From: Escherichia phage ECBP1
DNA: 64,000 nt
Sequence record: NC_018854.1
Direction: 5' to 3' (one strand)
Shown here piece after piece: positions 1 to 64,000 of this stretch; the first letter of the stretch is position 1, and the number at the start of each line of letters is the position of its first letter. The notes under the pieces were generated by a model, which did not search any database, had not been told where the DNA came from, and was given only the letters and a program-made list of their open reading frames with translations. The translations under genes were made by a program, and so were the position numbers.

Positions 1-2
1 CT

Positions 3-173
3 AAGGAAGTAATGGAGTTAGTGACCAAAGAAGGTAATAACTTCTCACTGGCTCACAAATATGACAAACGTGGGCGTACATATGCCTGTGGCTACCACAT
101 CAACTATCAGGGAACCAGTTACAACAAAGCTGTACTGGAGTTCGCTGATAAGGAGTTAGTAAATGAAGACTAA
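3..173 (+). CDS. 3' end of RNA polymerase II small-subunit gene (N4 gp15-like), truncated by window edge
   Basis: Open frame from window start to TAA at 171-173; translation ...DKRGRTYACGYHINYQGTSYNKAVLEF resembles the T7 RNAP 'DWRGRVYA..NPQG' region; sits directly upstream of the large-subunit gene. Confidence 0.5.
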   Translation, partial: KEVMELVTKEGNNFSLAHKYDKRGRTYACGYHINYQGTSYNKAVLEFADKELVNED

Positions 174-333
174 CATTGGCTCATATGAGCTATGGGTTAA
201 TGAAGAATGCGTTTACTCCGGTACATATGTGAAGTGCTTATACTTTGAAAAGCTTTACAAGCTTCAAAACCCTGAGAGTAAAACCATTATTTATAAACTA
301 TCTGCCGACGTAGTAACTGGCTAATCCATCCAA
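163..333 (+). CDS. small hypothetical protein (56 aa) between the two RNAP subunit genes
   Basis: ATG overlapping the upstream stop, 56 codons; not in ORF track (below length cutoff); no recognisable motif. Confidence 0.2.
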
Positions 334-381
334 TAAGCAGGCTCTCCATAGTGGGGAGCCAAGAAGCAAAAGGAACATAAA

Positions 382-1599
382 ATGCAACTGTTAACCGCTA
401 AACAATACCTGAAAGTAGATATCGCCAATAACTATGGTCTGGATAAAAAGACATGGGATGAGCGTATTGCCTGGTTCGATGAGAACGAAGCTAACCTGCT
501 TAATCTGGTAGATGAAGCTGAAGATTCTGCACTGTTCTATGCTGGTGTAAATGCATGGAAAGATATGAAAGCAGGTAAGCCTATTGGTTATGCCGTAGCT
601 CTGGATGCTACATCATCTGGCTTGCAATTACTGGCTTGTCTGACGGGTGACCGCTCTGCTGCTGAACTGTGTAACGTAGTTAATTACATGGGTGAGAATG
701 GTAAGCCATTACGTCGTGATGCTTATACAGTCATCTATCACAAGATGTTGGACATCCTTGGTGAAGCATCTCGTATTAAACGTAGTGACACTAAGCAGGC
801 AGTTATGACTGCGTTCTACGGCTCAGAAGCCAAGCCTAAAGAAGTATTCGGTGAAGGTATTCGTCTCAAGACTTTTGAGAATGTAATGGAAACTGTTGCT
901 AGTGGTCCTTGGGCATTGAACAAGTTCTTACTGCAATGTGGTAATCCAGATGCCAACCGTTACATATGGATACTTCCTGACAACTTCCACGCTGTCATTA
1001 AGGTCATGGTTCCAGAAGTACAGACTGTTAACTTCTTAGGCAAACCGTTCGACATTACTCGTATGGTTCAGGGTACTGAAGAGAAGACTCGTATGCTCTC
1101 TGCTAACATCACCCACTCTATTGATGGGATGGTGGTACGTGAGATGCTGCGTCGTTGTAACTTCGACCGTGACTTAGTGGAAGCTGTGCGAGAACTCTGC
1201 GATGAAGGTCCATCAGAATATGGGGAGATTGCAGGTAATCTGGAGAAGGTACAAGAGCTATGGAGCCATTATGAGAAGTCTGGCTTCTTATCTTTATCCA
1301 TCCTGGACTATCTTGACCCATGTACTATTGCTTATGTAGACCGTCAGGTAGTAGCAGATATGATTGACACTCTGCCTAAGAAACCATTCCCTGTAATGAC
1401 TGTACATGACTGCTTCCGTTGCCATCCTAACTACGGTAATGACCTGCGTCGTCAGTACAATCAGATCCTGTCTGATATTGCTAAGAGTGACCTACTGGGC
1501 TTCATCCTGTCTCAGGTACTGGGGCAAGAGTTCTCTGCTGGTAAGCTGGATGACAGCCTCTGGCAGGACATTCTTGAAACAGACTATGCGTTGAGTTAA
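382..1599 (+). CDS. RNA polymerase II large subunit (T7-like single-subunit RNAP catalytic half, N4 gp16-like)
   Basis: 405 aa; 'GKPIG', 'DATSSGLQ' (cf. T7 'DGSCSGIQH') and C-terminal 'VHDCF' (motif C-like HD) in T7 RNAP order. Confidence 0.8.
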   Translation: MQLLTAKQYLKVDIANNYGLDKKTWDERIAWFDENEANLLNLVDEAEDSALFYAGVNAWKDMKAGKPIGYAVALDATSSGLQLLACLTGDRSAAELCNVVNYMGENGKPLRRDAYTVIYHKMLDILGEASRIKRSDTKQAVMTAFYGSEAKPKEVFGEGIRLKTFENVMETVASGPWALNKFLLQCGNPDANRYIWILPDNFHAVIKVMVPEVQTVNFLGKPFDITRMVQGTEEKTRMLSANITHSIDGMVVREMLRRCNFDRDLVEAVRELCDEGPSEYGEIAGNLEKVQELWSHYEKSGFLSLSILDYLDPCTIAYVDRQVVADMIDTLPKKPFPVMTVHDCFRCHPNYGNDLRRQYNQILSDIAKSDLLGFILSQVLGQEFSAGKLDDSLWQDILETDYALS

Positions 1600-1606
1600 T
1601 AAACTA

Positions 1607-1639
1607 GCCTCATTCCTTCGGGAGTGAGGCATATTTTTT
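1607..1639 (+). terminator. intrinsic terminator after RNAP II gene
   Basis: GCCTCATTCC-ttcg-GGAGTGAGGC stem-loop followed by ATATTTTTT. Confidence 0.7.
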
Positions 1640-1656
1640 GCTTGGAGGTAACAACT

Positions 1657-1839
1657 ATGCTAATCCCTTTTGAAGTAATCTCTCAGTTAATACTGATAGT
1701 TTTATCTGTACTGGTTCTGTCTACAATAGTTCATGCCCACAAATCTAAGTTTGCTTATTACTACTATGGAGCATACTCACTAGGCTGCTTTGTAATGGCA
1801 GGATGGATAGCTTTTGCTATCTACTGTGTAAACAACTAA
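1657..1839 (+). CDS. small membrane protein (about 60 aa, two hydrophobic segments)
   Basis: ATG at 1657 preceded by GGAGG; track ORF start at 1624 lies inside the upstream terminator so internal start preferred; hydrophobic LILIVLSVLVL and FVMAGWIAFAIY. Confidence 0.5.
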   Translation: MLIPFEVISQLILIVLSVLVLSTIVHAHKSKFAYYYYGAYSLGCFVMAGWIAFAIYCVNN

Positions 1840-1866
1840 CCCTCCTAACGGAGGGTTTATTTTTTT
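1840..1866 (+). terminator. intrinsic terminator
   Basis: CCCTCC-taac-GGAGGG followed by TTTATTTTTTT. Confidence 0.7.
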
Positions 1867-1913
1867 ACATGTCATGTATACTAACTCTGCTATTTACTTA
1901 TGAGGAAATTGAT

Positions 1914-2747
1914 ATGCCAACTTTGAAAGTAGGTTTTAACAAAACCACTAATGTTGCAACTGTACTGGATGCCAGTGGTTCTATCCCAGGTGGTTCCGTA
2001 GAAGTAGGAACCTTTGTACACCCAGATGCCACTTACCCTGATAGCTTAGTTATCTTCCATGGTGTTCGTGACCTGCTGTATAAACGCTCTGCTAAAGATC
2101 CTTCTAAAGAAGGCTTCTGGCCTAACAACATCGTGGATATGCAGTCTATCTCTATTGATATGAAAGCTACTCCACGACTGACTATTGCTACCAAACTGCC
2201 TCGTGTAGTCTCTACTATCGAAGGTGAAGACATCAACTGGCACGTTGATGTAGCAGGTGGGAAAGCACCATTTACTTATAAATGGCAATTCAAAGCTGAT
2301 ACTGCTGGAGCAGCATTCGCTGATATTGATTCAGGTGAGAACGAATCCGCTGCTACTGCAACACTGACTCTTAATGACGTAACAGCTACTTCTGCTGGTA
2401 CTTACAAAGTGATTGTTACTGATGCTAATGGAACCACGGTAGAGGATGAGTCACTATTAGCTGTAGGCTATTACGAAGCAAGTTCACTGGTAGCTACTCC
2501 TGATTCGCTGGCTCTGTCTGTTGCTGCTGATACAACTGCTGGTAAGACTGTAACAATTGTTGCTATGCCTGTTGGTTCATCTTCTGGTGCTTTATCTATC
2601 AAGACTGCTCCAGATTCTGGTCGTGCTACGGCTACCATTGCTGGTAACGTACTGACAGTTAAGCCAGTGGCTGCTGGTGATACTACTTCTGTAGTAGTTA
2701 CCAATGGTACGGTAGATATAACTATCCCTGTTACTGTTGCAGAATAA
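1914..2747 (+). CDS. Ser/Thr/Ala-rich beta-rich (Ig-like) protein; possible capsid decoration protein (N4 gp17-like by position)
   Basis: ATG at 1914 with upstream GAGG; repeated T/A/V-rich stretches (TATLTLNDVTATSAGTYKVIVTDANGT) typical of Ig-like folds; located just after RNAP II genes. Confidence 0.45.
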   Translation: MPTLKVGFNKTTNVATVLDASGSIPGGSVEVGTFVHPDATYPDSLVIFHGVRDLLYKRSAKDPSKEGFWPNNIVDMQSISIDMKATPRLTIATKLPRVVSTIEGEDINWHVDVAGGKAPFTYKWQFKADTAGAAFADIDSGENESAATATLTLNDVTATSAGTYKVIVTDANGTTVEDESLLAVGYYEASSLVATPDSLALSVAADTTAGKTVTIVAMPVGSSSGALSIKTAPDSGRATATIAGNVLTVKPVAAGDTTSVVVTNGTVDITIPVTVAE

Positions 2748-2797
2748 GGGTATTCTTTGTTTGGGGTTATAAACCCTGAGATAAAACCCTCAAGTTT

Positions 2798-2827
2798 GAC
2801 CTCCCTATTGAAGGGAGGTCTTTTTTT
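2798..2827 (+). terminator. intrinsic terminator
   Basis: GACCTCCC-tattgaa-GGGAGGTC followed by TTTTTTT. Confidence 0.7.
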
Positions 2828-2852
2828 GACTTAAGCATCCTGGAGCCAGGAA

Positions 2853-3041
2853 ATGTACAAAGAAATTGCATTCTTCTCATTCTTATTAGGTGGTTTAATA
2901 GGTGCAGGATTTGTAGCTATTTCTAATACCTACTTTGGTTCTACTCCAAATTCTGTAACGCAAACCCTCAAGCATGAATGTGAATTGAATATTCCTCGTA
3001 ATCAAAACTGTGTAATGCAGTTCGTACCGGAGAAGAAATGA
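2853..3041 (+). CDS. hypothetical small membrane protein
   Basis: 62-aa ORF; hydrophobic N-terminus FFSFLLGGLIGAGFVAI; stop overlaps next start. Confidence 0.4.
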   Translation: MYKEIAFFSFLLGGLIGAGFVAISNTYFGSTPNSVTQTLKHECELNIPRNQNCVMQFVPEKK

Positions 3042-3298
3042 ATATCCACAATCTACATTTGGTTGAGAAACTGTATGAAGAATACAACAACAACCGACAA
3101 CAATTAGCTAGTTTGAAGAAGTCACCACATATGGTGAAAGTATCATTCAATGGTACGGATTTAGGACCACAAGCCCGTACAAGAATACTTCCTGGACTAC
3201 TGTCCTTTTATCAAAGGAGGGTTGCTGTTTTAGAGAAACGCTTTGAACATTTAGGTGTAGATTTATCACCACTTCCAGATGAAGGAGAAGAGGGATGA
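3038..3298 (+). CDS. hypothetical protein
   Basis: 86-aa ORF in tightly coupled (ATGA-overlap) gene series. Confidence 0.4.
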   Translation: MNIHNLHLVEKLYEEYNNNRQQLASLKKSPHMVKVSFNGTDLGPQARTRILPGLLSFYQRRVAVLEKRFEHLGVDLSPLPDEGEEG

Positions 3299-3504
3299 AA
3301 GTAACAAATCGTTCTGAGAACAATGAGGTAACTTTCGGTGATGTGGAGCCTGCTAATGGTTTTATTTATAACCAGACAGTGTGTTTAAAGATTCACTTAC
3401 CTGATGGTAAACCTGCTGCTGTTGCTGTAGAAACTGGTAAATCATTCTGTCTATCTGCAAGTACATTCGTAACACCAATAAACCTGGAAGGATATTACCT
3501 TTGA
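3295..3504 (+). CDS. hypothetical protein
   Basis: 69-aa ORF, start overlaps upstream stop. Confidence 0.4.
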   Translation: MKVTNRSENNEVTFGDVEPANGFIYNQTVCLKIHLPDGKPAAVAVETGKSFCLSASTFVTPINLEGYYL

Positions 3505-3686
3505 AATTAACACAGTCCCAAGCAATCTTCCTTCGTATGGTTCAAGGTGGCTCTGCCACCAGCAACCGTAATAACAAAACCGCACAGTCTCTTAAGAAGC
3601 TGGGCTTAGTACAGTTCAATGCTGGTCTTGGGTGGTCATTAACCCCTATCGGTGTACTTAAACTCAATGAATTAAAAGGTAACTAA
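3501..3686 (+). CDS. hypothetical protein
   Basis: 61-aa ORF, start overlaps upstream stop. Confidence 0.4.
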   Translation: MKLTQSQAIFLRMVQGGSATSNRNNKTAQSLKKLGLVQFNAGLGWSLTPIGVLKLNELKGN

Positions 3687-4016
3687 ATGAAAACTTTATT
3701 TAAAGGTATTGCAGTAGCTGCACTGATAGCTTTGGCTCCAAATGCACAAGCTATTGAACCAGAACCAATTTTGGAAGGTGCTCAGGCTTATCTGGACAAC
3801 ACCCATGATGAGTTCGGACAAGGATTCTTCATGGGCAGTATGATCTCTTACATCGAGAACACAAATAACTGTGTTCCAGATGGTATGAAGTATTCAGACA
3901 TTCTACCTAAGATTGCCAAAGTAGTTATTTATGACTCTGCAATCCTCAAACTGAAGAATACATCTCAAATTGTTGTGTACTCAGTACACAAGGCGTATCC
4001 CTGCACTAAATCTTAA
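3687..4016 (+). CDS. secreted/periplasmic protein with cleavable signal peptide
   Basis: N-terminus MKTLFKGIAVAALIALAPNAQA has n/h/c regions and AxA cleavage motif. Confidence 0.5.
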   Translation: MKTLFKGIAVAALIALAPNAQAIEPEPILEGAQAYLDNTHDEFGQGFFMGSMISYIENTNNCVPDGMKYSDILPKIAKVVIYDSAILKLKNTSQIVVYSVHKAYPCTKS

Positions 4017-4050
4017 TCAGTAATCCCATTAGCTTTAGGAGAGTAAGTAA

Positions 4051-5103
4051 ATGGCAAGCATTGACTCCTTGACTGTATGTAATTCACGTCAAGCTCGTAA
4101 CTTTATTATTCGTGCCCTGAAAGCAGGTAACGTACCATTCCTGACTTCATCACCTGGCATGGGTAAATCTGCAATCATTCGTTCTATTGCAGAAGAATTT
4201 GGTATGAAGTTGATAGATCATCGTCTGTCTACTTCTGCCCCAGAAGATCTTTCTGGTCTACCATTCCGTAATGGTGACCGTGCAGAGTTTATTCCATTCG
4301 CTGATTTATTCCCTATTGAAGGGGATGAAGTACCAGAAGGTTATAATGGCTGGCTCCTGTTCCTTGATGAGTTCAACTCAGCTAAGAAAGAAGTAGTAGC
4401 TGCTGCATACAAACTAATTCTCGACCGTATGACTGGTCAGAAAAAACTTCATCCTAATGTGATGATTGTCTGTGCTGGTAACAAAGCTACTGACCGTGCC
4501 ATTGTTAATCCTCTGGGTACTGCAATGCAGTCTCGTGTGGTTCACTTTGAAATGGAACTTAACTTCGACATCTTTGTTGAAGATGTAATGATTCCTCAAC
4601 AATGGGATGAACGTCTGGTTGCATTTCTACATGCTAACCCAGGTTATCTGCATGACTTCGACCCAGCCCATAAGAACAAAACATTCTGTTGCCCTCGTAC
4701 TTGGGACTTTGTTAACAAAGACCTTAAGAATCAGCCGGAAGGTGCTCTTCCTGATGAAGATTCTATCTACTATGCAGGTCACGTTACTGCTGGTAAGGCT
4801 ACAGAATTTGTTCAGTTTACCCAGGTATATAATCGTATGATTACGATTGAGAAGGTAGTCAAAGACCCTATGGGTTGTGCACTACCAGAAGATAACAACC
4901 TGTGTTGGGCTACCGTTAACCATCTAGCTAACAAAACTACTGAAGAGAACTTCGCTGATGTTCTTCAGTACATCGAACGCTTTAAAACGTTCACCCATAA
5001 GATTCTGTACTTCCGTACAGTAGGCAGAACATTACCAGAACTTCAGGCTACTCCTGAATGGCGTAAGGCTGCTGCTAATATCTCTCGTTACATTCACGGA
5101 TAA
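4051..5103 (+). CDS. AAA+ ATPase, MoxR-like
   Basis: Walker A SSPGMGKS, Walker B LFLDEFN; 350 aa; immediately followed by vWA partner. Confidence 0.8.
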   Translation: MASIDSLTVCNSRQARNFIIRALKAGNVPFLTSSPGMGKSAIIRSIAEEFGMKLIDHRLSTSAPEDLSGLPFRNGDRAEFIPFADLFPIEGDEVPEGYNGWLLFLDEFNSAKKEVVAAAYKLILDRMTGQKKLHPNVMIVCAGNKATDRAIVNPLGTAMQSRVVHFEMELNFDIFVEDVMIPQQWDERLVAFLHANPGYLHDFDPAHKNKTFCCPRTWDFVNKDLKNQPEGALPDEDSIYYAGHVTAGKATEFVQFTQVYNRMITIEKVVKDPMGCALPEDNNLCWATVNHLANKTTEENFADVLQYIERFKTFTHKILYFRTVGRTLPELQATPEWRKAAANISRYIHG

Positions 5104-5107
5104 AACA

Positions 5108-6283
5108 ATGAACCAATTTCCTCAGCACACACTTAGTGATGAACAACTCATGCGCGAATATGACCGTATTCAGGCGCAGGCGTTTCTCGGACGCAGTGCT
5201 GCCTTCTTTGGTTCATTACTATGTAGTCTTAAATTCTCATGGAAACGTGAGGATTGTCCCACTGCATGTACTGATGGGATAGAACTCCATTTCAACCCAG
5301 ACTTCTTTATCTGGATGTGTCCAGATGCAAGGGAAACAGTATTAATGCATGAACTATGGCATGTGGCATATCTACATGACATCCGTCGTGGAAGCCGTGA
5401 CCCGGAAGTCTGGAACCAGGCATGTGACCACTTCATTAACCTTCAGTTAGAGGAGGATGGTTACAAGTTCACTGGTATTAATGAAGGCATTTGCAAAGAC
5501 CCTCAATATAAAGGATGGGTCGAAGAAGACATCTACGATGACCTGATGAAGAACCCTCAGAAAAGGCAGAAGCCGTCAGGGGGTGCTGGAGCAGGTCTTG
5601 CTGGCGACATGAAATCCCCCACTTCGGGACAGTCCCAGGGTGCTGTCGTCAACAACGTAGTACGTGCAATGCAGAGCCAGAAGATGGCTGGTGGAACAAT
5701 GCCCGGTAAGGGTGCTGGTCGTATGGAAGAGGTTATTACCCAATTCCTTAAACCAGTGGTTCCATGGCAAGAAGTACTCATGAACTTCTTTACCGACATT
5801 GATGACACTCACTATACGTGGGCCAGACCTAACCGTCGTTACACTGACATTTATCTACCTTCCCTGGAAGATGATGAAGGACGTCTACGACACCTAGCCT
5901 ACTTTGAGGATGTATCTGGTTCTATTAGTAGTGCTGACTCTCTGCGTTTTAACTCAGAGGTTGCCTACGTTAAGAGTCAATTCAATCCTAAGAAGATGAC
6001 CCTAATCACCTTCGACGATGTTATCCAGGAAGAAATAGACATCACTGAAGAAGATACTTTCGAAGAGATTAAGATTACTGGACGTGGTGGTACAAACCTG
6101 GAACCAGTACGCGAATGGATTATTAAGAATAAGCCAACCGCTGCAATCATATTCTCTGATATGTATGTTCGTCCAATGGAAGAATTGCCATTTGATATTC
6201 CTATCATCTGGTGTGTTCTGAATAATCCTAATGCTACCGTACCTTTTGGGGAGGTAGTTCATATCCCTAAAGGAATGAAATAA
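5108..6283 (+). CDS. vWA-domain protein with N-terminal HExxH putative metallopeptidase-like domain (MoxR partner)
   Basis: 'MHELWHVAYLHD' HExxH motif; Gly-rich linker; C-terminal vWA-like region; canonical pairing with upstream MoxR ATPase. Confidence 0.7.
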   Translation: MNQFPQHTLSDEQLMREYDRIQAQAFLGRSAAFFGSLLCSLKFSWKREDCPTACTDGIELHFNPDFFIWMCPDARETVLMHELWHVAYLHDIRRGSRDPEVWNQACDHFINLQLEEDGYKFTGINEGICKDPQYKGWVEEDIYDDLMKNPQKRQKPSGGAGAGLAGDMKSPTSGQSQGAVVNNVVRAMQSQKMAGGTMPGKGAGRMEEVITQFLKPVVPWQEVLMNFFTDIDDTHYTWARPNRRYTDIYLPSLEDDEGRLRHLAYFEDVSGSISSADSLRFNSEVAYVKSQFNPKKMTLITFDDVIQEEIDITEEDTFEEIKITGRGGTNLEPVREWIIKNKPTAAIIFSDMYVRPMEELPFDIPIIWCVLNNPNATVPFGEVVHIPKGMK

Positions 6284-6789
6284 TGGTTGTTAATGGTAAT
6301 TCTCTATATCGTTCATCTCAGTTGCTGGATGTCCCAGACCGTAAGATATCCGAGCATGGTGTAAGCTATGGATTAGGTGAAGCTGGTTATGATATTCGTA
6401 TCAAACAGGATATTACCTTCTATCGCTTATTTGGGTTGATTCCAATGGTGAAAGTCGTTGATGGAGGTCAAGTATCACGCCATCTAGGTAAGTTCGCGTT
6501 GGCATCTGCAATTGAGAAGTTCAACATGTCCCCATCCTGTGTAGCTATCGTTCACGATAAGTCTACATGGGCAAGACGTGCATTATCTGTGTTCAATACC
6601 GTAATAGAACCAGGATGGAAAGGGTATTTGACTCTTGAACTGGTCTATCATGGTCGTAAGAAACTACATATCCCGGCTGGTGCTGGGATAGCTCAAGTAT
6701 TATTTCATCTGGTTCAGGAACCTGCTAATTACAATGGCAAGTATATGAACCAGGAAAACAAACCAGTGGCTGCTAGACCTTCAAAATAA
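6283..6789 (+). CDS. dCTP deaminase / dUTPase-family enzyme
   Basis: 'GLGEAGYDIRI' and 'IEPGWKGYLTLELVYHG' match dCD/dUTPase signature motifs. Confidence 0.6.
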   Translation: MVVNGNSLYRSSQLLDVPDRKISEHGVSYGLGEAGYDIRIKQDITFYRLFGLIPMVKVVDGGQVSRHLGKFALASAIEKFNMSPSCVAIVHDKSTWARRALSVFNTVIEPGWKGYLTLELVYHGRKKLHIPAGAGIAQVLFHLVQEPANYNGKYMNQENKPVAARPSK

Positions 6790-6819
6790 AAGGCTATCCG
6801 GCTTAATCAAGGAAACAAC

Positions 6820-7029
6820 ATGTCAGTATTTCAAGTAACTCATGCAACCTCAAATCTACGTTTAACCATTAATGCTGCAAATGTAGTTGCAGTGGAACAG
6901 ATTCCACTGTCTGATTGTGCACGTATTACGCTTGTAAATGAAGGTACTTTGGATACCAAAGAAAGCTATCGTTCAGTACGCAATTACCTGAAAAAAGCTC
7001 TTGCTCCTGCAAGCAAAGACGCTGAGTAA
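6820..7029 (+). CDS. hypothetical protein
   Basis: 69-aa ORF followed by weak stem-loop. Confidence 0.4.
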   Translation: MSVFQVTHATSNLRLTINAANVVAVEQIPLSDCARITLVNEGTLDTKESYRSVRNYLKKALAPASKDAE

Positions 7030-7102
7030 GTAGCTGCCTAAATAGCCCAGCATAGTTGGGCTATTTGAGAAGAAACTAACTCAACCTCACATAGGAACCA
7101 TC

Positions 7103-7345
7103 ATGGAATCTTTAGCAGCAATCCTTGTTTTCTTATTCATATTAGCTGTATACCTTATCCCTACTATCATTGCTTTTGCACGAGGCCATGCCTCTAAGTG
7201 GGGTATTGGTGTACTCAATATCGTATTAGGCTGGTCATTAGTATTCTGGGTAGTAGCACTGATTTGGGCACTGTCTAATAAAGGTCAGAATCAAGTTACA
7301 AACGTAACTGTTGTTCAAACCAATAGTGGCAGTAAAACAGAGTAA
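7103..7345 (+). CDS. small inner-membrane protein, Imm-like (superinfection-immunity family candidate)
   Basis: Two TM segments; 'YLIPTIIAFARGH...GWSLVFWVVALIWAL' resembles superinfection immunity protein family. Confidence 0.45.
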   Translation: MESLAAILVFLFILAVYLIPTIIAFARGHASKWGIGVLNIVLGWSLVFWVVALIWALSNKGQNQVTNVTVVQTNSGSKTE

Positions 7346-7419
7346 CTAACCTAAGCATCATTGCATAGTGGTGCTTGTGGAAGTTACTTCCAGCTCATTG
7401 CTTATCCATCTCCTAACCC

Positions 7420-7450
7420 AAGCCCACCTAACCCGTGGGCTTTTTTATTT
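7420..7450 (+). terminator. intrinsic terminator
   Basis: AAGCCCAC-ctaaccc-GTGGGCTT followed by TTTTTATTT. Confidence 0.7.
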
Positions 7451-7462
7451 ACAGGTACTCTT

Positions 7463-7849
7463 ATGTCAAGCAGACAAAATGGTAAGTCTATCCTGCAAGG
7501 ACTGGACTTAAGTAAGCTGGAACAAACTGCAATGCTTACTTTAGGTAAAACCATACATGACCAAGTGGAAATGGATGGGATTAGTTCTGATGTCTATGCA
7601 AAAATGCAGGCTCTTATTCAGAAAGGATGGCCCAGCAGAGTATTTAATATACCTACATACATTCCCCCAGAACCCCATCTGAAATCTAAGGTAGACCGAA
7701 TCATAGATAAGTTCTGGCTTAACCCATGTGGAGATGACATGCATCTTTACCTGGCTCAAATACAAAAGAATCCTCGTACTAAGGATGTGTTTAAAAGTAA
7801 GAGCACTACCCATCACTACCCATGGTATAGAAGGGGTAGTAAATACTAA
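7463..7849 (+). CDS. hypothetical protein
   Basis: Internal ATG chosen because track start 7361 precedes the terminator; 128 aa. Confidence 0.45.
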   Translation: MSSRQNGKSILQGLDLSKLEQTAMLTLGKTIHDQVEMDGISSDVYAKMQALIQKGWPSRVFNIPTYIPPEPHLKSKVDRIIDKFWLNPCGDDMHLYLAQIQKNPRTKDVFKSKSTTHHYPWYRRGSKY

Positions 7850-8292
7850 TGCGTATCCCATTCCTAAGAAAAAGGGAACGAAATCCTGTTCTTTATAATA
7901 AAGGCATAGAGGATGAGTATGAACTCAACCGTAAAGCTCGTTCCTACACAACAAAACTATTCATGGGGACTAACAACCCTGATAGATTATTGGACTTTGT
8001 TTTTGAACAAGTCTTTATCATATACAGCTTAGCTATGTCTGCTGGTTCACGAGAAGTAAGTGATAAGGCAAGACATGCTCTCTGTATGCTCCGTAAAGAG
8101 TATGAAGCCCTCATGTATGAAGACTTGTACTCCTTTAAAGAAGAAACCGCTGTAGCATGTTCTGTGGCTCTTACTGAAGGTGTAGCAGTATTACAAGAAC
8201 TACCCCGTAGTGAGTTTAAGCTGGTATACGTTCAGGTTAAGAGAATCACAGAGACAAGAAGTGGTATCACTAACTATCTAAGGTCATTCTAA
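7849..8292 (+). CDS. hypothetical protein
   Basis: 147-aa ORF with overlapping start/stop junctions. Confidence 0.45.
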   Translation: MRIPFLRKRERNPVLYNKGIEDEYELNRKARSYTTKLFMGTNNPDRLLDFVFEQVFIIYSLAMSAGSREVSDKARHALCMLRKEYEALMYEDLYSFKEETAVACSVALTEGVAVLQELPRSEFKLVYVQVKRITETRSGITNYLRSF

Positions 8293-9236
8293 TGATTAAG
8301 GCATCAGTAATTGCAGATTCCGTTCATCCAGAAACAGGAACCCGTATCACAACCTTTGAATTGGTTTATCCCCGATTCATTCACAGTGAGTTTATGACTC
8401 ACCGTGTATTCAACCGCAATGCTTCAAGTAGCCGTGCTATTCCTACCTCTAAGTTAATCGAACAGGTTCGCAATGAACCAGTGATGCCAAGTCACTGGGG
8501 CAAGAACCAGAAAGGTATGCAAGCAGATGGAGAACTCACTCCTATGGAGATTGAGGATGCTAAGTTTATCTGGGATAACGCTGCATCTGCTGCTGCTGTG
8601 TATGCTGAACAGCTACGCCGTGGGCAAGTACATAAACAGATTGTTAACCGTATTCTGGAACCCTTCACACATATCCGTGTAGTGGTAACCTCAACTAGCT
8701 GGGCTAATTTCTATGGACTGCGTGACCACAAAGATGCACAACCGGAGATTCGTGAACTGGCTCAAGCAATGCGTAAGGCACATGAAGAAAGCACACCAAG
8801 AGCATTACCGTATGGGCAATGGCATTTGCCATATATTGCTCATATTGACCGTGTTGGGGCTTACAATTTCTGCAAACGTAATCGAATTACACGCGATGAA
8901 CCAAGTGATGCAGAAGTGCATGGACTACTTCTCAAGGTAAGTGCTGCACGCTGTGCTCGTGCTTCCTATAACAACTTTGAGGGACGTCCCTCTACTATCG
9001 AAGAAGATCTTGGCTTATTCGCTAAGTTAGTGGAAAACCAACCTATTCATGCTTCACCAACGGAACATCAAGCTACGCCTATGAACCTTGGTGAGAAGTA
9101 TGTGAATAACATGAACCCAGTTACCTGGGAACAAGGTGTTACATCCATGGATAAAGAAGGGAATCTGTACTCAGGTAACCTGCTCCACTTTATCCAATTC
9201 CGTAAATTAATTCCTGGTGAGACTATTACTGAATGA
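8292..9236 (+). CDS. thyX: flavin-dependent thymidylate synthase ThyX
   Basis: ThyX signature 'RHRVFNRNASSSRAIP' (RHRxxxxxxxSxR) and overall length 314 aa. Confidence 0.85.
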   Translation: MIKASVIADSVHPETGTRITTFELVYPRFIHSEFMTHRVFNRNASSSRAIPTSKLIEQVRNEPVMPSHWGKNQKGMQADGELTPMEIEDAKFIWDNAASAAAVYAEQLRRGQVHKQIVNRILEPFTHIRVVVTSTSWANFYGLRDHKDAQPEIRELAQAMRKAHEESTPRALPYGQWHLPYIAHIDRVGAYNFCKRNRITRDEPSDAEVHGLLLKVSAARCARASYNNFEGRPSTIEEDLGLFAKLVENQPIHASPTEHQATPMNLGEKYVNNMNPVTWEQGVTSMDKEGNLYSGNLLHFIQFRKLIPGETITE

Positions 9237-9472
9237 AAAAACTAGCTCTATACGCAATGCTAATTAGTACCCTACTAACACTGACCTACGCATACAAAGT
9301 TGCCTTTGTCGTAGAAACAGATATGCAGTTCATTCGAGCTAGTATTCTGTTCTTTGTAAGCGAGATTGGTTTATGGTGTGTTTACTACTTTGCTCGTGAC
9401 TACGAAGCAATTCGTGAGCAAGAAGAAGTGAAAAAACAAATGATACGATTTGTAGAACAAAATCGTAAGTAA
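9233..9472 (+). CDS. hypothetical membrane protein
   Basis: Two hydrophobic segments (LALYAMLISTLLTL, ILFFVSEIGLWCVYYF). Confidence 0.45.
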   Translation: MKKLALYAMLISTLLTLTYAYKVAFVVETDMQFIRASILFFVSEIGLWCVYYFARDYEAIREQEEVKKQMIRFVEQNRK

Positions 9473-9477
9473 ACCTA

Positions 9478-9504
9478 AGACCTCCTCCGGGAGGTCTTTT
9501 TTTG
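9478..9504 (+). terminator. intrinsic terminator
   Basis: AGACCTCC-tccg-GGAGGTCT followed by TTTTTTT. Confidence 0.75.
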
Positions 9505-9532
9505 GTTTCAATTAACTCTTTCAGGAGGGCAT

Positions 9533-9745
9533 ATGCCTGCTAAATACCGTATCAAAGACACACCCGTAATGTGTGAGGGTGAGAAGGGCGACATTGTATA
9601 TGCCTGTATCCAGGATGATTTCAATGCTGCTCAGATGCTAACCCAAATGACAAATACACTGCATGTGTCAGTAACACTGGACCCTACCGGTGACTATCCA
9701 TGCTTCCCTATTCCTGCCCATAACCTGGAGCAAATCCATGATTAA
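9533..9745 (+). CDS. hypothetical protein
   Basis: 70-aa ORF with GGAGG-like RBS upstream. Confidence 0.4.
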   Translation: MPAKYRIKDTPVMCEGEKGDIVYACIQDDFNAAQMLTQMTNTLHVSVTLDPTGDYPCFPIPAHNLEQIHD

Positions 9746-10064
9746 CCCTGAAGTAATTCATAGTAAAACCGGTAAGGCTGTCCCACTCAGTGAGATTGCA
9801 GTAACTGGTGATATTGCTGCTTGTCCAGCTAACATTGCCTCTCTATGCATATGCATCGCTGCACTAGCAGAGGAACGTAAGTTATGGCTGGAACCAAGCA
9901 AGGAAATGATTCAGGCTGGTTTAGCTGAAGTACAAAACACGTTAGATAACTGGGAAGAGAACGGCCCACTACCATATGGAACGGTCAACGATATAACAGA
10001 TGACATGGCATCAGATATGGCTGTGTTTGTATTACAAGCAATGGCAGGTAAACGCAATGGCTAA
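9738..10064 (+). CDS. hypothetical protein
   Basis: ATG at 9738 overlapping upstream stop (ATGATTAA); about 108 aa. Confidence 0.4.
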   Translation: MINPEVIHSKTGKAVPLSEIAVTGDIAACPANIASLCICIAALAEERKLWLEPSKEMIQAGLAEVQNTLDNWEENGPLPYGTVNDITDDMASDMAVFVLQAMAGKRNG

Positions 10065-10248
10065 TGTAAATATCGCCTCAGAGAAAACGTATAGCATTCA
10101 GATTAATGGTTTAACCGAGTATCAGGTCTTATTCCTAATGAATGCTTTTCAAAATAGTCCTGTAGGTCACCATCCTAATGATGAACCACGGGAAGAAGCT
10201 GAACTTCGTAAAGCTATTTTTGATAAGTGTAAACAAGTTCTAATGTAA
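10057..10248 (+). CDS. hypothetical protein
   Basis: ATG at 10057 overlapping upstream stop; 63 aa. Confidence 0.35.
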   Translation: MANVNIASEKTYSIQINGLTEYQVLFLMNAFQNSPVGHHPNDEPREEAELRKAIFDKCKQVLM

Positions 10249-10275
10249 GCAACATTTAATCTGGAGAGTAAATAA

Positions 10276-12843
10276 ATGTTAGTTGCAGATACCAACGAAA
10301 TAGCTACCTCAGCGACACTGGGTGGCAAAGAAACAATTGCCTTTGGCATCTCAGATGACTCGGCATTCTTCCATGTATTAAGTACTTCCCTGTATAACAA
10401 TCCTACTCTGGCAGTAGTTCGTGAGACTATATGTAACAGCTGGGATGCTCATATTGAGGCAGGTAAAACTGATACCCCTATTCGTATCACCATTGATACA
10501 GACAACTTTATTACCTTCCGTGATTACGGTAGTGGTATTCCAGATGAACTCATTGGTTCCATTTATGGTGTCTATGGTGCATCTACTAAGAAAGCCAACA
10601 TTAGTGTTACTGGTGGCTTTGGTCTGGGATGTAAATCTCCATTCGCTTATACAGATAGCTTCCAGGTTACTTCATGGAACCAAGGAAAGATGTCTGTATA
10701 TAACGTAGCTAAGGCTGCGATTGAGAATGATGGTAAGCCGGGTATTGTCCCTATTGTTACCAATATACCTACTGAGGAATCCGGTCTGGAAGTTAAATTC
10801 CAGTTAGGCAAACATGATTTAAATACCTTTATTCATTACATCAAGTCAATCGTATTTAACGGTGAGATTAAAGCTGAGCTTAGTATCCCTAAACTCGTTA
10901 AAACAGAAGAAGGTAATAGTATTCAACAAGGTGACTACACTTTACTGAATACGCTGGGCATGTCATTTGAACCTGGTTCATATGATATGTCTGATAGATG
11001 GTATCAGGGCTATATGGGTAGCAGTAACATATACGTTCGCTACGGTAATGTAATGTACCCAATTGTATCCAGCCCAGCTAGTGAAGAAGCTGTAGGTCTT
11101 ATCCTCAACTTCATGAATATTATTGGTGCTGGCAATTTAGTAGTTCAGGCTGCACCAGACACCTTAGCTATTGCTCCTAGTCGAGAAACACTGTCTAACC
11201 AGAAGTTAACCGACGATGGTATTACTACTCTATGCGTAGATTTAGTAGACCGTATGGAGAAAGAGATTAAGGCTAAGATTCCTGAAGCCATTAAGCAGGT
11301 TGAAGAATATGCCTCTAAATCCTCTACTCGCTTTTGGGAATATCCATCTTTCTTGGGTGCTGTTACAGATAGAACTGTTCAACGCTATATGTCTTCTAGT
11401 TTATGGACTAAACAACGTAAGCATCACATAAAGCACTGGCGTAACTTATCCAATAAGGCGTTATTAGCTCGTCCTGAATATGCAGGTCTTAAGAAGCTGT
11501 ATGGTAAGGCTATGCATGCTCTTAAGGATACTCGTGAGGAAAGTACATACTCCCCATTCTCAGAATTAGTATATCGCCATCTGCATTTACCTCGGCTTGC
11601 TGCTTTAAAAACCTCTGGTATTAAGTGGTCTGGTTACATAATGAATCAAGGCAACCGTGTTGACTTGGTAAAAGGTAAACTTACTGACTACTTTAGGATA
11701 TACAATAACTCTCACCAAAGTATTGGCATATTTACTACCAAGAACGTTGTAGTTACCCGACGTTTATCTGACTGTGCAGACTCTTTCTCATACTTCCCTG
11801 AATACAATCGAGGTGACCTGGAGCGTACAGCTTTTGTTCATGTCGTTGGTCCTAAGAAAGGTGCAGCAGAGGAAGCTGTAGCTAAGTTCACTGCTATGGG
11901 TTATCGGGTGATTGACCTTACTCAATATAATGAGTGGGACAAACCAACTAACTTCCGCAGGGAACAAGCTAAGATAGCTGCTGAGAAACGAGCCAAGACA
12001 ATAGCTGCCAATAAAACCAAAGCAGGTGGTAAAACCAATGCTCTGATTTCATTGAATGCAGTTCTTGGTGCTACCCAGGTACGTAATAAAAATGGGGATT
12101 GGGAACCCAGGCCGTATATTCAGAAAGAATTTGCTGACCCAAGTCGTCATGAGAAATATGGTTTCGTTGAGATAGAACAGCCTAAGTACTACGTACTAGC
12201 CAATCAGGTTGGTTCTGGTAGTCCTGTAACTGCTCGAATTGGAACCATGTGGAAATGGTATGAGTTGCCTGATGAGATGAAAGCAGAGACTGTTGTCTGT
12301 CGTAATCAAATCGAAGCTAACAAGGCCAAACGACGAGGTGCTATCCACATTGATGATGTTCGCTTTAGTGAATTGATGTCTGTTATTACCAGCAAAGGCT
12401 TCAAGAAATATGTTACTGAACATCGCATCGGTATTCTTGAATACGTAGGACTGGATGACAGGGAATACTGGGAAATTCTAGACATACTGGGTCTAACCTT
12501 CAAACCCTTACAGAATCTGATTTTCAAACCAGAGTATGAATGGGCATATGACTTTTTACGAAATCGACCACACGACAACAAAGAAAAACTTGTTGAAATG
12601 GGTTGTATTAAGTCAGTTGATGACTTAGAGCCATATGTAAAACTGGTTAATCCCCGTAACCATAAGTACTTTAAAGTACTTAATGATTACAAAGAATTAT
12701 TCAGTTATAGCTGGAATAAAAATGACATCCTACAGACGCTGGACTTAGGTAGTTTGGTCAAACACCTTAAGAAGAATCCAGAGGATATTCCTGGGTTTAA
12801 GTCCCTCTACCGTAATCGTCTAAATAAACTGAAAGGTAACTAA
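10276..12843 (+). CDS. rIIA: rIIA-like protein with N-terminal GHKL (histidine kinase/HSP90-type) ATPase fold
   Basis: GHKL boxes: 'ETICNSWDAH' (N box), 'RDYGSGIP' (G1), 'GGFGLG' (G2); 855 aa; followed by rIIB-sized partner as in T4/N4. Confidence 0.65.
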   Translation: MLVADTNEIATSATLGGKETIAFGISDDSAFFHVLSTSLYNNPTLAVVRETICNSWDAHIEAGKTDTPIRITIDTDNFITFRDYGSGIPDELIGSIYGVYGASTKKANISVTGGFGLGCKSPFAYTDSFQVTSWNQGKMSVYNVAKAAIENDGKPGIVPIVTNIPTEESGLEVKFQLGKHDLNTFIHYIKSIVFNGEIKAELSIPKLVKTEEGNSIQQGDYTLLNTLGMSFEPGSYDMSDRWYQGYMGSSNIYVRYGNVMYPIVSSPASEEAVGLILNFMNIIGAGNLVVQAAPDTLAIAPSRETLSNQKLTDDGITTLCVDLVDRMEKEIKAKIPEAIKQVEEYASKSSTRFWEYPSFLGAVTDRTVQRYMSSSLWTKQRKHHIKHWRNLSNKALLARPEYAGLKKLYGKAMHALKDTREESTYSPFSELVYRHLHLPRLAALKTSGIKWSGYIMNQGNRVDLVKGKLTDYFRIYNNSHQSIGIFTTKNVVVTRRLSDCADSFSYFPEYNRGDLERTAFVHVVGPKKGAAEEAVAKFTAMGYRVIDLTQYNEWDKPTNFRREQAKIAAEKRAKTIAANKTKAGGKTNALISLNAVLGATQVRNKNGDWEPRPYIQKEFADPSRHEKYGFVEIEQPKYYVLANQVGSGSPVTARIGTMWKWYELPDEMKAETVVCRNQIEANKAKRRGAIHIDDVRFSELMSVITSKGFKKYVTEHRIGILEYVGLDDREYWEILDILGLTFKPLQNLIFKPEYEWAYDFLRNRPHDNKEKLVEMGCIKSVDDLEPYVKLVNPRNHKYFKVLNDYKELFSYSWNKNDILQTLDLGSLVKHLKKNPEDIPGFKSLYRNRLNKLKGN

Positions 12844-12847
12844 TCTG

Positions 12848-14896
12848 ATGAAAATCGAACTGATTTCTATCATCGCACTGGCAGTTGACAGTCGTAACCT
12901 TACATTGTGGAAGCCCGATGGCTCCACGATTGTATATCCTCAGAGCGACCCACGGGTTGCTCGCATTGTATCTGAAGCTCAAACTAAAGGTCTGGGAACT
13001 ACCAAAGACCAAATAGAAGTAAACATCGCACCAGAAGTAAACCTGCGTACTGAATATCTGGAAGCAGAGAAGAACACTAACGGATTCGTCCGTTTCTTCA
13101 AGGTAGCTAAAGCTAAACTCAAAGAGTTCTTTCAGGATGGTACAGGTGTTCCACCTGACCGTATTATTTCTGATATTAAGCTGGGTAATCCTACTAAGAC
13201 ACTGGTGTCTAAAGCTATGGATACCTTTCTGGCTGTACAGGCCAATGAACCAGAAGTAACTGTAACAGATGGTTGTTATGACAAACGTGACAATCTGATG
13301 TGGGTTACTGGCTGGGACAAAGACCATAACCATCCTGCACTGGTTCGTTTTATTAACGACGTAATGGGTTGTGGGTATGAATATACTAACACCATGCTCA
13401 AACAGGAATGGCCTGTTGCAGTTCGTGCAGTATCTGATGATGAAATGGGTGAGTTTGCTAAACAAGCCGAACACATCAAAGGGGTTCATGTTGTATTCAC
13501 CAGTCGTAAACATACCCCACCACCTTACATTGAAGTAACTAAAGTTACGAACCAGGATAAGCTGGCTGCTGCCTCGGAGAAACTAGCTGCATTGGGTGCT
13601 ATTAGTACTGATGACGCTAACTTCCACACCGATGTGAAGGAAGATGAAGTGGTTGTTGCTGTTACCAACAATGGGGTTATCCCCGGAGTTGAGAACCTGC
13701 AACGTCACTTACGTCAGTCTGCCAAGCTGAAAGACTACAAGGGCTTTACTAAGTTCCTTGAACGTCTGGCTCCGGTTATTAAAGACCGTCTGCACTCAGT
13801 AGAAGACCTGATGAAGTTCATGGAAACTGCTGAACTGCCTATTGCCGATGATGGTTCAATCCTGTTCCTCAAACGCCTTAAGTCTAGTGGTATAGAAAAC
13901 GGTAAACGTGTATTCGTTGACTGTCACTCGGGTAACATTCGTCAATGGGTAGGCTGTAAAGTGCAGGTACGCGAAGACCTGGTAGACCCTGACCGTCGTC
14001 AGGATTGCTCTAACGGTCTGCACGTAGCATCCATGAGCTATCTACGTGGCTTCGGTGGTAATGTGACCATCCTTGGTAAAGTAGCACCGGAAGATGTATT
14101 TGCTGTTCCTCAGTACAGCACCAATAAAATGCGTGTATCTGCATATCATATTATTGCTGAACTACCGGAAGAGGAACGTAATAATGTTAATAATGGTATC
14201 TACCTGTCTAAGACAGAAGTAGGTAAGAAATTGCTTAATGATGCCATCGTTGGGAACCATAGCTCACCTACCACACTTATTATGGTTGGGGGTCATTATG
14301 GTACTAACCTCAAATACACTAATCTCACATCTGGTTCTGTAGAACAATTCCGTACAGTTGCTAGCAAAGAAGCACTGAACATGGAAGAGTCACTGAATGA
14401 AGCTGTAGCTGCTGAACCAGTGAAGGCTACTGACCTTAAACCTGTTATTAAGAAGGCTCCTACTGTGAAAGAACAAATCCAGGAACTGGTCAAAGAGTTC
14501 CTTACTGCAACAACCCCAGAAGATAAGTTAGCTGCTGCTGACCTTCTGGTAGAACTGCGTGGTAAAGCTCGTAAGCCTTGGGCTGCATTCGATGTGGGTA
14601 ATGATGTAGTAGCTAAGATTGCTGATGTACGTGCTACCTATACAGCTAAGCCTATTGGTAAACCTAAAGCTGTTAAGCAGGATAAGACAGTTAAACCTAC
14701 TAAATCTAAGCCTGCTATTAATAGTACTAATGCCAACATCATCAGAGGTTATCTAGCAGATAGTGGTATGTCTGATTATCAGAAAGCCCACTCCATTCAT
14801 GACCTGAAACGTGCAGCTAAGAAGTCTTATGCTGCTATGGGTCTTACTGAAGAAGAGTGCAAAGCCATTGATAAGCTGAAGCACCACCTTAAGTAA
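12848..14896 (+). CDS. rIIB: rIIB-like protein (by position and size; weak sequence support)
   Basis: 682-aa ORF immediately downstream of rIIA-like gene; Lys-rich C-terminus. Confidence 0.4.
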   Translation: MKIELISIIALAVDSRNLTLWKPDGSTIVYPQSDPRVARIVSEAQTKGLGTTKDQIEVNIAPEVNLRTEYLEAEKNTNGFVRFFKVAKAKLKEFFQDGTGVPPDRIISDIKLGNPTKTLVSKAMDTFLAVQANEPEVTVTDGCYDKRDNLMWVTGWDKDHNHPALVRFINDVMGCGYEYTNTMLKQEWPVAVRAVSDDEMGEFAKQAEHIKGVHVVFTSRKHTPPPYIEVTKVTNQDKLAAASEKLAALGAISTDDANFHTDVKEDEVVVAVTNNGVIPGVENLQRHLRQSAKLKDYKGFTKFLERLAPVIKDRLHSVEDLMKFMETAELPIADDGSILFLKRLKSSGIENGKRVFVDCHSGNIRQWVGCKVQVREDLVDPDRRQDCSNGLHVASMSYLRGFGGNVTILGKVAPEDVFAVPQYSTNKMRVSAYHIIAELPEEERNNVNNGIYLSKTEVGKKLLNDAIVGNHSSPTTLIMVGGHYGTNLKYTNLTSGSVEQFRTVASKEALNMEESLNEAVAAEPVKATDLKPVIKKAPTVKEQIQELVKEFLTATTPEDKLAAADLLVELRGKARKPWAAFDVGNDVVAKIADVRATYTAKPIGKPKAVKQDKTVKPTKSKPAINSTNANIIRGYLADSGMSDYQKAHSIHDLKRAAKKSYAAMGLTEEECKAIDKLKHHLK

Positions 14897-14958
14897 TAGC
14901 CTGTTCAAATAGCCTCACTTATAATAAAGTGAGGCTATCTTTGAAGAGGAAATAAGCT

Positions 14959-15354
14959 ATGTCTAAAGTATTCAGAAGTAATCGCAAAGCAACTGATGAA
15001 GACATCATTCGTATGAATGCTGTTGGTCTGTCCCTCGCAACTATCGCTAAGACGTTGGGGGTTCACCCAACCACAGTCACTTTGCGATTGCGTTCTCTAA
15101 ACATTGAACCAGCCGACACACGTCGGACGTTCATGGAAAACGTATTACGACCTTTACCAACCCATGTGGCTGATTGGCTGTCAGAACAAGTTGGTCCTGC
15201 TTATGAGATTCGCTCATATGTAAGAGACTTGATTCTGGAGGCATATAATAATCGCCACCTTAACCAAGAGAGTGAGCATGACAAGTTCATCCGTTTGTAC
15301 GCTGGCAAATACGGAAGCCTGGTTCCGGAAAGCAGTAGCAAATCCAACAAGTAA
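14959..15354 (+). CDS. helix-turn-helix DNA-binding protein
   Basis: 'IIRMNAVGLSLATIAKTLGVHPTTV' is a typical HTH. Confidence 0.5.
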   Translation: MSKVFRSNRKATDEDIIRMNAVGLSLATIAKTLGVHPTTVTLRLRSLNIEPADTRRTFMENVLRPLPTHVADWLSEQVGPAYEIRSYVRDLILEAYNNRHLNQESEHDKFIRLYAGKYGSLVPESSSKSNK

Positions 15355-15739
15355 GAATATTAGTACCCAGATTGGTTGTCATCTGGAAGAAGTATGTGAA
15401 ATGTTAGATGAGTTGACCCCATCCTGTGAGGATAGTATGCAAGTATTAGCCGATGCACAGGCTGCTTTGAGTAAATTATCTCTGCTGATGAAAACAAATC
15501 ACATGGCTATTTTCCCAGCGAATAGCAATCGCTTAGCTTTGCTGGATTCACTGGCAGACCAGATTGTTACAGCAACTGGAGTCGGTACTTTTCTTGGGAT
15601 GAATGTCCCTGGAGCATTGGCTGAAGTCAATCGCTCAAACTATTCTAAGTTTGAAGATGGAGAACCTGTCTTCAATGGGAACATGAAAGTTATGAAAGGG
15701 AAAGACTACACTCCCCCGGATTTAACCCCTTACATCTAA
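15278..15739 (+). CDS. MazG-like nucleotide pyrophosphohydrolase (start uncertain)
   Basis: 'HLEEVCEMLDEL' EExxE-type metal motif; C-terminal 'NRSNYSKF...KGKDYTPPDL'; frame overlaps upstream gene by about 77 nt. Confidence 0.4.
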   Translation: MTSSSVCTLANTEAWFRKAVANPTSKNISTQIGCHLEEVCEMLDELTPSCEDSMQVLADAQAALSKLSLLMKTNHMAIFPANSNRLALLDSLADQIVTATGVGTFLGMNVPGALAEVNRSNYSKFEDGEPVFNGNMKVMKGKDYTPPDLTPYI

Positions 15740-15759
15740 CCCTCTACGGAGGGTTTTTT
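15740..15759 (+). terminator. intrinsic terminator
   Basis: CCCTC-tacg-GAGGG followed by TTTTTT. Confidence 0.7.
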
Positions 15760-15772
15760 ACTGGAGATTTTA

Positions 15773-17083
15773 ATGTTTTCCAAACCTACCAAAGCCCCAC
15801 TGAACAAGGGGCAAGAAGCGGTTGCGAAGGAGTTCTTCGACTTCCTGCTCGACCCTAATGCTACCGAATTCAATATTAGTGGCCCAGGGGGAACTGGCAA
15901 GACATTCCTGATGTCGCACCTCATTGATGACACTATGCCTGCATATATGGAAACTTGCTCCCTTATGGGAACCAAGCCCCTATATAACGAAGTTGTTATG
16001 ACTGCGACCACGAACAAGGCTGCTGAAGTTCTGGCTCAAGCTACTGGGCGTCCAACATCTACCTATCATTCCTTCCAGGGATTGATTGTTAAGAATGACT
16101 TTAAGACTGGTGAGGCTAATGTCGTACCGTCCAAATCATTCAATATTAAGAAGAACAAAATCATCTTCGTAGACGAAGCATCCATGATTGACCGTCAGTT
16201 ACTTAAGTATGCTCGTGAAGGTACTCACCAGTGCAAACTGGTATTTGTAGGCGATGCTTCTCAGCTTCTGCCTGTTAAAGAGAATAAGTCTCCAGTGTAT
16301 GCAGGTAATATCCCAACACACTATCTGACTGAACAGATGCGTACCGATGCACCGGAACTTAAAGCATTGCACCAGCAATTGCGTGATACGGTAGAAGGTA
16401 AGACAGGCTTCCTGCCTATTAAATGTATTCCAGGCATCATTGATTGGGTACAGGGGGAAGAGATGGAGAAACTGGTTCTCAGTCACTTCACTCAACCTAC
16501 TAATAGCCGTATTGTTGCTTACACAAATGACCAGGTTATTAATTACAATAACTACATTCGTGAAGCTAATGGCTACGTGGGTGAGTACTCCATTGGTGAA
16601 CAGCTAGTCTCTAACTCTGCTATTCGCTTAGGTGTGGATAATCGTCTGTCTATCGAGCAAGACGTAAAACTCATTGACCAGGATAGCAGTACTCGCATGA
16701 TTCCAGTTACAGATGACCTGGAACTGGAAGTTCGTGATAGTACTCTGGACCTTGGTTATGGTGGTATTGTAAGTGAAGTCCCAGTACCTACCGACCCAGA
16801 ATACTTCAACCGTTTGGTTAAGTGGCTAGGTAAAGAGAAGAACTGGGAACCCTACTTCCGTCTTAAAGAAACCATTCCAGACCTACGTGCTACTCATGCA
16901 TGTACTGTCCATAAATCACAAGGCTCTACTTACGACACAATCTTCATTGATGCAGATGACCTCTCAAGCTGTCGCCAACCTGATATGGTTGCCCGTCTGC
17001 TTTACGTCGCTGTGTCTCGTGCCCGTAAGCGAGTAGTGTTTTATGGCAATCTTGCCAGTAAGTATGGTGGTCTAACTTTCTAA
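15773..17083 (+). CDS. SF1 DNA helicase, Dda/RecD-like
   Basis: Walker A 'GPGGTGKT', Walker B 'IIFVDEASMID', C-terminal 'VHKSQGSTYD' RecD/Dda motif. Confidence 0.8.
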   Translation: MFSKPTKAPLNKGQEAVAKEFFDFLLDPNATEFNISGPGGTGKTFLMSHLIDDTMPAYMETCSLMGTKPLYNEVVMTATTNKAAEVLAQATGRPTSTYHSFQGLIVKNDFKTGEANVVPSKSFNIKKNKIIFVDEASMIDRQLLKYAREGTHQCKLVFVGDASQLLPVKENKSPVYAGNIPTHYLTEQMRTDAPELKALHQQLRDTVEGKTGFLPIKCIPGIIDWVQGEEMEKLVLSHFTQPTNSRIVAYTNDQVINYNNYIREANGYVGEYSIGEQLVSNSAIRLGVDNRLSIEQDVKLIDQDSSTRMIPVTDDLELEVRDSTLDLGYGGIVSEVPVPTDPEYFNRLVKWLGKEKNWEPYFRLKETIPDLRATHACTVHKSQGSTYDTIFIDADDLSSCRQPDMVARLLYVAVSRARKRVVFYGNLASKYGGLTF

Positions 17084-17093
17084 GGGAGGATAT

Positions 17094-17624
17094 ATGCCTC
17101 AGATTGGTTCAGCGACTATTGGTCAGGTTGCCAATAGCAGTGAGATAGTCAAACACCTGTTCTTAGCAGAACTGGTTCGTCTTGATAGTGTGTTAAACGG
17201 TATCATTGATAAGAACGACCGTATCAATGGTATTGATATATCGGCTGGATTTCTTTATCAAGGGGAGTTCTATCAGCGTTCTAATGCTGCCAGACCTCCA
17301 ACCTACGGTGAACGATTAACACTTAATCCAGAACTTTGGCCTGCAATGGACAAGTATCTGAAAGCCTCCAGTCGCCTGATTATGGAAGTACACCTTGTGA
17401 ACCAGACTGTATATCGCCTGGTTCGTGGTTGTATGTCCTATCAGGATGTACGTGATGCTTTACCTGAATGCCTGGTAGCCCAGGACCAGACTGGTAAGTA
17501 CAAGGAACTGCCACGTACTCGTGAAGCAGCCTGGACACTTGCTGGTGATCCTATGGCAATAAAACAGTATGAGAAGATTCTTCCCTCTATTGAGTACTAT
17601 GCAGCTTCCCATCTGATTTTCTAA
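17094..17624 (+). CDS. hypothetical protein
   Basis: 176-aa ORF between helicase and polymerase, RBS GGAGG upstream. Confidence 0.5.
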   Translation: MPQIGSATIGQVANSSEIVKHLFLAELVRLDSVLNGIIDKNDRINGIDISAGFLYQGEFYQRSNAARPPTYGERLTLNPELWPAMDKYLKASSRLIMEVHLVNQTVYRLVRGCMSYQDVRDALPECLVAQDQTGKYKELPRTREAAWTLAGDPMAIKQYEKILPSIEYYAASHLIF

Positions 17625-17633
17625 GGTAAGGCT

Positions 17634-20213
17634 ATGCGTTACATCACCTCTCAGGATACGGGTAAGTATCCTATTGCTATCCTCGGTCATCAAATCCGAA
17701 GGGAGGAGATGATTAAAACCTACCTGCTGCCTAATGACCTAAGCATGGAAGATTTCATCTTCATCGAACTTCATTCTGCCCCCGGCAAGAAGAAGACTCC
17801 TGCAAGGGAGATTAAGGAGTTCATACAGCAGGAGTTGCAACAAGTACTGGACGATGCAGAGACTCAATACATTATCTGTACCGATTCTGACTACTTCAAA
17901 ATACTGACTAAAGAAGCAAAAGCAGAGGCTAACCTCGGCTACGTTTGTGATTCAGTATGGGGTAAGCAGAAGGTTATCTATGCACCTAGCTACAGACAGG
18001 TCTTTTATGACCCTCCTGTAGTGAAATCTAAGATTGCTCAGGGTATGGATGCATTACTTAACCACATACGTGGGCAGTATGCAGAACCAGGTCAGGGAAT
18101 CATTGAGTTTGAGGCTTATCCAGATACCCCAGAGAAGATTAAAGCCTGGCTAGACCAGTTGCTTGAGATGAATAAGCCATTGGCTATAGACATCGAGGCA
18201 TTCGGTTTAAAGCACTATAACGCAGGTATAGGAACAATTACGTTCTGTTGGAGTAAGACACAAGGCATAGCCTTTAATGTGGACTACGAGCCGATTCCTG
18301 GAGCTACTGAAGCACCATACGGGCGTATCAACAGAAATGATGTTGTTCGAAATCTTCTTCGTGAGTTCTTCATTAAGTACACTCAACGGCAGATGTATCA
18401 CAACATTAGCTACGACGTGTATGTGCTTATCTATCAATTATTCATGGATAACCTGATTGATACAGAAGGCTTACTGCATGGTATGGAAATCATGCTACGC
18501 AACTGGGACTGTACTAAGTTAATCACCTACCTGGCTACTAACAGTTGTGCTGGTAATCACCTTAGTCTAAAAGACCAGGCTCAGGAGTATGCTGGTAACT
18601 ATGCTCAGGATGACATTAAAGACATTCGTCTTATTCCTAATGAGCAACTCTTACGTTACAACCTCATTGATGGTTTATGTACCTGGTACACCTATGAGAA
18701 ACACTGGGATACTCTCATTGCTGATGACCAACTAGATGTTTACAACAACATCTTTAAGCCAGCCTGTGAAGATATTATCCAGATGCAGTTAACTGGTATG
18801 CCCATGAATATGGATACCGTTAACCAAGTAGCTAAGGAGATGGAAACTGACAGGAACCAGGCTCTGAAAACTATTCGTGAGTCTAAGCTCATGAAGAACT
18901 TTACCCTGATGCTTCGTCAGGAATGGGTAGATGATAAGAATGCTAAGCTCAAGAAGAAGCAGGTAACACTTGCTGACTGTGATATCGAGTTTAATCCTAA
19001 CTCCGGTCCACAACTACAGAAGCTATTATTTGACTATATTGGCTTACCGGTTCTTGGTCTTACTAAGAGCAAGCAACCTGCTACTGACGGTGACACTATT
19101 AAAGCACTGCGTACACACACGCAGAGCGAAGATGTTAAGGAACTGCTCAATGCACTTATCGACTATAAGCTCGTGGATAAGATTATCACTTCATTCATCC
19201 CGGCTTTCCGTAATGCACAACCGGGACCAGATGGATGGCACTACCTATTCGGCAACCTCAATCTGGGGGGAACGGTTTCTGGTAGATTATCTGCCTCTGA
19301 GCCAAACCTGCAAACTATTCCGTCTGGCTCCAAATACGCCAAGAAGATTAAGAAATGCTTCGAAGCACCCCCAGGTTGGATCTTTTGTGGACTGGACTTT
19401 GCAAGCCTTGAGGACCGTATCTCAGCTTTAACTACTAAAGACCCTAATAAATTGCGTGTGTATACTGACGGGTTCGATGGGCACTCCCTCAGAGCTAAAT
19501 TTTATTTCGGCGAGCAAATGCCGGATATAGATGATTCTGTGGAAAGCATCAACTCTATTCAGAAAAAATATAAAGCCTTACGTAGTGAATCGAAAGCTCC
19601 CACTTTCTTATTGACTTACGGTGGGACTTATATGGGCTTGATGAAAAACTGCGGTTTCCCGGAAGGGAAGGCTAAGTTAATCGAATCCAGATACCATGAA
19701 ATGTATACGGTTAGTGATGCCTGGGTTCAAGCTAAGCTAGACGATGCTGCCAAAACTGGTTATGTTACTGCCGCATTCGGTTTGAGAGTGCGTACTCCTT
19801 TACTGGCTCAAGTATTACGTGGGACATGTAAGACTCCGTATGAAGCAGAAGCAGAAGGCAGAACTGCTGGTAATGCTTTAGGGCAAAGCTGGTGTCTACT
19901 AAATAACCGTGCTGGTTCAGAGTTTATGCGTAAAGTCAGAGCCAGTGAGTTCAGGTTAGATATTCGTCCTAGTATTCATATTCATGATGCTCAGTACTTC
20001 ATGATTCGTGACAACATGGATACTTTGCAATTCACGAACAAGCACTTGGTTGAAGCCGTTAACTGGCAAGACCATCCTGATATTGCTCACCCAGAAGTTG
20101 GTTTGGGTGGGGAACTATCCTTGTTTTACCCAACGTGGGCTAACGAGATTGAAATTCCAAATCACGCTACCCCAGAAGAAGTTCATCAAATAATTCAAAA
20201 GGCATTCGCATGA
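17634..20213 (+). CDS. family-A DNA polymerase with 3'-5' exonuclease domain
   Basis: Exo motif 'AIDIEAFGL'; pol motifs 'DFASLEDRISA' (A), 'KAPTFLLTYGG' (B), 'HIHDAQYF' (C); 859 aa. Confidence 0.9.
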   Translation: MRYITSQDTGKYPIAILGHQIRREEMIKTYLLPNDLSMEDFIFIELHSAPGKKKTPAREIKEFIQQELQQVLDDAETQYIICTDSDYFKILTKEAKAEANLGYVCDSVWGKQKVIYAPSYRQVFYDPPVVKSKIAQGMDALLNHIRGQYAEPGQGIIEFEAYPDTPEKIKAWLDQLLEMNKPLAIDIEAFGLKHYNAGIGTITFCWSKTQGIAFNVDYEPIPGATEAPYGRINRNDVVRNLLREFFIKYTQRQMYHNISYDVYVLIYQLFMDNLIDTEGLLHGMEIMLRNWDCTKLITYLATNSCAGNHLSLKDQAQEYAGNYAQDDIKDIRLIPNEQLLRYNLIDGLCTWYTYEKHWDTLIADDQLDVYNNIFKPACEDIIQMQLTGMPMNMDTVNQVAKEMETDRNQALKTIRESKLMKNFTLMLRQEWVDDKNAKLKKKQVTLADCDIEFNPNSGPQLQKLLFDYIGLPVLGLTKSKQPATDGDTIKALRTHTQSEDVKELLNALIDYKLVDKIITSFIPAFRNAQPGPDGWHYLFGNLNLGGTVSGRLSASEPNLQTIPSGSKYAKKIKKCFEAPPGWIFCGLDFASLEDRISALTTKDPNKLRVYTDGFDGHSLRAKFYFGEQMPDIDDSVESINSIQKKYKALRSESKAPTFLLTYGGTYMGLMKNCGFPEGKAKLIESRYHEMYTVSDAWVQAKLDDAAKTGYVTAAFGLRVRTPLLAQVLRGTCKTPYEAEAEGRTAGNALGQSWCLLNNRAGSEFMRKVRASEFRLDIRPSIHIHDAQYFMIRDNMDTLQFTNKHLVEAVNWQDHPDIAHPEVGLGGELSLFYPTWANEIEIPNHATPEEVHQIIQKAFA

Positions 20214-20515
20214 CCAAAAGTACTAAAGAAACTGTTGTCAGAAAATATCATTGGATGGTAGCAGCACAGGTAGTATTCCAACTTCCTAAAGTGGATGATG
20301 GTTCCCTGCTTACCATGAACACAATGTTGCTCACAGATGAACCTTACGTGACCTATAAAGATTTGGCTCGTGCCAATCACTCTCTGAAAATCAGTCTGGA
20401 CCAGCGTTTCGACACTTCAGTTGACTTGAAAGACATCGTTTATCTGTCTCTTAGCAACCTGGGTCTGATGTCTGAACCAGAGTTCCAGGCAAACATGATT
20501 CCCAAGGAGAAATAA
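20210..20515 (+). CDS. hypothetical protein
   Basis: 101-aa ORF overlapping polymerase stop. Confidence 0.45.
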   Translation: MTKSTKETVVRKYHWMVAAQVVFQLPKVDDGSLLTMNTMLLTDEPYVTYKDLARANHSLKISLDQRFDTSVDLKDIVYLSLSNLGLMSEPEFQANMIPKEK

Positions 20516-20991
20516 TGGCTAAGCTCTCCGGTGGATTGAATAACTGGTATGTAGTACCAGTTAAGCACCCTCAACGGAAAGAGCAAGAGCCATACCAAGC
20601 AGAGTGTGAGGATATTATCCAAGCACTGGGCATGACCTTCGATGAAGGTTGTGCCTTTAAAGCTCTATGGCGAAATGCTGCTGCCCGTATGGGTAATGGT
20701 AAACCTGGAAACACTGCTGTTTACGATGCAGAGAAGCTGGTTCATTATGCTAATCGTATTCTTGCTAAGGAGAAGTTAGCTAGTGAGTTATTTCCGGATC
20801 CTGCTACGAATGTAAATACCGTTGGTAGTTATTGGCACCATACAAACAATGGTAAACCTCACTTCACTAAAGAATTTTCATTCATTGAGATTGTTTATAA
20901 AGATGAACGAGATGAAATTTACTCGTATAACTTCAATCAGCTAAGTGAAATTAAGTGGAACTGGGTTCACAGATACAGGATTACTTACTAA
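20515..20991 (+). CDS. hypothetical protein
   Basis: 158-aa ORF. Confidence 0.45.
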   Translation: MAKLSGGLNNWYVVPVKHPQRKEQEPYQAECEDIIQALGMTFDEGCAFKALWRNAAARMGNGKPGNTAVYDAEKLVHYANRILAKEKLASELFPDPATNVNTVGSYWHHTNNGKPHFTKEFSFIEIVYKDERDEIYSYNFNQLSEIKWNWVHRYRITY

Positions 20992-21056
20992 TGAAGATAA
21001 CCAACAACCATGATGTATCACTGGCCCTGGCTGTATGGCTATTGCATGACGAGTAA
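20991..21056 (+). pseudogene. 21-codon remnant duplicating the 5' end of the gene at 21557
   Basis: MKITNNHDVSLALAVWLLHDE* versus downstream MKLTNKHDVSLALAVWLVTDD... (17/21 identical); sits immediately upstream of the HNH gene. Confidence 0.5.
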
Positions 21057-21062
21057 CTAATT

Positions 21063-21560
21063 ATGAAACAGAGGATTGCCCATGACAGGCTTTTACAGCT
21101 TGTTAGTTATGACCCTATTTCCGGGATTTTTACTCGTAGGAATACCGGAAAGGTATCTGGTTACCTAATGAAGAGTGGTTACGTTCAACTCCGTGTGGAT
21201 AGTGTGTTGTACTATGGGCATATCCTTGCATGGTTCTATGTGCACGGTGTATGGCCTACGGATAGAATTGACCATAAGGACAATATTCGCCATCACAACT
21301 GGATAGATAACCTCAGAGAAGCGACCCACAAGCAGAATAACCAGAGTGCTGTTTTATCTAAAACAAACACATCTGGATTTAAGGGGGTATCCTTTTCAAA
21401 GAATTTAGGTAAATACAGAGCAACTATTTGGGTTAACAGTAAACCAATTACATTAGGTTTTACAGATGACCCAAGAGAAGCTGCTGTTCTCTATGATGAA
21501 GCTGCTATAACTCATTATGGTGAGTTTGCTAAAACTAATAAGCAATTGGGACTGTTATGA
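21063..21560 (+). CDS. HNH homing endonuclease with AP2-type DNA-binding domain
   Basis: 'IDHKDNIRHHNWIDNLREATHKQNNQ' HNH_3 motif; 'FKGVSFSKNLGKYRATIWVNSKPITLGF' AP2 domain. Confidence 0.75.
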   Translation: MKQRIAHDRLLQLVSYDPISGIFTRRNTGKVSGYLMKSGYVQLRVDSVLYYGHILAWFYVHGVWPTDRIDHKDNIRHHNWIDNLREATHKQNNQSAVLSKTNTSGFKGVSFSKNLGKYRATIWVNSKPITLGFTDDPREAAVLYDEAAITHYGEFAKTNKQLGLL

Positions 21561-22537
21561 AACTTACCAACAAACACGACGTTAGTCTTGCACTAGCTGT
21601 ATGGCTTGTAACGGATGATTATGATTATGTAGACAATCCTAAGTATCTGTCTGTTACTACCTTGCTTAAGCCCATTAAGCAAATAGTCATGAAGCATCGT
21701 GTAGATCTTAGTGACCAGTCAATTGATGTTATGGATTTCGTCTCCACATCAATGGGTACTGGTTTACATGATTCTATCGAGAAGGCCTGGAAGCTGGGTC
21801 ATAAGACTGCATTGAAAAAGTTGGGTTATCCTCAACGAGTAATTGATGCAGTAGTCATTAACCCAACCAAAGCAGACTTTGATGCTAACCCTGACCTTAT
21901 CCCAATCTACATTGAACAGCGTGGAACCAGGATAGTTAAGGGTTGGACTATCGGTGGTAAGTTCGACATCGTAACAGAAGGTCTGCTGCAGGACTTTAAG
22001 TCTACCTCAACCTATTCCTGGGTTGCTGGTTCCCGTGATGATGAACATAAGATGCAAGGCAGCTTGTATCGTTGGATTCACAACGACATCATTACCGAAG
22101 ATGTAATCCGTATTAACTACATCTTCACTGACTTCATGAAACACATGGCTAATAGCAATCCGAACTATCCTGCTAATCGTATTATGCATAAGGATATTCC
22201 GTTGCTATCTGTCGAGAAAACTGAACGTTGGGTAGAAGAGAAGATTCACCTCATTGAAAAGTACTGGAATGCACCTGAAGAGGAAATTCCTGAATGTACT
22301 GATGAGGAGTTGTGGCGAACAGAGCCACAGTTCAAATACTTCTCTGATGCTTCTAAGGTAGATGTACCTGGAGCCAGAAGTACCAAAAAATTTGACGATA
22401 TGGCATCTGCTCGTATCTTCATGGCTGAAAAAGGTGGCAAGGGTGCTATCAAGGTCGTGGAGGGGCAGGTTAAGCGTTGTCTATACTGCCCTGTCGCGTC
22501 CATTTGCAAACAAAGAGAGAGATATTTTCCATCATGA
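21557..22537 (+). CDS. putative PD-(D/E)XK-family nuclease
   Basis: 'GGKFDIVTEGLLQDFK' D...E.K-like motif; C-terminal Cys pair 'CLYCPVASIC'. Confidence 0.4.
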   Translation: MKLTNKHDVSLALAVWLVTDDYDYVDNPKYLSVTTLLKPIKQIVMKHRVDLSDQSIDVMDFVSTSMGTGLHDSIEKAWKLGHKTALKKLGYPQRVIDAVVINPTKADFDANPDLIPIYIEQRGTRIVKGWTIGGKFDIVTEGLLQDFKSTSTYSWVAGSRDDEHKMQGSLYRWIHNDIITEDVIRINYIFTDFMKHMANSNPNYPANRIMHKDIPLLSVEKTERWVEEKIHLIEKYWNAPEEEIPECTDEELWRTEPQFKYFSDASKVDVPGARSTKKFDDMASARIFMAEKGGKGAIKVVEGQVKRCLYCPVASICKQRERYFPS

Positions 22538-24687
22538 GTATTGACCTGACCGGAGTCACTCACCACCCTGCAATTGAAGAAATTGTAGACGTGCTGTGTA
22601 ACAAGACACAAAACAACGACAGAGGATTCTTCCGTGTCGAAGTAGCCTACTTCCTGGCTAAAATGGCATCCTGCATGGGTGCAACCATTGTCACTAAAGA
22701 CCGTGGTGACTTACCAGTCAACATTTACGCTATGGCATTAGCAACGTCTGGCTTCGGTAAAGGTCACTCGGTAAATATTATTGAAGACGGCTTCATGACT
22801 GGCTTCCGTAAACGTTTTATGGAAGACACCATGCCCGTCATTGCAAATGACCGTTTATGGAAGATTGCTAACGAACGTGCTGCTCGACAAGGTACAGACC
22901 AGAATGATGAGTTTGATAAAGTCGAAGCAGAGTATAAACGTGCTGGAGCATATCCGTTTACGTTTGACTCTGGTACTCCACCAGCAGTTAAACAGCTACG
23001 ACATAAGCTGTTAATGGCTGGGTGTGGTTCAATCAACCTACAGATTGATGAAATTGGTTCAAACCTGTTGGCTAACACGGATGTATTAACTCTGTTCCTG
23101 GAATTATATGACCAGGGTAAGGTTAAACAGAAGTTAACCAAGAACACTGCTGAAAGTGTTCGTGGTGAAGAACTGGATGGTAAGACTCCAGCTAACCTGT
23201 TGCTGTTTGGCACGCCAAGTAAGCTACTAGATGGTGGTCAGACCGAAGACCAGTTCTATGACTTTCTGGATACAGGGTATGCACGTCGTTGCTTATTTGC
23301 CATTGGGCATTTAGATAAACGAGCACATGCAACAATGTCCCCAGAAGAAATCTACCGTAACCTGATTAAGCAGGATAACGTACAGTCTCTGGGTAAGTGG
23401 GCTAATCACTTCCACAGTCTGGCTGATCCAAACTTGTTCGGCTTTAAGATGGTTGTAGAAGATGCTGTGGGTATTGCTCTGATTACTTACAAGATCGATT
23501 GTGAGAAACAAGCAGAAGCTATGGCTGACCACGAAGAAATTCGTAAGGCTGAAATCTCCCACCGTTACTTTAAAGCTCTTAAGCTGGCTGGAGCACTGGC
23601 ATTTGTTGACCAAAGTTCATTCATTGAAATGTCTCATCTTAAACAAGCAATCTTGCTTGTAGAAGAATCCGGGGCAGCATTCCAGGGTATTCTCAATCGT
23701 GAGAAAGCCTATGTGAAGCTGGCTAAGTATATCGCTTCTGTAGGTAAAGAAGTGACTCATGCTGACTTACTGGAGTCGTTGCCGTTCTATAAGAGTGGCA
23801 ATGCAGCTCGTAATGAGATGATGACTCTTGCTACAGCATGGGGATACAAACAGCACATCATCATTAAGAAAACTTTTAATGAAGGTATTGAGTTCTTCCG
23901 TGGAGAGACTCTGAAAGAGACTGACATCAATGAGATGATAGTGGCCTATAGTGATAGCTTTGCTTATGACTACATTGGTGAACGTGTACCGTTCGACCAG
24001 TTGCATGTATTAACCCAAGCTCCCGGTATGCACTGGGTAAACCATCACATGAAGAACGGGCATCGTTCCGAAGAGAACGTTATTCCAGGATTTAACATGA
24101 TTGTTATTGACTGTGATGGTGGAGTACCACTGCATACGTGCCATGAACTGATGAAGGAATATAAGTTCATGACCTATACCACTAAACGTCATTCTGATGA
24201 AGAGAACCGCTTCCGACTGATTATTCCAATGAACTATGAGTTACACCTCGACACTGAGGAATACAAAGAGTTTATGAATAACGTTATGTCTTGGCTACCG
24301 TTCGAAACGGATGAATCTGCTAACCAGCGAGCCAAGAAATGGATGTCCTGTGAGACTGGTTCCTATCATTACAATCTTGAAGCAAATCTGTTGGACGTGC
24401 GTGACTTTATTCCTCGTACTAGTAAGAACGAGCAGTTCCAGAACCAGATGAAGGAAGTACAGTCGTTGGATAATCTGGAGCGTTGGTTCGCTAGTCGTAT
24501 TGCTACCGGTAATCGTAATAATCAAATGATTAAGTACGCACTGGCATTGGTTGACAGTGGTTGGGATTTTGCCCAAGTACAGCAAGCCGTCCACTCATTC
24601 AATAAGAAACTGGCTAATCCATTACCAGATGATGAATTGAATGCAACCGTAATGGTCACCGTGGCTAAACGCTTCGCTGGCAAATAA
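22534..24687 (+). CDS. replication protein, putative primase (AEP-like motifs in C-terminal half)
   Basis: ATG at 22534 overlapping upstream stop (ATGA); 'MIVIDCDGG' DxD and downstream 'KRHS' resemble primase-polymerase motifs I/II. Confidence 0.4.
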   Translation: MSIDLTGVTHHPAIEEIVDVLCNKTQNNDRGFFRVEVAYFLAKMASCMGATIVTKDRGDLPVNIYAMALATSGFGKGHSVNIIEDGFMTGFRKRFMEDTMPVIANDRLWKIANERAARQGTDQNDEFDKVEAEYKRAGAYPFTFDSGTPPAVKQLRHKLLMAGCGSINLQIDEIGSNLLANTDVLTLFLELYDQGKVKQKLTKNTAESVRGEELDGKTPANLLLFGTPSKLLDGGQTEDQFYDFLDTGYARRCLFAIGHLDKRAHATMSPEEIYRNLIKQDNVQSLGKWANHFHSLADPNLFGFKMVVEDAVGIALITYKIDCEKQAEAMADHEEIRKAEISHRYFKALKLAGALAFVDQSSFIEMSHLKQAILLVEESGAAFQGILNREKAYVKLAKYIASVGKEVTHADLLESLPFYKSGNAARNEMMTLATAWGYKQHIIIKKTFNEGIEFFRGETLKETDINEMIVAYSDSFAYDYIGERVPFDQLHVLTQAPGMHWVNHHMKNGHRSEENVIPGFNMIVIDCDGGVPLHTCHELMKEYKFMTYTTKRHSDEENRFRLIIPMNYELHLDTEEYKEFMNNVMSWLPFETDESANQRAKKWMSCETGSYHYNLEANLLDVRDFIPRTSKNEQFQNQMKEVQSLDNLERWFASRIATGNRNNQMIKYALALVDSGWDFAQVQQAVHSFNKKLANPLPDDELNATVMVTVAKRFAGK

Positions 24688-24743
24688 GCAAACAGGAGTC
24701 TTTCTTTGGTTTGAAGGACTCCTAAATTAAATGAGGAAAAATA

Positions 24744-25496
24744 ATGTCCGAAGTAATTCCCAATGATATGAACACTCAGCTAATCCTGATTGCAGGATTC
24801 TCAGCGAGTGGTAAATCAGCATCACTGCGTAACATCAGGAACCAGGAACGCTGGCTCTATCTGAACACTGAGGCAGGTAAACGTCTACCTTTCCGTAACA
24901 AGTTCAATACCTACAACATCGAAGACCCATACCAAATCTGGGAAGCATTTGATGTTGCATCTCCTGGTGGAGAAATGGCAGATGATGTTGATGGTATCAT
25001 CATTGACTCAGCAACTTTTATGATGGATATGCTGGAATCCCAGTATGTTCTGCCTTCTGCAAACACGCAAAAGGCATGGGGGGATTTTGCACAGTTCTTT
25101 AAGATACTGCTGCAACAAAAAGTCGTTAAGTTTGGTAAGCCAGTAATCATTACTGCTCATGCTAAAGACGAACTGGATGAAGCTGCTGGTGTGATGAAAA
25201 CGTTCATCCCAGTGAAAGGCTCTCTGAAGAATAACGGGCTTGAAGCCTACTTCTCTACAGTGGTTTACGCAGAACGTGTAGACATTAAAGAACTGGAGAA
25301 GTATGGAAACAAGATGCTTGAAATTACGGAGGAAGAACGTGATTTAGGCTATAAACATGTATTCCAGACCCGTCCAACCAAGAAGTCTGTTGGTAAACGA
25401 CTTCGTTCTCCTATGGGTATGTTCGATAAGTCCGAGACTTACATTGATAACGATGCCCAGAAACTCTTAGACCACCTGGCTGAATACTACGCTTAA
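24744..25496 (+). CDS. P-loop NTPase (replication/recombination-associated)
   Basis: Walker A 'GFSASGKS'; Walker B-like 'GIIIDSA'. Confidence 0.5.
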   Translation: MSEVIPNDMNTQLILIAGFSASGKSASLRNIRNQERWLYLNTEAGKRLPFRNKFNTYNIEDPYQIWEAFDVASPGGEMADDVDGIIIDSATFMMDMLESQYVLPSANTQKAWGDFAQFFKILLQQKVVKFGKPVIITAHAKDELDEAAGVMKTFIPVKGSLKNNGLEAYFSTVVYAERVDIKELEKYGNKMLEITEEERDLGYKHVFQTRPTKKSVGKRLRSPMGMFDKSETYIDNDAQKLLDHLAEYYA

Positions 25497-25535
25497 GCGT
25501 TTGTCTGGTTGTTAATCACTTATTAGGAAAATCAT

Positions 25536-26339
25536 ATGTCATTGTTCAGTAATCTGAAAGAAAAAACCAAAAACGTTGAAGCTGCTAAAGACTCTCTAGG
25601 TGGTGGTGGCTTCGGTGCAAAAGAAACCGATATCTACACTGGTACTGTAAAAGTAGCTTACGTAGGCAAAGCTGATTCTGGTGCAGACTGGATGCAGTTA
25701 ATTATTGAAGACCTGAAAAACTCTGATGGCGTGCCTGCTGGCGAGTTCCGTGCTCAGGTGTACTTCACTTCTGGTAATGCTAAAGGCAACAAGCCGACTT
25801 ACGAGAAAAATGGTAAAGAGTACTTCCTGCCTGGCTACACTGTCATTAACGACATGATGCTGATGGCTACTGGTACTGAACTGCCTGAAGCAGACTTCGA
25901 AGAGAAGATTGTTAAAGTCTACGACTACGACGCTAAAGCAGAAGTTAATAAATCTGTCATGGTTCCAGTTGACCTGGTAGGCCAGACTGTTACCTTCGCT
26001 CTGGAAAAAGTTCTGGAAAACAAGCAGGTTAAAGGCGACAACGGTTATGTAGACTCTGACGAAACTCGTGAAGTAAACGAGATTCAGAAAGTGTTTCACC
26101 CGGAACTGCTGGTCACAGTCGTCGAGGCTCAGGAAGCAGAGAAGGCTGAAAAAGAACTAACCCCAGAACTGGCTGTATTCTATGCAGCATGGCTGGAAAA
26201 GAACAAAGGCAAAACTCGTGACAAGACTAAGAGTTCTGCTGGTGGTAATGGTAAAGGTGGCTTGCCTCCTAAACCAGGTGCAGGTGCTGGCACGGGTACT
26301 GCTCCTGCTGGTGGTAAATCACTGTTTGGTAAACGTTAA
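25536..26339 (+). CDS. single-stranded DNA-binding protein (N4 gp45-like by size and position)
   Basis: 267 aa, Gly-rich N- and C-termini; gene order matches N4 SSB location. Confidence 0.5.
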   Translation: MSLFSNLKEKTKNVEAAKDSLGGGGFGAKETDIYTGTVKVAYVGKADSGADWMQLIIEDLKNSDGVPAGEFRAQVYFTSGNAKGNKPTYEKNGKEYFLPGYTVINDMMLMATGTELPEADFEEKIVKVYDYDAKAEVNKSVMVPVDLVGQTVTFALEKVLENKQVKGDNGYVDSDETREVNEIQKVFHPELLVTVVEAQEAEKAEKELTPELAVFYAAWLEKNKGKTRDKTKSSAGGNGKGGLPPKPGAGAGTGTAPAGGKSLFGKR

Positions 26340-26893
26340 TGAAAATCCCAATTGTCGGTGCAGACATTAGTCTCCGCAATTGGGGTTTAGCTCGTGGGAT
26401 GCTGGACATTGAGTCCGGCGTCTTCGAGCAGGTCGAACTTAAACTGGTTCAAACTGAAGTTGACCACAACAAACAAGTTCGAACCAACTCCAAAGATATA
26501 CAAGCCGCTCACGATTTGTTTCTTGGTTGTGAGGAATGGTTACGGTCTGCTAAAGCAGTATTCGTAGAAGTACCAGTAGGCTCTCAGTCTGCTAACGGTA
26601 TGAAATCCTATGGCGTATGCGTAGGATTAATAGGTGCATTTCGTGCATTGGGTTGTCCAATCTTTGAAGTATCCCCAATTGAAAACAAACTTGCACTGGT
26701 CGGTGATAAAACTGCATCTAAGGACACGATGATTCGTGCTGCTCATGCCATCTATCCTGAAGCCAACTGGCTCACAGATAAGAAGGGCAAACTTCTGAAT
26801 AAGAATGAGCACTTAGCTGATGCAATCGGTGCAATCCATGCTGGTGTAAATCTCCCAGCTTTCCAAAACCTCCTTAATTTAATAAAGGCATAA
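26339..26893 (+). CDS. RuvC-like Holliday junction resolvase
   Basis: N-terminal 'IVGADISLRNWG' and C-terminal 'EHLADAIGAIHAG' resemble RuvC catalytic motifs. Confidence 0.45.
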   Translation: MKIPIVGADISLRNWGLARGMLDIESGVFEQVELKLVQTEVDHNKQVRTNSKDIQAAHDLFLGCEEWLRSAKAVFVEVPVGSQSANGMKSYGVCVGLIGAFRALGCPIFEVSPIENKLALVGDKTASKDTMIRAAHAIYPEANWLTDKKGKLLNKNEHLADAIGAIHAGVNLPAFQNLLNLIKA

Positions 26894-26894
26894 C

Positions 26895-27335
26895 ATGCAA
26901 ATCATTTTGAACCAGTCCGAAGTAGAAGCTGCTGTACAGGCTTATGTCGATGATCAAATCAATCTTGCTGGTGACATCAATATTGTCATCAATGCAGACG
27001 GTACAGCTTCCGTTGGTATCAACGAAGAGGTTCATGAAGATACTCCACCCGTGGGAGTAGAGAAGAAAACTCGTCGTTCTCGTAAGAACCCACAGGAAGC
27101 TAAACATCGTCCGGTAGAACCAGAGCCGGAAGAAGTAGTTGAAGAGGTAAAGGTAGAAGAAACCCAGACCTCTACTGGTGGTCAGAACGAGAGTTCTACG
27201 CCGGAACCTGAAGAAGAAGCAGTATCTGAACCAGAAGCACAAGAAGAAGTTGTGCAGGAAGAGGCTAAGGCTGAAGAACCAGCAGAGAAACCTGCTACTA
27301 AGCCTTCACTGTTCGCTGGCCTTAAACGTAGTTAA
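26895..27335 (+). CDS. highly acidic Glu/Pro-rich protein
   Basis: 146 aa with long 'PEPEEVVEEVKVEE...EPEAQEEVVQEEAKAEEP' tract. Confidence 0.45.
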   Translation: MQIILNQSEVEAAVQAYVDDQINLAGDINIVINADGTASVGINEEVHEDTPPVGVEKKTRRSRKNPQEAKHRPVEPEPEEVVEEVKVEETQTSTGGQNESSTPEPEEEAVSEPEAQEEVVQEEAKAEEPAEKPATKPSLFAGLKRS

Positions 27336-27566
27336 TCTGGTAGGTGGCTCAGAAGCTGCTGCTAGGTGTGGTAGTGTTTATAGTCCTGATGCTACTACTG
27401 GTCAGGATTATAGACGTGTCGGCTCCATACATAGCTTTTATCATCACTGTCATTATCCTGTGGAAATGCAGTGGTAAACACGGTGGTGACAAGCCGCCAG
27501 AGTAACAACAACCGAACCAGTGTGCAGGAATACTCTCCCCTGTGCATTGGTTCAACTGAGGCTAAT

Positions 27567-27737
27567 ATGAACAAATTTACTATTCACTGGCTCAATGGAA
27601 AGGTTAGTTCTTTCATGGGTGGAGAACCCGTTGAAGGAAAGAAAGCATTTCACATTGAATCGGAAGGATGCAAAATCTTAGTACCGTATGCTTGGTATAA
27701 AGAAGGTGAAGTAGAAGCATTAAAAAAGAGTAGTTAA
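27567..27737 (+). CDS. hypothetical small protein
   Basis: ATG with GAGG RBS; 56 aa. Confidence 0.3.
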   Translation: MNKFTIHWLNGKVSSFMGGEPVEGKKAFHIESEGCKILVPYAWYKEGEVEALKKSS

Positions 27738-28155
27738 TATCGTGAAGGGTTCTGTTAGAATCCTTTGAGATAGGAACTCCTATCATAACCTTTCTTATCT
27801 TAATCTTTGCCGTATGGCACTGACGCTAGGGTTTATGCCCATCCGTCAGGTAGACTATTTTAAGAATGGGTTATCACAGAAAATGTAAAGCAACATTCGG
27901 GTTAATCAATGGCCTCTCCCTATAGGGGCCATTTCTGAATGATAGGCTATATCCCAAAGGTTAGTATCTTTGGGATAAGGCTTCAGATCCCTTATCAAAC
28001 TAACCTCTCAATGTTGAGCATTTTAATCACATAAGCCCCTATATGGGCTGGGTTAAATGTCGGATAGCATAGCTACCTACAGCATCGAATTGTTAGGTCT
28101 TACATGCAACATAGGGTATAAAGGGAGGACTCGTCCCCTCCCTCCTATTATAATG

Positions 28156-28225
28156 GTCGAGGTAGCACGTAGGCATGTGCAGATGGTCGCTACTTCTCTC
28201 GCTGGTTCGAATCCAGCCCCCGACC
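28156..28225 (+). tRNA. tRNA-like element, probably degenerate tRNA
   Basis: 7-bp acceptor (one A-C mismatch), U8-A9, D-arm GCAC/GTGC, canonical T-arm GCTGG-TTCGAAT-CCAGC; anticodon stem pairs poorly. Confidence 0.3.
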
Positions 28226-39700: not shown

Positions 39701-41427
39701 TGAATAGCTTCTACACGGTTAGTGGAACCAGAAACAGCTTCACGGATTGCTGGGTTAGTTTGTTCCAATTCTACCGGGTCAAACTTCATTGCTTGAGTTA
39801 AGTCAGCAGCATACTGGGTAGCAGCAGCTTTCTCTTCTGGAGAAATATCCATTGCATCCACTGCTTCCTGAACAGTTGCTTGAGCTTGTTCTGCCTGAGC
39901 AGTAGCTTCTTGTGCAGCAGCGTTAACCGTAGCATCAGATACGGGGGATGCTTGTTCATTACGCTTAGCAACTTCTTCCCCACGTTGAACCAGGATGTTA
40001 GTAATAGGAGAAGCTACTTTTGCTAGTGCCTTACCAGCCAAAGAAGCACCAGCCAGGGTAGTACGTACAGCAGGACCAACGGCAGCACCAGCAGCCTTAA
40101 CAGTTGCACCAGGAGCTTGAGCAACTCCAGCAGAACCGAAGCCATACAATGCACCAAGACCGGTTTGTTCACCCACACCTTTAAGCAAATCACGCTTAGC
40201 ATCTACATTACCTTGAATTGCCTTGTTCTGTGCAAACTGACTTGTACCAGACTGGATACCTTCTTCTACAGTCTCACGCAGCATGTTAGAACCAGCACCA
40301 GCCAGTGAACCTACCTTAAGTGGATTAAGTTCAAACTTGGATACCAGTGGACCAGTAAGAGCAGCAACCGGAGCAGTTAAGCCAGCAGCAGTAATACCCG
40401 TTTCAGATGCAGTCTGGCGACGTGCTTCTTCAGGAGATAAACCGTCTTTAATATGCTGTTGGTATACAGGAGATTTAGCAGCCAATTCACTGAATGGCAT
40501 TTCCATAATTTCATTAGCAGTCTGTTGGTATGCACCACCAGCTTCCATACCACCAATTGCTATAGCAGGTGCAGCAACACGACCAGTAGCTAATGCAGTA
40601 CGTGCAGGACGTGAACCTAACTCAGCAGCTAAGGTAATGCCTTTAACAGCTTTATCACCACCTACCATTACTTTACCGAGTGCAGATACACCACGAATCA
40701 ATGGACCGCCGGTAAAGAGAGAACCAACACCCTCAGCCAGACCATCAGTAGCAGCCATGCCATTGGACAAGGTGTTAGCAACAGAATCGTAAGCATCTCG
40801 ACCAATGCGAGACAGGGAAGCAACGAGATCACTTTCTCCTTTAGCAATATCCTGCTTATAGAGTTTCTCGTTTTCCTGTGCAGATATTACGTTCTGGTTC
40901 TGTACTACATTACGACGAGCATTTAATGCATCAGACTGTAGGTTGTGTACACCTTTATTCAACCAGTCAAGACCGGAAGCAATGGTTGCCCCGGCATTAT
41001 CATTGACCAAGCCTGTACCAAGAGCAGCAATGCCCCCAAGAGTATTAGCAACACCAAGACCAACACCAGAAAGGGTATCACCAAGTGCTTCACCATATGT
41101 ACGACTCTTAGTTAAATCACGACGAACAGCATTAGCTGCATTGACACGAGCATTGAGAATGTCCATTCCTTGCTCATTGCCATACTTGTTTATGATTTCA
41201 AGAGGAGAGGCATTAGTAAAATCTGCCTGAAAAGAACCTGGGTCAAATGCACCAGCACCTAAGTTACCAGCACGGCCTGCCTGTAATTGGTAAGCGTTCT
41301 GTGGGGTTAGTTGGAAGGGGCTTTGCCCTTGTTCAGCTTGTTTCCGAGAGGTTGCAGTAGAGACATCGACTTGCTTAGCAGTAGTGATGCTGTCTGCGAA
41401 ACCTGCCAGACGGTCAAATGTTGACAT
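30715..41427 (-). CDS. giant virion-encapsidated RNA polymerase (N4 gp50-like vRNAP)
   Basis: About 3570 aa single ORF; central region has T7-like RNAP-type motifs ('YVEADGVTNGPINAMVLM', 'KNPLTITIYGSGARGIAGK'); start taken at ATG 41427 (track start 41445 is TTG). Confidence 0.8.
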   Translation of the reverse strand: MSTFDRLAGFADSITTAKQVDVSTATSRKQAEQGQSPFQLTPQNAYQLQAGRAGNLGAGAFDPGSFQADFTNASPLEIINKYGNEQGMDILNARVNAANAVRRDLTKSRTYGEALGDTLSGVGLGVANTLGGIAALGTGLVNDNAGATIASGLDWLNKGVHNLQSDALNARRNVVQNQNVISAQENEKLYKQDIAKGESDLVASLSRIGRDAYDSVANTLSNGMAATDGLAEGVGSLFTGGPLIRGVSALGKVMVGGDKAVKGITLAAELGSRPARTALATGRVAAPAIAIGGMEAGGAYQQTANEIMEMPFSELAAKSPVYQQHIKDGLSPEEARRQTASETGITAAGLTAPVAALTGPLVSKFELNPLKVGSLAGAGSNMLRETVEEGIQSGTSQFAQNKAIQGNVDAKRDLLKGVGEQTGLGALYGFGSAGVAQAPGATVKAAGAAVGPAVRTTLAGASLAGKALAKVASPITNILVQRGEEVAKRNEQASPVSDATVNAAAQEATAQAEQAQATVQEAVDAMDISPEEKAAATQYAADLTQAMKFDPVELEQTNPAIREAVSGSTNRVEAIQKMADLVNTAEDPNVQMEAAIQMYDNIMSMDSFINRDPGALANLEQDSPAAAIVDQFSGLMANVQNTPKVLRAFRAIHSMIQEQAEAGKLKATEEANQAQANNIAMAADVSPEVLDADSVNMVLKHASEGKITLGNRQRAALQSAAALLQGAREFDAKAEELGLRPQDIVSKQIKTDESRSNEGQYSALQHAKRIRSAYNSGNFDLASAYLSDFMKFAQHMQNKVGALNEHLISGNADKNKSVHYQALSPSREWVRSRTGLGVNPYDTKSVKFAQQVALEAKTVADIANALATAYPELNVSHVKVTSLDSRLNKPAAQVVKEFRQGGLDATQSQQTNEPVNQVDETPALVQEDTTTVQPKDKPVVENKTAPTKETSPKAEEVSTTESERDAYVKENTISQETLNKNGDRRESPWLFADGTVVGSNGDHISLSDVFGHDGYRDMSLDTGAIRSTFYKGSEQPFVSLQLFDNQKLTAEQFNTVQSFVEANNALIQIGVDTSERNTNNVEKEEVSLAQLKADYTVGGKPLSEMETVFPVYNNDKTPNQFLKAFSLPEEPKSRTIGSESPLTDVKKALSSAARFEAFTQKENNALTSDVIKRYQDLFEFGETLKTTLSDRLAKFLANKNVGKRFAEGTEANRWVGGKLLNIVEKDGDTFKFNDQLLETAVLAGLQWRLTATQNAAVKDMKDVAAITGVEASLLPEGILADFENAQTLVEATNSLAQKIESYWGLNRNPNAPLGYTKGIPMAMATEILSSLIEMGEVKESMLDVSEIDPESNKTVGLYTIEKLDDNDAINKFPTAIEETVLLEPVEKLYLGDDIPSVAQTQLRNPAVKNTPEQKAALKAEQATEFRVHMPMVNFYEALGCDNILELMGAGALNPELLNVNTAKSLEGKNLSVSMAYDSLFGVINQIKEQENGLDTPIHYGYNMTRVGRMQMLGKNNPQSSKLVREAILPTFSTIDLSNENSQTFSDFQLGLAQALGIKVHKMSREVMSDELTKALEGKLKPAVDMMVEFDKSGHLPADAVDILKTSLGSDKSFVALMALMEYARYLNSDDRTNFNTPLYVEADGVTNGPINAMVLMTGGKFTPDWIKNTAKGGLFFGKAGKTMNEHHSHEDSVDLYEASTNGLQQALNELRSTYRNNVPVMNQMNHLQKLMDLFIKDFNLNEDGTLDLKRGIAKNPLTITIYGSGARGIAGKMVSAITDVIYERFSDVLQARAADPSISPAMAMFGKEAASEADAQAMLDTFLTSMEALTGNVPVMRKGELSIQQVDGALTGKLDPQKFTVSGNALKNLQENMLHLFVEPMRTGIRNTVGEGLMYSTENLQKATQIQSLVLQDMFQQRVQEKLAEKEKDPTWKKGDFLTQKELNEIQESLSPLAPMIETGSQTFYIAGSENTDVANQVLATNLDDRMRVPMSIYAPSQAGVAGIPFMTIGTGDGMMMQTLSTMKGAPKNTLKIFDGMNIGINDITDASRKANEAVYTSWQGNPIKNVYDSYAKFMKNVDFSKLSDKTKQAIAKSALEYDQREGATDDLLRVGAEQIERNLRNIALGVDIRHKVMNQVQVTVDQMAAVGAPYVNDGKISLEGLTVDQQVAKLNELFDAELNKRRDAVRAAKAEPAKEVPAMEQVGRVLKSGVRLLSNTAITKLAKEMSPEQQAVLKEVQKSLAAKDYKVVYGTPSQLDAYAIEKNITRPAPEDIEAAEAGNAYGWTNFDDKTIYLVTPSLETLVHELVHASTFESVLAHYEGTPNEAVQNIEDLMNQFRTLDVKNEPPAVREAYADALNTINGHLSNGFIEPAMAKAAALNEYMAWGLTNRELIGKQKKTTALKAMVQAVYEAIKRLVFGRKKAPANADDMFSGLLFNSAVVMRGQAPTAAVAKDTTLFHNKAYGDNTRLEELGKTFDKLITDYIGSEPVQQVIRKGKFSDAVVNATKVTRDVQAHGFTMNMQEQRLFTNIVAALATEAAINPAAMARAQEYYTHVTKNLTVEAFMADPDSTNPADRYYAQQKFDTIMGANNIEFDAQGRSSLLPTFVGLAMVSEEVRKVLADIPVMKADKKSGNTVDAMLTNIGTAAMASLNARVAGDTKATNVQEGMDALAQTIMQTSLNAESFYDSVATPTGNAIDRANQYLVDSIDALSTRALEGAREIAANTKNPLVKGAVHAAQLVAAIATEKNGAIVAEGVMAAMNQGKVWQPFHDLVNDIIGRTKSNASVYDLIKAVRAQVQADRQQFREHLPTTIASKFSRKLTNEEWKAMHTGMGKTDLAVLRDTMSLDEIRDLLTDQKIVDREVNKLEADLQKQAGRNWPLINRKSKQLAQYMIKGTVGNNLLRNATAISRLLGERKTTRSVVDVAQLDKLITLYALEAMNKTDREMLSSLAQTEIEGMDFATSYLVGQRKDEMAKAKSDSRATLNQYKGYIPSENKQGVNLIVAEDSQFADLIEKSYVRLGTYQGSSANRGPARSYYFAPVQAQAPFSQGILQNVRNTAGGVDLGTGFTMGTMVAGRITDKPSVDRITKALARGERGNEPLLPVYDANGNVVAYEQSIDPNMLKHIEGENHLARAIGVWRGRQVEEAKAQRFNDMLIENLHSMYENDIKMSASNKSQYVNLLGSKLDPVTADALKLMNSETRQKAESLFGPGELWVRRDMLNDALGYRAASVGDAWSGNSRWSPETLDTFKKAMLGVFGNRAYKYVMGGENLVQNLVKEAKTLIVVKSVVVPAVNFLANLYQMVARGVPVKNIAKSISQKTAEINQYLKSRLRQVDAEAELRAATNPNQIRKLKAEIQSISDSHKRLSIWPLLEAGEFSSIADAGIGRDDILITEGKLHEYMEKLADKLPKSVRNAGRYALITKDTALFQGIQKTVEYSDFIAKAIIYDELTQRKGKTREEALGRVTEEFINYDRLPGRFRGYMESVGLMWFYNFKIRSAKVAVSMIRNNPVHAAMAMLAPTPTMFGNVGLPIQDNIFSIAAQGNLGYSFGFGQGLRAHNLNPWLNLTN

Positions 41428-41490
41428 AGCATGATTCCTGTTCAAACTTATATCGTATAAGAAGATTCACTGTACAGTAAGTGAATGTAA

Positions 41491-41512
41491 GAGAAAAGCC
41501 CCGGATGGGGCT
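41491..41512 (-). terminator. minus-strand intrinsic terminator upstream of vRNAP gene
   Basis: AGCCCC-ggat-GGGGCT with T-run on minus strand (TTTTCTC). Confidence 0.5.
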
Positions 41513-41530
41513 TTATTAGTATGTAAGATT

Positions 41531-43477
41531 TTATCGAGGTTGCATATAGGGAGGTAAACCCTCTGCTAATTTTCGATAACGTTTAGCTCGTTCTTCATCT
41601 TCACGACTACGTTCACGTTCTACTGAAGCATTAGAACGGAAGTTCTGTGGAACCAGATTTCCCTGGTCAGCTACCACAGTATTAACAGCAGCATCTAATG
41701 CAGCTCGTGCCCTTGCTAACTCAGCCTCACGAGCAGGGATAGTAGCAGCAAGCCCGCTTTGCCCAGCAGCTACACGACGACGAGTATCAGCAAGTAAGGC
41801 TTCTGCTTGTGTTACCTGGTTCTGAGCATTAGCAATATTACCCTGTACCTGGGTAAGAACATTATCACGAGCAGTAGCTTCAATGCCTTCCCCACGACGT
41901 ACTGAACGTGCTAGTTCTCTGGCAACGGTATCATCAATACGAATACCTCCACCACCTTCATTGGAGATGAACGGATTAAGTGCATCAAGTGCTCGACTAA
42001 TCATACCTTCCGGTACGTTGGTAGTAGACTGCTTAAGAATCTCAGCAGCTACAGCAGGAGACTGCCCGGATTCTTGCATAACATCATTGAGTCGAGCAAT
42101 CATCCATCCTTTTTCAGAACCTTTAAAAGCATCCTTAAGAAGACGGTCTGCTACTTCACCAATAGTAGAGTTGTCACGTAATGCACGAGCATAATTAGCA
42201 GTAATGGTTCCAGTGTTATCTTCAGACTGACGTGCAGCAACTGTATTGCCTGCCATGTTTGAGACTACTTGCTGAGTCTGTAACTGATCAAGGGGTGCTC
42301 CTACTTCTGCCTGTGCAATTAACTGGCGTGCTTCACTCCACGGCATATCCTTATAACCACCTACACCTAAGTCAGGCAATGCAGCCCAGGTCTTAGAAAG
42401 GTTACCATTCTTACGGTCATTGAAGATTGCTTCTGCTATTTTGTCCTGTACTTCAGGAGTCATTTGCTGATTACGCCAATCTGAACCAAGCACTTTAGGG
42501 GCATAGTCTTCCAGAGTAGCTTTATTAATCTGAAATGCACCTACAGGAGAATGACCTTGTGACGGGTTATTAATCATACTCTGTTGATGATTAGTAACCT
42601 CACCTAGTGTCATCTCAGTAATAGGCTTATCAGTAGCAGCAAAGGTATAGGTTGCATCATAAGGAGAACCAGAACGAGTACCAGCAGTTCCCGGAGCAGA
42701 GCCAGAAGGAGACGTAGCGTAAGTACCTGGGAATCTCTGGTTTACACCTCGCATGATTGCAGCACGTACACCTGGAGAAGCATTCTGCATAGCAGACTCT
42801 GCCAATGTAAGAGCATCCATAGGAGTGGAAGCACTACGGAAAATATCCGTCAGTATACCGGATGCAGCTTGTGAATCAGCATCATTACGTTGAGCCACAC
42901 CCAAATCAAAGCGGTTCTGTGCTTGGTTAATAGCCTGACCACCTTGCCCTTGAAGACGGCTCAGCATATCCAGTTGTTGGTCGGCAGGGAGTGCAGATAA
43001 TGCATCACGGGTTTGGTCCAATGCAGTATTAATACGGTTCTGGTCACCAGACTGATAAGCCTCAGACAATAAACGAATAGCTGGAGAAGCATTATCTAAT
43101 GCAGAGTCAGTATTCTGTAAACGACCAAAACGATAAGCATTGTAGTCATTAATTCCCTGCTGACCTTGTTGAGTCAGAAGAGTACTTGCTCGCTCATCCA
43201 GATTCTGCAGGGTATGTTGGTTTACGAGTGAAGGGTCAACCCCCTGGAACAATGCACCGGATGCCAGAGCATTACGATACTCAGTAGGGTCTTGATACTG
43301 CATAGCATTCATCATGACGGCATTGCCAGCCTCCTGCTTGGCAGCGTTCTGGAAGTTACCCAGTGCATCACTTAAGCCGGAGGTGGCGTTACCAATCATG
43401 TTGCCAAATGTGCGAATGCTGTCACCAACTCCAGAGAAGTTAGGTGCATCAACATTACGCCATGTAATTTGAGCCAT
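41531..43477 (-). CDS. virion internal protein (N4 gp51-like position)
   Basis: 648 aa, Gln/Ala-rich, between ejection-protein genes and vRNAP. Confidence 0.45.
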   Translation of the reverse strand: MAQITWRNVDAPNFSGVGDSIRTFGNMIGNATSGLSDALGNFQNAAKQEAGNAVMMNAMQYQDPTEYRNALASGALFQGVDPSLVNQHTLQNLDERASTLLTQQGQQGINDYNAYRFGRLQNTDSALDNASPAIRLLSEAYQSGDQNRINTALDQTRDALSALPADQQLDMLSRLQGQGGQAINQAQNRFDLGVAQRNDADSQAASGILTDIFRSASTPMDALTLAESAMQNASPGVRAAIMRGVNQRFPGTYATSPSGSAPGTAGTRSGSPYDATYTFAATDKPITEMTLGEVTNHQQSMINNPSQGHSPVGAFQINKATLEDYAPKVLGSDWRNQQMTPEVQDKIAEAIFNDRKNGNLSKTWAALPDLGVGGYKDMPWSEARQLIAQAEVGAPLDQLQTQQVVSNMAGNTVAARQSEDNTGTITANYARALRDNSTIGEVADRLLKDAFKGSEKGWMIARLNDVMQESGQSPAVAAEILKQSTTNVPEGMISRALDALNPFISNEGGGGIRIDDTVARELARSVRRGEGIEATARDNVLTQVQGNIANAQNQVTQAEALLADTRRRVAAGQSGLAATIPAREAELARARAALDAAVNTVVADQGNLVPQNFRSNASVERERSREDEERAKRYRKLAEGLPPYMQPR

Positions 43478-43489
43478 GATGGTTTCCTA

Positions 43490-43954
43490 TTAACGAGTTA
43501 GCTTATTAGCTGCAATGTAAGCATCAGCTGAAGACTGGTCACGGTTCTCTGCAACAGCACGACTACGAGCACGGTCTTCCAGTGCAGTGTTATAAGACTT
43601 AATCTGGTTGTTCAGGTTAGTGTTAGTAACACTCTTAGCAAAGTTCAACTGGTCTTTGGCTAACTTATTGGCCTGGAAACCACTATAGATACCAGCTAAG
43701 GAACCAAGTGCACCGAGTCCTAGTTGGAAGGTGGGTACATTCATACCCAACTGATTAGCTGAACCAGACAAGAAGGAAGTAGGGGAGGCTACTCCTGTAC
43801 CTGCATTCATACCAATAGCTGCACCCGGATTGTAGTTCATAGCTGGGGTATTAAAATTCTGATTGTTATTAGACATCCAAGACATAGCAGCTGGCTGTGG
43901 GGTTTGGTTGCCTGTTAAGAATGACAAATCCATAGGGATTCTCCTGTTAAACAA
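43490..43954 (-). CDS. virion protein (N4 gp52-like size)
   Basis: 154 aa; Gly/Asn/Gln-rich. Confidence 0.4.
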   Translation of the reverse strand: MFNRRIPMDLSFLTGNQTPQPAAMSWMSNNNQNFNTPAMNYNPGAAIGMNAGTGVASPTSFLSGSANQLGMNVPTFQLGLGALGSLAGIYSGFQANKLAKDQLNFAKSVTNTNLNNQIKSYNTALEDRARSRAVAENRDQSSADAYIAANKLTR

Positions 43955-46601
43955 GGTCAGTATTAAGAGTCATATCAGAGTAGCTTCCAATCATGTTTAA
44001 AGACATGTCAGCTATATCCGAACCAGTCATGAGAGTACGTGAGAGGAAAGAATCCATCGACTCCATTGACACAAATTGCATAGGGTCAATTACACCCTGC
44101 CCAGCAGTACCAAACATCTCTTCATACTGCTTATTGATTGCCATCATATCAGTATTGTACTGCTGCATTACTTTCTCTGCTTTCTGAATAGTAGCAGCCG
44201 TAGATGCATTAATATACTGGCTAATACCATTACCTACTGAACTGGTAAGCTGCATGATGTTCTGAGCATTCATCATTTCACTGGCTAAGGTAGATAAGGA
44301 TGAACCAGTAGATAGAGCAGTACCAACATTCATAGCTACCATTGAAGCAACAGCAGTAATGATAAAACCTAGCTTATCACCAAAGAGTGAAGTGGATACT
44401 TTAGTGATAATAGATACCAGAATCATTGCAGCAATGGCGTTTGCTACAGCACCTACTATTACAGCAGCTAATCCAACAAAACCGAGTGACGCCCCAACTG
44501 CTCCATATGCCCCAAGTATACCTGCACCACCAGTACCCATAGTGAATACGGATACAACGACAGCAACCACAACAACCACAATCTTAAAGGCAGATGTTTG
44601 ATACCACTTCTGCTTAACCTTCTTATATGAGTTCATCACTAAGTAGGAGCAGGCAGTGGATAGCTGAGTACTTCGAATCAGTGACATTGAACGATAGATG
44701 TTAGTATGTAGTGGAATAATGAACCCACTCTCCTCTGCATCACCCATTGCTTCGGCAACATCAATATGCACTGACTTATTCTTATATACCCTGTTATTGT
44801 GATTTAGACCCAGTACTCTAAGTTTACGGTAAGTGTTATTACCATCCTGCCAAAGCAGTTCATACTCCTGCATAGAATAGAATGTAGTGGTAACCTCTAA
44901 CTTCTTAGCTGAACCGGAGTTACTAGCAGTTCGTATGTTCTTGCGAGTAAGAGTTATATCCCCTGCATACCTGGCTCGAAGTTGTCCTTGCTTAGCACCA
45001 GACCATGCTTGCCCTGAGTGGGTAGTTTCAGATACGTAATTCCAACCAATGGTCATGTCATACTTGTAATGCTTATTACTATGTACCCTAAATTCTCTCT
45101 TAGGTATGACTGGGTATTCTGGCAGTGGTGGAGGAGTTCCAATAGTGTGCCCTTCAGTCCTATTCCACCATTCTACATATGCATCAACTGCATCATTAGC
45201 TGCCTGATAACCTGCAATCACTGCCTCCAAGGTTGGATAGGTTGGGTCAGGTGGGAATGCTTCAGTAGCCATCTGAAAGAAACGGTAGATGTATTCCTTA
45301 GCAGTATCTTCAGGAGTATTAAGAGATACGCCAAATGTGCCATAAATGTACTGAATATCACCTATATCATCATTCTTCTTAAGCTCTGTTACTACCTTAT
45401 CAATTTTTCCACCGGTAGCTTTATAAAGAGCTTTCTTACAGTATGGATAGATTGGGTCATTCTCTACCCATTGTTTATCGTTCCTGATTGGAATAAATGG
45501 ATAGAATCGATTATCGGTAGCCTCAGTATCGAACAGTGAGTCTAGTGCAACGTTACCAGAGTTCTGCTTATAGATAAGCATCTTAGGTGTACCAACAGCA
45601 GTCATCTCTGTATCTGTACGAGTAGTCTGGGAGGAATACTTACGAACCAGTGTCTCTGTGGTTGTAGTAATTGTATCAGTACGAGTAACACCACCACCTA
45701 TATCAACTACGTTGGTAGTTACAGTAGTGCTGGATTGAATCTCACCAAACTTTTTATGAGTCATTACCCTGTCAGATACAACTACAGTTACATCATCGGG
45801 TTTCTCAGTGAATCCTTTACGGTAAACCTTAACGTAAGAGTTCCAGTTATCCACACTTGGTTCAGTGACAGTATTGTCTTCATCTGGTCTACCATCAGAG
45901 TAAACAGAGTGAGTATGTATGGTCTTAGTAAGGTTAGTTGTATTAGCTGTTGTATCACTTGATATGGTAGTCCATAGCAAAGTGGAAGGTAAGTCACCCT
46001 CACTATCATAGACAGTAGTCGGTCCTACTACCGGTGGATTGGTAGAGGGAGATTTATAGAAAGAGTAATCAGCATAGAGATACAAAGCACCTGGTTCAAA
46101 GTTAGTAGGTGTGAATTTAATAGTAGAACCACCATCCAGGGAGGTCATAGTAATTTCATTAGTATCTTCATTGATGTCTATGTCGAATCGTTCCATGATT
46201 CGACTAGGAGCATTTTCATAAAGATATTGGGCACACCATTGCTCAAAGTCAGCAAAGCCAATTTCTGCTGCCTGAACATAGACAGACTCTCCAGCAGGTG
46301 GTGTAATTTGACCCTCTATAACAGTAGGGTCAATCTTAGCCAATACACCCAACGAAGAACCAGCCATACCAACTTCTGAATCATAGTGGTTCTTACTCCA
46401 GCTGGAGAACAATCGCATACGAATACCAGGTCCATTCAGATAACTATCAGAGATAGTGTCTGCCATAGTGAATCCTGTATTGGAAACAATGTTACCGATG
46501 ACTACAGTCTTCATATAGTTAGGACGTTTGTGTATATCCCCTGCCATGTTATAGACAGAGGATGCTACGTATACTTTAGTCTTCCCACTGAATAAGCCCA
46601 T
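43947..46601 (-). CDS. large virion protein with long hydrophobic segments (putative ejection/channel protein)
   Basis: 884 aa; C-terminal 'KIVVVVVAVVVSVFTMGTGGAGILGAYGAVGASLGFVGLAAVIVGAVANAIAAMILVSIITKV'. Confidence 0.45.
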   Translation of the reverse strand: MGLFSGKTKVYVASSVYNMAGDIHKRPNYMKTVVIGNIVSNTGFTMADTISDSYLNGPGIRMRLFSSWSKNHYDSEVGMAGSSLGVLAKIDPTVIEGQITPPAGESVYVQAAEIGFADFEQWCAQYLYENAPSRIMERFDIDINEDTNEITMTSLDGGSTIKFTPTNFEPGALYLYADYSFYKSPSTNPPVVGPTTVYDSEGDLPSTLLWTTISSDTTANTTNLTKTIHTHSVYSDGRPDEDNTVTEPSVDNWNSYVKVYRKGFTEKPDDVTVVVSDRVMTHKKFGEIQSSTTVTTNVVDIGGGVTRTDTITTTTETLVRKYSSQTTRTDTEMTAVGTPKMLIYKQNSGNVALDSLFDTEATDNRFYPFIPIRNDKQWVENDPIYPYCKKALYKATGGKIDKVVTELKKNDDIGDIQYIYGTFGVSLNTPEDTAKEYIYRFFQMATEAFPPDPTYPTLEAVIAGYQAANDAVDAYVEWWNRTEGHTIGTPPPLPEYPVIPKREFRVHSNKHYKYDMTIGWNYVSETTHSGQAWSGAKQGQLRARYAGDITLTRKNIRTASNSGSAKKLEVTTTFYSMQEYELLWQDGNNTYRKLRVLGLNHNNRVYKNKSVHIDVAEAMGDAEESGFIIPLHTNIYRSMSLIRSTQLSTACSYLVMNSYKKVKQKWYQTSAFKIVVVVVAVVVSVFTMGTGGAGILGAYGAVGASLGFVGLAAVIVGAVANAIAAMILVSIITKVSTSLFGDKLGFIITAVASMVAMNVGTALSTGSSLSTLASEMMNAQNIMQLTSSVGNGISQYINASTAATIQKAEKVMQQYNTDMMAINKQYEEMFGTAGQGVIDPMQFVSMESMDSFLSRTLMTGSDIADMSLNMIGSYSDMTLNTDLV

Positions 46602-46602
46602 A

Positions 46603-47445
46603 TTAGTTCAGCCCGTTGTTAGTCTTCAGCTTGGTCAAAATGGTATCAATACTTGCGTTAGTGAAACCATTAGGAGGATTCAAGCCTTCATCAATAGTCT
46701 TCTGTGTAATCCATGCATCAGTAAACAACTTAGATGCTTTGACTTCTGCATCACGTTGGTAAGAAGTAATCTGTTGAGAGTACAACTCTTTCTGTTTACC
46801 TACAGAACCAGTAACAGTAGCACCATCACTACGAGTATCCAGTGTCTGTGCACGTTGTGCTTCTGTCTGCTCAGTAAGCAATTTAAGCTGTTGAGGTAAC
46901 ATCTGATTAGCATTAAACAATGCAGCACAATACGTCTCAGACTCAGTAGCAATCTTCATCTTAGTAAGAGCGTATTCACTCTTAGCAGACAATGCCTGAA
47001 TCTTAGCCAGTACAAACTGAGCCTTAGAAGTAGCCAGTTGAACACGAGCAGTAACTGCCTGAATCTGTGCCATAGCAGCAGCCCAGTATGCCTGGTCACG
47101 TCCAAGTAAGAACTGAACAGCATTACTCATGCATGATTCCATCATAGCAATGTATGCTTTGGTATATTCACCACCAGTAATACGGTTAGCTTTAAACTCA
47201 GCTTTAAGGTGATTGTGAGCAGATTCCATTAATGCATCAAACGTACCACTGCCTCCTACTTCACGGGTAGTAAGAGATTCATTGGTTATTTTAGTAATAG
47301 CCCCAAAGATTGGAGAATCATCTCCACCAGGGATATCCCATTCAGGACCAGACATATCAATATCAGGAAGGGTAAAGTCATCACCCTTAGTTAACTCTTC
47401 TAGGAGTCGGTTAGCTTCTACCTCAGCAGAACAAGACATAATCAT
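46603..47445 (-). CDS. virion structural protein
   Basis: 280 aa, coiled-coil-like Ala/Gln-rich centre. Confidence 0.4.
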
Positions 47446-47515
47446 TCCTCTTGGTTCAAAAAGAAACGGCCCACGGAGTTACCCCAGTGAGCCGTGTTGA
47501 ACTGTAGCTTATACG

Positions 47516-48157
47516 TTAATCGTTAAGGCTACCAGCAGCAATCTGTGCTTGAGCCAGCTGAGCCAATTCAGCTTCAGTCAACGGAGGCAGTACTTCAATG
47601 GAGAACTCACGTGCTTCTGTTGCACGAATGTCCGGTAAGCCATTCTTACCTTTACGAGTAGTAATGTTAATGAACTTACGTTCTTTAAGGAACTCGTAGA
47701 TACAGTACGGAATATGATAACCATTGTCGGTTACTTCACCGAACGGAACAAACTTACGTACAGTACCCATATATTCGTTAGCTACGGTGATAATTTCACC
47801 CGGCAGGTCTTTCTTCTTAGGGTCAAGGTTCTGGATACGTACACGAATCAGTCGAGTCTGTTCTGCACGAATCTTCTGACCCAGGGTCATCTTCTTAACA
47901 CCAGCTTCCTGCTTAGCACCCAATGGGTTAACAGCAGCTTCTTCTACTACTGGTTCATCTTTTACTTGTGCAGCTTCAATCTTCTCACGAAGCTTTTCAA
48001 CGGAAATGTTGTTAGAGAACTTAATATTCATCAACGTTGCACGTTGCTTAAGAACTTCAAGTTCGCTAGGCATTGCAATATCGTTAACGGTATCTTCGTT
48101 GCCCTGTACGTTCACTTCTACGTCAGTGGTCGGTTTATCGTTAATGCTCATGTTCAT
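47516..48157 (-). CDS. head-associated protein, unknown function
   Basis: 213 aa, directly downstream of capsid gene on minus strand. Confidence 0.4.
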   Translation of the reverse strand: MNMSINDKPTTDVEVNVQGNEDTVNDIAMPSELEVLKQRATLMNIKFSNNISVEKLREKIEAAQVKDEPVVEEAAVNPLGAKQEAGVKKMTLGQKIRAEQTRLIRVRIQNLDPKKKDLPGEIITVANEYMGTVRKFVPFGEVTDNGYHIPYCIYEFLKERKFINITTRKGKNGLPDIRATEAREFSIEVLPPLTEAELAQLAQAQIAAGSLND

Positions 48158-48224
48158 ATTTCCTGTGGTTCATTTAGTTTTATTAAGAGGGGGACTTATG
48201 TCCCCCTTGTTTTATTTCGGACTA

Positions 48225-49427
48225 TTACAGAGGAGCAACAGTCTTAATCAGAGCCAGACGTTCTGGACGTTTAACCAGGATACCATAGTACCACTTGATA
48301 GAACTGAAGCCAGTTTCGCCATACGGGTCATTACGGTCAGCAGTTTCTTTACCCGGCATCTTAGTCATGATGGTGAACTTAACAGACTTACCATCAGTCT
48401 GGAAGCCAATGGTAGAGAAGGAGTCATCACCAACTACCAGCATCGGGAATACGTCGTAGTGTTCCTGACCAGATACCATAGAGGTACGGTAACCCGGGTT
48501 AGTAGTAACCTGAGCACCAGCACCTGCCCAATGCAGCATCTCTGGAACCTGGATGATACGGAACTTATCAATACAACCAATTTCACCATTCATCAGAGTA
48601 CCAGCATCAGCATAGTGCTGAACTTCGATGAATGCTTTATTACCAAACAGGTCTTTCATCGCTTTCAGTTCTGGAACCAGTTCAGAACCAACGTACATTA
48701 CACGAGTACCACCGAGTACTTTGGTATCTGTCAGTTTAGAACCAGTGATGATAGTAGTCTGGGTCGGGGTACGGTTCTCAGTAAGAATCTGGTCAAGACG
48801 CATCAGGTTCTTATAAGAAACTACAGACGGGGTAGAACCTTCACCAGTAATGGTAGCATCAGAGACGGCAGCACCTGCATACAGTACAGTACCAGCAGCA
48901 GCCAGCAGGTCTTTCTGGAGAACAGCTTCAGTCAACTGTACAGCACCGTTCATCAGTTCACGAGACAGGTGTTCTTTCAGTTGGTCATCAGAATCAAAGT
49001 CCAGGGACTCTTGAGTAAATTCGTAGAAGAAGCCGAATTTATGAATAGAGCCTTCACGAGCCAGACGAGTAAAGCCTACACGGTTAACACGACCACCATT
49101 CTCTGACAGCAGAGGCAGTTTAGAAGTGATGTTACCAACGTCTTTGGAAGAGCCATAAAGGTTACCGTTAACGATGGTAGCACCATTAGCATCAATACCC
49201 TGGTCGTTAATGTTCTTATCGTCGAGCAAAGGAACATACTCGTACACCTTAACAGTCTTACCGTAGTTCTTCGGCATGTTAACGGTGTTAGCCAGAGGCA
49301 TAAAATACTGGTCTTTACGAGACTGAATAATAGCCTTCTTCAGCCAGTAATAGGTATTCATCTGGTCGGAACCAGCACCATCAATGCTAGATTTCTGACC
49401 GTCAATTGGAGCGTTATAGTTTAACAT
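48225..49427 (-). CDS. major capsid protein (N4 gp56-like)
   Basis: 400 aa, matching N4 MCP size, downstream of scaffold-like gene; strong RBS. Confidence 0.6.
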
Positions 49428-49443
49428 ATCATCTCATTCCTGT

Positions 49444-50664
49444 TTAAAGACTACCCGGTACTGGGAGTTTAGCGAAATCTTCATCACTCATAGCGAGTGG
49501 GTTTACAATAGGCGTTGCTTTACGTGTAGCAGCCCGATTAAGGGAAGCTGCTTTAGCTTGCTCACTGTTAGCCAGAGTCTGCTTAGGTTGTGCTACACGC
49601 ACTACCGGCTGAACTGCTGGTTTAACTGCTTGTACTGGTTCAGGCTTAGACACTTGGTTAAATGCTCCCTGCTGTGCAAGAAGGTTACCAACGTAGTTAT
49701 AAGCCTGAATAAACGGAGTACCTACCGGAATCTGACCTAACACCTGAAGACGATTCACTTCATTAGCAATGGTGTCATAAATACCATTCTCACGCTGTTC
49801 GTGAATGGTGTGGAGTAAGCCACGATTCTGATAAAGAGCATCTTTACTGGCAGCATCCCATGTCGAGCTAATAACACCTAATGTAGCTTGTCCTTCTTGA
49901 GTAGACTTTAAGTCGTCAATTTCGGTTGCAAAATCTGCTTCGGTGTCTGTAACACGGTGTTTGCCACCCTGGTAGTTAATTTCCTCTTCCGGATTAAAGT
50001 CCAGAGGATCTGTACCAGAGTCTTTCAACAACTTTTTAATGGCTTCAGGATTCTTCTTATCCAGGTCAATCAGGAAAGAAAGTTTTTCCTCATCCATTAA
50101 ACCGTTGTTCTGTAACATCAGCATTACCTTACGGTACGGCTGAAGTTCTTGCATCTTACGAGTATAGTTAGCACCCATCTGCATCAGGCTAATGGCCTCC
50201 TCCGGTGAACGGGGAGTAATCATTTTGCCGTTAGCTTTAAAAGGAGCCATCAACTTCTCATAACCTTCCTTATAGTTGAAGTCAGCAGGCAGACCTTCAG
50301 ACTGTTTGCCTTCTTCTTTCTGTTCCTGGCCTGGTTCAGCAGTAGAAGGTTCAGCTTCAGTAATCGGCTTACCGTTACTATCAACTTCTGTGTCAACAAC
50401 TTTATCATCAACTTTATCAGAAGTTAAAGAATTTGCTGAATCATCTTCATCTGCGTCAGTTTCGGGGGAGGTTTCTTCGGTTGGTAGGTCTTCAACAGCA
50501 GGGGTGTCAATTTCTTCATCAGGAGTCTGTACGCCATTGGTTTCTGGGTTGTTCTGAGTGGAAGTATCTTCCTCAGCAATAATAGCTGGGGCTTCCATAT
50601 TCAGAATCTCATCATCCGACATTGCGAGAATGTCGGAAGCTGTGGTTGCAGCTTCCGTAGTCAT
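49444..50664 (-). CDS. putative scaffolding protein
   Basis: 406 aa, strongly acidic N-terminal half, located between portal and capsid genes. Confidence 0.45.
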   Translation of the reverse strand: MTTEAATTASDILAMSDDEILNMEAPAIIAEEDTSTQNNPETNGVQTPDEEIDTPAVEDLPTEETSPETDADEDDSANSLTSDKVDDKVVDTEVDSNGKPITEAEPSTAEPGQEQKEEGKQSEGLPADFNYKEGYEKLMAPFKANGKMITPRSPEEAISLMQMGANYTRKMQELQPYRKVMLMLQNNGLMDEEKLSFLIDLDKKNPEAIKKLLKDSGTDPLDFNPEEEINYQGGKHRVTDTEADFATEIDDLKSTQEGQATLGVISSTWDAASKDALYQNRGLLHTIHEQRENGIYDTIANEVNRLQVLGQIPVGTPFIQAYNYVGNLLAQQGAFNQVSKPEPVQAVKPAVQPVVRVAQPKQTLANSEQAKAASLNRAATRKATPIVNPLAMSDEDFAKLPVPGSL

Positions 50665-50683
50665 AGGAAATATCTCCGGTTAA

Positions 50684-51028
50684 TTATTCGTCTTCGGGTT
50701 CAGCACGAACTGCATCGAGTTCTTCTTCTACCTGAAGAATAACGTCAGCTTCATTTTCACCCATACGAATGGCGAGGTCGAGCCAACGACGTAAGTGACC
50801 AGCAGCTTGAGCCATGTTAAGTGCATCTGCACGGTTATTCGGTTCAAGCAGTGGGTCACCAGACTCCTGCACGTAACGTGCACAATCTTCTACACAGAAC
50901 TGTCGAAGGATTACTTTACGGAACAGTGGATTCTCCAGAAGTTTACGTACATCCTCTGCGTGTGCAACTGCACCTTTAGCAGCTTCCAGTCGATGTTCCA
51001 GTCCTGCGATTGTTGATTCTTTACTCAT
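50684..51028 (-). CDS. hypothetical head-assembly protein
   Basis: 114-aa ORF between portal and scaffold. Confidence 0.4.
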   Translation of the reverse strand: MSKESTIAGLEHRLEAAKGAVAHAEDVRKLLENPLFRKVILRQFCVEDCARYVQESGDPLLEPNNRADALNMAQAAGHLRRWLDLAIRMGENEADVILQVEEELDAVRAEPEDE

Positions 51029-51041
51029 GTGAAGGTCTGCC

Positions 51042-53312
51042 TTATAAGTTCATACCAAGAGCCGATGCTGGGTCTTGGCTAGGGTCATAAAATTGGGAAC
51101 TAAGAGAATAAGTCGGGTCTTGCTGTGCAGCTAAGTCACGTTCCTGTAAAGAGTTCCCGTTAGTCAAAGCGTTATATCCGACAGCAGCAGATATGTTGGG
51201 GGTAGTTTCACCTTCTTTAGTAGGTGTTGTCAACGCCTTAGTTATTTGAAGGTTCTGGTTTCCTTGAGATTGTGCTTTTTGTTTTTCCATATCACGAGCA
51301 TGTTTAGTACCAGATTCCTGTTCCAGATAATCCAGGTCTTTAAGGTCACCACTAGAAATAGCTTCTTTAGCCTTAGCATTATTGAGTGCAATCTTACTTT
51401 TCAACTCTTCATTCTCAAGCTGTGCTTTTTGAATTGCCAATTGCTTAAGCTGTTCTTCCATAGGGTCTGGTTGTGGTCGCCAGGTACGTAATTCATGAGC
51501 AAGGTCTGGCATACGCTTAAGTTCTGCAATTTTAGCTACGAGAGATAATGTAATAGTCTGGTCAACTGTATTACCTAACGTTTGAACCATGAAGCTCAAG
51601 TCCTGAGATTTCTGGTTATCAATTTCAGCAGTATTAATATCAACCTCAATATCGAAATTACCTTTAAGGTCTTCACGGTTAATTTCTACGTACTGTTCAT
51701 TGGTAATACGTACTACTTCCTTCTCAGATAAGAATACGGCATTCATTGCACAAATCTTAGTACCAATGTCTGCCATACCCTTAGCTAATCGACGAAGGAT
51801 TGCCATCTCACGTTTGGATGCTGCATCGAGTGCACCACGAATACCAGCAGCCACATCTCCATAAGCTGCACCAGTTACACCTCCAGAGAATGCTTTAACA
51901 CCAGTTAGTGCTTCTGCTTCCTGGTTCTGCATCTGAGTCATAACTATTGCCGACTGAGGTAACTCAGGGAACTTATGTTCCATAATGGCCTGACTAGGGT
52001 TGCCCTGCATTGGGTTATACTCATAGTCTTGTCCGTCATCATATCGACGTCGGTTCAGAGTATCTAACATCCCTTTAGGATAACCACGCTGCCCGTTTGC
52101 ACTTCGACCTAACAGGTCAATCATCCCACGCATAGTTGCACCAAGAATTGCTTGGTTATCTCCTAACAATTCTGCATCTGCTTCACCGTAGAGTTCACGT
52201 TTACGTGGCATGTATGGAACAACTACCAAAGGTAACTTACCATCAGGGAATGGGTTCTTCTCCATACGAATAAGAGTAGAACCAATCCAGGTAGCAACAA
52301 TCGGTTCCAGTGAACCATCATCATTAATGTCGTAAAATCCCCAGTATTCATAAGCGACTACTTTCTTACGTAGTGCATCTTTAAACTGGAAGTCACCAGG
52401 AGTTTTACTTTCATGGTCTGGGTCAGTCATAGGACTGGAACTTTCCCAGTCAATCTTATCCAAATTGTGATAACGGTCTTTGTTCTTCATGAGGTCTGCT
52501 TTGCACGTCTCAAACGAGATAACTGCATACAGAGCCTTGTCCAAATCACCATTACAACTCGGGTCAATAACTACGTTATTAGGATTAAGCATTTCAACAG
52601 TAGGTCTGTTAACCAGTGCCTTCTCTACCTCTACCTCAGTAACTCCAGTCTGGATTGCATAAGTAGCTTCTCCAGTTTCATTGAAGTAGTTAACAGCTTC
52701 CTTAATATCTTCCGGCATTGTTTCGTCATACTCACGGGGATTTTCTGCCTGAAGCTGTAAAGCCTGCTGAAGAATATCTGCTTGTTCCTGGTTCTCAATT
52801 GGATACAACTGGAAGACTGGTGTTTCTGTTTTAATCTTAACGGTCTTACGTTCCCAACCAATACGGGCAATACCAGTACCATCATCTACGACACTATGTA
52901 CGTAATCATCCACCAGTTTTACTTTATTAAGCTGGGTACGGAATTGGTAGTTAAGAACTAATTCATTCTGTCGTGCAGCTAACTCATCCTCAAAAGTAAC
53001 AGGGGTTACCTTAAAGAGTTTATTAGATGAGAGAAATGGTTCAGATAATGGTGCATAACGCCACTCTGCCTGACGGCGAACCAGTCTAGGTTGGACTTGT
53101 GAGCGTCCTTTAACCTTTGGGGGTTTAGCCTTGCCTTTGACTTCCATCAAGTCATTCCACTCACGAATCTGAGCCATGATTGCATCGTGAGCAGGTTTAG
53201 CTGATTCCAAATCACCCTTCAGTAATTGGATACTTGGTTCCTTCTTCCAGTCCGTTAACTTCTCTGATTGAGCCGGGTCTGGTAAAGGCTTAAAAGTGTC
53301 TTGGTGTTCCAT
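51042..53312 (-). CDS. portal protein (N4 gp59-like)
   Basis: 756 aa (N4 portal about 760 aa); position upstream of scaffold/capsid. Confidence 0.6.
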
Positions 53313-53314
53313 AG

Positions 53315-53821
53315 TTATTCCTGTTCAAAAAGTTTACGGTCAGCCTGAATCTGTTTACCCAACTCAATTAGTTGGCTGTCACGGAGTCTAACAGTTGCCC
53401 GGAGTTCTTCAACCAAACGTCTGCCTTCTTCAAGACTGTTGTCGAGTCTGGCTGCATGGCTTGCAAGACTTCTGCACTCAAAGGTTCCGGCTTCGGCTTG
53501 ACGTTTATATACCGATGCTCGTCTTTCAGACTGTTGCATCCGGCTGTCATAATCACTGCTAACGCGAGCAAGCTCGCTTGCGTAATTACTCTCAGCCGTC
53601 TGCAACCGGGAAGTGAGTAACCCGACTTCGTAACTATGGTTTCTTTGGAGAGCATTGTATTTGTCCTGTAATTTTTGTAGTGCCTTCTGATCTTCAACCT
53701 TTTGGGCATCCCACTTCTTTTGAACAGTAGACTGTCCATTGGAATTACCCCAAAAGTAAATGGTGGCCCCGAGGACCACCACCAGAAGATAAGGCCAACC
53801 TTTAGAGATTAGCATCTTCAT
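53315..53821 (-). CDS. i-spanin (Rz-like)
   Basis: N-terminal TM '[16 protein letters not shown]' then coiled-coil periplasmic domain; start taken at internal Met. Confidence 0.55.
53368..53655 (-). CDS. o-spanin (Rz1-like lipoprotein) nested in +1 frame of i-spanin gene
   Basis: Signal peptide + lipobox-like '[12 protein letters not shown]' then Pro-rich mature region; fully embedded in i-spanin ORF. Confidence 0.45.
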   Translation of the reverse strand: MLSKETIVTKSGYSLPGCRRLRVITQASLLALAVIMTAGCNSLKDEHRYINVKPKPEPLSAEVLQAMQPDSTTVLKKADVWLKNSGQLLDSVTAN

Positions 53822-54437
53822 TACATGCCTCCAGTGGCACATTGCCTATTCGGTTAGCTACCCAACCATACGTAAAGTCTGGCATGTTTAATGAGGTGTA
53901 GTGGTTAAGTTGTTTAGCATCAAGTAACTTAATCATTACCTGACATGCTGCAACTTTGCCTCGTTTTTTCTGTAATGCTTTATATGCATTAACAGTACTT
54001 GTACCGACTTTACCATCAACCTGTATTTTAGGGTAGTCTTTGCCATCACGGGACATTTCATTAAGAGATTGCTGCAACCACTTAGCCGGACGGGTTACAC
54101 CCGTATTAACACCAGCATCTACCAGCTTATGTGTTACAGCAGGAGATATATCAGCGAAGGCTACGAAGTTAGGCTTAAGTACGTAATCATCAATGTATAT
54201 CTCAGCAGCCATCTCTTTAGATAAACCCTTCATAGAACCATCCCAGCCATACTCAGTAGCCAGAACTTCTTTGTGAGATTTAGCTACAGCTTGGGTAATA
54301 CCATGATTGGTTTCACCACCTGGGTCACGAGGATTATTTACATATCCCCCTTCCATATAAAACACTGCCCCCAGGATAGCAGCGACAACTCCTCCCACTG
54401 CACCACCTTTCGTAGCAAGTTTCTGTTTAGCTTTCAT
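53802..54437 (-). CDS. endolysin: GH108 N-acetylmuramidase with possible N-terminal SAR signal-anchor
   Basis: 'EGGYVNNPRDPGGETNHGIT' GH108 signature; Gly/Ala-rich weakly hydrophobic N-terminus 'KGGAVGGVVAAILGAVF'. Confidence 0.75.
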   Translation of the reverse strand: MKAKQKLATKGGAVGGVVAAILGAVFYMEGGYVNNPRDPGGETNHGITQAVAKSHKEVLATEYGWDGSMKGLSKEMAAEIYIDDYVLKPNFVAFADISPAVTHKLVDAGVNTGVTRPAKWLQQSLNEMSRDGKDYPKIQVDGKVGTSTVNAYKALQKKRGKVAACQVMIKLLDAKQLNHYTSLNMPDFTYGWVANRIGNVPLEACNEDANL

Positions 54438-54687
54438 GTGAATCTTCCTTTGATCGGAATCGTATTAATCTGCCTACAATATTTAAGGCAAACAGCGCGA
54501 TTGCAATATTGGAACCATGGGGAATATCTTCCAGGATGTGACGAGGTAATCCTGTCAGCATTGGTTGAATGATATCTATGGTAGAAAACATAATTAACCC
54601 GAGCGTACTAATCTGGATGGATGCCCACTTCCAGCATCTTTTCCAGTTAGGTACTAACTCTACTTTTCTTTTTAGCCTGCGAACCAT
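54427..54687 (-). CDS. putative holin (two TM segments)
   Basis: Hydrophobic 'WASIQISTLGLIMFSTIDII' and 'IAIALFALNIVGRLI'; adjacent to endolysin. Confidence 0.4.
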   Translation of the reverse strand: MVRRLKRKVELVPNWKRCWKWASIQISTLGLIMFSTIDIIQPMLTGLPRHILEDIPHGSNIAIALFALNIVGRLIRFRSKEDSHES

Positions 54688-55001
54688 GCGAATATCTCCC
54701 GTCTTGCAGCAGCCAATACACCAATAATTGCACCTGCCCCAGCCCACACCCACTTACCAAAAATTCCAGCACCAACAACTTTATGCTTAATGGTGATGAA
54801 CTCTTCAATAGTAGGTTCATTCTTAGCTAAGCTATCCTCCACATTTTTTAGTCTATTGCCTATGTCATTGATTGAATCCCGTAGTTCTACCAGAGTTTCC
54901 TCCAGCTTCTCACGATCCTGCCTGTCCCTTGTCTGGTTCTCAAACAGAGTCTTCAATCGTTCCTCCAGTCTGACTAGAAGCAGTTCACCTGATTCATTCA
55001 T
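54672..55001 (-). CDS. lysis-associated membrane protein (coiled-coil N-terminus, C-terminal TM)
   Basis: C-terminal 'VVGAGIFGKWVWAGAGAIIGVLAAA'; position at head of lysis cassette. Confidence 0.35.
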   Translation of the reverse strand: MNESGELLLVRLEERLKTLFENQTRDRQDREKLEETLVELRDSINDIGNRLKNVEDSLAKNEPTIEEFITIKHKVVGAGIFGKWVWAGAGAIIGVLAAARREIFAWFAG

Positions 55002-55211
55002 AAAATTACCGTAGTGATGTAGTTAGATTCCCCAACAGGGCCATATCATAAGATGACTCTTAGATAATACTTAGTATGATGGGATACATCCAGACATAGT
55101 GTCTGGTAGCAACCCATGGTGGATGGTATTCAGTTAGGTATGTTTAACATATCCGGGCAAGTAATTACCCTAACAGCAGTATCGGTTAGGGTAATGCAAA
55201 CAGTAACTCTA

Positions 55212-55237
55212 TATAAGAAAAGGCCCAAACTGGGCCT
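55212..55237 (-). terminator. minus-strand intrinsic terminator after tailspike gene
   Basis: AGGCCCA-aac-TGGGCCT with minus-strand T-run (TTTTCTT). Confidence 0.6.
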
Positions 55238-55246
55238 TAGTTTTAA

Positions 55247-57361
55247 TTAAATCAATCCGTAAACTGCATTGTGTATTACGACGCCCCCAACAACTGAAGA
55301 AACATTAAAATTAATTTCAGCTTTGTAGGCTCCTTGTGGAACGCAATCCACCAAAGCATAAAAGTTGAACGTGTTTACCACTGGGATGATATATCCTATG
55401 GAATCCGCAACAGCATTTCCTTGCTGGTCCAGGAATCTAATTGACGCCAGGGTGGTTGTTGTATTTTTAGCCCAAAAACCAAGCTGAAAATAACGACCCG
55501 GTTCACAATCAATGATTGTTTGAGTGAAGTTAGCTGCTGCATCTGCTGATGGTACAGATAAAACAAAAGAAGTTGTAAACATTAAATCGTTAGGAACATC
55601 GTTTGCTGTAGTAGCAGTGACAGCACCTGTTCCAGTTTGAGAGAGTGTCCAGTTAGATGTATTTCCAAACTGTCCTGAGCCATTGCTAATACTATTAATA
55701 TAAGGGCTTACAATGCTTCCTAGATTCCAGTTAGTTGTAATAAAGCCTGCACGAGGGAAGCACCCTCTAGACATTACTTTCTTGCTAGAGCCACCTATCA
55801 ACTGTCTTGTGGCAAATCCAGTAGCAATCGTTGTGTTACCGTAGAGGGGCAATGAGCAGTTATTTAAACTAACTACCCCGTCACCATTACTAGCAATAGG
55901 CACTGTACTGTAGCCTTCCGGAAGCAGAATAGTAGAATCTTTAATACTGAGGCGTGAGCTTCCACTCACAGTAAAGCCTACAAAGCTCTGCCCAGGTTGA
56001 TACTCAATATTACCGTTAGCAAATACTAGGGTAGCATTATCACTTAATGCCACTGCTGGATCGAAGTAGCCTGCCTTTTTACCTGCTGGTAATGAGCATG
56101 AATCAAAGATGAACTGCCCATTCTCAAAAGTAAATGGACCCCCATTATCAACCATCCAGCAGTGGTTGAATTTTATAACCTCACCAGTATTAGCCGGGGA
56201 ATTAAAGATTACAGAGTTAGTAAAACTGCGAGAAATAGTGCACTTATCAAATAGAATACGGTATGCATTATCTTTAAACTCAATACCTGCGGTAGATATA
56301 AACCCACAGTTAGATATACGTAATTCTGCTATCTCCCCTCCAGTACTACTACCCAAACACATCTTTCGAGTACCTTTACCTACAAAGGAAATACCTGTTA
56401 ATAGGGCAGTAGCATTAATGGCATCACGAGCTGTGTAATCCGTATTAGAGTTGATTATGGTTAAGTAATACTCTCCTGTTACACCTTCCAGTTCCGTAAG
56501 GGTACACTTATTAGCTCCTACTAAAGCCCCCTTAGCTACATCCAGTAAGATAGGTGTACTGATAGTCCCTGATGTAGGTACAAGACAATCGTAACCGGCA
56601 GAGTTTACCTTGTTAATGAATGGGGCAATATCCCCCGTACCAGTATAACCTGCATCATATACCGTAGCAGTACCTTCAAAGAACTTACGCTTCCAGACCA
56701 CACCTGCACCGGTGAAAGTTACAACTTCATCTACAGGAGTAGTATTAGGAACCGCAATCATAATACCCCCACCAACGGAAGAGCCTGAGTATGAATCTAG
56801 CATTACACTAGACCCTACTGTTGCTCCGACAGAAGCCAGGGCAGTTACGTCAGGTACACTACCAATTAAGGTCATACCATCCTGAGATGCCAACTGAGCA
56901 CGCAAATTAGGATCCGTTTGAGACTTCCAGTCCGTGTTGCCAACAGGGTTGGTCCCTTCAACAATAGTTACGGGTAGAGAACCTAAGTAGGTATAACCAA
57001 TACCATTATGCATCAAAAGCTCATTTCGAGTATTTACTACTAAGCCCGTAGTAAATGAATCAGATAAGCATACAAACTCTCTACGTGCAGCAGCCAGTTC
57101 ACCCAAATCAACTGTACCTGCTGAATGAACCAAGACTGCATGTTCACTGAGACTTACAGCAATGGTTCCTGCTGGAAGTACAGGCAATGAGTAAGCACGT
57201 TGAGTAGTCTTGTCATAAATGACTTTGTATCCACCCAAGTCTACTCCTACAGAAAAGTAGACCACTTCATTCTGCTTAATACCAAACTTACGGGCAATGG
57301 CTTGCTTGTTGGTAAGAATACCAGTGGAACCTTTACCGCCTTGACTGAACATCTCGTTCAT
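55247..57361 (-). CDS. tailspike/receptor-binding protein with predicted right-handed beta-helix (pectate-lyase-like)
   Basis: 704 aa; repetitive Gly/Asn/Thr/Ser-rich beta-strand pattern 'ISNCGFISTAGIEFKDNAYRILFDKCTISRSFTNSVIFN'. Confidence 0.5.
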   Translation of the reverse strand: MNEMFSQGGKGSTGILTNKQAIARKFGIKQNEVVYFSVGVDLGGYKVIYDKTTQRAYSLPVLPAGTIAVSLSEHAVLVHSAGTVDLGELAAARREFVCLSDSFTTGLVVNTRNELLMHNGIGYTYLGSLPVTIVEGTNPVGNTDWKSQTDPNLRAQLASQDGMTLIGSVPDVTALASVGATVGSSVMLDSYSGSSVGGGIMIAVPNTTPVDEVVTFTGAGVVWKRKFFEGTATVYDAGYTGTGDIAPFINKVNSAGYDCLVPTSGTISTPILLDVAKGALVGANKCTLTELEGVTGEYYLTIINSNTDYTARDAINATALLTGISFVGKGTRKMCLGSSTGGEIAELRISNCGFISTAGIEFKDNAYRILFDKCTISRSFTNSVIFNSPANTGEVIKFNHCWMVDNGGPFTFENGQFIFDSCSLPAGKKAGYFDPAVALSDNATLVFANGNIEYQPGQSFVGFTVSGSSRLSIKDSTILLPEGYSTVPIASNGDGVVSLNNCSLPLYGNTTIATGFATRQLIGGSSKKVMSRGCFPRAGFITTNWNLGSIVSPYINSISNGSGQFGNTSNWTLSQTGTGAVTATTANDVPNDLMFTTSFVLSVPSADAAANFTQTIIDCEPGRYFQLGFWAKNTTTTLASIRFLDQQGNAVADSIGYIIPVVNTFNFYALVDCVPQGAYKAEINFNVSSVVGGVVIHNAVYGLI

Positions 57362-57408
57362 ACGAACCTCTTTGTTTTTCTATTAAAGGTCACTTAGTGA
57401 CCCTTTGC

Positions 57409-58542
57409 TTAAATAATGTTAATTGGAATAAGGGAAACTGTAATGTTACCCGGAACGTAAGTGAGTAAATCCCCTACTACAGATTTAATTCTGACATTAG
57501 TTGGTAGTGTAGGGAGCTTGTATGACTTCTGCTGAGAAGCTACATACACAACCACTTTACCATTCAAGTAGGTAACAGTATCCGTATCTAAAATTATCTC
57601 AGAATCCCGTAAGTTGAATCCGCGAGCTACTTCCTGGATTGTTCTATCAGAAACATAAATTATTTCTTGATTGCCCCCAATAGTAATAATTACCCTATCA
57701 TCGGTTACAAGTGGTTCTGTCAGGAAGATTCTCTTATTCTCTGCATCGACAGTGTATGACTTATTGGGCAAACCTTTATACAATCTTGCCCCATTCTTAT
57801 ACACAGCAGGTACATCAATGAAAGCGAATGGGATATCTATAACCTGCTCACCTCCTACAGCATTACCAAAATTGTATAACCAGTTAACAACCTTCCAGTT
57901 ATCAATAGCAACAGTATCTGGGGAAGCAGGCACACCTGTAAGGAACATAATAACTTCGTCACCTTCTTCCAGTTCCTGAGCTAATTTAATCTCAGTATCA
58001 CCAGTAGAATATGTGAAACCCTTCCCATTGAGCTGTGTGAATCCCCCTACTGTAATAAAAGGTATGCCAACGGTATCAAACTCAACTGGTATAGAAGTTT
58101 CCCCTCCAGCAGAGGTATACCCAACAACTATATAGGTATTTGTATTAGTGGACTCACTACCACTTGAGGTCATGGATACTTGTACCCAGGAACCTGTAGC
58201 TGCCGGGTCATCCGGTATGATTCCAGATTTATCATCATCAACATATAAGTAGTCGGTAATGGTTCTTTTATTACTACGGTTCCTGCCATAAATGCGTGCA
58301 TACTTTGTTTTCAGAGGGAGTGATTTAAGTTCTATTTCAGACTGTACACCAATAACCATCCCGTACTGATTTAAGAAATCATACAGGAGTTTAAGATTAC
58401 CTAAGTTACAGTAGACAGTACGAACCACATGGTAAGCATTACCAAGTAGTGCATCTACCATTGGGTCATTAGAACTGTTCTGACAGTAAGGATTAGACCA
58501 ATCCTTCTTTGCATCAAAGGGGTTGTGTGCGTTCATCGCCAT
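57409..58542 (-). CDS. tail structural protein
   Basis: 377 aa between tailspike and terminase-proximal genes. Confidence 0.4.
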   Translation of the reverse strand: MAMNAHNPFDAKKDWSNPYCQNSSNDPMVDALLGNAYHVVRTVYCNLGNLKLLYDFLNQYGMVIGVQSEIELKSLPLKTKYARIYGRNRSNKRTITDYLYVDDDKSGIIPDDPAATGSWVQVSMTSSGSESTNTNTYIVVGYTSAGGETSIPVEFDTVGIPFITVGGFTQLNGKGFTYSTGDTEIKLAQELEEGDEVIMFLTGVPASPDTVAIDNWKVVNWLYNFGNAVGGEQVIDIPFAFIDVPAVYKNGARLYKGLPNKSYTVDAENKRIFLTEPLVTDDRVIITIGGNQEIIYVSDRTIQEVARGFNLRDSEIILDTDTVTYLNGKVVVYVASQQKSYKLPTLPTNVRIKSVVGDLLTYVPGNITVSLIPINII

Positions 58543-59243
58543 CCTCGTTGTTCAAATTTAGTTTCGGTAATTGAAATACTTCCATTAGCCAGATCGTAAT
58601 CAACAACCTCACCACAGATGCTTTCATATGTTTGCAGATACTCTGCTGCCTTAGCATTAGCTTCCGGAGTATTCAAACCAGTGTGGTAACGATAACCCAC
58701 CCAGTTATGAAGTGCCGTCATTAACGTATCTGCTAAGTCAACTTCCTGTTCTTCATCACCCGTAAGTACTGGGTGCTTAGCTTGATAAGTTACGTTAAGT
58801 GCCTCAAAGTGTCGAGGTCGCATACACTGAATAGTATCAGGCCGAGGGGTGAAAATTGCATGAGGATCTGAGTCGTCGTTCAGTCTACGTCGATTCCCTG
58901 AGTTATCAAACACATTTAGGATTTTAATAACGTCATCCTGGAAAGGTTTCATGAACCCATCCATGATGTATGGATATTGAATCTCAAGAGTAGGCTTAGT
59001 AAATCTGGAGTAAGCATATTTGGATTGAAGGGGATAATCAGTACGACCTTCCTTCATCTCCACAATGCAGCTATTAGTCCTCAGAGGGAAACGACTATGC
59101 AGTCGTACCAGTCCTTCATTAATAGCAGCCAATATCTCTGGCTTACTATCTGGTTCAATATCTAATCTGTCATCAGTGACTGCACCAGTACCTTTTAAGG
59201 TACTTAGTGCCAAGCCACGGTATACTTCCGATAATTTCTGCAT
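58533..59243 (-). CDS. tail/neck structural protein
   Basis: 236 aa, overlaps neighbours by a few nt. Confidence 0.4.
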   Translation of the reverse strand: MQKLSEVYRGLALSTLKGTGAVTDDRLDIEPDSKPEILAAINEGLVRLHSRFPLRTNSCIVEMKEGRTDYPLQSKYAYSRFTKPTLEIQYPYIMDGFMKPFQDDVIKILNVFDNSGNRRRLNDDSDPHAIFTPRPDTIQCMRPRHFEALNVTYQAKHPVLTGDEEQEVDLADTLMTALHNWVGYRYHTGLNTPEANAKAAEYLQTYESICGEVVDYDLANGSISITETKFEQRGWR

Positions 59244-59249
59244 GGTTCC

Positions 59250-60860
59250 TCACACAATGTATGAACGTAGGGGGTTAACACTATCTTCTTCTTCATCATC
59301 CCACATTGGGTCACCCTTATTATCCACCATAGTCATACCTGCTTGTGGTTTCCAAGGATTGAGATAACCCAGCATGGAGATAGTATCAATACAGTCATCC
59401 TTACCTTTGATTCCATTAATGGTAGCTAGTTTAATCTGGCCCATGAACAGACCCATAATAGTTGAATCTCTCAACTCTTCCGGGAAGTACATCTTACCAG
59501 CTTTGAACCATGGAACTACCAGGTTAAAGCGTGACAGCTTAGAGGTTACAGGACGTATACCCGGCTTACCACCTTCAGAAGATGCAAAGTTAAAGAAGAC
59601 ATTACGGTTAATCATTTCTTTCTGAAGGAGCGAAATGAATCCACCTTGCTGCCCTGTGATTTCGACACCAACGTTTTGTGGTTGGTATTCTTGAACCAGA
59701 CGGAACAGGTCATCAAAGTTTTTATCCATAAGCTGACGATTAGCCACACCATCAACCCAGAACCAATCTCCATTAGAACTATAAGCCCAAACTGATATGA
59801 CACTATAGTCACTGGTCTGTTTCTCCGATGTAGCAAAGTCAGTTGTAATATAATAGTTGTAGCAGGACTTCATCCTTAATAGTTGCTGTCTGCTATACCA
59901 TCTAATTTCACTATCCTGAACCAGTCTCTCATCTTCAGAGCTAATACGGAGCATAAGTTCCTGATAGAAGCCTGCCAGCTTACCCGTCTTAACTGCCATG
60001 TCATATTGGGCTTTGATGTAGTCGTAGGAGAAACGGTCATCCCATGCACCTTGAAATTCTTCCCTACTACAAGGGAACTTCTCACACACAGGCCATACGT
60101 TGACATCCCATGCACCAGACTCTACTGCTTCAATGATAATATCTTCCTTATTAAAGGGAGTACCATTGAAGATTACTTTACGACGGGTAGGATCAAGAGC
60201 ATGGTTCACACCTTTATAGACGGTATCCTTAATAGCTTCCATACTCGTCTTGGAGTTAGCATCACCATCACTAATCAAGTCATCCAGTACGCATAATGTT
60301 GGACGTTTACCATATATCTTCGTACCACGAAGACCTGTCTTAGCACCAAACAGCTTAACACCTAGACGATGTCCTTCTACATTACGAAACTCTAACAGGT
60401 TATCCGTAAAGGTAGCTTCAGGTATCCATTGCTGAAGGAACTCACTATTCTTGTAACGAAACTCAATGTTCTTACGTGCAGATTTAGCACCGTTATCCAT
60501 TGAGTCAGATACATAAATCATTCCTTCTACTTTACCCAGGCTTGGTAAATGCCCGAACACTGCCAGGAACAATGTAAAGTATTCCATGAATACAGCAGTC
60601 TTACCTGCACCACGGAAGCACAGATTAACTACATACTGGTTCGGGCTAATCATCTTATCCAACATTTTCAGGTGAACTGGAGGTGTTTTGTTGGATTCAC
60701 CCTCTTTACCATTAACCAACTTAATAAAGTTGGCAAAGGTAAGAGCAAACTGACTAGGAACATAGTTGGAAGAATTAAGGTGGGAGTAATCCACCTGGTC
60801 TAGCCATTCATCCAGTTCCTGCTTAATTAACTCAGACATCTGTAATGTCCTCATCTGCAC
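59250..60860 (-). CDS. terminase large subunit
   Basis: Walker A-like 'RGAGKTAVFMEY', Walker B 'LCVLDDLISDGD'; 536 aa with C-terminal nuclease-sized domain. Confidence 0.8.
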   Translation of the reverse strand: MQMRTLQMSELIKQELDEWLDQVDYSHLNSSNYVPSQFALTFANFIKLVNGKEGESNKTPPVHLKMLDKMISPNQYVVNLCFRGAGKTAVFMEYFTLFLAVFGHLPSLGKVEGMIYVSDSMDNGAKSARKNIEFRYKNSEFLQQWIPEATFTDNLLEFRNVEGHRLGVKLFGAKTGLRGTKIYGKRPTLCVLDDLISDGDANSKTSMEAIKDTVYKGVNHALDPTRRKVIFNGTPFNKEDIIIEAVESGAWDVNVWPVCEKFPCSREEFQGAWDDRFSYDYIKAQYDMAVKTGKLAGFYQELMLRISSEDERLVQDSEIRWYSRQQLLRMKSCYNYYITTDFATSEKQTSDYSVISVWAYSSNGDWFWVDGVANRQLMDKNFDDLFRLVQEYQPQNVGVEITGQQGGFISLLQKEMINRNVFFNFASSEGGKPGIRPVTSKLSRFNLVVPWFKAGKMYFPEELRDSTIMGLFMGQIKLATINGIKGKDDCIDTISMLGYLNPWKPQAGMTMVDNKGDPMWDDEEEDSVNPLRSYIV

Positions 60861-61521
60861 GTACTAGTTTAGAACCAGCAACCTCTTTGGTAGGTACACC
60901 ACTATTGATTGCATTAATTTGCTGCTCAGCTAATGCAGCAAGTGTTGCCTTGAGGTCAGTTAATCCAGAGTTCTCTCTCAAGTCCAGATTGATATTCGTT
61001 ACCTGGTCTTTTGGTTTAGCTAAGTGGGTAAGGATAGAGTTAGCTGCATCACATCTTACCTTCTCACTTGCTGCTGTAGTCATCAGTTCAACCTGAACAT
61101 TGATTGCCTTCTGATAATTATCCTGGTTCACAATCCACACTGGAACCAAACTTTGTTCCATGATGAGGTTAACTAACTTACCCCTGTGATAAGCAGATAC
61201 ATAAGCACTAATATCTTTCTCGCTGGTTCCTCGTGCAACAAGTTCTGCTTGTCGGTTAGGGAATGTCTTGAAGTAGGCTTCCTTATTGGAATAACCCATG
61301 TGTTTATAAGTCACATACTGAACTGCATTCATGTAGTCCTGTGTCTTAAACTTACCTTCCTTCATTACACCAGAGTAGGAGATAAAGTTTTCACGGAAGG
61401 ACTCAGCAACCAGTTGGTCTTGGGTTATGTTGTTGATCGTGTCTACCAACTCCTGGGTCACACTGTTTTTGAAGTTAGCAGGTAAGGCATTAACAATCTG
61501 CTGCTTAGTTAGTTCACTCAT
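60832..61521 (-). CDS. putative terminase small subunit (by position)
   Basis: 229-aa ORF immediately upstream of and overlapping the large terminase gene. Confidence 0.35.
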   Translation of the reverse strand: MSELTKQQIVNALPANFKNSVTQELVDTINNITQDQLVAESFRENFISYSGVMKEGKFKTQDYMNAVQYVTYKHMGYSNKEAYFKTFPNRQAELVARGTSEKDISAYVSAYHRGKLVNLIMEQSLVPVWIVNQDNYQKAINVQVELMTTAASEKVRCDAANSILTHLAKPKDQVTNINLDLRENSGLTDLKATLAALAEQQINAINSGVPTKEVAGSKLVRADEDITDV

Positions 61522-61692
61522 ACTTATCTCGCTACAAAGTTATGTCTATTAAAGAAGATTCTTTTCTTGGGGTGAGTTACCCCTTGAAGAAACGATACCA
61601 TACAGTTACACTTTAGTCATGATATAGAAAAAGTTCATGATACTAAATAGTATGTAATGTTCCGATGACCCTATTCCCAAAAGGAGTAACCT

Positions 61693-61983
61693 TTGAGAAT
61701 CTATATGAAAGCCCCAGACTCTAGTGACAAGTACTTCGAACTAGACCACACTAAGATTGGCTTCCTTTCAGATGATATTATCATTACACATGATGAAGAC
61801 ACCTACCATGAATTAGCTGGGATGATGCTGTTAGAGAATCGTCCAGGCATTAAAGTCTTAGAACCAAGAGAAACTTACTCTTTAGATAAAACAATTTCAT
61901 CTCTTGTGTTCTTCACAAAATTACCTCATAGTGTCTCCGTCAGGCGAAGCAAAGACAGTGTTCGGATGACGGTGACGATGTGA
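61693..61983 (+). CDS. small protein, member 1 of tandem paralog family
   Basis: TTG/ATG start after AGGAG; contains 'IIITHDEDTYHELAGMMLLEN'. Confidence 0.5.
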   Translation: MRIYMKAPDSSDKYFELDHTKIGFLSDDIIITHDEDTYHELAGMMLLENRPGIKVLEPRETYSLDKTISSLVFFTKLPHSVSVRRSKDSVRMTVTM

Positions 61984-62183
61984 TTAGTCATGCCGCCTAG
62001 TAGACAGTGGCGGTACTCGTAAAGAGTTAATAACTTCTACAGTCAGGGTTGCCCGGCTCCTTTCCTACCTAGTAGGCTAACGATACACATGTATCTAGGG
62101 TGATGAACTGACCCGTGATTGAAAACGGTAAGGGGTAGAGTCGAGAGGCTCTACCCCATTTCTTTTTCTGGAGGAATGCAATT

Positions 62184-62531
62184 ATGAGCATCTACGCTTT
62201 TGATATTGATATTACCGGAGTACTTCATAAGCAAGGACCTTATCTACTTGGGGAACCAGAAACAGTAAGTAAGTTCATTGCTCCCTGGCAATCTGTGTTC
62301 TTACCTAACTGTGAAGAGTCCCATGAGATTGTTGGCTGTCTTTTCTTATCAAACCTACAACTCAATACTGAGATACTTACCGAACCAAAGGTGTATGACC
62401 TCACTCGTTATGACGGATTCAATGAGTTCTTCCCTGGTATACGTTTCTATAAAATACCCGGTTGGGAATTGATAGTTGACCATAACGTCTTTAATAAAAC
62501 ACTTTCCATTTACTTCAGACCACTTTCCTAA
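62184..62531 (+). CDS. small protein, member 2 of tandem paralog family
   Basis: GGAGG RBS; contains 'VFLPNCEESHEIVGCLFLSN'. Confidence 0.5.
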   Translation: MSIYAFDIDITGVLHKQGPYLLGEPETVSKFIAPWQSVFLPNCEESHEIVGCLFLSNLQLNTEILTEPKVYDLTRYDGFNEFFPGIRFYKIPGWELIVDHNVFNKTLSIYFRPLS

Positions 62532-62548
62532 AGGAAGGAGAATCAATC

Positions 62549-62863
62549 ATGAAATTCATAATGACCATCCCCAGTTTTGCTGAAAGGGAGTCTATGTATA
62601 CAAATGACTTCTCTTTAGAAGAAGTCATGAATAGTAGCCCCCAACATGTAATCCTAGTTCCTACCTTAGAGGACTACCATGAAGTAAGGGGCCAGTTATT
62701 CTTAGCAGGTAATGACCGTAAGGTTGTATGTATTGTCCCACCTTCCGTCTACTCCTTTAGTGATGCATATGACGCTCTACCTTTCATGATGGTATCCGAT
62801 GAATACCAATGGGATAGTCGCCATAAGAATGAAGAATACCATTACTACTATGTAAGGAAGTAA
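62549..62863 (+). CDS. small protein, member 3 of tandem paralog family
   Basis: GGAGAA RBS; contains 'VILVPTLEDYHEVRGQLFLAGN'. Confidence 0.55.
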   Translation: MKFIMTIPSFAERESMYTNDFSLEEVMNSSPQHVILVPTLEDYHEVRGQLFLAGNDRKVVCIVPPSVYSFSDAYDALPFMMVSDEYQWDSRHKNEEYHYYYVRK

Positions 62864-62866
62864 GTT

Positions 62867-63181
62867 ATGCACTTCTTCGGTTTAAGTAGTCGTAGTACAT
62901 GTCCCCTTAATCTGGGAGTAGGTAAATCCCCCTGGTTGGGAATAAGTAAACCCATGACCATGTACTATGAACCCTGTAAAGAAGCAGATGAGTTCATAGG
63001 AACCTGTCTAATGTTAGGTGCACCTATTACCTTTATTAAGATAAATACTTCCATCGAAGTTCCAGAGGATGTCGCTGTATACATCTTCTCCTCCAGTGAA
63101 CCTATGGTAGCTACTACTCTTACAGGCAGACTCATTACCCTCTATCCTTCCTCATATTTATCTAGCGACGGAAGCTACTAA
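62867..63181 (+). CDS. small protein, member 4 of tandem paralog family (divergent)
   Basis: contains 'YYEPCKEADEFIGTCLMLG'. Confidence 0.45.
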   Translation: MHFFGLSSRSTCPLNLGVGKSPWLGISKPMTMYYEPCKEADEFIGTCLMLGAPITFIKINTSIEVPEDVAVYIFSSSEPMVATTLTGRLITLYPSSYLSSDGSY

Positions 63182-63465
63182 TGGTTATCAGTAAAATTTA
63201 TTCAGAGCTACCTGGGGATGAATACACCCACCATAAAGAATTAACTAACCTGGATGCTGATGTACTCATACTGGTTCCAGACGAACAGTCCTTGCATGAA
63301 CTACAAGGATTACTCTTCTTATACAATAAGAATTCGGAAGTACATCTACTTGAACCAGGAACACCGATGTCCTGGCAGGGTAGCTTCAGTCCTTGGCATC
63401 TCAATACGGACAAGTACATACTATCCTTCGAGGATAACACCCCAATCTATAAGGAAAGACAATGA
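63181..63465 (+). CDS. small protein, member 5 of tandem paralog family
   Basis: contains 'LILVPDEQSLHELQGLLFLYN'; start overlaps upstream stop. Confidence 0.55.
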   Translation: MVISKIYSELPGDEYTHHKELTNLDADVLILVPDEQSLHELQGLLFLYNKNSEVHLLEPGTPMSWQGSFSPWHLNTDKYILSFEDNTPIYKERQ

Positions 63466-63776
63466 AACTAAACACATCACCCTATCCGGTGCAGTTAGAA
63501 GTAGTACTCGACCGGGATACCTTCATTAAAAAGTACAAGAAACTTAAAGGGTATGAGCCAGATTTGGAAGGTTGTAAGGGGTATACTACATACTCTGATA
63601 ATAAGGTTCTTATGGGCATCTTCTCAGACCCCTTGCCAACGCTTATCCATGAAGTAAACCACTTCTGCTTATGGGTATTCGATTATATTGGTATGCCTAT
63701 AAACAGTAGTAATAGTGAAGCGTACTGTTACTACATGGATAGCATTCTTGAACAGGTACTGAAGAATGAACGTTAA
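63462..63776 (+). CDS. small protein, probable divergent member 6 of paralog family
   Basis: contains 'PLPTLIHEVNHFCLWVF', alignable with the PTL..HEV core of member 3. Confidence 0.45.
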   Translation: MKLNTSPYPVQLEVVLDRDTFIKKYKKLKGYEPDLEGCKGYTTYSDNKVLMGIFSDPLPTLIHEVNHFCLWVFDYIGMPINSSNSEAYCYYMDSILEQVLKNER

Positions 63777-64000
63777 ACTATTAGGTATGAAAGGTACTGA
63801 CTTACTGCACTATTCCTCTGAACCAGGGAAAGCAATCATTCACATTATGTCCTACGGAACCTCAACGCTAATAATGGAGCCAGGAGAGTTAGCAGACTTT
63901 GCACAGGGACATAAGCTAATTACTAACAGTAATGCAGAGATAGTTATCCTGCAAAATGGTGAGTCAGTATTCATACCATACGGTGATTATGCCTATGTAT
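63766..64000 (+). CDS. small protein, 3'-truncated by window edge; possible further family member
   Basis: ATG overlapping upstream stop; open to window end; 'LIMEPGELADFAQG' loosely fits family core. Confidence 0.35.
   Translation, partial: MNVKLLGMKGTDLLHYSSEPGKAIIHIMSYGTSTLIMEPGELADFAQGHKLITNSNAEIVILQNGESVFIPYGDYAYV

Follow-up and report, generated by a model that had tools for sequence, protein, structure and literature searches.

A probable N4-type RNA polymerase II operon with a split T7-family enzyme and a 53-codon passenger gene in a Gamaleyavirus

General Features of the Locus

The locus lies at the left end of the window, i.e., of the analyzed 64,000-nucleotide stretch of Escherichia phage ECBP1 (NC_018854.1), and all features described below are on the plus strand. 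It comprises the C-terminus of RNAP1, a homolog of N4 gp15 (positions 3-173, 56 codons plus stop); a 53-codon accessory gene, hereafter ORF53 (163-324); a conserved 57-nt RNAP2 leader (325-381) with a stem-loop (340-360); RNAP2, a homolog of N4 gp16 (382-1599, 405 aa); and, directly 3' of the latter, an intrinsic-terminator-like hairpin of 10 pairs with a T-run (1607-1640), seen in the sequence and by a terminator scan, which is likely the end of the RNAP1-ORF53-RNAP2 transcription unit. The first-pass annotation of this DNA had described a T7-like RNA polymerase in two genes with a small ORF between them, and these elements are indeed present where it had placed them. Phages PD38 and Bp4 (Gamaleyavirus) show about 96% identity to the window across 4 kb and share its gene order; the window is assigned to a G7C/Bp4-like N4-type coliphage of the genus Gamaleyavirus.

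RNA Polymerase Subunits

Frame 3 reads ...HKYDKRGRTYACGYHINYQGTS...EFADKELVNED* over bases 3-173, including DKRGRTYA, in which the T/DxxGR motif takes the form DKRGR. The window holds only the last 56 codons of RNAP1, the gene running past its left end; the complete gene encodes 272 aa in PD38 and in an identical contig (L014), and the homologous gene is annotated as RNAP1 in PD38 and Bp4. Positions 131-270 of the profile of full-length RNAP1 homologs align with residues 270-448 of T7 RNA polymerase with a weak profile score but with the motif in register, DKRGRTY facing D421-WRGRVY of T7. By translation, profile alignment and annotation of the relatives, the upstream frame is a separate small subunit homologous to N4 gp15 and carrying the T/DxxGR motif. 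The earlier observation that the upstream partial ORF ends in a DxRGRxYA region is thus borne out, and the RNAP1 homolog profile aligns with T7 polymerase rather than with an unrelated protein.

The downstream gene encodes the palm and fingers domains and is homologous to N4 gp16 over its full length. Residues 1-405 match residues 1-404 of N4 RNAP2 (PDB 6DT7_B) with E = 1.2e-187, the Pfam family RNA_pol (PF00940) is matched with E = 5.5e-14, and residues 9-94 align with T7 459-556 (hhalign, 90.6% probability). All three catalytic motifs are present: residue 75 is the first of motif A (DATSSGLQ, DGSCSGIQ in T7) and residue 134 the first of motif B (RSDTKQAVMTAFYGS); HDCF at residues 342-345 is motif C. 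The ORF had been said to start with GKPIG and DxSxSGxQ regions and to end with motif C. The DxSxSGxQ region stands, being motif A; the correspondence of GKPIG to that of T7 is coincidental, as it lies at residues 65-69 of RNAP2, shortly ahead of motif A, while GKPIG of T7 occupies residues 449-453, at the break. Nor does the protein end at motif C, downstream of which about 60 residues follow, as they do in T7.

The alignments of RNAP1 (T7 270-448) and RNAP2 (T7 459-556) are adjacent and do not overlap. As mapped by these alignments, the break in the polymerase falls at approximately T7 residues 449-458, i.e., within the single T7 chain, as the first-pass annotation had proposed, and comparison with both T7 RNA polymerase and the N4 RNA polymerase II subunits upholds a T7-family enzyme encoded by two genes.

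The split point is the same as in N4 RNAPII (gp15 as RNAP1 and gp16 as RNAP2; PDB 6DT7/6DT8/6DTA). N4 and the studied phage also share the DKRGRTY...EFA motifs in the 3' region of RNAP1, the early-region context, and the downstream genes for gp17 (Hoc-like), gp24 (ATPase), and gp25. In N4 nothing but a 47-nt spacer, with a hairpin of 4 bp, lies between the subunit genes, whereas in this phage a 53-codon gene is inserted before the spacer and the hairpin stem has 8-9 bp. N4 RNAPII is an early product, which transcribes the middle genes together with the ssDNA-binding cofactor gp2. It is a gp15/gp16 heterodimer, for which the distribution of motifs between the subunits has been described, and it transcribes ssDNA with a gp2-type cofactor (PMC4496689); in LUZ7, a heterodimer of RNAP subunits likewise transcribes ssDNA with such a cofactor (PMC7145618). 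By homology, RNAP1 and RNAP2 of the studied phage would form a heterodimer of this kind, transcribing ssDNA with a gp2-type cofactor.

Variable Slot Between the Subunit Genes

The RNAP1 end could be located in 25 of 38 IMG/VR loci, and its distance to RNAP2 in these is between 1 and 1845 bp; in the other 13 it was not within 2 kb upstream. Across relatives, at least four small-ORF families and several types of HNH endonucleases are found in this slot, which among N4-like phages is empty, contains one or several small genes, or houses free-standing HNH homing endonuclease genes, the latter being present in G7C, pSb-1, UE-M6, and others. The 79-aa slot family is shared with unrelated phages (jumbo, Acinetobacter and Rhizobium phages). 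Among the subfamily loci analyzed, the slot has definite edges: the first inserted gene begins on the RNAP1 stop codon or at most 3 nt from it, and the last one ends either 44-57 nt 5' of RNAP2, with the leader kept, or right at the RNAP2 start codon. An organisation of the 'G7C type', with zero to eight spacer genes between RNAP1 and RNAP2, has been described (Amgarten 2017, PMC5418858), and its definition, at least one unrelated protein-coding gene between the subunit genes, applies here, since ORF53 is unrelated to RNAP.

Bp4, PD38, St11Ph5, IME11, and U1G carry a 53-aa gene in the identical position; the first-pass annotation had asked whether the intervening ORF is conserved in relatives, and so it is. 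The U1G leader hairpin has, unlike that of the studied phage, the short form. In IME11 and 24-32N an additional 79-aa gene follows the 53-aa gene, and 27 nt of the RNAP1 3' end are duplicated ahead of this second gene. Derivation of the state with the 53-codon gene only by deletion from an IME11-like tandem, in which both cassettes end in ...GGCTAA, was considered and rejected: the last codons, ATC, GTC, GCC and GGC, fit point substitution. G7C, of the same genus, likewise has an unrelated gene between the subunit genes; in G7C it is a 193-aa HNH/NUMOD1 homing endonuclease gene reaching the RNAP2 start and overwriting the leader hairpin, whereas the studied phage has a 53-aa orphan gene and an intact leader.

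Differences between the window and PD38 amount to 4.3% in bases 1-325 and 0.1% in bases 326-2000, with dS of 0.30 for ORF53 and 0.004 for RNAP2; this jump in divergence at the cassette edge suggests that the cassette has been exchanged independently. The locus resembles free-standing homing endonuclease loci in the presence of endonuclease genes in the slot of sister phages and in the mosaic divergence with a breakpoint at the cassette edge, and, as in T4-type intronless homing, the insertion lies between two essential conserved genes. Unlike T4-type intronless homing genes, ORF53 has no nuclease domain or similarity (HNH, GIY-YIG, LAGLIDADG, etc.; Pfam, PHROG, and BLASTP comparisons), and mobility is here a candidate property only.

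The 53-Codon Gene

ORF53 (163-324) consists of 53 codons plus stop, not 56 codons as first reported, and overlaps the RNAP1 stop codon by 11 nt. A strong ribosome-binding site, the Shine-Dalgarno sequence AAGGAG (150-155), lies 7 nt ahead of its ATG at 163, inside a Lys-Glu codon pair of RNAP1. In loci with a small ORF overlapping the RNAP1 end this pair is AAG GAG (AAG GAA in one), and it is the synonymous AAA GAA in the cassette-less EC1-UPM, in N4, and in loci where a homing endonuclease gene follows RNAP1. The start and the ribosome-binding site of ORF53 are thus embedded in the last RNAP1 codons via synonymous codon choice; judging from this geometry, ORF53 is probably translated by ribosomes finishing RNAP1. 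ORF53 ends where the RNAP1 stop codon stood ancestrally.

Several observations indicate that ORF53 is a genuine gene. Its dN/dS is 0.03-0.28 at dS of up to 1.5, and the comparison with PD38 gives eight synonymous changes and one non-synonymous. The length is fixed at 53 codons across lineages, and 24 alignment columns are invariant, including all of the N-terminal 13 residues. An AF2 model of the protein (pLDDT 85.5) has a strand-strand-helix-strand fold. Homologs with 62-98% identity are annotated as hypothetical proteins in Bp4 (orf79), PD38, St11Ph5, IME11 (IME11_61), and U1G (gp17).

The family is small, with members in just 22 phage records. Among 5.8 billion proteins, a word-indexed search yielded five clusters, all of this one family, and an HMM search of 1.84 billion representatives gave two real hits, including one further true homolog, along with two spurious repeat hits. 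The sole divergent homolog (P0006, 47 aa) is also located between RNAP1 and RNAP2. The only PHROGs match is phrog_15352, a family of unknown function; no Pfam family was matched. Foldseek comparison of the AF2 model with PDB gave nothing significant (best E about 1), and with BFVD only the U1G homolog and uncharacterised proteins. The 55/57-aa 'KYELW' proteins of the slot may be kin, though with an hhalign probability of 42% across 14 columns this is suggestive only. Literature searches found no transcriptome or proteome of a Gamaleyavirus. ORF53 is, then, a real gene of a tiny orphan family restricted to the slot, and it is dispensable for the polymerase, as N4 and EC1-UPM do without it.

RNAP2 Leader and Its Hairpin

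The hairpin at 340-360, GGCUCUCCA-UAG-UGGGGAGCC, has nine pairs, one of them G.U, and a UAG loop, or alternatively eight pairs and a 5-nt loop; its fold energy is -15.8 kcal/mol (z = -2.9 versus shuffles). It lies within the 57-nt leader (325-381), which is the ancestral spacer between the RNAP1 and RNAP2 cistrons and bounds the slot on the right. In the cassette-less EC1-UPM the leader sequence, hairpin included, stands immediately 3' of the RNAP1 stop, and in N4 the homologous 47-nt spacer has a shorter hairpin (stem of 4 bp). The hairpin is therefore ancestral to the RNAP2 leader and not part of the insertion: the structure placed at about 340-362 between the two halves by the first-pass annotation is real, but it does not belong with the inserted gene.

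At the corresponding site, N4, U1G, UE-M6, Moo19, VLCpiP4b, and metagenomic relatives have equivalent hairpins whose stems differ in sequence. In a small sample of 10 related sequences and five pairs, with Moo19 offset by one column and the long-stem variant judged by eye, 88% of the cells are paired, three of the five pairs are changed on both sides, and none of 500 shuffles reaches the score; at the level of the alignment, the stem is thus supported by covariation. The stem-loop is bracketed by the flanks (A)ATGC and AAGANGC and lies about 20 nt ahead of the RNAP2 start. The RNAP2 Shine-Dalgarno sequence AAGGA (370-374), 7 nt 5' of the ATG at 382, is conserved across the aligned leaders.

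A covariance model of the leader trained without the window sequence recovers the site in the window. The model revealed no convincing second copy in 120 kb (the 64-kb window, the N4 left end, and nine other related loci), a survey of strong hairpins across the window gave no class with shared flanks, and Rfam 15 had no match over 325-381, even at E up to 10. The hairpin is missing in G7C, L026, and L033 because the endonuclease ORF extends to the RNAP2 start, and it is therefore dispensable in some genomes. The hairpin was also considered as an intrinsic terminator and rejected in this role, as it is followed by AAGAAGCAAAAGG, with no T-run, and the terminator scan is silent there. The same scan does report hairpins at 1607 and 1838.

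Discussion

That the two-gene state is an artefact, i.e., a frameshift, an assembly error, or one polymerase gene with a missed intron or intein, is practically out of the question. Its sole support is the one-chain polymerase of T7, whereas dozens of independent genomes have the identical split position (bases 1-700 match 178 phage records), and so do the 25 of 38 metagenomic loci with the RNAP1 end located; moreover, two chains make up the N4 enzyme as purified and crystallised, and RNAP1 and RNAP2 each have their own start codon and ribosome-binding site. Very improbable, too, is that the small ORF has arisen by chance or is a non-functional relic of a homing endonuclease gene. Such genes do reside in the slot of G7C, pSb-1, UE-M6, and other phages, and they are expected to decay once fixed (PMC5418858), but the purifying selection, exact length, and invariant N-terminus of ORF53, together with its strong ribosome-binding site and confident fold, argue against decay, and neither a nuclease family match nor similarity to the slot endonucleases was found, BLASTP against all slot proteins, six HNH proteins included, being negative. 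The location between both subunit genes, the apparent coupling to RNAP1 translation, the confinement of the family to the slot, the selection and the fold would all suit a lineage-specific protein that partners or regulates RNA polymerase II and is made in step with its subunits. This role is nevertheless unlikely, as N4 lacks ORF53, yet its gp15-gp16 heterodimer is active and has been crystallised, and most Gamaleyaviruses lack it though their RNAP subunits are 82-98% identical; besides, the slot houses unrelated genes (selfish endonucleases and the 79-aa family), so that a position in it is no sign of a polymerase function. Our best guess for ORF53 is an early accessory protein, possibly of a host-takeover or counter-defence type.

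The leader hairpin could also be read as a DNA hairpin promoter, of the virion-RNAP early or the LUZ7 middle type, driving a separate RNAP2 transcript from G363. The N4 virion-RNAP promoter has a 5-7 bp stem, a 3-nt loop with a central template-strand G, and a conserved downstream sequence. Hairpins of the form stem-TCC-stem-TTGG stand ahead of gp2 and gp15 in N4 and ahead of RNAP1 in PD38; hairpin promoters are in use among N4-like phages, with a typical virion-RNAP one upstream of RNAP1 in relatives, and every relative conserves AAGANGC 3' of the leader stem. In LUZ7, middle promoters are reported to be GC-rich hairpins in which a stem of 6 bp or more carries a loop of 3-4 nt and which precede a G start by about 15 nt (PMC9163698); in the studied locus, G363 is 13 nt from the loop centre. 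Its details, however, make this reading improbable. The coding-strand loop of the N4-type early hairpins is the 3-nt TCC, followed by TTGG, whereas the loop here is TAG and those of relatives are A/T-rich and have 4-5 nt, in departure from the virion-RNAP promoter definition. The stem varies from 4 bp, as in N4, to 9 bp with the 3' flank tied to its base, so that the distance from the loop to the start is not fixed; the G.U pairs, tolerated on the plus strand only, would be A.C mismatches on the template strand; and neither the window nor the N4 left end yielded a second copy of the motif. Finally, N4 RNAPII promoters are AT-rich and span -7 to +2 (PMC4496689). Most likely, the hairpin acts in the mRNA, where it may affect the RNAP2 cistron through its translation, coupling or stability. 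The leader might even be a dedicated mRNA element through which RNAP2 receives ribosomes, or a regulator, from the cistron upstream, so that the polymerase subunits stay balanced; we put this forward tentatively, with the odds rather against it. If true, it would also explain the shape of the slot, i.e., the positions at which inserts start and end.

Taken together, the locus is probably (at about 0.85) an N4-type RNA polymerase II operon, encoding a split T7-family enzyme and a 53-codon passenger gene in a variable slot. The split polymerase is a well-studied model, both the two-subunit split and the presence of genes between the subunits have been described already, and in these respects the locus is essentially ordinary; only the conserved leader hairpin adds something modestly new. 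For annotation, the hairpin belongs with the RNAP2 leader and not with the insertion, and ORF53 is worth keeping as a genuine early gene without known kin outside its family. Passenger genes and homing endonucleases land in a well-defined slot at the RNAP1-RNAP2 junction, which makes this a handy place to seek accessory genes of N4-like phages, possibly counter-defence ones, and lends it naturally to engineered insertions with early expression.

Split RNA polymerase

Positions 3-1599 encode a T7-like RNA polymerase divided into two genes with a small ORF between them, as proposed by the first-pass annotation. The upstream gene, RNAP1 (homolog of N4 gp15), is represented by its C-terminal part (3-173, plus strand), whose frame 3 translation ends in HKYDKRGRTYACGYHINYQGTSYNKAVLEFADKELVNED before the stop codon; RNAP2 (homolog of N4 gp16; 382-1599, plus strand) is an ORF of 405 residues. 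Over its whole length, the RNAP2 protein can be aligned with its counterpart in the crystal structure of N4 RNA polymerase II (RNAP2 chain, 6DT7_B; E = 1.2e-187), and it matches the Pfam family RNA_pol; motifs B and C are found at residues 134 and 342. In profile comparisons with T7 RNA polymerase, RNAP1 profile positions 131-270 correspond to T7 residues 270-448 (DKRGRTY facing DWRGRVY), and RNAP2 residues 9-94, including motif A, to T7 residues 459-556; therefore, the break falls at approximately T7 residues 449-458, inside what is a single chain in T7, as had been supposed. Three details of the annotation require correction: the middle ORF (163-324) has 53 codons rather than 56; the downstream ORF does not stop at motif C, as about 60 further residues follow it; and the phage GKPIG (RNAP2 residues 65-69) is not the counterpart of T7 GKPIG (449-453), the resemblance being coincidental.

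The arrangement is already known: it represents the published, spaced "G7C-type" form of the N4-type split polymerase. Amgarten et al. (2017; PMC5418858) distinguish three organizations, T7-type, N4-type (genes adjacent), and G7C-type (spacer genes between them), and suggest a homing endonuclease as the cause of the original split. In N4, 47 nt separate the two subunit genes. N4 RNA polymerase II is an early product, and the enzyme together with gp1 and gp2 transcribes the middle genes (PMC4496689).

Among the 64 phage records matched by bases 1-4000, five are named Klebsiella phages and the other 59 are Escherichia/Shigella phages or Gamaleyavirus genomes. The Escherichia phages PD38 and Bp4 are about 96% identical to this region over its full length, and the IMG/VR contig UViG_2595698805_000001 is identical to the window from contig position 5856. 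The relatives fetched belong to Schitoviridae, Enquatrovirinae, Gamaleyavirus.

The small gene between the subunits

The 53-residue ORF (ORF53; 163-324, plus strand), which sister genomes already list as a hypothetical protein, is a real gene, an orphan confined to the RNAP1-RNAP2 junction; the evidence for this is a modest addition of the present analysis. Its dN/dS values of 0.03-0.28 indicate purifying selection: the PD38 copy differs by eight synonymous and one non-synonymous substitutions, and even for the U1G copy, 62% identical, the ratio is still 0.28. The length is conserved, with 24 invariant columns in the alignment, and AlphaFold2 predicts a compact strand-strand-helix-strand fold (mean pLDDT 85.5), for which fold searches returned no informative matches. 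The family, phrog_15352, has no function attached to it. Five clusters were found among 5.8 billion proteins; only one further true relative came from a full HMM search across 1.84 billion representatives, a divergent 47-aa protein (P0006) likewise encoded between RNAP1 and RNAP2. No similarity between ORF53 and the endonucleases found at this junction was detected.

The ORF53 start codon (163) lies within the last RNAP1 codons, AAT GAA GAC TAA, and a perfect AAGGAG (150-155), contained in Lys-Glu codons, precedes it by 7 nt. These codons read AAG GAG in phages whose small ORF overlaps the RNAP1 end (AAG GAA in one), and synonymous AAA GAA in EC1-UPM and N4, where the junction is empty; if an HNH gene starts at the RNAP1 stop or at most 3 nt after it, the Glu-Asp codons read GAGGA instead. 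The ORF53 stop codon (TAA, 322-324) takes the position equivalent to the RNAP1 stop in EC1-UPM. In all subfamily loci retaining the RNAP2 leader, the last junction gene ends 44-57 nt before RNAP2, while elsewhere it overlaps the start codon of RNAP2 (L026 and L033) or stops 1 nt short of it (G7C). In IME11, the 53-aa and 79-aa cassettes are separated by 27 nt that duplicate the 3' end of RNAP1 (1825-1851; GATAAGGAGCTAGTAAACGATGAGTAG); both the start codon and the ribosome-binding site of the second cassette come from this copy. This geometry, the precise description of which is a further modest addition, suggests a chain of translationally coupled cistrons.

Leader hairpin

The 57-nt RNAP2 leader (325-381) contains a hairpin at 340-360 on the plus strand, GGCUCUCCA-UAG-UGGGGAGCC (-15.8 kcal/mol, z = -2.9). 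It lies outside the insertion: in cassette-less EC1-UPM the same 56-57-nt sequence with the hairpin directly follows the RNAP1 stop. The N4 hairpin (AGCC-AAUA-GGCU) is shorter; its location is homologous, and the conserved sequences on either side, (A)AUGC and AAGANGC, are shared. Stem variants across the subfamily preserve pairing (GAGCC/GGCUC, GGGC/GCCC, GGUUU/GAACC, GUUCC/GGAAC). When ten short-stem leaders were aligned, 88% of cells were paired and three of five pairs were changed on both sides; the covariation score was reached by none of 500 shuffles, and sliding the 3' partners by 1-3 columns gave far lower scores. A covariance model built without the window sequence recovers the element at 332-374. 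The 120 kb searched with it comprised the whole window (64 kb), the left end of N4, and nine further related loci, and yielded no convincing second copy. No Rfam family matched, and no related class was found among all strong hairpins surveyed in the window. We found no earlier description of this conserved, covarying leader hairpin, also a modest addition here.

The hairpin is not terminator-like, and it is unlike the hairpins that serve these phages as virion-RNAP promoters, in which the loop is TCC and the tail TTGG. A promoter role remains a rival explanation, as the middle promoters of LUZ7 are GC-rich hairpins (PMC9163698); however, three features argue against it: the stem varies in length while its 3' flank is fixed, it is only 4 bp long in N4, and two independent variants contain G.U pairs. 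Read from the opposite strand, these pairs would be A.C mismatches, which favors a function in plus-strand RNA. The hairpin is not indispensable, as it is degenerate or lost in G7C (L003, 2200-2258; flanking ATGCG still recognizable), L026, and L033 (both ~1950-2001), where an HNH gene reaches as far as the start codon of RNAP2; the former leader appears to have been overrun by extension of the endonuclease ORF.

Transcription context

In relatives, RNAP1 is preceded at a distance of about 45 nt, left of window base 1, by a typical N4 early-promoter hairpin of the virion-RNAP form (6-7 bp stem, coding-strand loop TCC, then TTGG). It is present in PD38 (2307-2321), Bp4, EC1-UPM, U1G, Moo19, UE-M6, and N4; in G7C and VLCpiP4b the stem carries compensatory changes. 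N4 gp2 is preceded by the same form, and the N4 sites are at 4546-4562 and 557-573. RNAP2 is followed by an intrinsic-terminator-like hairpin with a T-run (1607-1640). Thus, judging by these signals, RNAP1, ORF53, and RNAP2 look like a putative single early transcription unit; no transcript data for it were found in the literature. Next after RNAP2 comes a tiny unit of its own, a 60-aa hydrophobic ORF (1657-1839; G7C gp16.1 family, phrog_12530) bracketed by the 1607-1640 hairpin and a similar one with a T-run at 1838-1867.

Mosaicism and contents of the junction

The window and PD38 differ at 14 positions in bases 1-325 and at only two in the 1675 bases of 326-2000. For this pair dS is 0.004 in RNAP2 and 0.30 in ORF53; for U1G against PhAPEC5 it is 0.24 and 1.44, respectively. 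The mosaic boundary is sharp and coincides exactly with the ORF53 stop codon; these contrasts therefore place a recombination breakpoint at the right edge of ORF53, as expected for an exchangeable cassette with conserved flanks.

Other sites vary as well. About 355 bp of PD38 and Bp4, holding an 86-aa hypothetical gene, are absent from the window at ~2800-2900, another variable slot, after a Hoc-like gene. The gp24-like AAA ATPase (4051-5103) and gp25-like protein (5108-6283) genes are intact in the window; the Bp4 annotation splits their homologs into pieces, with genes for HNH endonucleases lying among these. Homing endonucleases therefore have further targets among the early or middle genes of the genus.

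Genes between the subunits were known already, and our survey agrees with Amgarten et al. (2017). Within Gamaleyavirus the junction has at least six states: empty (EC1-UPM, phi G17), the present 53-aa gene (22 records), a 79-aa gene (ZQ2 and others), both together (IME11, 24-32N), a 38-aa plus an 80-aa gene (E20), or one of several HNH endonucleases (G7C, pSb-1, UE-M6, and others). The contents of the junction were diverse. The RNAP1-RNAP2 gap measured between 1 and 1845 bp in those IMG/VR loci (25 of 38) with a located RNAP1 end, which in the other 13 was not found within 2 kb upstream. A second small-protein family of 55-57 aa, starting M-N-x-K-Y-E-L-W, also occupies the junction (L054, 2317-2644; L027, 1787-1954), in L054 in tandem with a divergent 53-aa gene copy. 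The two families resemble each other in their predicted layout, have the YELW start in common, and may be distant paralogs (hhalign probability only 42%). Finally, the 79-aa family is also present in unrelated jumbo, Acinetobacter, Rhizobium, and Vibrio phages; therefore, the occupants of the junction are passengers, not parts of the polymerase.

Follow-up and report, generated by a model that had tools for sequence, protein, structure and literature searches.

Two adjacent genes of phage ECBP1 encode an ATPase and a protein in which an HExxH motif is joined to a vWA-like domain, and they raise the question of what such a pair does during infection: whether it cuts, remodels or activates its client, and whether that client is a virion part, an enzyme or some other intracellular protein. 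The window analyzed was the whole 64,000-nt stretch of ECBP1 DNA, which comes from a Gamaleyavirus, a G7C/N4-like phage.

Organization of the locus

Both ORFs were located on the + strand at the coordinates of the original prediction. ORF A (4051..5103) encodes a 350-aa AAA+ ATPase orthologous to N4 gp24, and ORF B (5108..6283) encodes a 391-aa protein with the Pfam domains DUF2201_N and DUF2201, orthologous to N4 gp25. ORF B starts 4 nt after ORF A, the spacer AACA (5104..5107, + strand) lying between the TAA of ORF A (ending at 5103) and the ATG of ORF B (5108). A Shine-Dalgarno sequence (AGGAG, 4037..4041, + strand) was read from the sequence 9 nt upstream of the ATG of ORF A, and none was found in the sequence before the ATG of ORF B; judging from this and the 4-nt spacer, translation of ORF B is probably coupled to that of ORF A.

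Downstream lies a dCTP deaminase gene (6283..6789, + strand; Pfam DCD, E 3.8e-16). The TAA of ORF B overlaps the ATG of this gene in the sequence TAATG (6281-6285), so that the deaminase gene belongs to the operon of the pair and bears on the timing of its expression. Another enzyme gene near the pair in ECBP1 is that of ThyX. The pair had been assigned to an early region; its location was right, and the timing needs a small correction: homology with N4 puts the region in the middle-gene block and not strictly in an early one, and N4 gp24 and gp25 are transcribed as middle genes (PMC4193335). The label "Tai4" on an upstream 109-aa ORF was supported neither by Pfam nor by a PDB sequence search.

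Orthology and conservation of the pair

Comparison with N4 showed that ORFs A and B share 61-62% identity with gp24 and gp25 over 97-100% of their length, and the pair matched PHROG 1297 (E 2e-134) and PHROG 1314 (E 6e-145). The identity of the domains in both ORFs and their orthology to gp24 and gp25 are virtually certain. Both genes belong to the published core set of 14 that all N4-like phages share, which lists gp24 as "unknown" and gp25 as "vWFA domain" (PMC4193335). In comparisons with close relatives, dN/dS was 0.013 for ORF B and 0.05-0.06 for ORF A, which indicated strong purifying selection; these low values and the Pfam E-values of both ORFs show that the ORFs are real and not due to chance.

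The gene order gp24, gp25, dCTP deaminase (gp26), downstream of the RNAP2 gene, is the same in N4. The gap between gp24 and gp25 is 167 nt in N4 and 4 nt in ECBP1, which is no essential difference. In several close relatives of ECBP1 the ATPase gene is interrupted by group I introns; in ECBP1 it is not.

Features of the ATPase encoded by ORF A

The generic Pfam AAA profile was passed by ORF A (E 5.6e-6, 27.3 bits), while the curated MoxR-type profiles stayed below their cutoffs (AAA_5, 17.4 bits against 22; bpMoxR, 13.8 bits against 27). Pfam AAA_3 gave no match, and neither did an NCBIfam search with ORF A. These scores below the gathering cutoffs indicate a divergent member of the clade and not MoxR proper.

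The Walker A motif, or P-loop, is SSPGMGKS (residues 33-40; 4147..4170, + strand), and the Walker B motif is LLFLDE (residues 102-107; 4354..4371, + strand). In an alignment of 90 sequences, P35, G38, K39 and S40 of the P-loop and D106 and E107 of Walker B were invariant. The first Gly of GxxxxGK[ST] is replaced by Ser in the N4-like clade, which makes the P-loop slightly non-canonical. The pattern PGxGK[ST] is retained in distant phage and plasmid homologues, and the two acidic residues of Walker B are retained in most distant homologues. The segment from sensor-1 N144 to S161-R162 (4480..4536, + strand) ends in a candidate arginine finger, R162; G143, N144, S161 and R162 were invariant among the 90 homologues, and the AGN...xR pattern is kept in distant ones.

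[quoted passage not shown] An insert in helix 2 of the AAA+ core defines the MoxR clade (PMC7159879). In the AF2 model of ORF A (pLDDT 92.7), a predicted beta-hairpin (residues 70-81; 4258..4293, + strand) made of strands 70-74 and 77-81 follows helix 64-68 and precedes the Walker B strand. The structures closest to the predicted fold were midasin, dynein, CbbQ and NorQ, and midasin was the sole PDB sequence match. By its predicted structure, ORF A is a member of the MoxR/midasin/dynein clade in a broad, AAA_5-like sense. The AAA+ part of the original assignment is upheld by the Pfam AAA match and the motifs, and the MoxR part holds in this broad sense and not for the curated profiles. ORF A also carries an extra C-terminal helical region of approximately 130 aa.

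A match of ORF A to PHROG 168 (E 1e-5) pointed to a clamp loader; this reading was rejected because RFC-type structures scored below MoxR-clade structures and because the vWA partner is conserved. Screening against the defence models of PADLOC-DB v2 gave no match for ORF B and a sub-significant match of ORF A to DolB (E 0.006).

Features of the HExxH domain of ORF B

The N-terminal part of ORF B matched Pfam DUF2201_N (E 1.4e-56), an HExxH domain with the Pfam description "putative metallopeptidase domain", in agreement with the metallopeptidase-like motif that had been noticed there. Residues 80-91 read MHELWHVAYLHD, in which HELWHVAYLH (residues 81-90; 5348..5377, + strand) comprises the HExxH motif and H90. 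In the AF2 model of ORF B (pLDDT 90.1, pTM 0.83), H81, E82 and H85 lie on a predicted helix (residues 72-87). Among the homologues covering the site, H81 was conserved in 98%, E82 in 97%, H85 in 99% and H90 in 96%, so the expectation that HExxH would be conserved in orthologues was confirmed at 97-99% for the motif residues. The lone recurrent replacement of H90 was Asp (9 sequences); the high conservation of this position and its replacement by a ligand-like residue would suit a third zinc ligand, for which H90 is a likely candidate. Other candidate ligands are D107 (99.6% conserved) and E140 (95%). The motif is retained in phage, proteobacterial, actinobacterial, cyanobacterial and Bacillota homologues, and about 3% of the homologues are without the catalytic residues.

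The assignment of this domain as a putative zincin draws on the HExxH(x4)H motif, the Pfam label, a weak M48 match in one homologue and the predicted topology of the N-domain (strand-strand-strand-helix, AF2). The match lists for the N-domain were dominated by vWA, and for this reason no solved peptidase structure appeared in them. A Gly-rich loop of variable length lies inside the N-domain (approximately residues 150-175; 5555..5632, + strand) and was modelled with low confidence (pLDDT 68-77, below 50 at residues 159-162). Any role of this loop, for instance as a NorD-like pore "finger", is speculation; no long vWA "finger" was evident in the compact vWA domain of approximately 125 aa.

Features of the vWA domain of ORF B

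The C-terminal part of ORF B (residues 263-386; 5894..6265, + strand) matched the vWA-like Pfam family DUF2201 (E 1.4e-34), and its predicted structure has a Rossmann-like alpha/beta vWA fold. The MIDAS motif is DVSGS (5909..5923, + strand; D268, S270 and S272), and the other MIDAS residues are T329 (6092-6094) and D351 (6158-6160), both on the + strand. The vWA-like domain of the original prediction was thereby recovered with a complete MIDAS, the residues of which are present in 270-271 of 271 homologues: D268, S270, S272 and D351 in all 271, T329 in 270. Profile alignment matched the MIDAS motif with that of the integrin alpha-X I domain. A PDB sequence search with ORF B gave no match, and a PDB profile search gave marginal vWA matches only; the best Foldseek match of the vWA domain was the MDN1 MIDAS bound to the UBL domain of NLE1.

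Eight homologues of ORF B have lost HExxH residues, and MIDAS is retained in all eight. By these sequence comparisons, the MIDAS residues of the ORF B family vary less than those of the peptidase site, and the adaptor role of MIDAS appears to be indispensable, proteolysis being an added activity.

Distribution and gene neighbourhood

The DUF2201_N/DUF2201 family, labelled "VWA-like domain-containing protein" in bacteria and plasmids, comprises 13,460 representative clusters. At least five phage lineages carry the pair, which is also widespread in bacteria and, as plasmid tblastn revealed, on their plasmids. Its phage carriers are N4-like, rV5-like, Asteriusvirus, PA5oct-like and other large virulent phages, and among phage records the matches of ORF A and ORF B had similar genus counts. 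The two genes are adjacent or a few kb apart in phages (N4, PBECO4, phiKp_21, PAC2, Rhizobium phage TM3_14A and Vequintavirinae) and on plasmids (conjugative plasmids of Burkholderia, a Rhodovastum plasmid and Synechocystis pSYSA).

In all phages inspected, the pair sits outside the structural and late modules. Its neighbours include thymidylate synthase in PBECO4, DNA polymerase I in TM3_14A, and thymidylate kinase and RNA ligase in Ro1. The same region of N4-like phages also encodes some virion proteins (N4 gp17; in RPP1, a second structural module). Plasmid copies lie near genes for a toprim primase and ParB, or for a type IV secretion system (T4SS); one copy lies directly upstream of T4SS genes, and copies were also found on non-conjugative plasmids and in plasmid regions rich in toxin-antitoxin (TA) and defence genes.

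Comparison with known systems

The pair is already known, as the N4 gp24/gp25 core pair and as an architecture described in jumbo phages. A "chaperone-cochaperone" pair of a MoxR AAA+ protein and a metallopeptidase-vWA protein was described in group 2.2 jumbo phages (Iyer et al., 2021, PMC7824862). The jumbo-phage copies (PBECO4, 121Q, PA5oct/PAC2) share 23-36% identity with ECBP1, retain every motif and have the same two-gene architecture, but their proteins exceed those of ECBP1 in length (441 and 474 aa in PBECO4).

Bacterial and plasmid pairs of DUF2201_N/DUF2201 and AAA proteins have the same domains and motifs, with 22-30% identity to the ECBP1 protein. In Pontibacillus, an upstream ORF has matching Walker and sensor motifs, whereas in Rhodococcus the nearby AAA ATPase aligns poorly. 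Between the two genes, the Burkholderia and Rhodovastum copies have a conserved third one of approximately 300 aa; the phage lacks it, and no counterpart was found in the window.

NorQ/NorD and CbbQ/CbbO are bacterial couples of a MoxR-class, AAA_5-type ATPase and a vWA adaptor, which act in metal insertion or inhibitor release on a defined enzyme; unlike ORF B, these adaptors have no peptidase domain. Midasin/Rea1, the best match of ORF A in both sequence and structure, grips its client with its own MIDAS domain; it is a single chain of 5,000 aa with six AAA modules and no peptidase, and acts in ribosome biogenesis. Searches of the literature (DUF2201, COG3864, MoxR/VWA anti-phage, Schitoviridae) found no experimental work on any family member, and the CRISPRi-ART paper mentions neither phage N4 nor MoxR, vWA or metallopeptidase.

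Possible function of the pair

The original prediction proposed that the pair could remodel or proteolytically process a host or phage complex, and the architecture read from the two sequences implies much the same. The favoured reading is that ORFs A and B form a two-part ATP-driven adaptor-protease, a mechanism that, taken as a whole, has an even chance of being right. ORF A would form a MoxR-clade AAA+ ring, on which the vWA domain of ORF B would dock in the manner of NorD on NorQ and of the MIDAS domain on midasin. The metal ion in the MIDAS of ORF B would grip a carboxylate side chain of the client, which would be pulled or remodelled by ATP hydrolysis and cut by the HExxH(x4)H zinc site in the N-terminal domain. 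A single NorD VWA protein plugs the NorQ hexamer, and target carboxylates are required (PMC9976466, PMC13036017). That the ATPase and the MIDAS adaptor act as a couple is likely, given their conserved pairing and the precedents of MoxR-vWA couples (general properties in PMC7159879). Proteolysis by ORF B, suggested by the conservation of the motif, is slightly favoured over its absence.

As for the client, the gene context tentatively suggests, at a little less than even probability, a non-virion, intracellular protein met in the replication (middle) phase, which is judged more probable than a component of the virion. Possible clients are host proteins and DNA-associated proteins that virulent phages and conjugative plasmids alike encounter. 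The main competing explanation, an unlikely one, is that the pair serves as a chaperone-protease of virion assembly and maturation, which folds or assembles large structural proteins and trims them; in N4-like phages, its clients might be tail parts or the virion RNA polymerase of 3,500 aa. Virion assembly was proposed for the jumbo-phage pair by Iyer et al. (2021, PMC7824862), and tail assembly of Acidianus two-tailed virus (ATV) is reported to use a MoxR-vWA couple. The phage carriers are, moreover, only large virulent phages with complex virions. However, the pair lies among nucleotide-metabolism and replication genes, never in a structural or late module of the phages inspected; in N4 it is expressed with the middle genes, and it is translationally linked to dCTP deaminase. 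Copies on non-conjugative plasmids and in TA/defence-rich regions also stand where no virion or secretion machine is made. From the neighbourhoods inspected, a non-structural role is at least as well indicated as the assembly role proposed by those authors. Gene position is nevertheless weak evidence for the kind of client, because some virion proteins of N4-like phages are encoded near gp24/gp25 and one plasmid copy lies directly upstream of T4SS assembly genes; the latter fits an assembly role equally well.

Quite improbable is a chaperone that inserts metal or activates an enzyme without proteolysis, like NorQ/NorD, CoxD/CoxE, CbbQ/CbbO and the chelatases. The couple would then act on a metallo-enzyme of phage or host by remodelling it, and the HExxH motif of ORF B could bind metal for delivery and not for catalysis. 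Such work is typical of MoxR/vWA couples, CbbQ and NorQ are the closest bacterial structural relatives of ORF A, and the vWA of ORF B resembles the NorD VWA domain. Genes in the neighbourhood encode enzymes (dCTP deaminase and ThyX), and some homologues keep both His residues of the motif after loss of the catalytic Glu (for example, HQxxH and HIxxH). The Glu of HExxH is the catalytic base of zincins and is dispensable for metal binding, yet E82 is retained in 97% of the homologues. The Pfam class is also that of a putative metallopeptidase, and no conserved candidate client enzyme was linked to the pair across the phages and plasmids inspected.

The annotation of ORF B (and N4 gp25) as an HNH endonuclease, inherited from RefSeq and PHROG 1314 as its sole support, has practically no chance of being correct, as Pfam gave DUF2201_N and DUF2201 only, no HNH family matched the N-terminal part even at E up to 10, and the predicted fold is a helical HExxH domain and a vWA domain; the label probably arose from HNH homing-endonuclease genes, which are often inserted beside or within the locus in relatives.

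Significance

The ECBP1 locus itself is no new member or variant of the family. The practical gains are the correction of the widespread label "HNH endonuclease", a residue-level list of sites for mutation, and the demonstration that MIDAS is more strictly kept than the peptidase site. If the two proteins do act as an ATP-driven protease with a specific target, the MoxR/vWA chaperone family would gain a protease-bearing variant, and identifying the client would point to a step, in infection or in the establishment of plasmids, that very different mobile elements have kept in common.

A bolder and rather doubtful possibility is that gp24/gp25 is an "establishment" weapon common to virulent phages and conjugative or mega-plasmids, a MIDAS-targeted, ATP-driven protease that removes a specific host protein from the invaded cell in the replication phase. 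Candidate targets are an immune effector and a protein attached, by binding or cross-linking, to DNA that is entering or being replicated. Such a role would explain why gp24/gp25 are among the few genes universal in N4-like phages, and, if it were true, the bacterial and plasmid copies amid toxin-antitoxin and defence genes would represent the same tool used in conflict between mobile elements.

Genomic context and gene organization

The DNA of the region was 93-94% identical to about 55 Escherichia/Shigella Gamaleyavirus phages (G7C-like Schitoviridae), and the ORF A and ORF B proteins shared up to 98-99% identity with those of the closest sequenced phages. The ORF list and PHROG showed the usual N4-like layout across the window, with the RNAP2 subunit gene at 382-1599. 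The + strand carried ThyX, a DNA-polymerase-sized ORF and ORFs of rIIA/rIIB size, and the - strand a 3,576-aa ORF of the size of a virion RNA polymerase and large ORFs of late-gene size. ARAGORN reported three tRNA-like genes (Ala-CGC, Cys-ACA, and Ile-AAT) on the + strand at 28155-28226, 28518-28596, and 29299-29373. Their anticodons were unusual and off-register in position (35/36 for two), and the three could represent either false positives or atypical tRNAs of the phage.

The six-frame ORF list placed the AAA+ ATPase gene (ORF A, 4051..5103, 350 aa) and the HExxH-vWA gene (ORF B, 5108..6283, 391 aa) on the + strand with four bases (AACA) between them, as originally predicted. ORF A had an AGGAG ribosome-binding site 9 nt 5' of its ATG. 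Because the spacer is only 4 nt, the sequence 5' of the ORF B ATG has no Shine-Dalgarno of its own, the ORF B TAA overlaps the ATG of the downstream dCTP deaminase gene (TAATG, 6281-6285), and no convincing promoter- or terminator-like site was found between the genes (consensus matches were no commoner than in shuffled sequence), the three genes look like a single tightly coupled operon. The gene order was identical in N4: gp24 ('ATPase'), gp25, then gp26 (dCTP deaminase). Chan et al. 2014 (PMC4193335) count gp24 ('unknown') and gp25 ('vWFA domain') as two of the 14 genes in the core shared by all N4-like phages, and assign both to the middle-gene transcripts of N4.

Just 5' of the ATPase gene, a 109-aa ORF (3687-4016, + strand) had a clear signal peptide (MKTLFKGIAVAALIALAPNAQA). 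It was named 'Tai4' (T6SS amidase immunity protein) in some GenBank records, and PHROG 11132 listed unknown function; Pfam and the PDB sequence search gave no match for this ORF and no support for the 'Tai4' label.

Domains and conservation of ORF B

Pfam profile search bore out the proposed architecture of an N-terminal HExxH domain and a C-terminal vWA domain: residues 17-253 matched DUF2201_N ('putative metallopeptidase domain', E 1.4e-56) and residues 263-386 matched DUF2201 ('VWA-like domain', E 1.4e-34). The peptide quoted in the original prediction (MHELWHVAYLHD) was residues 80-91. The AlphaFold2 model, built from 129 homologues, was confident (pLDDT 90.1, pTM 0.83) and showed a true vWA fold for the C-terminal domain. 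The top Foldseek match was the MIDAS domain of human MDN1 in complex with the UBL domain of its client NLE1.

Across 271 aligned homologues, the most distant at about 34% identity, the MIDAS residues D268, S270, S272, and D351 were kept in 271/271 and T329 in 270/271. Among sequences covering the HExxH site, H81, E82, and H85 were kept in 98%, 97%, and 99%, respectively. H90 was kept in 96%, with Asp as the sole recurrent replacement (nine sequences). A third zinc ligand would be expected to vary in this way, which makes H90 a candidate for that role. Eight homologues had lost HExxH residues yet had a perfect MIDAS, which points to the adaptor function as the essential part of ORF B. All motifs also persisted in far-diverged homologues from jumbo phages, rV5-like phages, and plasmids, the last spanning Proteobacteria, Actinobacteria, Cyanobacteria, and Bacillota. 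Loss of the MIDAS or of a conserved HExxH, either of which would have counted against the original prediction, was thus not the pattern in the 271 homologues or in these distant copies.

No solved peptidase was among the structural matches of ORF B, whose lists were filled by vWA matches, and no PDB sequence match was found. The N-terminal domain is therefore called a putative peptidase, from the motif and its conservation (with the catalytic Glu also kept), the Pfam assignment, and the predicted topology of a three-strand sheet followed by the HExxH helix. In phage U1G, the otherwise 95%-identical gp25 homologue (L010:2501-3675) was split in the annotation into ORFs of 167 and 224 aa, which may be a frameshift or sequencing error.

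The name 'HNH endonuclease' is given in RefSeq and PHROG 1314 to ORF B (5108-6283) and N4 gp25 (L001:3998-5140). An HExxH domain and a vWA domain, but no HNH, were identified by Pfam and in the predicted fold. On this basis the label is an annotation error that has been propagated, and it probably originated from homing-endonuclease genes that lie within the locus in some phages.

Clade membership of ORF A

The only Pfam family above threshold for ORF A was generic AAA (27.3 bits); AAA_5 (17.4 bits) and bpMoxR (13.8 bits) were under their cutoffs, and AAA_3 (MoxR proper) did not match. In the model, a beta-hairpin (residues 70-81) came after the helix at 64-68. Walker A (SSPGMGKS), Walker B (LLFLDE), N144, and R162 were invariant among 90 homologues. 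In Walker A, Ser replaced the first Gly. Judged by motifs and predicted fold, ORF A belongs to the MoxR clade as a divergent member of AAA_5-like type; the name 'MoxR ATPase' holds in this broad sense, but not as MoxR proper.

Selection and probable introns

Compared with close relatives, dN/dS was 0.013 for ORF B and 0.05-0.06 for ORF A. The ATPase gene was split by HNH-ORF-carrying inserts of about 0.9 kb in the closely related phages PW8 (L009:752-2672) and U1G (L010:559-2493). The inserts were related at both ends (5' and 3') and matched group I introns weakly in Rfam (25.6 bits, E 0.0036). They occupied two different sites: one follows codon 67, and the other follows codon 105, directly before the Walker B Asp-Glu. 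When the flanks were joined in silico, an intact 350-aa ORF resulted, 96-97% identical to ORF A, so the inserts appear to behave as introns at conserved sites of a gene required to stay functional. The window copy (4051-5103) had no intron.

Distribution in phages and plasmids

Among phage records, tblastn gave 698 matches for ORF B and 805 for ORF A, with similar genus profiles; the ORF B family (DUF2201_N/DUF2201) comprised 13,460 representative clusters at E <= 1e-3. The two genes were adjacent or a few kb apart in N4-likes, Asteriusvirus PBECO4 (close to thymidylate synthase), Alcyoneusvirus phiKp_21, Rhizobium phage TM3_14A (close to DNA polymerase I), PA5oct-like PAC2 (a homing endonuclease lying between the two), and Vequintavirinae (amid thymidylate kinase, phosphohydrolase, and RNA ligase genes).

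In Burkholderia conjugative plasmids, the ATPase gene, a conserved 300-aa gene, and the VWA-like gene were followed just downstream by type IV secretion system (T4SS) genes. In a Rhodovastum plasmid, the pair followed a toprim primase with ParB close by; in Synechocystis pSYSA, it was amid toxin-antitoxin and defence-type genes. A pair of this kind also occurred on Rhodococcus pBD2, where the nearby AAA ATPase aligned poorly, and on a Pontibacillus megaplasmid. PADLOC defence models matched neither ORF A nor ORF B. The third gene (L006:6013-6942 in Burkholderia, L007:6066-6965 in Rhodovastum; copies 32% identical, E 1e-42) matched no Pfam family and lacked a counterpart in the phage window; its product may be a client or specificity factor of the plasmid versions.

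The 75-kb Acinetobacter baumannii 'plasmid' pRBH2-3 carried single-subunit DNA-directed RNA polymerase, toprim, AAA ATPase, and VWA-like genes in a layout resembling the left arm of N4-like phages; the record is apparently the genome of an N4-like phage, or a phage-plasmid, deposited under a plasmid title.

Proposed function of the pair

In midasin, the client is gripped by the MIDAS domain. Established MoxR/vWA couples combine an ATPase hexamer with one vWA adaptor; in NorQD, a finger of the vWA domain enters the pore, and activation needs surface carboxylates on the target (PMC9976466, PMC13036017). From architecture, conservation, and such precedent, it is proposed that ORF A would form a motor ring onto which ORF B docks, that the MIDAS metal would hold the client by an acidic side chain, and that the client would be remodelled through ATP hydrolysis and cut at the HExxH(x4)H site.

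The gene contexts, middle-phase timing in N4, coupling to the dCTP deaminase gene, and presence on plasmids without virions incline us, on positional grounds, towards an intracellular, replication-phase client. Virion assembly with peptidolytic processing was proposed by Iyer et al. 2021 (PMC7824862) for the MoxR and peptidase-vWA couple of group 2.2 jumbo phages, which has the same architecture as ORFs A and B. It is still a live hypothesis, given that some plasmid copies lie next to T4SS genes and that virion genes are close to gp24/25 in certain N4-likes. Conservation of the catalytic Glu makes metal insertion as the sole role less likely.

The original observation was confirmed and its interpretation supported. 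The pair itself is already known, as the N4 core genes gp24/gp25, the Pfam families DUF2201_N/DUF2201, and the jumbo-phage couple. Added here are the residue-level conservation, with the MIDAS stricter than the peptidase site, the assignment of ORF A to the MoxR clade from its predicted fold, the extent of the distribution over phages and plasmids, and the correction of the ORF B label in RefSeq and PHROG. ORFs A and B form a universal Schitoviridae gene pair, and its role is hence a legitimate question.

Follow-up and report, generated by a model that had tools for sequence, protein, structure and literature searches.

A conserved 77-nt gene overlap and three dispersed nucleotide-metabolism genes in the middle region of an N4-like coliphage

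ThyX, the flavin-dependent thymidylate synthase, is an antibacterial drug target, and its T. maritima representative (TM0449; PDB 1O26 and others) shares a core fold with one of the three phage proteins considered here. The bacterial dCTP deaminases (E. coli Dcd, 1XS1; Burkholderia thailandensis, 4DHK) share with the second their membership of the dUTPase superfamily, the Ser/Arg/Glu residues and a PGW motif. The third, a MazG-like protein, has a helical-bundle fold and an acidic metal-binding cluster in common with Exiguobacterium Exig_1061 (3NL9) and Deinococcus DR2231, and a C-terminal EV(x)R(x)N(x)SK-like motif, with conserved lysines behind it, occurs in those two and in the phage protein alike. 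In the systems of T4 gp56, a dCTPase-dUTPase, and MazZ of the 2-aminoadenine phages, an all-alpha NTP pyrophosphohydrolase makes the dNMP on which a nucleotide-converting enzyme then acts; the MazG-like protein would resemble these in its mode of work, and no base modification is expected here.

The phage itself can be compared with N4 (Enquatrovirus N4, EF056009). The gene order rIIB, gp35, gp36, helicase is identical in N4 and in the window, by which we mean the whole 64,000-nucleotide stretch of Escherichia phage ECBP1 DNA that was analysed (NC_018854.1), and the two differ there only in sequence divergence and in the Shine-Dalgarno sequence. The literature that we searched yielded no biochemical characterisation of N4 gp26, gp30 or gp36 and no study combining ThyX, N4-like phages and dCTP deaminase, nor did the CRISPRi-ART paper provide data on N4.

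Layout of the middle gene region

The interval 6283-15739 is 95.7% identical in nucleotide sequence to the Gamaleyavirus phages PD38 and Bp4 and holds the same genes, and we accordingly assign the window phage, by sequence, to Gamaleyavirus, N4-like coliphages of the Schitoviridae. The PD38 and Bp4 records cross-reference N4 gp26, gp30 and gp33-gp37, and related records cross-reference gp26 as a dCTP deaminase and gp30 as a thymidylate synthase. The Bp4 record departs from the window in two places: rIIA is split into three CDS where the window has a single 855-aa ORF, and the gp36 homologue begins at an internal Met (112 aa) where the window has a 153-aa ORF. The genes and terminators that concern us are as follows.

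6283-6789, plus strand: dCTP deaminase of the dUTPase superfamily, N4 gp26 homologue, 168 aa (ORF, family profiles, catalytic residues)
7420-7442, plus strand: predicted intrinsic terminator, 8-bp stem with 5 G-C pairs and a T-run, 3' of the dCTP deaminase/Imm gene string
8292-9236, plus strand: phage-type flavin-dependent thymidylate synthase ThyX, N4 gp30 homologue, 314 aa (profiles, fold)
9477-9498, plus strand: predicted intrinsic terminator, 9-bp stem with 5 G-C pairs and TTTTT, closing the ThyX-containing gene string
14959-15354, plus strand: small HTH protein, N4 gp35 homologue, 131 aa (PHROG 6377, 5e-74; weak Pfam HTH_38/HTH_23 matches)
15278-15739, plus strand: all-alpha (MazG-like) NTP pyrophosphohydrolase, N4 gp36 homologue, 153 aa (PHROG, fold, motifs)
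15738-15755, plus strand: predicted intrinsic terminator, 7-bp stem with 4 G-C pairs and a T-run, overlapping the MazG-like stop codon

An earlier note on this DNA had described a nucleotide-pool module of dCTP deaminase-like, ThyX and MazG-like genes, the last preceded by an HTH gene. The ORFs lie where the note had placed them and all four gene identities held, with family-profile matches for the three enzymes well outside what chance would give, but the contiguity implied by "module" did not, with about 13 unrelated genes and three predicted terminators between the three enzymes. These other genes of the 9.5-kb interval, about 13 that have no connection with nucleotide metabolism, include rIIA, rIIB, a homologue of the superinfection-immunity protein Imm and small genes without an assigned function. 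Because such genes and the terminators separate them, the dCTP deaminase, ThyX and MazG-like genes are dispersed and form neither an operon nor a contiguous module. The helicase gene (15773-17083) lies downstream of the last terminator, and the record of phage PhAPEC7 annotates a terminator at the equivalent place.

A sigma-70 promoter scan returned fewer sites than shuffled sequence, a shortage that is expected because the middle genes of N4 are transcribed by phage RNA polymerase, and an Rfam search of 6000-16000 matched no family. All three enzyme genes are also present in remote subfamilies of the Schitoviridae, as in ZC03, C121 and RHph_Y38. The interval probably corresponds to the middle (replication) genes of an N4-like coliphage, with three dispersed, family-conserved enzymes that would shift the supply of deoxypyrimidines from C towards T. 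The genes are already annotated and are ordinary for N4-type phages, apart from the late starts given to the third in many records.

The dCTP deaminase and the phage-type ThyX

The ATG of the deaminase gene overlaps by one base the stop codon of an upstream DUF2201 metallopeptidase/VWA gene (5108-6283). Its product matches Pfam DCD (PF22769; E 3.8e-16, 60 bits, gathering cutoff 27 bits) and PHROG 1663 (E 1.3e-57) and falls below the cutoff of the NCBIfam equivalog TIGR02274 (75.9 vs 92.8 bits); its sequence marks it as a divergent phage branch. PDB matches include the dCTP deaminases 4DHK (3e-11) and 3KM3, the best being the Burkholderia and Anaplasma enzymes. Ser94, Arg98 and Glu119 are invariant in an alignment of six phage homologues and E. 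coli, and they align with the catalytic Ser111, Arg115 and Glu138 of E. coli Dcd. The phage enzyme is shorter than bacterial dCTP deaminases (168 vs 191-193 aa) and lacks a two-residue His-Arg insertion found in E. coli; where the E. coli IDPGW motif has Asp128, it and all its phage homologues have Glu.

The thyX gene is one of a closely packed run of genes; it shares one base with the stop of the 7849-8292 ORF, and its 3' end overlaps the start of the next ORF (9233) by 4 nt. The match of its product to Pfam Thy1 (PF02511; E 2.2e-13, 50.8 bits against a 24.8-bit cutoff) covers profile positions 60-190 only, through residues 21-169; the match to PHROG 85 is strong (E 3e-116), and the score against the NCBIfam equivalog TIGR02170 is below cutoff (53.1 vs 87.9 bits). 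In a Foldseek search the AlphaFold2 model (pLDDT 87) retrieved about 150 T. maritima ThyX chains (E down to 1.8e-6, probability 1.00, about 158 columns). The ThyX motif RHRxxSxxxxSxR reads T36-H37-R38...S46-x-R48 in the phage protein, and the equivalents of TmThyX H53 (H253), H79, R80, S88, R90, R147 (R120) and R174 (R144) do not vary within the family, whereas R78, E86 and Y91 lack equivalents and are replaced by Thr, Ala and Ala, respectively. The ThyX fold and most key residues appear to be kept. Conservation of motifs, which the earlier note had made a test of its proposal, is seen in all three enzyme families, whose catalytic or metal-binding motifs are invariant; at the three ThyX positions just named the phage residues differ from those of TmThyX.

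The phage protein is longer than TmThyX (314 vs 220 aa), with about 55 extra C-terminal residues, and its segments appear to be differently ordered, with the canonical N-terminal helical segment placed behind the catalytic core. Profile-profile alignment with hhalign pairs phage residues 21-169 with TmThyX 63-199 (E 1.3e-6) and residues 216-259, after the core, with TmThyX 21-59 (E 8.4e-5); the canonical collinear order of N-terminal helices and His loop followed by the core is absent from this alignment. When residues 205-260 were moved in silico ahead of the core, the Pfam match widened to profile positions 13-190 and its score rose from 51.0 to 62.9 bits (shuffled control, 47.3 bits), and the TIGR02170 score reached 65.9 bits, still under its cutoff. 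The rearrangement is visible only by profile-profile alignment and the reordering experiment; a single-sequence Pfam scan of the C-terminal half gave no match. A permuted ThyX was not described in the literature that we searched. The full-length type is carried by at least 1014 phage records.

The MazG-like gene, its overlap and its start codon

The MazG-like ORF spans 15272/15278-15739 (155/153 aa). Its product matches PHROG 671 "nucleotide pyrophosphohydrolase" (E 8e-31) and N4 gp36 (65% identity over the full length); no Pfam family, MazG and DUF550 included, matched at E<=10 and no NCBIfam family at E<=1. The metal-binding motif of the superfamily comprises EExx[E/D] and an ExxD-like element on two helices (PMC10014863), and in the phage protein the acidic residues E37, E38, E41, D90 and D94 are shared by all of 48 homologues (38-65% identity), the second motif being DxxxD where DR2231 has ExxD. 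The protein has a helical-bundle fold related to a solved superfamily member, and its closest solved relative is 3NL9. Similarity to DR2231 stayed below significance in sequence (residues 88-150, E 0.8 for the single sequence), in profile (E >1 for the family) and in Foldseek comparison (E above 4, TM 0.37-0.46). The family is large, with about 2700 clusters at 50% identity.

Two further features lie at the beginning of the gene.

15266-15276, plus strand: purine-rich Shine-Dalgarno-like stretch (AAGAGAGTGAG) upstream of ATG 15278
15278-15354, plus strand: dual-coding overlap of 77 nt, with the gp35-like tail in frame 0 and the MazG-like N-terminus in frame +1

The overlap of about 77 nt in another frame that the earlier note had seen is exactly 77 nt long, and the start codon that it had left uncertain can now be placed, by comparative evidence, at ATG 15278, the start that gives this overlap. 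Both the overlap length and the ATG are conserved in 11 Enquatrovirinae genomes, and the overlap in N4 is likewise 77 nt. Nucleotide diversity in the overlap, taken by codon position of the MazG-like frame, is 0.167/0.175/0.326, and the wobble pattern therefore follows that frame, a codon-position signature of purifying selection on the MazG-like frame across the overlap that argues against an untranslated frame. The amino-acid identity of gp35 is 0.62 in the tail vs 0.90 in the body. The computed anti-Shine-Dalgarno duplex energy is -4.2 kcal/mol for ATG 15278 and -0.7 for GTG 15272, and ATG 15401 reaches -3.3 with poor spacing; the Shine-Dalgarno sequence at the equivalent place is AAGGAA in N4 and AAGAGAG in the window. 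RNA structure at the MazG-like start is nothing unusual (z -0.19).

An in-frame ATG is present at 15401, and the records of Bp4, PhAPEC7, Moo19 and other GenBank/RefSeq entries annotate a 112-aa protein from it, which would avoid the overlap altogether. That this is the real product is highly improbable. The shorter form would lack helix 1, most of helix 2 and the invariant EExxE motif; the residues upstream of 15401 are 83-93% identical across genomes and are encoded with wobble in the MazG-like frame; in homologues from distant phages, as in representatives of 50%-identity clusters drawn from public genomes and metagenomes, the alignment begins at about residue 5; and the Shine-Dalgarno sequence at 15401 is the weaker one and poorly spaced. 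The conserved N-terminus with EExxE, the wobble pattern, the best Shine-Dalgarno sequence and the ATG in 11 genomes together argue for ATG 15278, and by the same comparison the 112-aa gp36 versions in many GenBank/RefSeq records are truncated.

The last ~25 codons of the HTH gene cover the start of the MazG-like gene, and in alignments of HTH protein homologues strong conservation stops near residue 96-100, which marks the tail, as judged from these alignments, as a lineage-specific extension. The overlap is a 3' extension of the upstream HTH gene across an older, constrained start region, and gp35/gp36 offers a clean example of an overlap born in this way. The correction is of practical value for annotation: the gp36 homologue should be 150-154 aa, overlapping gp35 by 77 nt, where many GenBank/RefSeq entries hold a 112-aa fragment without the metal-binding motif.

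A proposed route from dCTP to dTMP and its alternatives

Most likely, the three genes would supply phage DNA synthesis with thymidylate made from dCTP, a reshaping of dNTP pools that the earlier note had proposed and that we infer from homology. Its family and catalytic residues suggest that the gp26-like enzyme converts dCTP to dUTP. The dUTP would then be hydrolysed to dUMP and PPi by host Dut, by a possible second activity of the deaminase or by the gp36-like pyrophosphohydrolase, and the gp30-like ThyX, with its fold and key residues, would methylate dUMP to dTMP with methylene-tetrahydrofolate, FAD and NADPH, after which host kinases would make dTTP. The MazG-like enzyme, translated from ATG 15278, would be a metal-dependent hydrolase of (d)NTP to (d)NMP and PPi. 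Other nucleotide-metabolism genes are absent from the fully annotated phage nithesis (91% identical), which has no trimeric dUTPase, ribonucleotide reductase (RNR) or dCMP deaminase, and E. coli Dut, E. coli ThyA and T4 Cd, used as tblastn queries, had no match in the window. The G+C content of the window is about 43%, below the about 51% of E. coli, which fits a greater need for dTTP.

Readings differ on the enzyme that removes dUTP. With a dedicated dUTPase activity of the MazG-like enzyme, the phage could run the route from dCTP through dUTP and dUMP to dTMP on its own, and uracil would be prevented from entering its DNA. A trimeric dUTPase is lacking in the window and in the close relative, a monofunctional deaminase would yield dUTP that needs removal, and the superfamily includes the dimeric dUTPases (PMC5122711). 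The weak similarity of residues 88-150 to DR2231, which reportedly acts on dUTP exclusively (Mota et al. 2016, as relayed in PMC10014863), points the same way but is not significant; moreover, no substrate is known for the nearest structure, 3NL9, the E. coli host brings a Dut of its own, and Vibrio phage V039C carries a family member alone beside replication genes, with neither deaminase nor ThyX. We regard this assignment as tentative and somewhat doubtful. A separate dUTPase would be needless if the deaminase were bifunctional (dCTP deaminase-dUTPase) and made dUMP directly. It is short, as bifunctional forms are, and its PDB matches include the bifunctional enzymes of Bacillus halodurans (4XJC) and M. 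tuberculosis (2QLP, 2QXX), but dCTP deaminases of Burkholderia and Anaplasma match it best and the Glu in place of E. coli D128 is found in every phage homologue, and we consider bifunctionality rather unlikely.

The V039C example also means that the MazG-like enzyme need not serve the thymidylate pathway. The gene ends an rIIA-rIIB-gp35 transcription unit directly 5' of the helicase and DNA polymerase genes, and house-cleaning is the usual annotated role of the superfamily (PMC10014863); the enzyme might remove damaged or non-canonical dNTPs or hydrolyse a host signalling or defence nucleotide. House-cleaning, named by the earlier note, is possible as one among several such roles. That the enzyme is found together with the deaminase and ThyX in different subfamilies of the Schitoviridae argues otherwise, and we hold a role outside thymidylate supply to be a real possibility that falls short of probable. 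In dU-DNA phages a dCTP deaminase is paired with a dTTP- or dTMP-degrading hydrolase (PMC12697855), and the deaminase and pyrophosphohydrolase might by analogy make uracil-containing or otherwise modified DNA here. This reading is rejected as extremely improbable because the enzyme families differ (dU-DNA phages, according to PMC12697855, use deaminases of the zinc-dependent dCMP-deaminase family and HAM1, HD or deoxyribonucleotidase hydrolases; none of these is present here) and because the phage keeps a ThyX with conserved key residues, a maker of the dTMP that dU-DNA phages remove.

The direct impact of these genes is small because they are standard and already annotated in the N4 family. 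The leads that they offer are the substrate of a large phage NTP-pyrophosphohydrolase family and the rearranged phage-type ThyX, both open to biochemical testing. It is conceivable, though as a whole unlikely, that gp36-type proteins are the missing dUTPase and that the ThyX represents a widespread, structurally undescribed phage class with its FAD/folate-binding N-terminal helices and His loop behind the catalytic core. If the first part of this reading were true, N4-like phages would carry a three-enzyme route of their own that runs the whole way from dCTP to dTMP and needs neither host Dut nor host ThyA.

Gene layout of the interval

By sequence, the interval 6283-15739 belongs to an N4-type phage and covers its middle (replication) genes, a well-known region, because Escherichia phages PD38 and Bp4 share 95.7% nucleotide identity with it and the Bp4 RefSeq record carries N4 cross-references for every gene: gp26 (dCTP deaminase), gp28-gp32 (gp30 being the thymidylate synthase), gp33/gp34 (rIIA/rIIB), gp35, gp36 and gp37 (helicase). 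Nearly all of the 85 phage records matching the interval are N4-like coliphages of the genus Gamaleyavirus (Schitoviridae, Enquatrovirinae). All ORFs lie where the earlier note placed them. Of the nucleotide-pool module that it proposed, the three enzyme genes stand, but 'module' says too much: about 13 other genes, including those for an Imm-like protein, rIIA, rIIB and several proteins without known function, lie between them, and terminator-like hairpins are predicted to split the three into successive transcription units.

Features of the interval
6283-6789: dCTP deaminase, 168 aa (Pfam DCD 3.8e-16; PHROG 1663 'dCTP deaminase' 1.3e-57)
7103-7345: T4 Imm-like superinfection-immunity protein (Pfam Imm_superinfect 6.4e-17; PHROG 1039 5e-30)
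7420-7442, + strand: predicted terminator-like hairpin
8292-9236: ThyX, 314 aa (Pfam Thy1 2.2e-13; PHROG 85 3e-116)
9477-9498, + strand: predicted terminator-like hairpin
10276-12843: rIIA, one intact 855-aa ORF
12848-14896: rIIB
14959-15354: small HTH protein, gp35-like (PHROG 6377; weak Pfam HTH_38/HTH_23)
15272-15739: MazG-like protein, start ATG 15278 (PHROG 671 'nucleotide pyrophosphohydrolase' 8e-31)
15738-15755, + strand: predicted terminator-like hairpin

Several neighbouring genes merit comment. The Imm homologue, related to the T4 superinfection-immunity membrane protein, is found here in an N4-like phage between the deaminase and ThyX genes. rIIA, intact in the window and in the annotated relative nithesis (91% identical), is divided into three CDS in the Bp4 record (6464-9029), the probable cause being frameshift errors or a true pseudogene there. 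ORF 7361-7849, with a mechanical TTG start at 7361, crosses the hairpin at 7420-7442; since its PHROG match begins only at residue 35, translation probably starts at ATG 7463, in agreement with the shorter Bp4 and nithesis annotations. Directly 5' of the deaminase gene, 5108-6283 encodes a DUF2201_N putative metallopeptidase and VWA-like protein (Pfam 1.4e-56, 1.4e-34) paired with an AAA ATPase gene (4051-5103); the name 'HNH endonuclease' given to its counterpart in the nithesis and Bp4 RefSeq records looks like a misnomer. Directly 3' of the deaminase gene, which itself follows an AAA/VWA pair, a 69-aa ORF (6820-7029) has a weak, sub-threshold Pfam match (E 0.0022; score 18.3 bits, cutoff 27 bits) to bpX6, a domain from MoxR-vWA-beta-propeller ternary systems; this match may be chance.

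The deaminase and the segment order of ThyX

The dCTP deaminase-like identity of 6283-6789 is upheld by Pfam DCD, PHROG 1663 and conserved Ser/Arg/Glu residues; the match to TIGR02274 (3e-21) falls under the family cutoff. Among solved structures it best matches bacterial dCTP deaminases, namely 4DHK (3e-11), 3KM3, the bifunctional 4XJC and 2QLP, and E. coli 1XS1. The residues established for deamination in E. coli, Ser111, Arg115 and Glu138, have Ser94, Arg98 and Glu119 as their aligned counterparts, and these are invariant among homologues from four other Schitoviridae subfamilies or genera, jumbo phage Lu11 and E. coli. The E. coli enzyme differs in having Asp128, replaced by Glu in every phage protein compared, and a His-Arg insertion that the phage proteins lack.

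The ThyX assignment of 8292-9236 likewise holds, on Pfam Thy1, PHROG 85, the ThyX fold and most key residues. With an AlphaFold2 model (pLDDT 87, built on 28 homologues), Foldseek returned ~150 chains of Thermotoga maritima ThyX (TmThyX) at probability 1.00, with only ~158 columns aligned. In the family alignment the equivalents of TmThyX H79, R80, N85, S88, R90, R147, N169 and R174 are invariant, as is that of the H53 loop (HASPTEH, residues 253-259); R78, E86 and Y91 are replaced.

Both HMMER and hhalign place TmThyX 63-199 on phage residues 21-169 (hhalign E 1.3e-6) and TmThyX 21-59 on residues 216-259 (hhalign E 8.4e-5). Whereas in canonical ThyX the segment ~21-59 precedes the core, its phage counterpart (residues 205-260), comprising two helices and an HxSPxEH loop with the His53 equivalent, follows it. 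When residues 205-260 were placed before the core in silico, the Pfam Thy1 match covered profile positions 13-190 instead of 60-190 and scored 62.9 bits, up from 51.0 (47.3 bits for a shuffled insert), and the TIGR02170 match lengthened similarly, rising from 53.4 to 65.9 bits (control 48.2), a gain of ~12 bits with either profile. As judged from these alignments, the segment order of phage-type ThyX is non-canonical, the N-terminal segment being transposed behind the catalytic core. This ~310-aa type is common: at least 1014 phage records, each covering at least 80%, carry it, including PB1-like and PAK_P1-like Pseudomonas phages, rV5-like coliphages, ICP1, and Campylobacter and Caulobacter phages. 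The literature searched yielded no account of such a rearrangement, which is no proof that none exists.

The MazG-like gene and its overlap with gp35

No Pfam or NCBIfam family matches the MazG-like protein, not even when thresholds are relaxed. Its homologues are plentiful (894 clusters at 90% identity, 2729 at 50%), and N4 gp36 (150 aa) is 65% identical over its full length. The AF2 model, of very high confidence (pLDDT 96), shows five helices and then an extended C-terminal segment. Among 48 homologues (38-65% identity), E37, E38, E41, D90, D94, N121, S123, K124, K137 and K140 are invariant. The acidic residues make up the two-helix metal site that defines all-alpha NTP pyrophosphohydrolases (motif from PMC10014863), and membership of that superfamily is supported. 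The invariant basic residues could bind phosphate.

The earlier note had described an overlap of about 77 nt with the upstream HTH gene, and it is exactly 77 nt (15278-15354, +1 frame). The same note regarded the start codon as uncertain, which no longer holds: four lines of evidence converge firmly on ATG 15278. The 43 residues before the internal Met from which many annotations start are among the most conserved of the protein (WF.KA.P.PT.KNI.TQIGCHLEEV.EM, including the EExxE motif), and alignments with representatives of the 50%-identity clusters and with homologues in distant phages begin at about residue 5. In 11 Enquatrovirinae genomes the ATG is kept, and the overlap is 77 nt in each. 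Nucleotide diversity by codon position is 0.108/0.062/0.362 in the gp35-only part (gp35 frame) and 0.167/0.175/0.326 in the overlap (MazG-like frame; 0.106/0.121/0.347 in its second half); because the pattern switches frame there, it is the MazG-like frame that is constrained in the overlap, and the gp35 tail is relaxed. Amino-acid identity of gp35 is 0.62 in the tail versus 0.90 in the body. Finally, the anti-Shine-Dalgarno duplex is best at 15278 (-4.2 kcal/mol, against -0.7 at GTG 15272 and a badly spaced -3.3 at 15401). Nothing unusual was found in RNA structure at the start, nor any Rfam family in the region.

Homologues of gp35 elsewhere in the Schitoviridae are shorter, with an overlap of 56 nt in C121, 4 nt in Ebordelon and none in Fifi287 and RHph_Y38. 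On this comparison, the overlap arose through extension of gp35, its last ~25 codons being lineage-specific and lying over an older MazG-like start region.

The full 150-153-aa form is annotated in the N4, AlfredRasser and nithesis records. Many GenBank/RefSeq homologues (Bp4 11587-11925 and several other records) are given as 110-113 aa from the internal Met, without the invariant EExxE metal-binding motif; the 112-aa annotations, in Bp4, phi G17, PGN829.1, PhAPEC7, Moo19, BaqKoxi, PBM-3 and ECBP1, are by alignment truncated. In Achromobacter phage Axy13 (1173-1950), a 588-nt 'hypothetical protein' and a 150-nt ORF are annotated where the MazG-like tblastn match spans 1501-1941, which points to a wrongly called frame or to a frameshift in the record.

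Proposed pathway and its meaning

Family, fold and active-site conservation are seen for all three enzymes, which are conserved across distant Schitoviridae. The E. coli host has a G+C content of ~51% and the window ~43%. From established pathway knowledge, the deaminase would convert dCTP to dUTP, dUTP would be cleaved to dUMP, ThyX would methylate dUMP to dTMP and host kinases would yield dTTP, the net effect being to move the pyrimidine pool towards T for the lower-G+C genome. No other nucleotide-metabolism gene was found in the fully annotated 91%-identical relative, or in the window by tblastn with E. coli Dut, E. coli ThyA and T4 Cd.

The dUTP to dUMP step may fall to host Dut, to the deaminase if it is bifunctional, or to the MazG-like enzyme. 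Residues 88-150 of the latter resemble the dUTP-specific Deinococcus enzyme DR2231, a similarity that is not significant. Vibrio phage V039C has the MazG-like family without deaminase or ThyX, and the family's role is therefore not tied to the thymidylate pathway; a house-cleaning function alongside the replication genes is no less probable than a dUTPase role. In practice a dU-DNA strategy can be excluded, as the dU-DNA phages that have been characterised rely on zinc-dependent deaminases and on hydrolases of other families, and eliminate dTMP instead of producing it (PMC12697855).

Genes, names and order are already in GenBank for Gamaleyavirus and N4 and are a regular item in genome papers on N4-like phages (e.g. 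PMC6027278). The finding is correct and ordinary. What is added is a firm start codon for the MazG-like gene, by which many database records can be corrected, an origin for the gp35/MazG-like overlap and, as a side observation, the apparently transposed N-terminal segment of phage-type ThyX.

Follow-up and report, generated by a model that had tools for sequence, protein, structure and literature searches.

Escherichia phage ECBP1 (NC_018854.1), of which we analysed a stretch of 64,000 nucleotides (hereafter the window), carries two adjacent genes between positions 10276 and 14896. Both start with ATG and lie on the plus strand, ORF1 (10276..12843) encoding 855 amino acids and ORF2 (12848..14896) encoding 682. 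The phage is a Gamaleyavirus, a coliphage of the G7C/Bp4-type N4-like podophages, and the window is 96.2% identical at the DNA level to PD38 and Bp4. Our comparisons assign the region to an rIIA/rIIB operon, orthologous to gp33/gp34 of N4 and more distantly to rIIA/rIIB of T4, with the following features:

10263..10268, plus strand: Shine-Dalgarno sequence GGAGAG of rIIA, read from the sequence, 7 nt before the ATG at 10276.
10276..12843, plus strand: rIIA gene, 855 aa, orthologue of N4 gp33 (from phrog_2979, T4 rIIA and N4 gp33).
10333..10875, plus strand: GHKL (Bergerat-fold) ATP-binding domain of rIIA, about residues 20-200 (from the N, G1 and G2 boxes).
10873..11325, plus strand: second domain of the rIIA ATPase module, possibly transducer-like, about residues 200-350 (from invariant residues).
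11326..12840, plus strand: fast-evolving C-terminal half of rIIA, residues 351-855 (from its low identity).
12848..14896, plus strand: rIIB gene, 682 aa, orthologue of N4 gp34 (from phrog_2886, T4 rIIB, N4 gp34 and BFVD).
12848..13138, plus strand: N-terminal domain of long (N4-type) rIIB, residues 1-97 (from conservation and pLDDT).
13292..13504, plus strand: degenerate insert resembling the C-terminal domain (CTD) of bL12 (L7/L12), rIIB residues 149-219 (from homology via intermediates).
13643..14167, plus strand: rIIB core common to T4 rIIB, residues 266-440 (from the homologue and T4 alignments).
14459..14632, plus strand: C-terminal basic helical module of rIIB, copy 1, residues 538-595 (from internal duplication).
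14723..14881, plus strand: C-terminal basic helical module of rIIB, copy 2, residues 626-678 (from hhalign), hypervariable within the genus.
14904..14945, plus strand: stable hairpin just past the rIIB stop codon (MFE -20.3 kcal/mol, z -6.3).

A preliminary description of this DNA had reported adjacent genes for proteins of 855 and 682 aa, had read them as an rIIA/rIIB-like pair larger than that of T4, and had proposed profile searches as a check. Both ORFs are present as reported, and the searches recover homology to the rIIA and rIIB families. ORF1 matches phrog_2979 ('RIIA') across its entire length (E 4e-299) and the T4-type family phrog_612 (E 1.6e-68), and BLASTP aligns its residues 17-351 with T4 rIIA at 28% identity (E 7e-26). 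ORF2 matches phrog_2886 ('RIIB', E 4.8e-214) and, over residues 215-442, T4 rIIB at 26% identity (BLASTP, E 7e-19), while a fold search of BFVD returns rIIB proteins across phages. The size claim also holds, at 855 versus 725 aa for rIIA and 682 versus 312 aa for rIIB. In N4, gp33 (RIIA, 841 aa) and gp34 (RIIB, 696 aa), at 15460-17985 and 17985-20075 of NC_008720, agree with the pair in gene order, genome position, size and full-length collinear homology, with identities of 39.6% end to end for rIIA and 50.3% for rIIB. N4 differs in being an Enquatrovirus rather than a Gamaleyavirus, and the C-terminal half of its rIIA is only 17-38% identical to ours. Among gamaleyaviruses, gp33/gp34 of Bp4, PD38, St11Ph5 and G7C are essentially the same genes as in the window, with allelic differences only, concentrated in the last ~90 residues of rIIB; rIIB is 99.1% identical in amino acids to that of Bp4 and wholly identical to one from an IMG/VR contig. 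The finding is already known, and the gene pair is an ordinary one for G7C/Bp4-type N4-like phages: those 91-96% identical to the window have the same two genes labelled rIIA/rIIB, and the rIIA annotation is present in PD38, Bp4 and St11Ph5.

Only 4 nt separate the two genes on the same strand, which makes translational coupling likely. The pairing is kept well beyond this phage: of 80 related loci, 76 have rIIA directly followed by rIIB on one strand, the gap mostly measuring -4 to +13 nt, and in the other four one partner ORF is missing. Natural RIIA-RIIB fusions also exist, in the RB43 protein (Q56C47, 1049 aa) and phrog_609, the two ends of which match rIIA and rIIB. The RB43 fusion joins in one polypeptide an rIIA N-terminus and an rIIB core that the window encodes in two genes. 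Such fusions support a physical partnership of rIIA and rIIB, and the two proteins may well form a complex. The pair is located in a replication block, with thymidylate synthase on one side and a Dda-like helicase and DNA polymerase on the other. The hairpin that follows rIIB, equalled in folding by none of 200 shuffled sequences, is possibly a terminator or an mRNA-stabilising element; our terminator scan did not call it because a proper T-run is absent.

rIIA begins with a two-domain ATPase module. The preliminary description credited it with all GHKL boxes, and this stands for N, G1 and G2, while G3 escapes assignment when only the sequence is used. Residues 47-157 score 34.6 bits with Pfam HATPase_c_3 (gathering score 25). 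Across an alignment of 58 diverse homologues, E50, N54 and D57 of the N box are invariant, as are the G2 box (G113-G114-F-G116-L-G118) with K120; in the G1 box (D83-x-G85-x-G87), D83 and G85 are invariant and G87 is kept in at least 90%. The ATP-binding site is intact, and the protein would be an active ATPase. Invariant residues also mark the second domain (Y256, Y261, P262 and P301-S-R303-E304), which may complete the ATP site as a transducer would, and both domains are shared with T4 rIIA. With the GHL/MORC-type ATPases (MORC2/3, Hsp90/TRAP1/GRP94, MutL, topo II/ParE), identity is only 11-18%, and rIIA lacks the topoisomerase TOPRIM, the MutL endonuclease, the Hsp90 C-terminal dimerisation domain and the CW zinc finger; it is not a member of the MORC, Hsp90, MutL or topo II/ParE families. 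The C-terminal half, residues 351-855, is basic (pI ~9-10) and combines long helices with two small alpha/beta domains before ending in helices. Its mean identity across homologues is 12-16% and it cannot be aligned to T4 rIIA, in agreement with Iyer et al., who describe the region after the ATPase module as highly variable. Hydropathy profiles gave no convincing transmembrane helix in rIIA or rIIB, the highest 19-residue values being 1.2 in rIIB and 1.79 in rIIA, the latter within the folded ATPase module. The classical description as membrane proteins is therefore not visible in their sequences, a result that concerns spanning helices, since peripheral membrane binding cannot be judged in this way.

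The enlarged partner had been described as devoid of any recognisable motif, which is true only of a plain Pfam scan. Profile, structural and comparative analysis resolve rIIB into five parts: an N-domain, a degenerate bL12-CTD insert, the rIIB core, a small extension and a duplicated basic helical tail. The N-domain (residues 1-97), without a Pfam match, is present in 89 of 90 aligned homologues, is modelled with pLDDT >90, and has D14, G25, Q32-G33-D34, R36, F83, F84 and K88 near-invariant. T4 rIIB has in its place an HTH-like region; T4 residues 1-90 have no counterpart in the window's rIIB, and this region is a T4-type trait rather than part of the family core. The core, made of a helical part and a beta-rich domain, is found in all 90 homologues (45-56% identity), aligns with T4 rIIB residues 95-310, and is detected in 2812 phage records. 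D358, G369, C387, S388, G390, L391, H392, Y398, K427, R429 and Y433 are its invariant residues, and those of the DxH...CSxGLH...K-R-Y motif (D358, C387, S388, G390, L391, H392, K427, R429, Y433) remain so among 91 sequences including T4. The core has no fold match in the PDB, and there is no solved structure of an rII protein.

The tail consists of two copies of one module (hhalign probability 99.1%, E 7.7e-19), with the family consensus KKxAKKSWxxLG and no Pfam match. T4 rIIB lacks this duplicated module, and its N-terminus gives no hhalign match to the repeats (probability at most 5%). Among 121 Gamaleyavirus rIIB proteins, copy 2 has a mean identity of 55%, versus 92-98% in the core, and many megablast hits end at query position 4425. 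Such hypervariability within a genus is consistent with an arms race.

Taken together, the pair is probably a counter-defence module of two proteins, produced along with the replication genes, which keeps resident prophages from setting off abortive infection of the RexAB type. RexAB-type systems depolarise the membrane. In the working that we propose, rIIA would be a GHKL clamp of the MORC/Hsp90/MutL type that uses ATP to dimerise and whose C-terminal half evolves fast, and rIIB its translationally coupled partner, a conserved core decorated with lineage-specific modules; together they would hide or alter the cue of infection, or bind the sensor, and so keep the defence silent. When RIIA or RIIB is knocked down in T4, MM02, EdH4, SUSP1 and N4, plating efficiency falls on RexAB hosts only (Adler 2025, PMC11879866). 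The loss-of-function plating on Rex hosts suggested by the preliminary description is thus already published for the N4 orthologues, proteins only 40-50% identical to those of the window. In T4, where the two genes are likewise adjacent, the pair also counters RexAB, and insertions in rIIA or rIIB are depleted on it (10.1101/2025.11.20.689424). A gasdermin/CARD system and Tmn both sense RIIB. Still, few phages in panels are affected by RexAB (PMC8594841), and Rex may therefore not be the natural target of the pair.

Alternatively, the primary role could concern how phage DNA is replicated, recombined or topologically arranged at the membrane, with the rIIA ATPase working on DNA or replisome proteins, rIIB as a DNA-binding or regulatory partner, and Rex protection as a side effect. 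That the pair lies in the replication block, that both proteins have basic C-terminal regions (pI ~10) and that Iyer et al. classify rIIB as a transcription factor all leave room for such a role. In addition, the closest folds of rIIA include the ATPase modules of topo II/ParE and MutL, the N-terminus of T4 rIIB weakly matches a DNA-binding PHROG, and the Tmn preprint calls RIIB a replisome-anchoring component. However, fold comparisons give Hsp90 and MORC scores equal to those of the topoisomerases, and the modules of N4-type rIIB contain no HTH or other DNA-binding Pfam family. Knockdown in the five phages, N4 included, has no effect on Rex-free hosts (PMC11879866), so that rIIA and rIIB are dispensable for replication itself, and we consider a primary DNA role unlikely.

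The insert in rIIB suggests yet another possibility, in which the pair acts on host translation: a domain derived from the bL12 CTD would bind EF-Tu, EF-G, IF2 or ribosomes, protecting or diverting translation under abortive-infection stress. The insert has the beta-alpha-alpha-beta-alpha-beta fold of this domain and is homologous to it through intermediate sequences. The inserts of relatives are true bL12 CTDs: six other homologues match PF00542 at 35-59 bits (GA 25.9), and in homologue P0125 the factor-binding helices of E. coli L7/L12 are kept almost exactly (E 1.6e-12). Mizuno 2019 reported phage bL12 domains inside large polypeptides, including a 724-aa protein of the N4-like Erwinia phage Ea9-2, which is the rIIB of that phage: it is named 'RIIB lysis inhibitor' in RefSeq, adjoins rIIA, is 92.5% identical to homologue P0136 (42.6 bits), and carries its CTD, with a clear PF00542 match and factor-binding signature, at the same position as the window's rIIB. 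N4 gp34 has the insert as well (transitive HMM, E 1.4e-6), and its position is constant in all carriers. These are, however, only 35 of 230 rIIB-type proteins, and T4 rIIB has no insert, so it cannot be the core mechanism. Moreover, the copy in the window has degenerated: PF00542 does not hit segment 140-228, the insert has no PDB sequence hit, and even the nearest relative (P0121) stays below GA (14.6 bits, E 0.041). The EF-binding signature KVAxIKxxR / GLKEAKD is largely lost, with HPALVRFINDVMGCGYEYTNTMLKQ at that place when the alignment is compared by eye, and at 80% identity within the genus the insert is among the more variable folded regions of rIIB. Ribosomal_L12_N, the dimerisation and uL10-binding domain, has no match in the full rIIB or its segments, only the CTD-like domain being embedded. 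A translational role for the pair is accordingly very doubtful. By sequence, no membership of the ClpS adaptor family was found.

Finally, it is highly improbable that rIIA and rIIB directly delay holin or endolysin action, as the PHROG and RefSeq names 'RIIA/RIIB lysis inhibitor' would literally imply: the label is historical (according to the T4 record, mutants lyse rapidly only on certain lysogens, owing to prophage genes), functional data point to Rex subversion, the genes sit in the replication block and not beside lysis genes, and neither protein has a convincing membrane-spanning segment.

Returning to the counter-defence module that we favour, the long rIIB of enterobacterial N4-like phages appears to have captured its insert from the CTD of ribosomal bL12, intact in the Erwinia type and decayed here. 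Were insert and hypervariable duplicated tail functional interaction surfaces, rII counter-defence in this lineage would act partly via translational GTPases or ribosomes, or by decoying those host sensors to which RIIB is a signal; we regard this as quite improbable. As a finding, our analysis adds little, since near-identical phages already have these genes annotated and the plating test has appeared in print for the orthologues in N4. What remains of value is a map of the domains in rII proteins of the N4 type: an rIIA that is a MORC/Hsp90/MutL-like two-domain ATPase, and an rIIB composed of an N-domain, a bL12-CTD-derived insert, a universal core marked by its invariant D/H/C/H-containing motif, and a duplicated tail that is hypervariable within the genus. 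The map shows where to cut or mutate in later mechanistic work, and ties the 2019 observation of bL12 in large phage polypeptides specifically to rIIB. If insert and tail were indeed interaction surfaces, they would offer a concrete binding partner for the 70-year-old rII problem.

Profile and sequence comparisons place both genes in the rII families, as the preliminary description had proposed. The product of ORF1 matches phrog_2979 ('RIIA') across its entire length (E 4e-299) and, with its first ~390 residues, phrog_612, the family of T4 rIIA itself (E 1.6e-68); BLASTP aligns it with T4 rIIA at 28% identity across residues 17-351 (E 7e-26). ORF2 matches phrog_2886 ('RIIB', E 4.8e-214), its central part matches four further RIIB families, and it is 26% identical to T4 rIIB across residues 215-442 (BLASTP, E 7e-19). 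Since both ORFs match PHROG families and T4 proteins alike, homology to rIIA and rIIB is present and the interpretation of the pair is supported. The two genes lie exactly where they had first been placed:

10276..12843, + strand: rIIA (ORF1), 855 aa
12848..14896, + strand: rIIB (ORF2), 682 aa
14904-14945: very stable hairpin (dG -20.3 kcal/mol, z -6.3) just 3' of the rIIB stop codon

A ribosome-binding site (GGAGAG) is found 7 nt upstream of the rIIA start, and translation of the two genes is probably coupled, because rIIB starts 4 nt past the rIIA stop codon. In a terminator scan, terminator-like hairpins at 9477-9498 and 15738-15755 flank a block composed of a few small ORFs, rIIA, rIIB and two small downstream genes. 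The hairpin at 14904-14945, which lacks a proper T-run, may act as a terminator, stabilise the RNA or serve as a signal to a phage polymerase. A scan for sigma-70 promoters gave fewer sites than shuffled sequence, as expected for a phage that employs its own RNA polymerases. An antisense ORF of 238 aa (12797-13513, - strand) falls wholly inside the end of rIIA and the start of rIIB; it is most likely spurious, because strongly conserved sense-strand coding sequence covers the region.

At the DNA level, Escherichia phages PD38 and Bp4 share 96.2% identity with the 4.6-kb region, and St11Ph5, SP5M and others share 91-94%; these phages all belong to Gamaleyavirus (Schitoviridae, Enquatrovirinae), the genus of the G7C-type N4-like podophages. 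Bp4 rIIB is 99.1% identical in protein sequence, an identical rIIB is encoded on one IMG/VR contig, and related Gamaleyavirus records already name the genes rIIA(-like)/rIIB(-like) and number them gp33/gp34. In phage N4 (NC_008720), gp33 and gp34 are collinear orthologues with 39.6% and 50.3% identity. Elsewhere in the window, a 3576-aa ORF at 30715-41445 (- strand) is presumably, to judge by its length and by the taxonomy, the giant virion RNA polymerase, a hallmark of N4-like phages. ARAGORN also called three tRNAs, Ala-CGC, Cys-ACA and Ile-AAT (28155-28226, 28518-28596 and 29299-29373), of which two have a wobble A and one is 79 nt long, both unusual features; they are either peculiar tRNAs of the phage or, equally possibly, miscalls.

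The pairing of the two genes is widespread. Among 80 IMG/VR loci recovered by an rIIB profile, 76 have an rIIA homologue (786-937 aa) directly upstream on the same strand, the remaining four being devoid of one partner ORF, and the gaps between the genes are mostly -4 to +13 nt. RB43-type phages carry a natural single-chain RIIA-RIIB fusion (1049 aa in RB43, BFVD Q56C47), and phrog_609 ('RIIB', 1055 positions) matches T4 rIIA with its N-terminus and T4 rIIB with its C-terminus. These natural fusions argue that rIIA and rIIB would work together physically. Neither protein resembles defence proteins in PADLOC, where rIIB gave no match and rIIA just a weak GHKL-level match to TmtA (E 7e-4). A sequence search of the PDB found relatives for neither, and sequence prediction gave no convincing transmembrane segment in either.

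The GHKL assignment of the 855-aa protein was borne out. Pfam HATPase_c_3 matches rIIA residues 47-157 above the gathering score, and across 58 diverse homologues including T4 the N box (E50, N54, D57), the G1 box (D83, G85) and the G2 box (G113-G114-F-G116-L-G118, with K120) are invariant. A second invariant cluster appears in the same alignment (Y256, Y261, P262, P301, R303, E304, T312), and AlphaFold2 models the protein with confidence (mean pLDDT 88.1). Taken together, the Pfam match, the invariant ATP site, the second cluster and the model make rIIA resemble a GHL/MORC-type, ATP-operated clamp rather than a kinase. The rest of the protein (residues 351-855) is basic (pI 9-10) and, in the model, chiefly helical apart from two small alpha/beta domains; with 64 homologue clusters only and 12-16% identity family-wide, it is fast-evolving, in agreement with Iyer et al.

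The enlarged partner, rIIB, had been described as free of any recognisable motif. This is true for a simple Pfam scan only, as plain Pfam and NCBIfam scans gave nothing significant; otherwise, a five-part domain order can be recognised in a confident model (mean pLDDT 88.4):

Residues 1-97: N-terminal domain, conserved in 89/90 of the long rIIB proteins; T4 lacks it
Residues 149-219 (window 13292-13504): bL12 C-terminal domain (CTD)-like insert of N4-type rIIB, preceded by a disordered linker
Residues 266-440: universal core
Residues 441-495: small extension
Residues 538-595 and 626-678: basic helical module in two copies of ~55 residues each
Residues 596-682 (window 14633-14896): tail, including the second module copy

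The family is very large, with 5829 clusters at 50% identity (E up to 1e-3), and its core is found in 2812 phage records. The 120 homologues P0001-P0120 all carry the precomputed Pfam domain PF26926.1, apparently a recent Pfam family that covers rIIB. Invariant residues of the core, in 91 sequences including T4, are D358, G369, C387, S388, G390, L391, H392, Y398, P414, P421, K427, R429 and Y433, and H360 is kept in 85/91. The cluster formed by D358, H360 and C387-S-x-G-L-H392 (13919-14023) has the look of a site for metal binding or catalysis. A four-ligand zinc site (C359/H360/C387/H392) was also considered and is weakened by position 359, a Cys in just 65/91. No PDB counterpart of the core was found; a DUF7666 protein, matched weakly by fold in BFVD (E 0.05), may be connected with the 358-392 cluster.

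The insert of N4-type rIIB is lineage-specific: of the 230 rIIB-type proteins examined, 35 carry it, each at the same position. Sequence intermediates support its identity as a ribosomal bL12 CTD. In six homologues (P0125, P0126, P0132, P0135, P0136 and P0137) the equivalent segment is a clear bL12 CTD, with 35-59 bits against Pfam PF00542 (gathering score 25.9), and one of the six can be aligned with E. coli L7/L12 (E 1.6e-12), its factor-binding helices being nearly unaltered. An HMM of these six intact inserts picked up relatives of 49-50% identity (E ~3e-16) and the homologue P0121, of 63% identity (E 3.9e-6); the HMM of the following round, from which the window sequence was left out, reached residues 152-213 of our rIIB at E 1.5e-5 and N4 gp34 at 1.4e-6. 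The insert in the window gave no sequence match in Pfam or PDB, retains little of the KVAxIKxxR/GLKEAKD signature, and is among the more variable folded parts of rIIB within the genus (80% identity versus 92-98% for the core). The domain is intact in Erwinia-type and other relatives, and degenerate in Gamaleyavirus and N4. A ClpS identity was ruled out: the match is to the fold only, a fold common to the bL12 CTD, and the sequence intermediates favour bL12. This nature of the insert is partly known already, since Mizuno et al. 2019 listed a 724-aa protein of Erwinia phage Ea9-2 as containing a bL12 domain and noted such domains within large phage polypeptides, rIIB not being named. The Ea9-2 polypeptide is its rIIB.

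The two copies of the C-terminal module are clearly related (hhalign probability 99.1%, E 7.7e-19) and share the family consensus KKxAKKSWxxLG. Neither an HTH identity of the module nor homology to the N-terminal HTH of T4 rIIB is supported. In 121 Gamaleyavirus proteins, the last ~90 residues are ~55% identical, versus 90-98% elsewhere in the protein, and many megablast matches run no further than query position 4425 (of 4621). Together, these observations suggest that the tail may be mosaic or diversifying.

As to function, knockdown of RIIA or RIIB in T4, MM02, EdH4, SUSP1 and N4 reduces plating on cells that express lambda RexAB but makes no difference on Rex-free E. coli (PMC11879866). 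T4 mutants with a transposon in rIIA/rIIB become depleted when grown on RexAB hosts. The plating experiment proposed in the preliminary description has therefore been done already for the closest studied orthologues, those of N4. We consider it probable that the pair acts in counter-defence, in which an ATP-driven rIIA clamp and its rIIB partner would keep RexAB-type abortive systems from firing. Alternatively, the primary role could lie in replication or DNA transactions, Rex protection being a by-product. The basic tails fit this idea, as does the genomic context, a replication block with thymidylate synthase upstream and a Dda-like helicase, then DNA polymerase, downstream; however, the lack of phenotype on Rex-free hosts makes it unlikely. 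Still harder to sustain is a role directed at translation through the bL12-like domain: since the domain is missing from most rIIB proteins and decayed in this one, such a role is improbable as the core mechanism. Literal lysis inhibition is scarcely credible, the label being a historical misnomer.

The rII pair was known before and is nothing unusual in N4-like phages, and our additions are descriptive and mildly new: a domain map, the explicit attribution of the 'phage bL12 domain' to rIIB, and the hypervariable duplicated tail. Besides its probable part in counter-defence, RIIB is also a liability to the phage as a trigger of defences, since a gasdermin/CARD system is triggered by T6 RIIB and Tmn directly by T2 RIIB. 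A mosaic rIIB tail, we infer, would be the expected product of an arms race with sensors.

Follow-up and report, generated by a model that had tools for sequence, protein, structure and literature searches.

Why is the beginning of a phage gene found twice, once on either side of an endonuclease gene? The window analysed here (the whole 64,000-nucleotide stretch of Escherichia phage ECBP1, record NC_018854.1) belongs to a G7C-like N4-type coliphage (Gamaleyavirus), in which a short ORF at 20991-21056, encoding MKITNNHDVSLALAVWLLHDE followed by a stop, precedes an HNH endonuclease gene, and the first 21 codons of the gene that comes after it encode MKLTNKHDVSLALAVWLVTDD. An earlier note on this DNA had reported a duplicated 5' end with 17 of 21 residues identical and many synonymous differences. 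Both copies are indeed present and 11 codons do differ synonymously, next to 5 non-synonymous differences, but the identity amounts to 16/21 residues (44/66 nt). When the 21-aa peptide was compared by tblastn with the six-frame translation of the window, the second copy was obtained with E = 6.6e-8 and the next best match with E = 0.87, hence the similarity is not due to chance. Neither an HNH paralogue nor a further gp42 5' fragment was found elsewhere within the window.

Table 1. Features of the gp41-gp42 region, in positions of the window
Feature	Position	Strand	Basis
gp41 homologue (left flank)	20515..20991	+	ORF list; phrog_9919 E 2e-86
Orphaned native gp42 5' end, codons 1-21 (by comparison)	20991..21053	+	61/63 nt vs PE007
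Inserted cassette, 566 bp	21054..21619	+	whole block missing in HNH-less relatives
HNH endonuclease gene, 165 aa, AP2-like C-terminal DNA-binding region	21063..21560	+	Pfam HNH_3, phrog_99
Cassette-borne substitute gp42 codons 1-21 (putative foreign allele)	21557..21619	+	44/63 nt vs native allele
Functional gp42 exonuclease gene, 326 aa, PD-(D/E)XK-like	21557..22537	+	phrog_2139 'exonuclease' E 9e-151
Putative homing target, left half, codons 15-21 V-W-L-L-H-D-E	21033..21053	+	insertion point and conserved motif
Putative homing target, right half, codons 22-28 Y-D-Y-V-D-N-P	21620..21640	+	junction common to all carriers

Exact insertion point and contents of the cassette

The left flank, a homologue of the gene annotated as gp41 in G7C, St11Ph5 and Bp4, ends with a TAA stop that overlaps the native gp42 start codon (ATG). 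In HNH-less phages gp42 begins with the sequence of the upstream short ORF and continues without interruption (...CATGA[CT]GA[GA]|TATGATTA..., the junction of codons 21 and 22 being also written ...CATGAYGAG|TATGATTAC...), as observed in eight HNH-less alleles (PE007, St11Ph5, PBM-2 and five IMG/VR contigs). Compared with PE007, the window is identical at 300/300 nt directly upstream of 20991 and matches at 61/63 nt in the upstream copy, at 44/63 nt in the downstream copy and again at 94-99% over the right flank, i.e. the next 900 nt. Since the block is absent from the HNH-less relatives and their gp42 is uninterrupted, the insert is a 566-bp cassette, sitting exactly between gp42 codons 21 and 22. 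It is made of a TAA stop, six nucleotides (CTAATT), the HNH gene and the substitute gp42 codons 1-21, with the HNH stop overlapping the new gp42 start (ATGA). Its right edge is essentially the end coordinate of 21620 given in the earlier note, which had also proposed that an insertion displaced the 5' end of the target gene and that an alignment with HNH-less relatives would define the insertion site; the alignment bears out both. Across 8 phages the cassette occurs in three variants, of which A and B measure 566 bp and C 563 bp. By record counts, it is present in 11 records (8 phages), a chimeric allele in 2 and the native allele in 38. Every carrier has the HNH gene at one locus, gp42 codon 21/22, and the short ORF is not an independent conserved gene; the refuting case named in the earlier note, a conserved short gene with the HNH gene elsewhere, is thus not what the relatives show. 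The exact insertion point, the sharp boundaries of the cassette and its occurrence in some but not all close relatives are direct observations.

The gp42 gene of the window joins codons 1-21 from the cassette to the resident codons 22-326 and is in this sense a hybrid. Its product aligns to the phrog_2139 profile from residue 1 as a complete protein of family length, it is labelled exonuclease in the annotation of the relatives G7C, St11Ph5 and Bp4, and its match to Pfam PDDEXK_1 is sub-threshold. The gene would remain functional because the 3' end of the cassette brings foreign codons 1-21 with their own ATG. As a side observation, gp42 has the appearance of an essential phage exonuclease gene.

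The HNH protein matches Pfam HNH_3 at residues 50-94 (E 2.8e-9, 36.9 bits against a cut-off of 24.8) and phrog_99 (E 9e-59), and the DH...N...N residues are kept in an alignment of 16 homologues, the HNH catalytic domain being intact. The gene had first been described as HNH-AP2; the HNH_3 part of this assignment holds, whereas the AP2 match (PF00847, E 0.0015, residues 104-151, profile positions 1-51 of 54) stays below the cut-off with 19.2 bits against 33.3. A similarity to the plant AP2/ERF protein WRI1 (7wq5) was seen at E 0.005, and many homologues retrieved from a search of 5.8 billion proteins have precomputed PF13392 plus PF00847 matches. Judged by these scores, the C-terminal region is AP2-like only. 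An HNH_3 domain followed by an AP2-like region is shared with the HNH-AP2 endonucleases (Pfam HNH_3 + AP2), from whose architecture the window protein differs by its AP2 score. A PDB sequence search returned no characterised HNH-AP2 member apart from plant AP2/ERF factors, and none of the 5.8 billion proteins was a homologue with an identity between 96% and 57%. The ORF is intact at 165 aa in 7/7 carriers examined and, with a dN/dS of 0.04-0.11 and a dS up to 0.44, the HNH gene is under strong purifying selection.

Candidate target and proposed route of entry

We consider it likely that the locus is a free-standing HNH homing-endonuclease cassette within gp42, carrying a replacement gene start, which would have entered by one-sided repair and later undergone homing and loss. 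On a NJ tree, the HNHs encoded in front of the exonuclease gene (G7C type, Burkholderia phage HN01 and L079) form one clade, and those of L094 and L095/96, at 54-57% identity, lie at the same site. In four distant N4-like lineages, members of the same HNH clade immediately precede the exonuclease gene, there without the duplication. Decayed orphan copies in these other lineages were considered and rejected: the gaps before the HNH gene do not match the 5' ends of their own exonuclease genes above shuffles (HN01 p = 0.29, L094 0.84, L095/96 0.32), and the gap of L079 corresponds to an intergenic spacer that is conserved in L070 and L071, its HNH-less relatives.

The AVWLLHDE|YDY motif is conserved across N4-like exonucleases and the DNA encoding it is the likely target of the enzyme; in the window, the cassette separates the left and right halves of this putative target. 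The cut may lie elsewhere than codon 21/22, given that nicking away from the insertion site is common among HNH homing enzymes. Compared with HNH-less alleles, the linked allele has LVTDD in the substitute copy where LLHDE is conserved, and 8/15 nt before the junction differ, the target being placed by the junction itself. Furthermore, His19 is missing in 5/5 HNH-linked lineages and present in 37/55 unlinked alleles (Fisher p = 0.006, with no phylogenetic correction), the remaining 18/55 unlinked alleles likewise being without it.

In the proposed mechanism, the ancestral arrangement would be an HNH gene before the exonuclease start, as in the four distant N4-like lineages. The enzyme would recognise the conserved motif DNA in HNH-less alleles and cut at or near codon 21/22, and ancestral homing would co-convert the HNH gene along with the 63 nt that precede the cut, these 63 nt bearing the presumed immunity substitutions (His19 replaced). 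Entry into the G7C lineage would have been a one-sided repair, with the right end of the break repaired through homology from codon 22 on and the left end, having none, joined illegitimately at the break, so that the resident codons 1-21 would have been kept. The left join may have been made via GAG(TA) microhomology, a conjecture given that the donor sequence was not found. One-sided, microhomology-joined double-strand-break repair is on record for T4 intron homing (reviewed in PMC2988022). The likeness lies in the homology on a single side of the break and the microhomology junctions on the other; the T4 case is a laboratory construct, whereas the phage cassette would be a natural product, seemingly fixed and spread. 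Thereafter, the orphan copy would act as a left homology arm for ordinary homing and would hence be re-derived from the functional gene of each recipient. Finally, recombination between the diverged copies could delete the HNH gene, and the resulting HNH-less allele, which is presumably immune to cleavage, would be of the kind found in NAN33P5 and K57alpha1.2.

Histories of the two gp42 5' copies

The upstream copy retains the native start context and is closed by the cassette TAA at 21054-21056. Among carriers, 7/7 of its polymorphic sites are synonymous and common to functional alleles, and the copy of G7C matches at 63/63 nt the native allele found on an HNH-less IMG/VR contig. Sequence comparison identifies the short ORF as the native 5' end of gp42, orphaned by the insertion, and not as a separate gene. 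The cassette tree disagrees with the left-flank tree: between G7C and Mimir124 the cassette is 98.4% identical and the left flank only 80.1%, while between the window and EC1-UPM the left flank is 96.8% identical and the cassette only 90.4%. The discordance speaks for horizontal movement of the cassette relative to its flanks, but it could also stem from the general mosaicism of phages, in which gp41 alleles are exchanged independently.

The state of the upstream copy might be accounted for in another way, if the 21-codon ORF were kept by selection as a leader, translated from the native gp42 RBS and feeding ribosomes to the HNH start and then to gp42 via ATGA. Indeed, the ORF is open in 7/7 carriers examined and always has its TAA 6 nt before the HNH ATG, even in variant C, where its end is altered to CATGGGTAA. 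Its polymorphisms are all synonymous; moreover, the HNH start is preceded by a weak Shine-Dalgarno-like GAG only, as read from the letters, and a consensus scan, whose coverage leaves out N4-type promoters, revealed no sigma-70 promoter or terminator on the + strand inside the cassette. However, the stop and the spacing are set by the construction of the cassette, and all the polymorphisms occur in functional HNH-less alleles, one orphan copy being identical to such an allele, so that refreshment by homing or recombination accounts for the pattern without selection on the peptide. A selected leader therefore seems unlikely to us, and it is compatible with the cassette explanation rather than an alternative to it.

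The apparent product of loss was seen in NAN33P5 and K57alpha1.2, which are HNH-less and have a chimeric gp42 5' end composed of native nt 1-11 and cassette nt 12-63. Nucleotides 12-63 are 52/52 identical to variant B, including the B-specific synonymous states, and the flanks are nearest to those of the variant-B carrier Mimir124 (95.6% on the left, 96-98.7% on the right). This chimeric end looks like a loss footprint. The same LVTDD allele could instead be the ancestral natural source of the substitute copy, given that it is the natural allele nearest to that copy, with 53/63 nt shared with the window's and 60/63 with G7C's, but we find such an ancestry improbable. The allele is fully identical to variant B over those 52 nt, though the substitute copies of variants A, B and C mutually differ at 4-7 of 63 sites, almost all synonymously; this identity, together with the first 11 nt of native (orphan) type and the flanks nearest Mimir124, nests it inside the diversity of the cassette. 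Furthermore, a donor within the genus would have given homology on the left too and no orphan copy would arise.

Concerning the substitute copy (5' sequence GTTAGTCTYGCACTWGCNGTWTGGCTTGTWACNGATGAT), the synonymous sites are saturated in comparison with the native copy (12.25 differences over 14 sites), as is seen between natural alleles of different genera; the N4-type allele of L020, with 13 synonymous differences and 1 non-synonymous, has the peptide conserved. A diverged donor allele, as the earlier note had suggested, fits this saturation beside flanks that are 94-100% identical to an HNH-less phage. Alternatively, no foreign donor may have been involved, the gp42 5' end having been duplicated in tandem in the G7C lineage, with the HNH gene landing between the copies and the downstream one diverging fast for immunity. 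In agreement with such an in-place origin, no donor allele was found: apart from the carriers, none of 88 N4-like loci exceeds 45/63 nt to the substitute copy, and its matches in the phage collection are only the carriers and the two chimeric records. In addition, the copy retains the lineage-typical peptide HDVSLALAVWL. Nevertheless, the saturated synonymous sites are adjacent to DNA only 1-6% off HNH-less relatives, selection for immunity would not require 11 synonymous changes across all 21 codons, and alleles of other genera also show saturated synonymous sites with a conserved peptide. The presence of the same HNH clade before the same gene in distant phages points to import as well, and an in-place origin appears highly improbable.

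A self-splicing intron, an intein or a transposon with target-site duplication, any of which would place an insert in coding sequence between direct repeats, can be dismissed almost entirely, as Rfam, including group I and II introns, gave no match in 20400-22200 at E <= 1, the HNH ORF, having a start and a stop of its own, forms an independent cistron rather than an in-frame fusion, the downstream copy with its own ATG yields a complete family-length protein, and repeats 63 nt long with 44/66 (67%) identity are unlike a target-site duplication.

Relation to known elements

The closest precedent is provided by the fungal mitochondrial mORF 'gene hybrids' described for Glomus atp6, atp9, cox2 and nad3, Rhizopus atp9 and Mortierella cox2 (PMC3630166) and, as cited there, for Allomyces macrogynus atp6 (Paquin, Laforest & Lang 1994). 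Both the mORFs and the G7C-type cassette consist of an endonuclease ORF within a protein-coding gene, without intron or intein, in which a foreign diverged copy of a terminal segment keeps the gene complete while the displaced native terminus, nearly identical to the gene of close relatives, persists alongside; in both, nucleotide divergence is far above protein divergence. However, the G7C-type cassette replaces the 5' (N-terminal) segment and places it after the endonuclease, whereas fungal mORFs replace the 3' (C-terminal) segment and place it before. The host is a phage in one case and an organelle in the other, and mORFs are often in phase with the host gene, while the phage locus is made of three separate cistrons. 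The mORF enzymes are known as GIY-YIG or LAGLIDADG proteins rather than as HNH. The phage cassette can therefore be regarded as working like a mORF hybrid, without being a member of that lineage.

The free-standing homing endonucleases of phages, known for 'intronless homing' in the case of T4 SegB, SegF, SegG and MobE (PMC2988022, PMC2790892, PMC2330249), share with the cassette a stand-alone endonuclease gene by a conserved gene, presence or absence among close relatives, a linked allele presumed to be immune, and spread via double-strand-break repair with co-conversion of the DNA between gene and cut, which for the cassette is a supposition. In contrast, those elements occupy intergenic positions or divide a gene into two parts that remain functional (Aeh1 nrdA, phage 25 gene 43). 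The review PMC2988022 describes no element with a replacement gene start that leaves the old start behind. Likewise, full-text searches covering homing endonucleases of G7C- and N4-like phages, HNH genes of Gamaleyavirus and duplication in connection with free-standing homing endonuclease genes, a coverage outside which the original G7C genome paper lies, yielded no account of such an arrangement.

Phage homing endonuclease genes are generally regarded as limited to the space between genes, to introns or inteins, or to places where a gene can bear being split. The locus would represent a fourth option in phage, the invasion of a coding sequence with a replacement gene start carried along, and it gives a precise target prediction for the enzyme, namely the AVWLLHDE|YDY DNA of the N4-family exonuclease. 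It would also illustrate, with a natural case, how one-sided (illegitimate) homing may bring about transfer across lineages, and the sequenced isolates appear to represent never-invaded, invaded and post-loss resistant states.

A broader idea, to which we give only tentative credence, is that the HNH gene and its 21 immune codons form a self-sufficient module for gene-start replacement, which might enter any N4-like exonuclease gene one-sidedly, the orphan copy serving as homology arm and as deletion repeat. Such a module could enter with one-sided homology because all the DNA between the insertion point and the cut travels along. If so, it could pass between genera even when their upstream genes are not related, the sequenced natural isolates would document at this locus the full life cycle of a homing endonuclease, from invasion and spread to loss and resistance, and the scattered non-His19 alleles of other N4-like lineages would be old loss footprints. 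For annotators, the unannotated 21-codon ORF would be explained, and in carrier phages the history of gp42 is not uniform, its first 63 nt differing in this respect from the remainder of the gene.

A cassette within the start of the exonuclease gene

The region matches the G7C-like N4-type coliphages (genus Gamaleyavirus, family Schitoviridae), Bp4 and PD38 being the best matches with ~ 98% identity across 2.4 kb. Public annotations include the HNH gene and the exonuclease gene gp42 but neither the 21-codon ORF nor the hybrid character of gp42. A mechanical ORF list opens the primase gp43 at a TTG (22477; ORF 22477-24687) and relatives are annotated from an ATG overlapping the gp42 stop, equivalent to position 22534 of the window. 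In the Bp4 record (NC_024142.2) the DNA polymerase and primase are each annotated in several fragments, which suggests frameshifts or sequencing errors of that record and not biology.

Positions of genes and motifs in the window and in other N4-like loci compared (L-numbers)
Feature	Sequence	Position
DNA polymerase gp39	window	17634-20213
gp40	window	20210-20515
gp41	window	20515-20991
21-codon ORF	window	20991-21056
HNH gene	window	21063-21560
Exonuclease gp42	window	21557-22537
Primase gp43	window	from about 22534
HNH paralogue, exonuclease/primase junction	L007	2495-3010
HNH paralogue, exonuclease/primase junction	L008	2969-3457
HNH paralogue, exonuclease/primase junction	L005	2004-2519
HNH paralogue, exonuclease/primase junction	L006	3469-3981
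HNH paralogue, exonuclease/primase junction	L014, L016-18, L025, L058, L069, L072	
Additional HNH_3/NUMOD4 gene	L094	441-1037
Additional HNH_3/NUMOD4 gene	L095	342-929
Additional HNH_3/NUMOD4 gene	L096	224-811
Non-consensus motif at predicted target, exonuclease codons 17-21	L034, L043, L049, L054, L057, L058, L068, L087	

The duplicated gene start is real. The earlier note had reported two 21-codon stretches sharing 17/21 residues on either side of an HNH-AP2 gene; both stretches are present but share 16/21 residues and 44/66 nt, with the many synonymous differences described (11 codons differ synonymously and 5 non-synonymously). Used as a query against the six-frame window, the short peptide recovered the second copy with E = 6.6e-8, the next best match being at 0.87. 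As for the gene between the copies, Pfam HNH_3 is above threshold but AP2 falls below it (19.2 vs 33.3 bits), the AP2-like C-terminal region showing weak similarity to plant AP2/ERF domains (PDB).

In HNH-less relatives, native gp42 opens with the sequence of the short ORF and continues without a break (TGGCTATTRCATGAYGAR followed directly by TATGATTAYGTAGAC), as read in PE007, St11Ph5, PBM-2 and five IMG/VR contigs. Since these relatives read through, the insert is the 566 bp from 21054 to 21619 and lies precisely at the boundary of codons 21 and 22, and the proposal of a homing-endonuclease insertion displacing the 5' end of its target is both supported and sharpened. The cassette is composed, in order, of a TAA closing the orphaned native start (the orphan copy), the spacer CTAATT, the HNH ORF and substitute codons 1-21, whose ATG overlaps the HNH stop (ATGA). 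Compared with PE007 its edges are sharp on both sides: 300/300 nt are identical left of the gp42 start, 61/63 in the orphan copy, 44/63 in the substitute copy and 94-99% of the 900 nt right of the cassette. Furthermore, present-day gp42 matches its PHROG family profile from residue 1 and the hybrid gene is therefore complete. This anatomy, i.e. insertion point and hybrid gene, is considered highly likely.

No intron-like RNA was detected at the cassette locus. On the coding strand the cassette holds no sigma-70 promoter or terminator, hence the four cistrons are probably co-transcribed. They are joined by TAATG, TAA + 6 nt + ATG, and ATGA, and the overlaps suggest translational coupling.

Origin of the substitute copy and predicted target

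Between substitute and native copies the synonymous sites are saturated (12.25 differences over 14 sites, with 8.75 non-synonymous differences), and natural alleles of other genera display the same pattern, the N4-type locus L020 having 13 synonymous and 1 non-synonymous difference. This fits a substitute copy brought in from a diverged relative better than one that diverged where it stands; no donor was found among the N4-like loci, the phage collection or the protein-database HNH homologues. In the proposed route, one-sided homing, the right break end would have paired with the donor from codon 22 on, while the left one, lacking a homologous partner, would have been joined illegitimately. 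Exactly such one-sided events, with junctions at microhomology, were obtained in T4 experiments (summarised in PMC2988022). The GAGTAAC that precedes the HNH ATG is similar to the ribosome-binding region of the HNH gene in L095 (GAGTTAAC), which makes a microhomology, GAG(TA), to codon 21/22 plausible but unproven. Invasion by a homing endonuclease, as the overall mechanism, is regarded as likely.

The exonuclease N-terminus carries the conserved motif AVWLLHDE/YDY (slash, insertion point). His19 is replaced in 5/5 HNH-linked alleles (LVTDD, LLADD, AMFDE, LVDDS, LVDDN) and kept in 37 of 55 distinct unlinked ones (Fisher p = 0.006, not corrected for phylogeny). In the window, the 15 nt leading up to the right junction include 8 differences from the native sequence. 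The conserved stretch is the probable recognition site of the enzyme in HNH-less alleles, and linked alleles would be immune. If the break fell at codon 21/22 and the 3' ends were not trimmed, repair would be expected to give a junction of the G7C type, whose two edges both lie at that point. HNH homing enzymes may also nick some way off the place where they insert. The chances appear about even both for the exact position of the cut and for an origin by one-sided repair. Several HNH-less N4-like lineages likewise have non-consensus codons 17-21 (LLSDD, LAQDD, MVNDD, LLADN, LLHDD and others), perhaps resistant alleles that date from an endonuclease since lost.

Distribution, probable regeneration of the orphan copy and apparent loss

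Across the phage collection, 11 records (8 phages) contain the cassette, 38 the native uninterrupted allele and 2 a chimeric one. Three cassette variants were distinguished: A (window, Bp4, PD38, Uz-1, PW8), B (G7C, Mimir124) and C (24-32N, EC1-UPM; 563 bp, orphan ORF ending in CATGGGTAA). All 7 carriers read have an intact HNH ORF of 165 aa; its pairwise dN/dS is low (0.04-0.11, dS up to 0.44) and the protein is therefore maintained by selection. Identities of cassette and left flank, respectively, are 98.4% and 80.1% between G7C and Mimir124 and 95.7% and 79.9% between 24-32N and EC1-UPM, but 90.4% and 96.8% between the window and EC1-UPM. Such discordance fits a mobile cassette, although part of it would also come from ordinary mosaic exchange of gp41. 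The gp41 allele classes are only ~ 80% identical among Gamaleyavirus phages and assort independently of cassette and gp42, indicating frequent recombination immediately left of the insertion site. Divergence from PE007 is 5-6% over the first 200 nt on the right (21620-21820), mostly 1-3% deeper in gp42, and 0% over the 300 nt preceding the gp42 start; the diverged 200 nt may be a co-conversion tract that an earlier homing event left behind.

The orphan copy has seven polymorphic sites among carriers, all synonymous and all polymorphic among functional HNH-less alleles as well, and in G7C it matches one HNH-less contig's native 5' end at 63/63 nt. In a pseudogene under neutral decay, mostly non-synonymous and private changes are expected. 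Most simply, the orphan copy behaves as a functional allele that is regenerated from the recipient's working gene with each homing or recombination event, where it would serve as the left homology arm abutting the cut. Possibly it is also selected as a coupling leader ORF, a secondary role compatible with regeneration.

In the HNH-less Gamaleyavirus phages NAN33P5 and K57alpha1.2, gp42 directly follows gp41 and has a chimeric start, of which nt 1-11 are of native type (ATGAAGATAAC) and nt 12-63 match the substitute copy of variant B at 52/52 positions, encoding MKITNNHDVSLALAVWLVTDD. Their flanks are nearest to the variant-B carrier Mimir124 (left 95.6%, right 96-98.7%). Recombination between orphan and substitute copies would delete the HNH gene and leave a presumably immune allele; the chimeric start is its expected product and thus an apparent footprint of loss. 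An ancestral status of this allele is the less parsimonious alternative, given that it falls inside the diversity of the cassette.

Related endonucleases and known systems

Four distant N4-like lineages (Burkholderia phage HN01 and the metagenomic groups L076/79/80, L094 and L095/96) have, directly upstream of their exonuclease gene, an HNH gene whose product is 51-57% identical to the HNH protein of the window; none of the four has a duplicated exonuclease 5' end. In a neighbour-joining tree the upstream-type HNH proteins included form one clade, outside which fall the paralogues from the gp42/gp43 junction of other phages. In L079 the HNH gene is preceded by the same intergenic spacer as the exonuclease ATG in its HNH-less relatives. 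As the distant lineages carry the upstream HNH without duplication, the ancestral state is an ordinary free-standing homing endonuclease gene before the exonuclease gene, and the G7C arrangement is derived.

Judged by its sequence, the cassette is functionally a phage HNH homing endonuclease of the free-standing, intronless-homing kind, like the T4 Seg and Mob proteins (PMC2988022). It is unusual in lying within a coding sequence, where it supplies foreign DNA in place of the gene end that it displaces and leaves the native end next to it. The best parallel is found in the mORF gene hybrids of fungal mitochondria (Allomyces atp6; Glomus atp6, atp9, cox2, nad3), in which the C-terminal gene end is replaced (PMC3630166); the phage cassette is their mirror image, with an N-terminal end, a phage host and separate cistrons. 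Full-text literature searches, of incomplete coverage, returned no description of such an arrangement in N4-like or other phages. The locus is a clean natural record of invasion, spread and apparent loss of a homing endonuclease gene, and yields a directly testable target prediction.

The gp42/gp43 junction is a second homing-endonuclease hot-spot, with paralogues 37-50% identical to the window's HNH in many relatives; HNH genes flank gp42 on both sides in EC1-UPM and HN01, and the window has none at its own junction (22534-22537). The N4-like metagenomic contigs L094, L095 and L096, with the upstream-type HNH, have an additional HNH_3/NUMOD4 endonuclease gene directly 3' of the DNA polymerase gene. 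In L093 (OY979416.1 63565-66648), portal, spanin, endolysin and holin pseudogene features are annotated on the opposite strand over clear gp41/gp42-region DNA, and this annotation looks misplaced.
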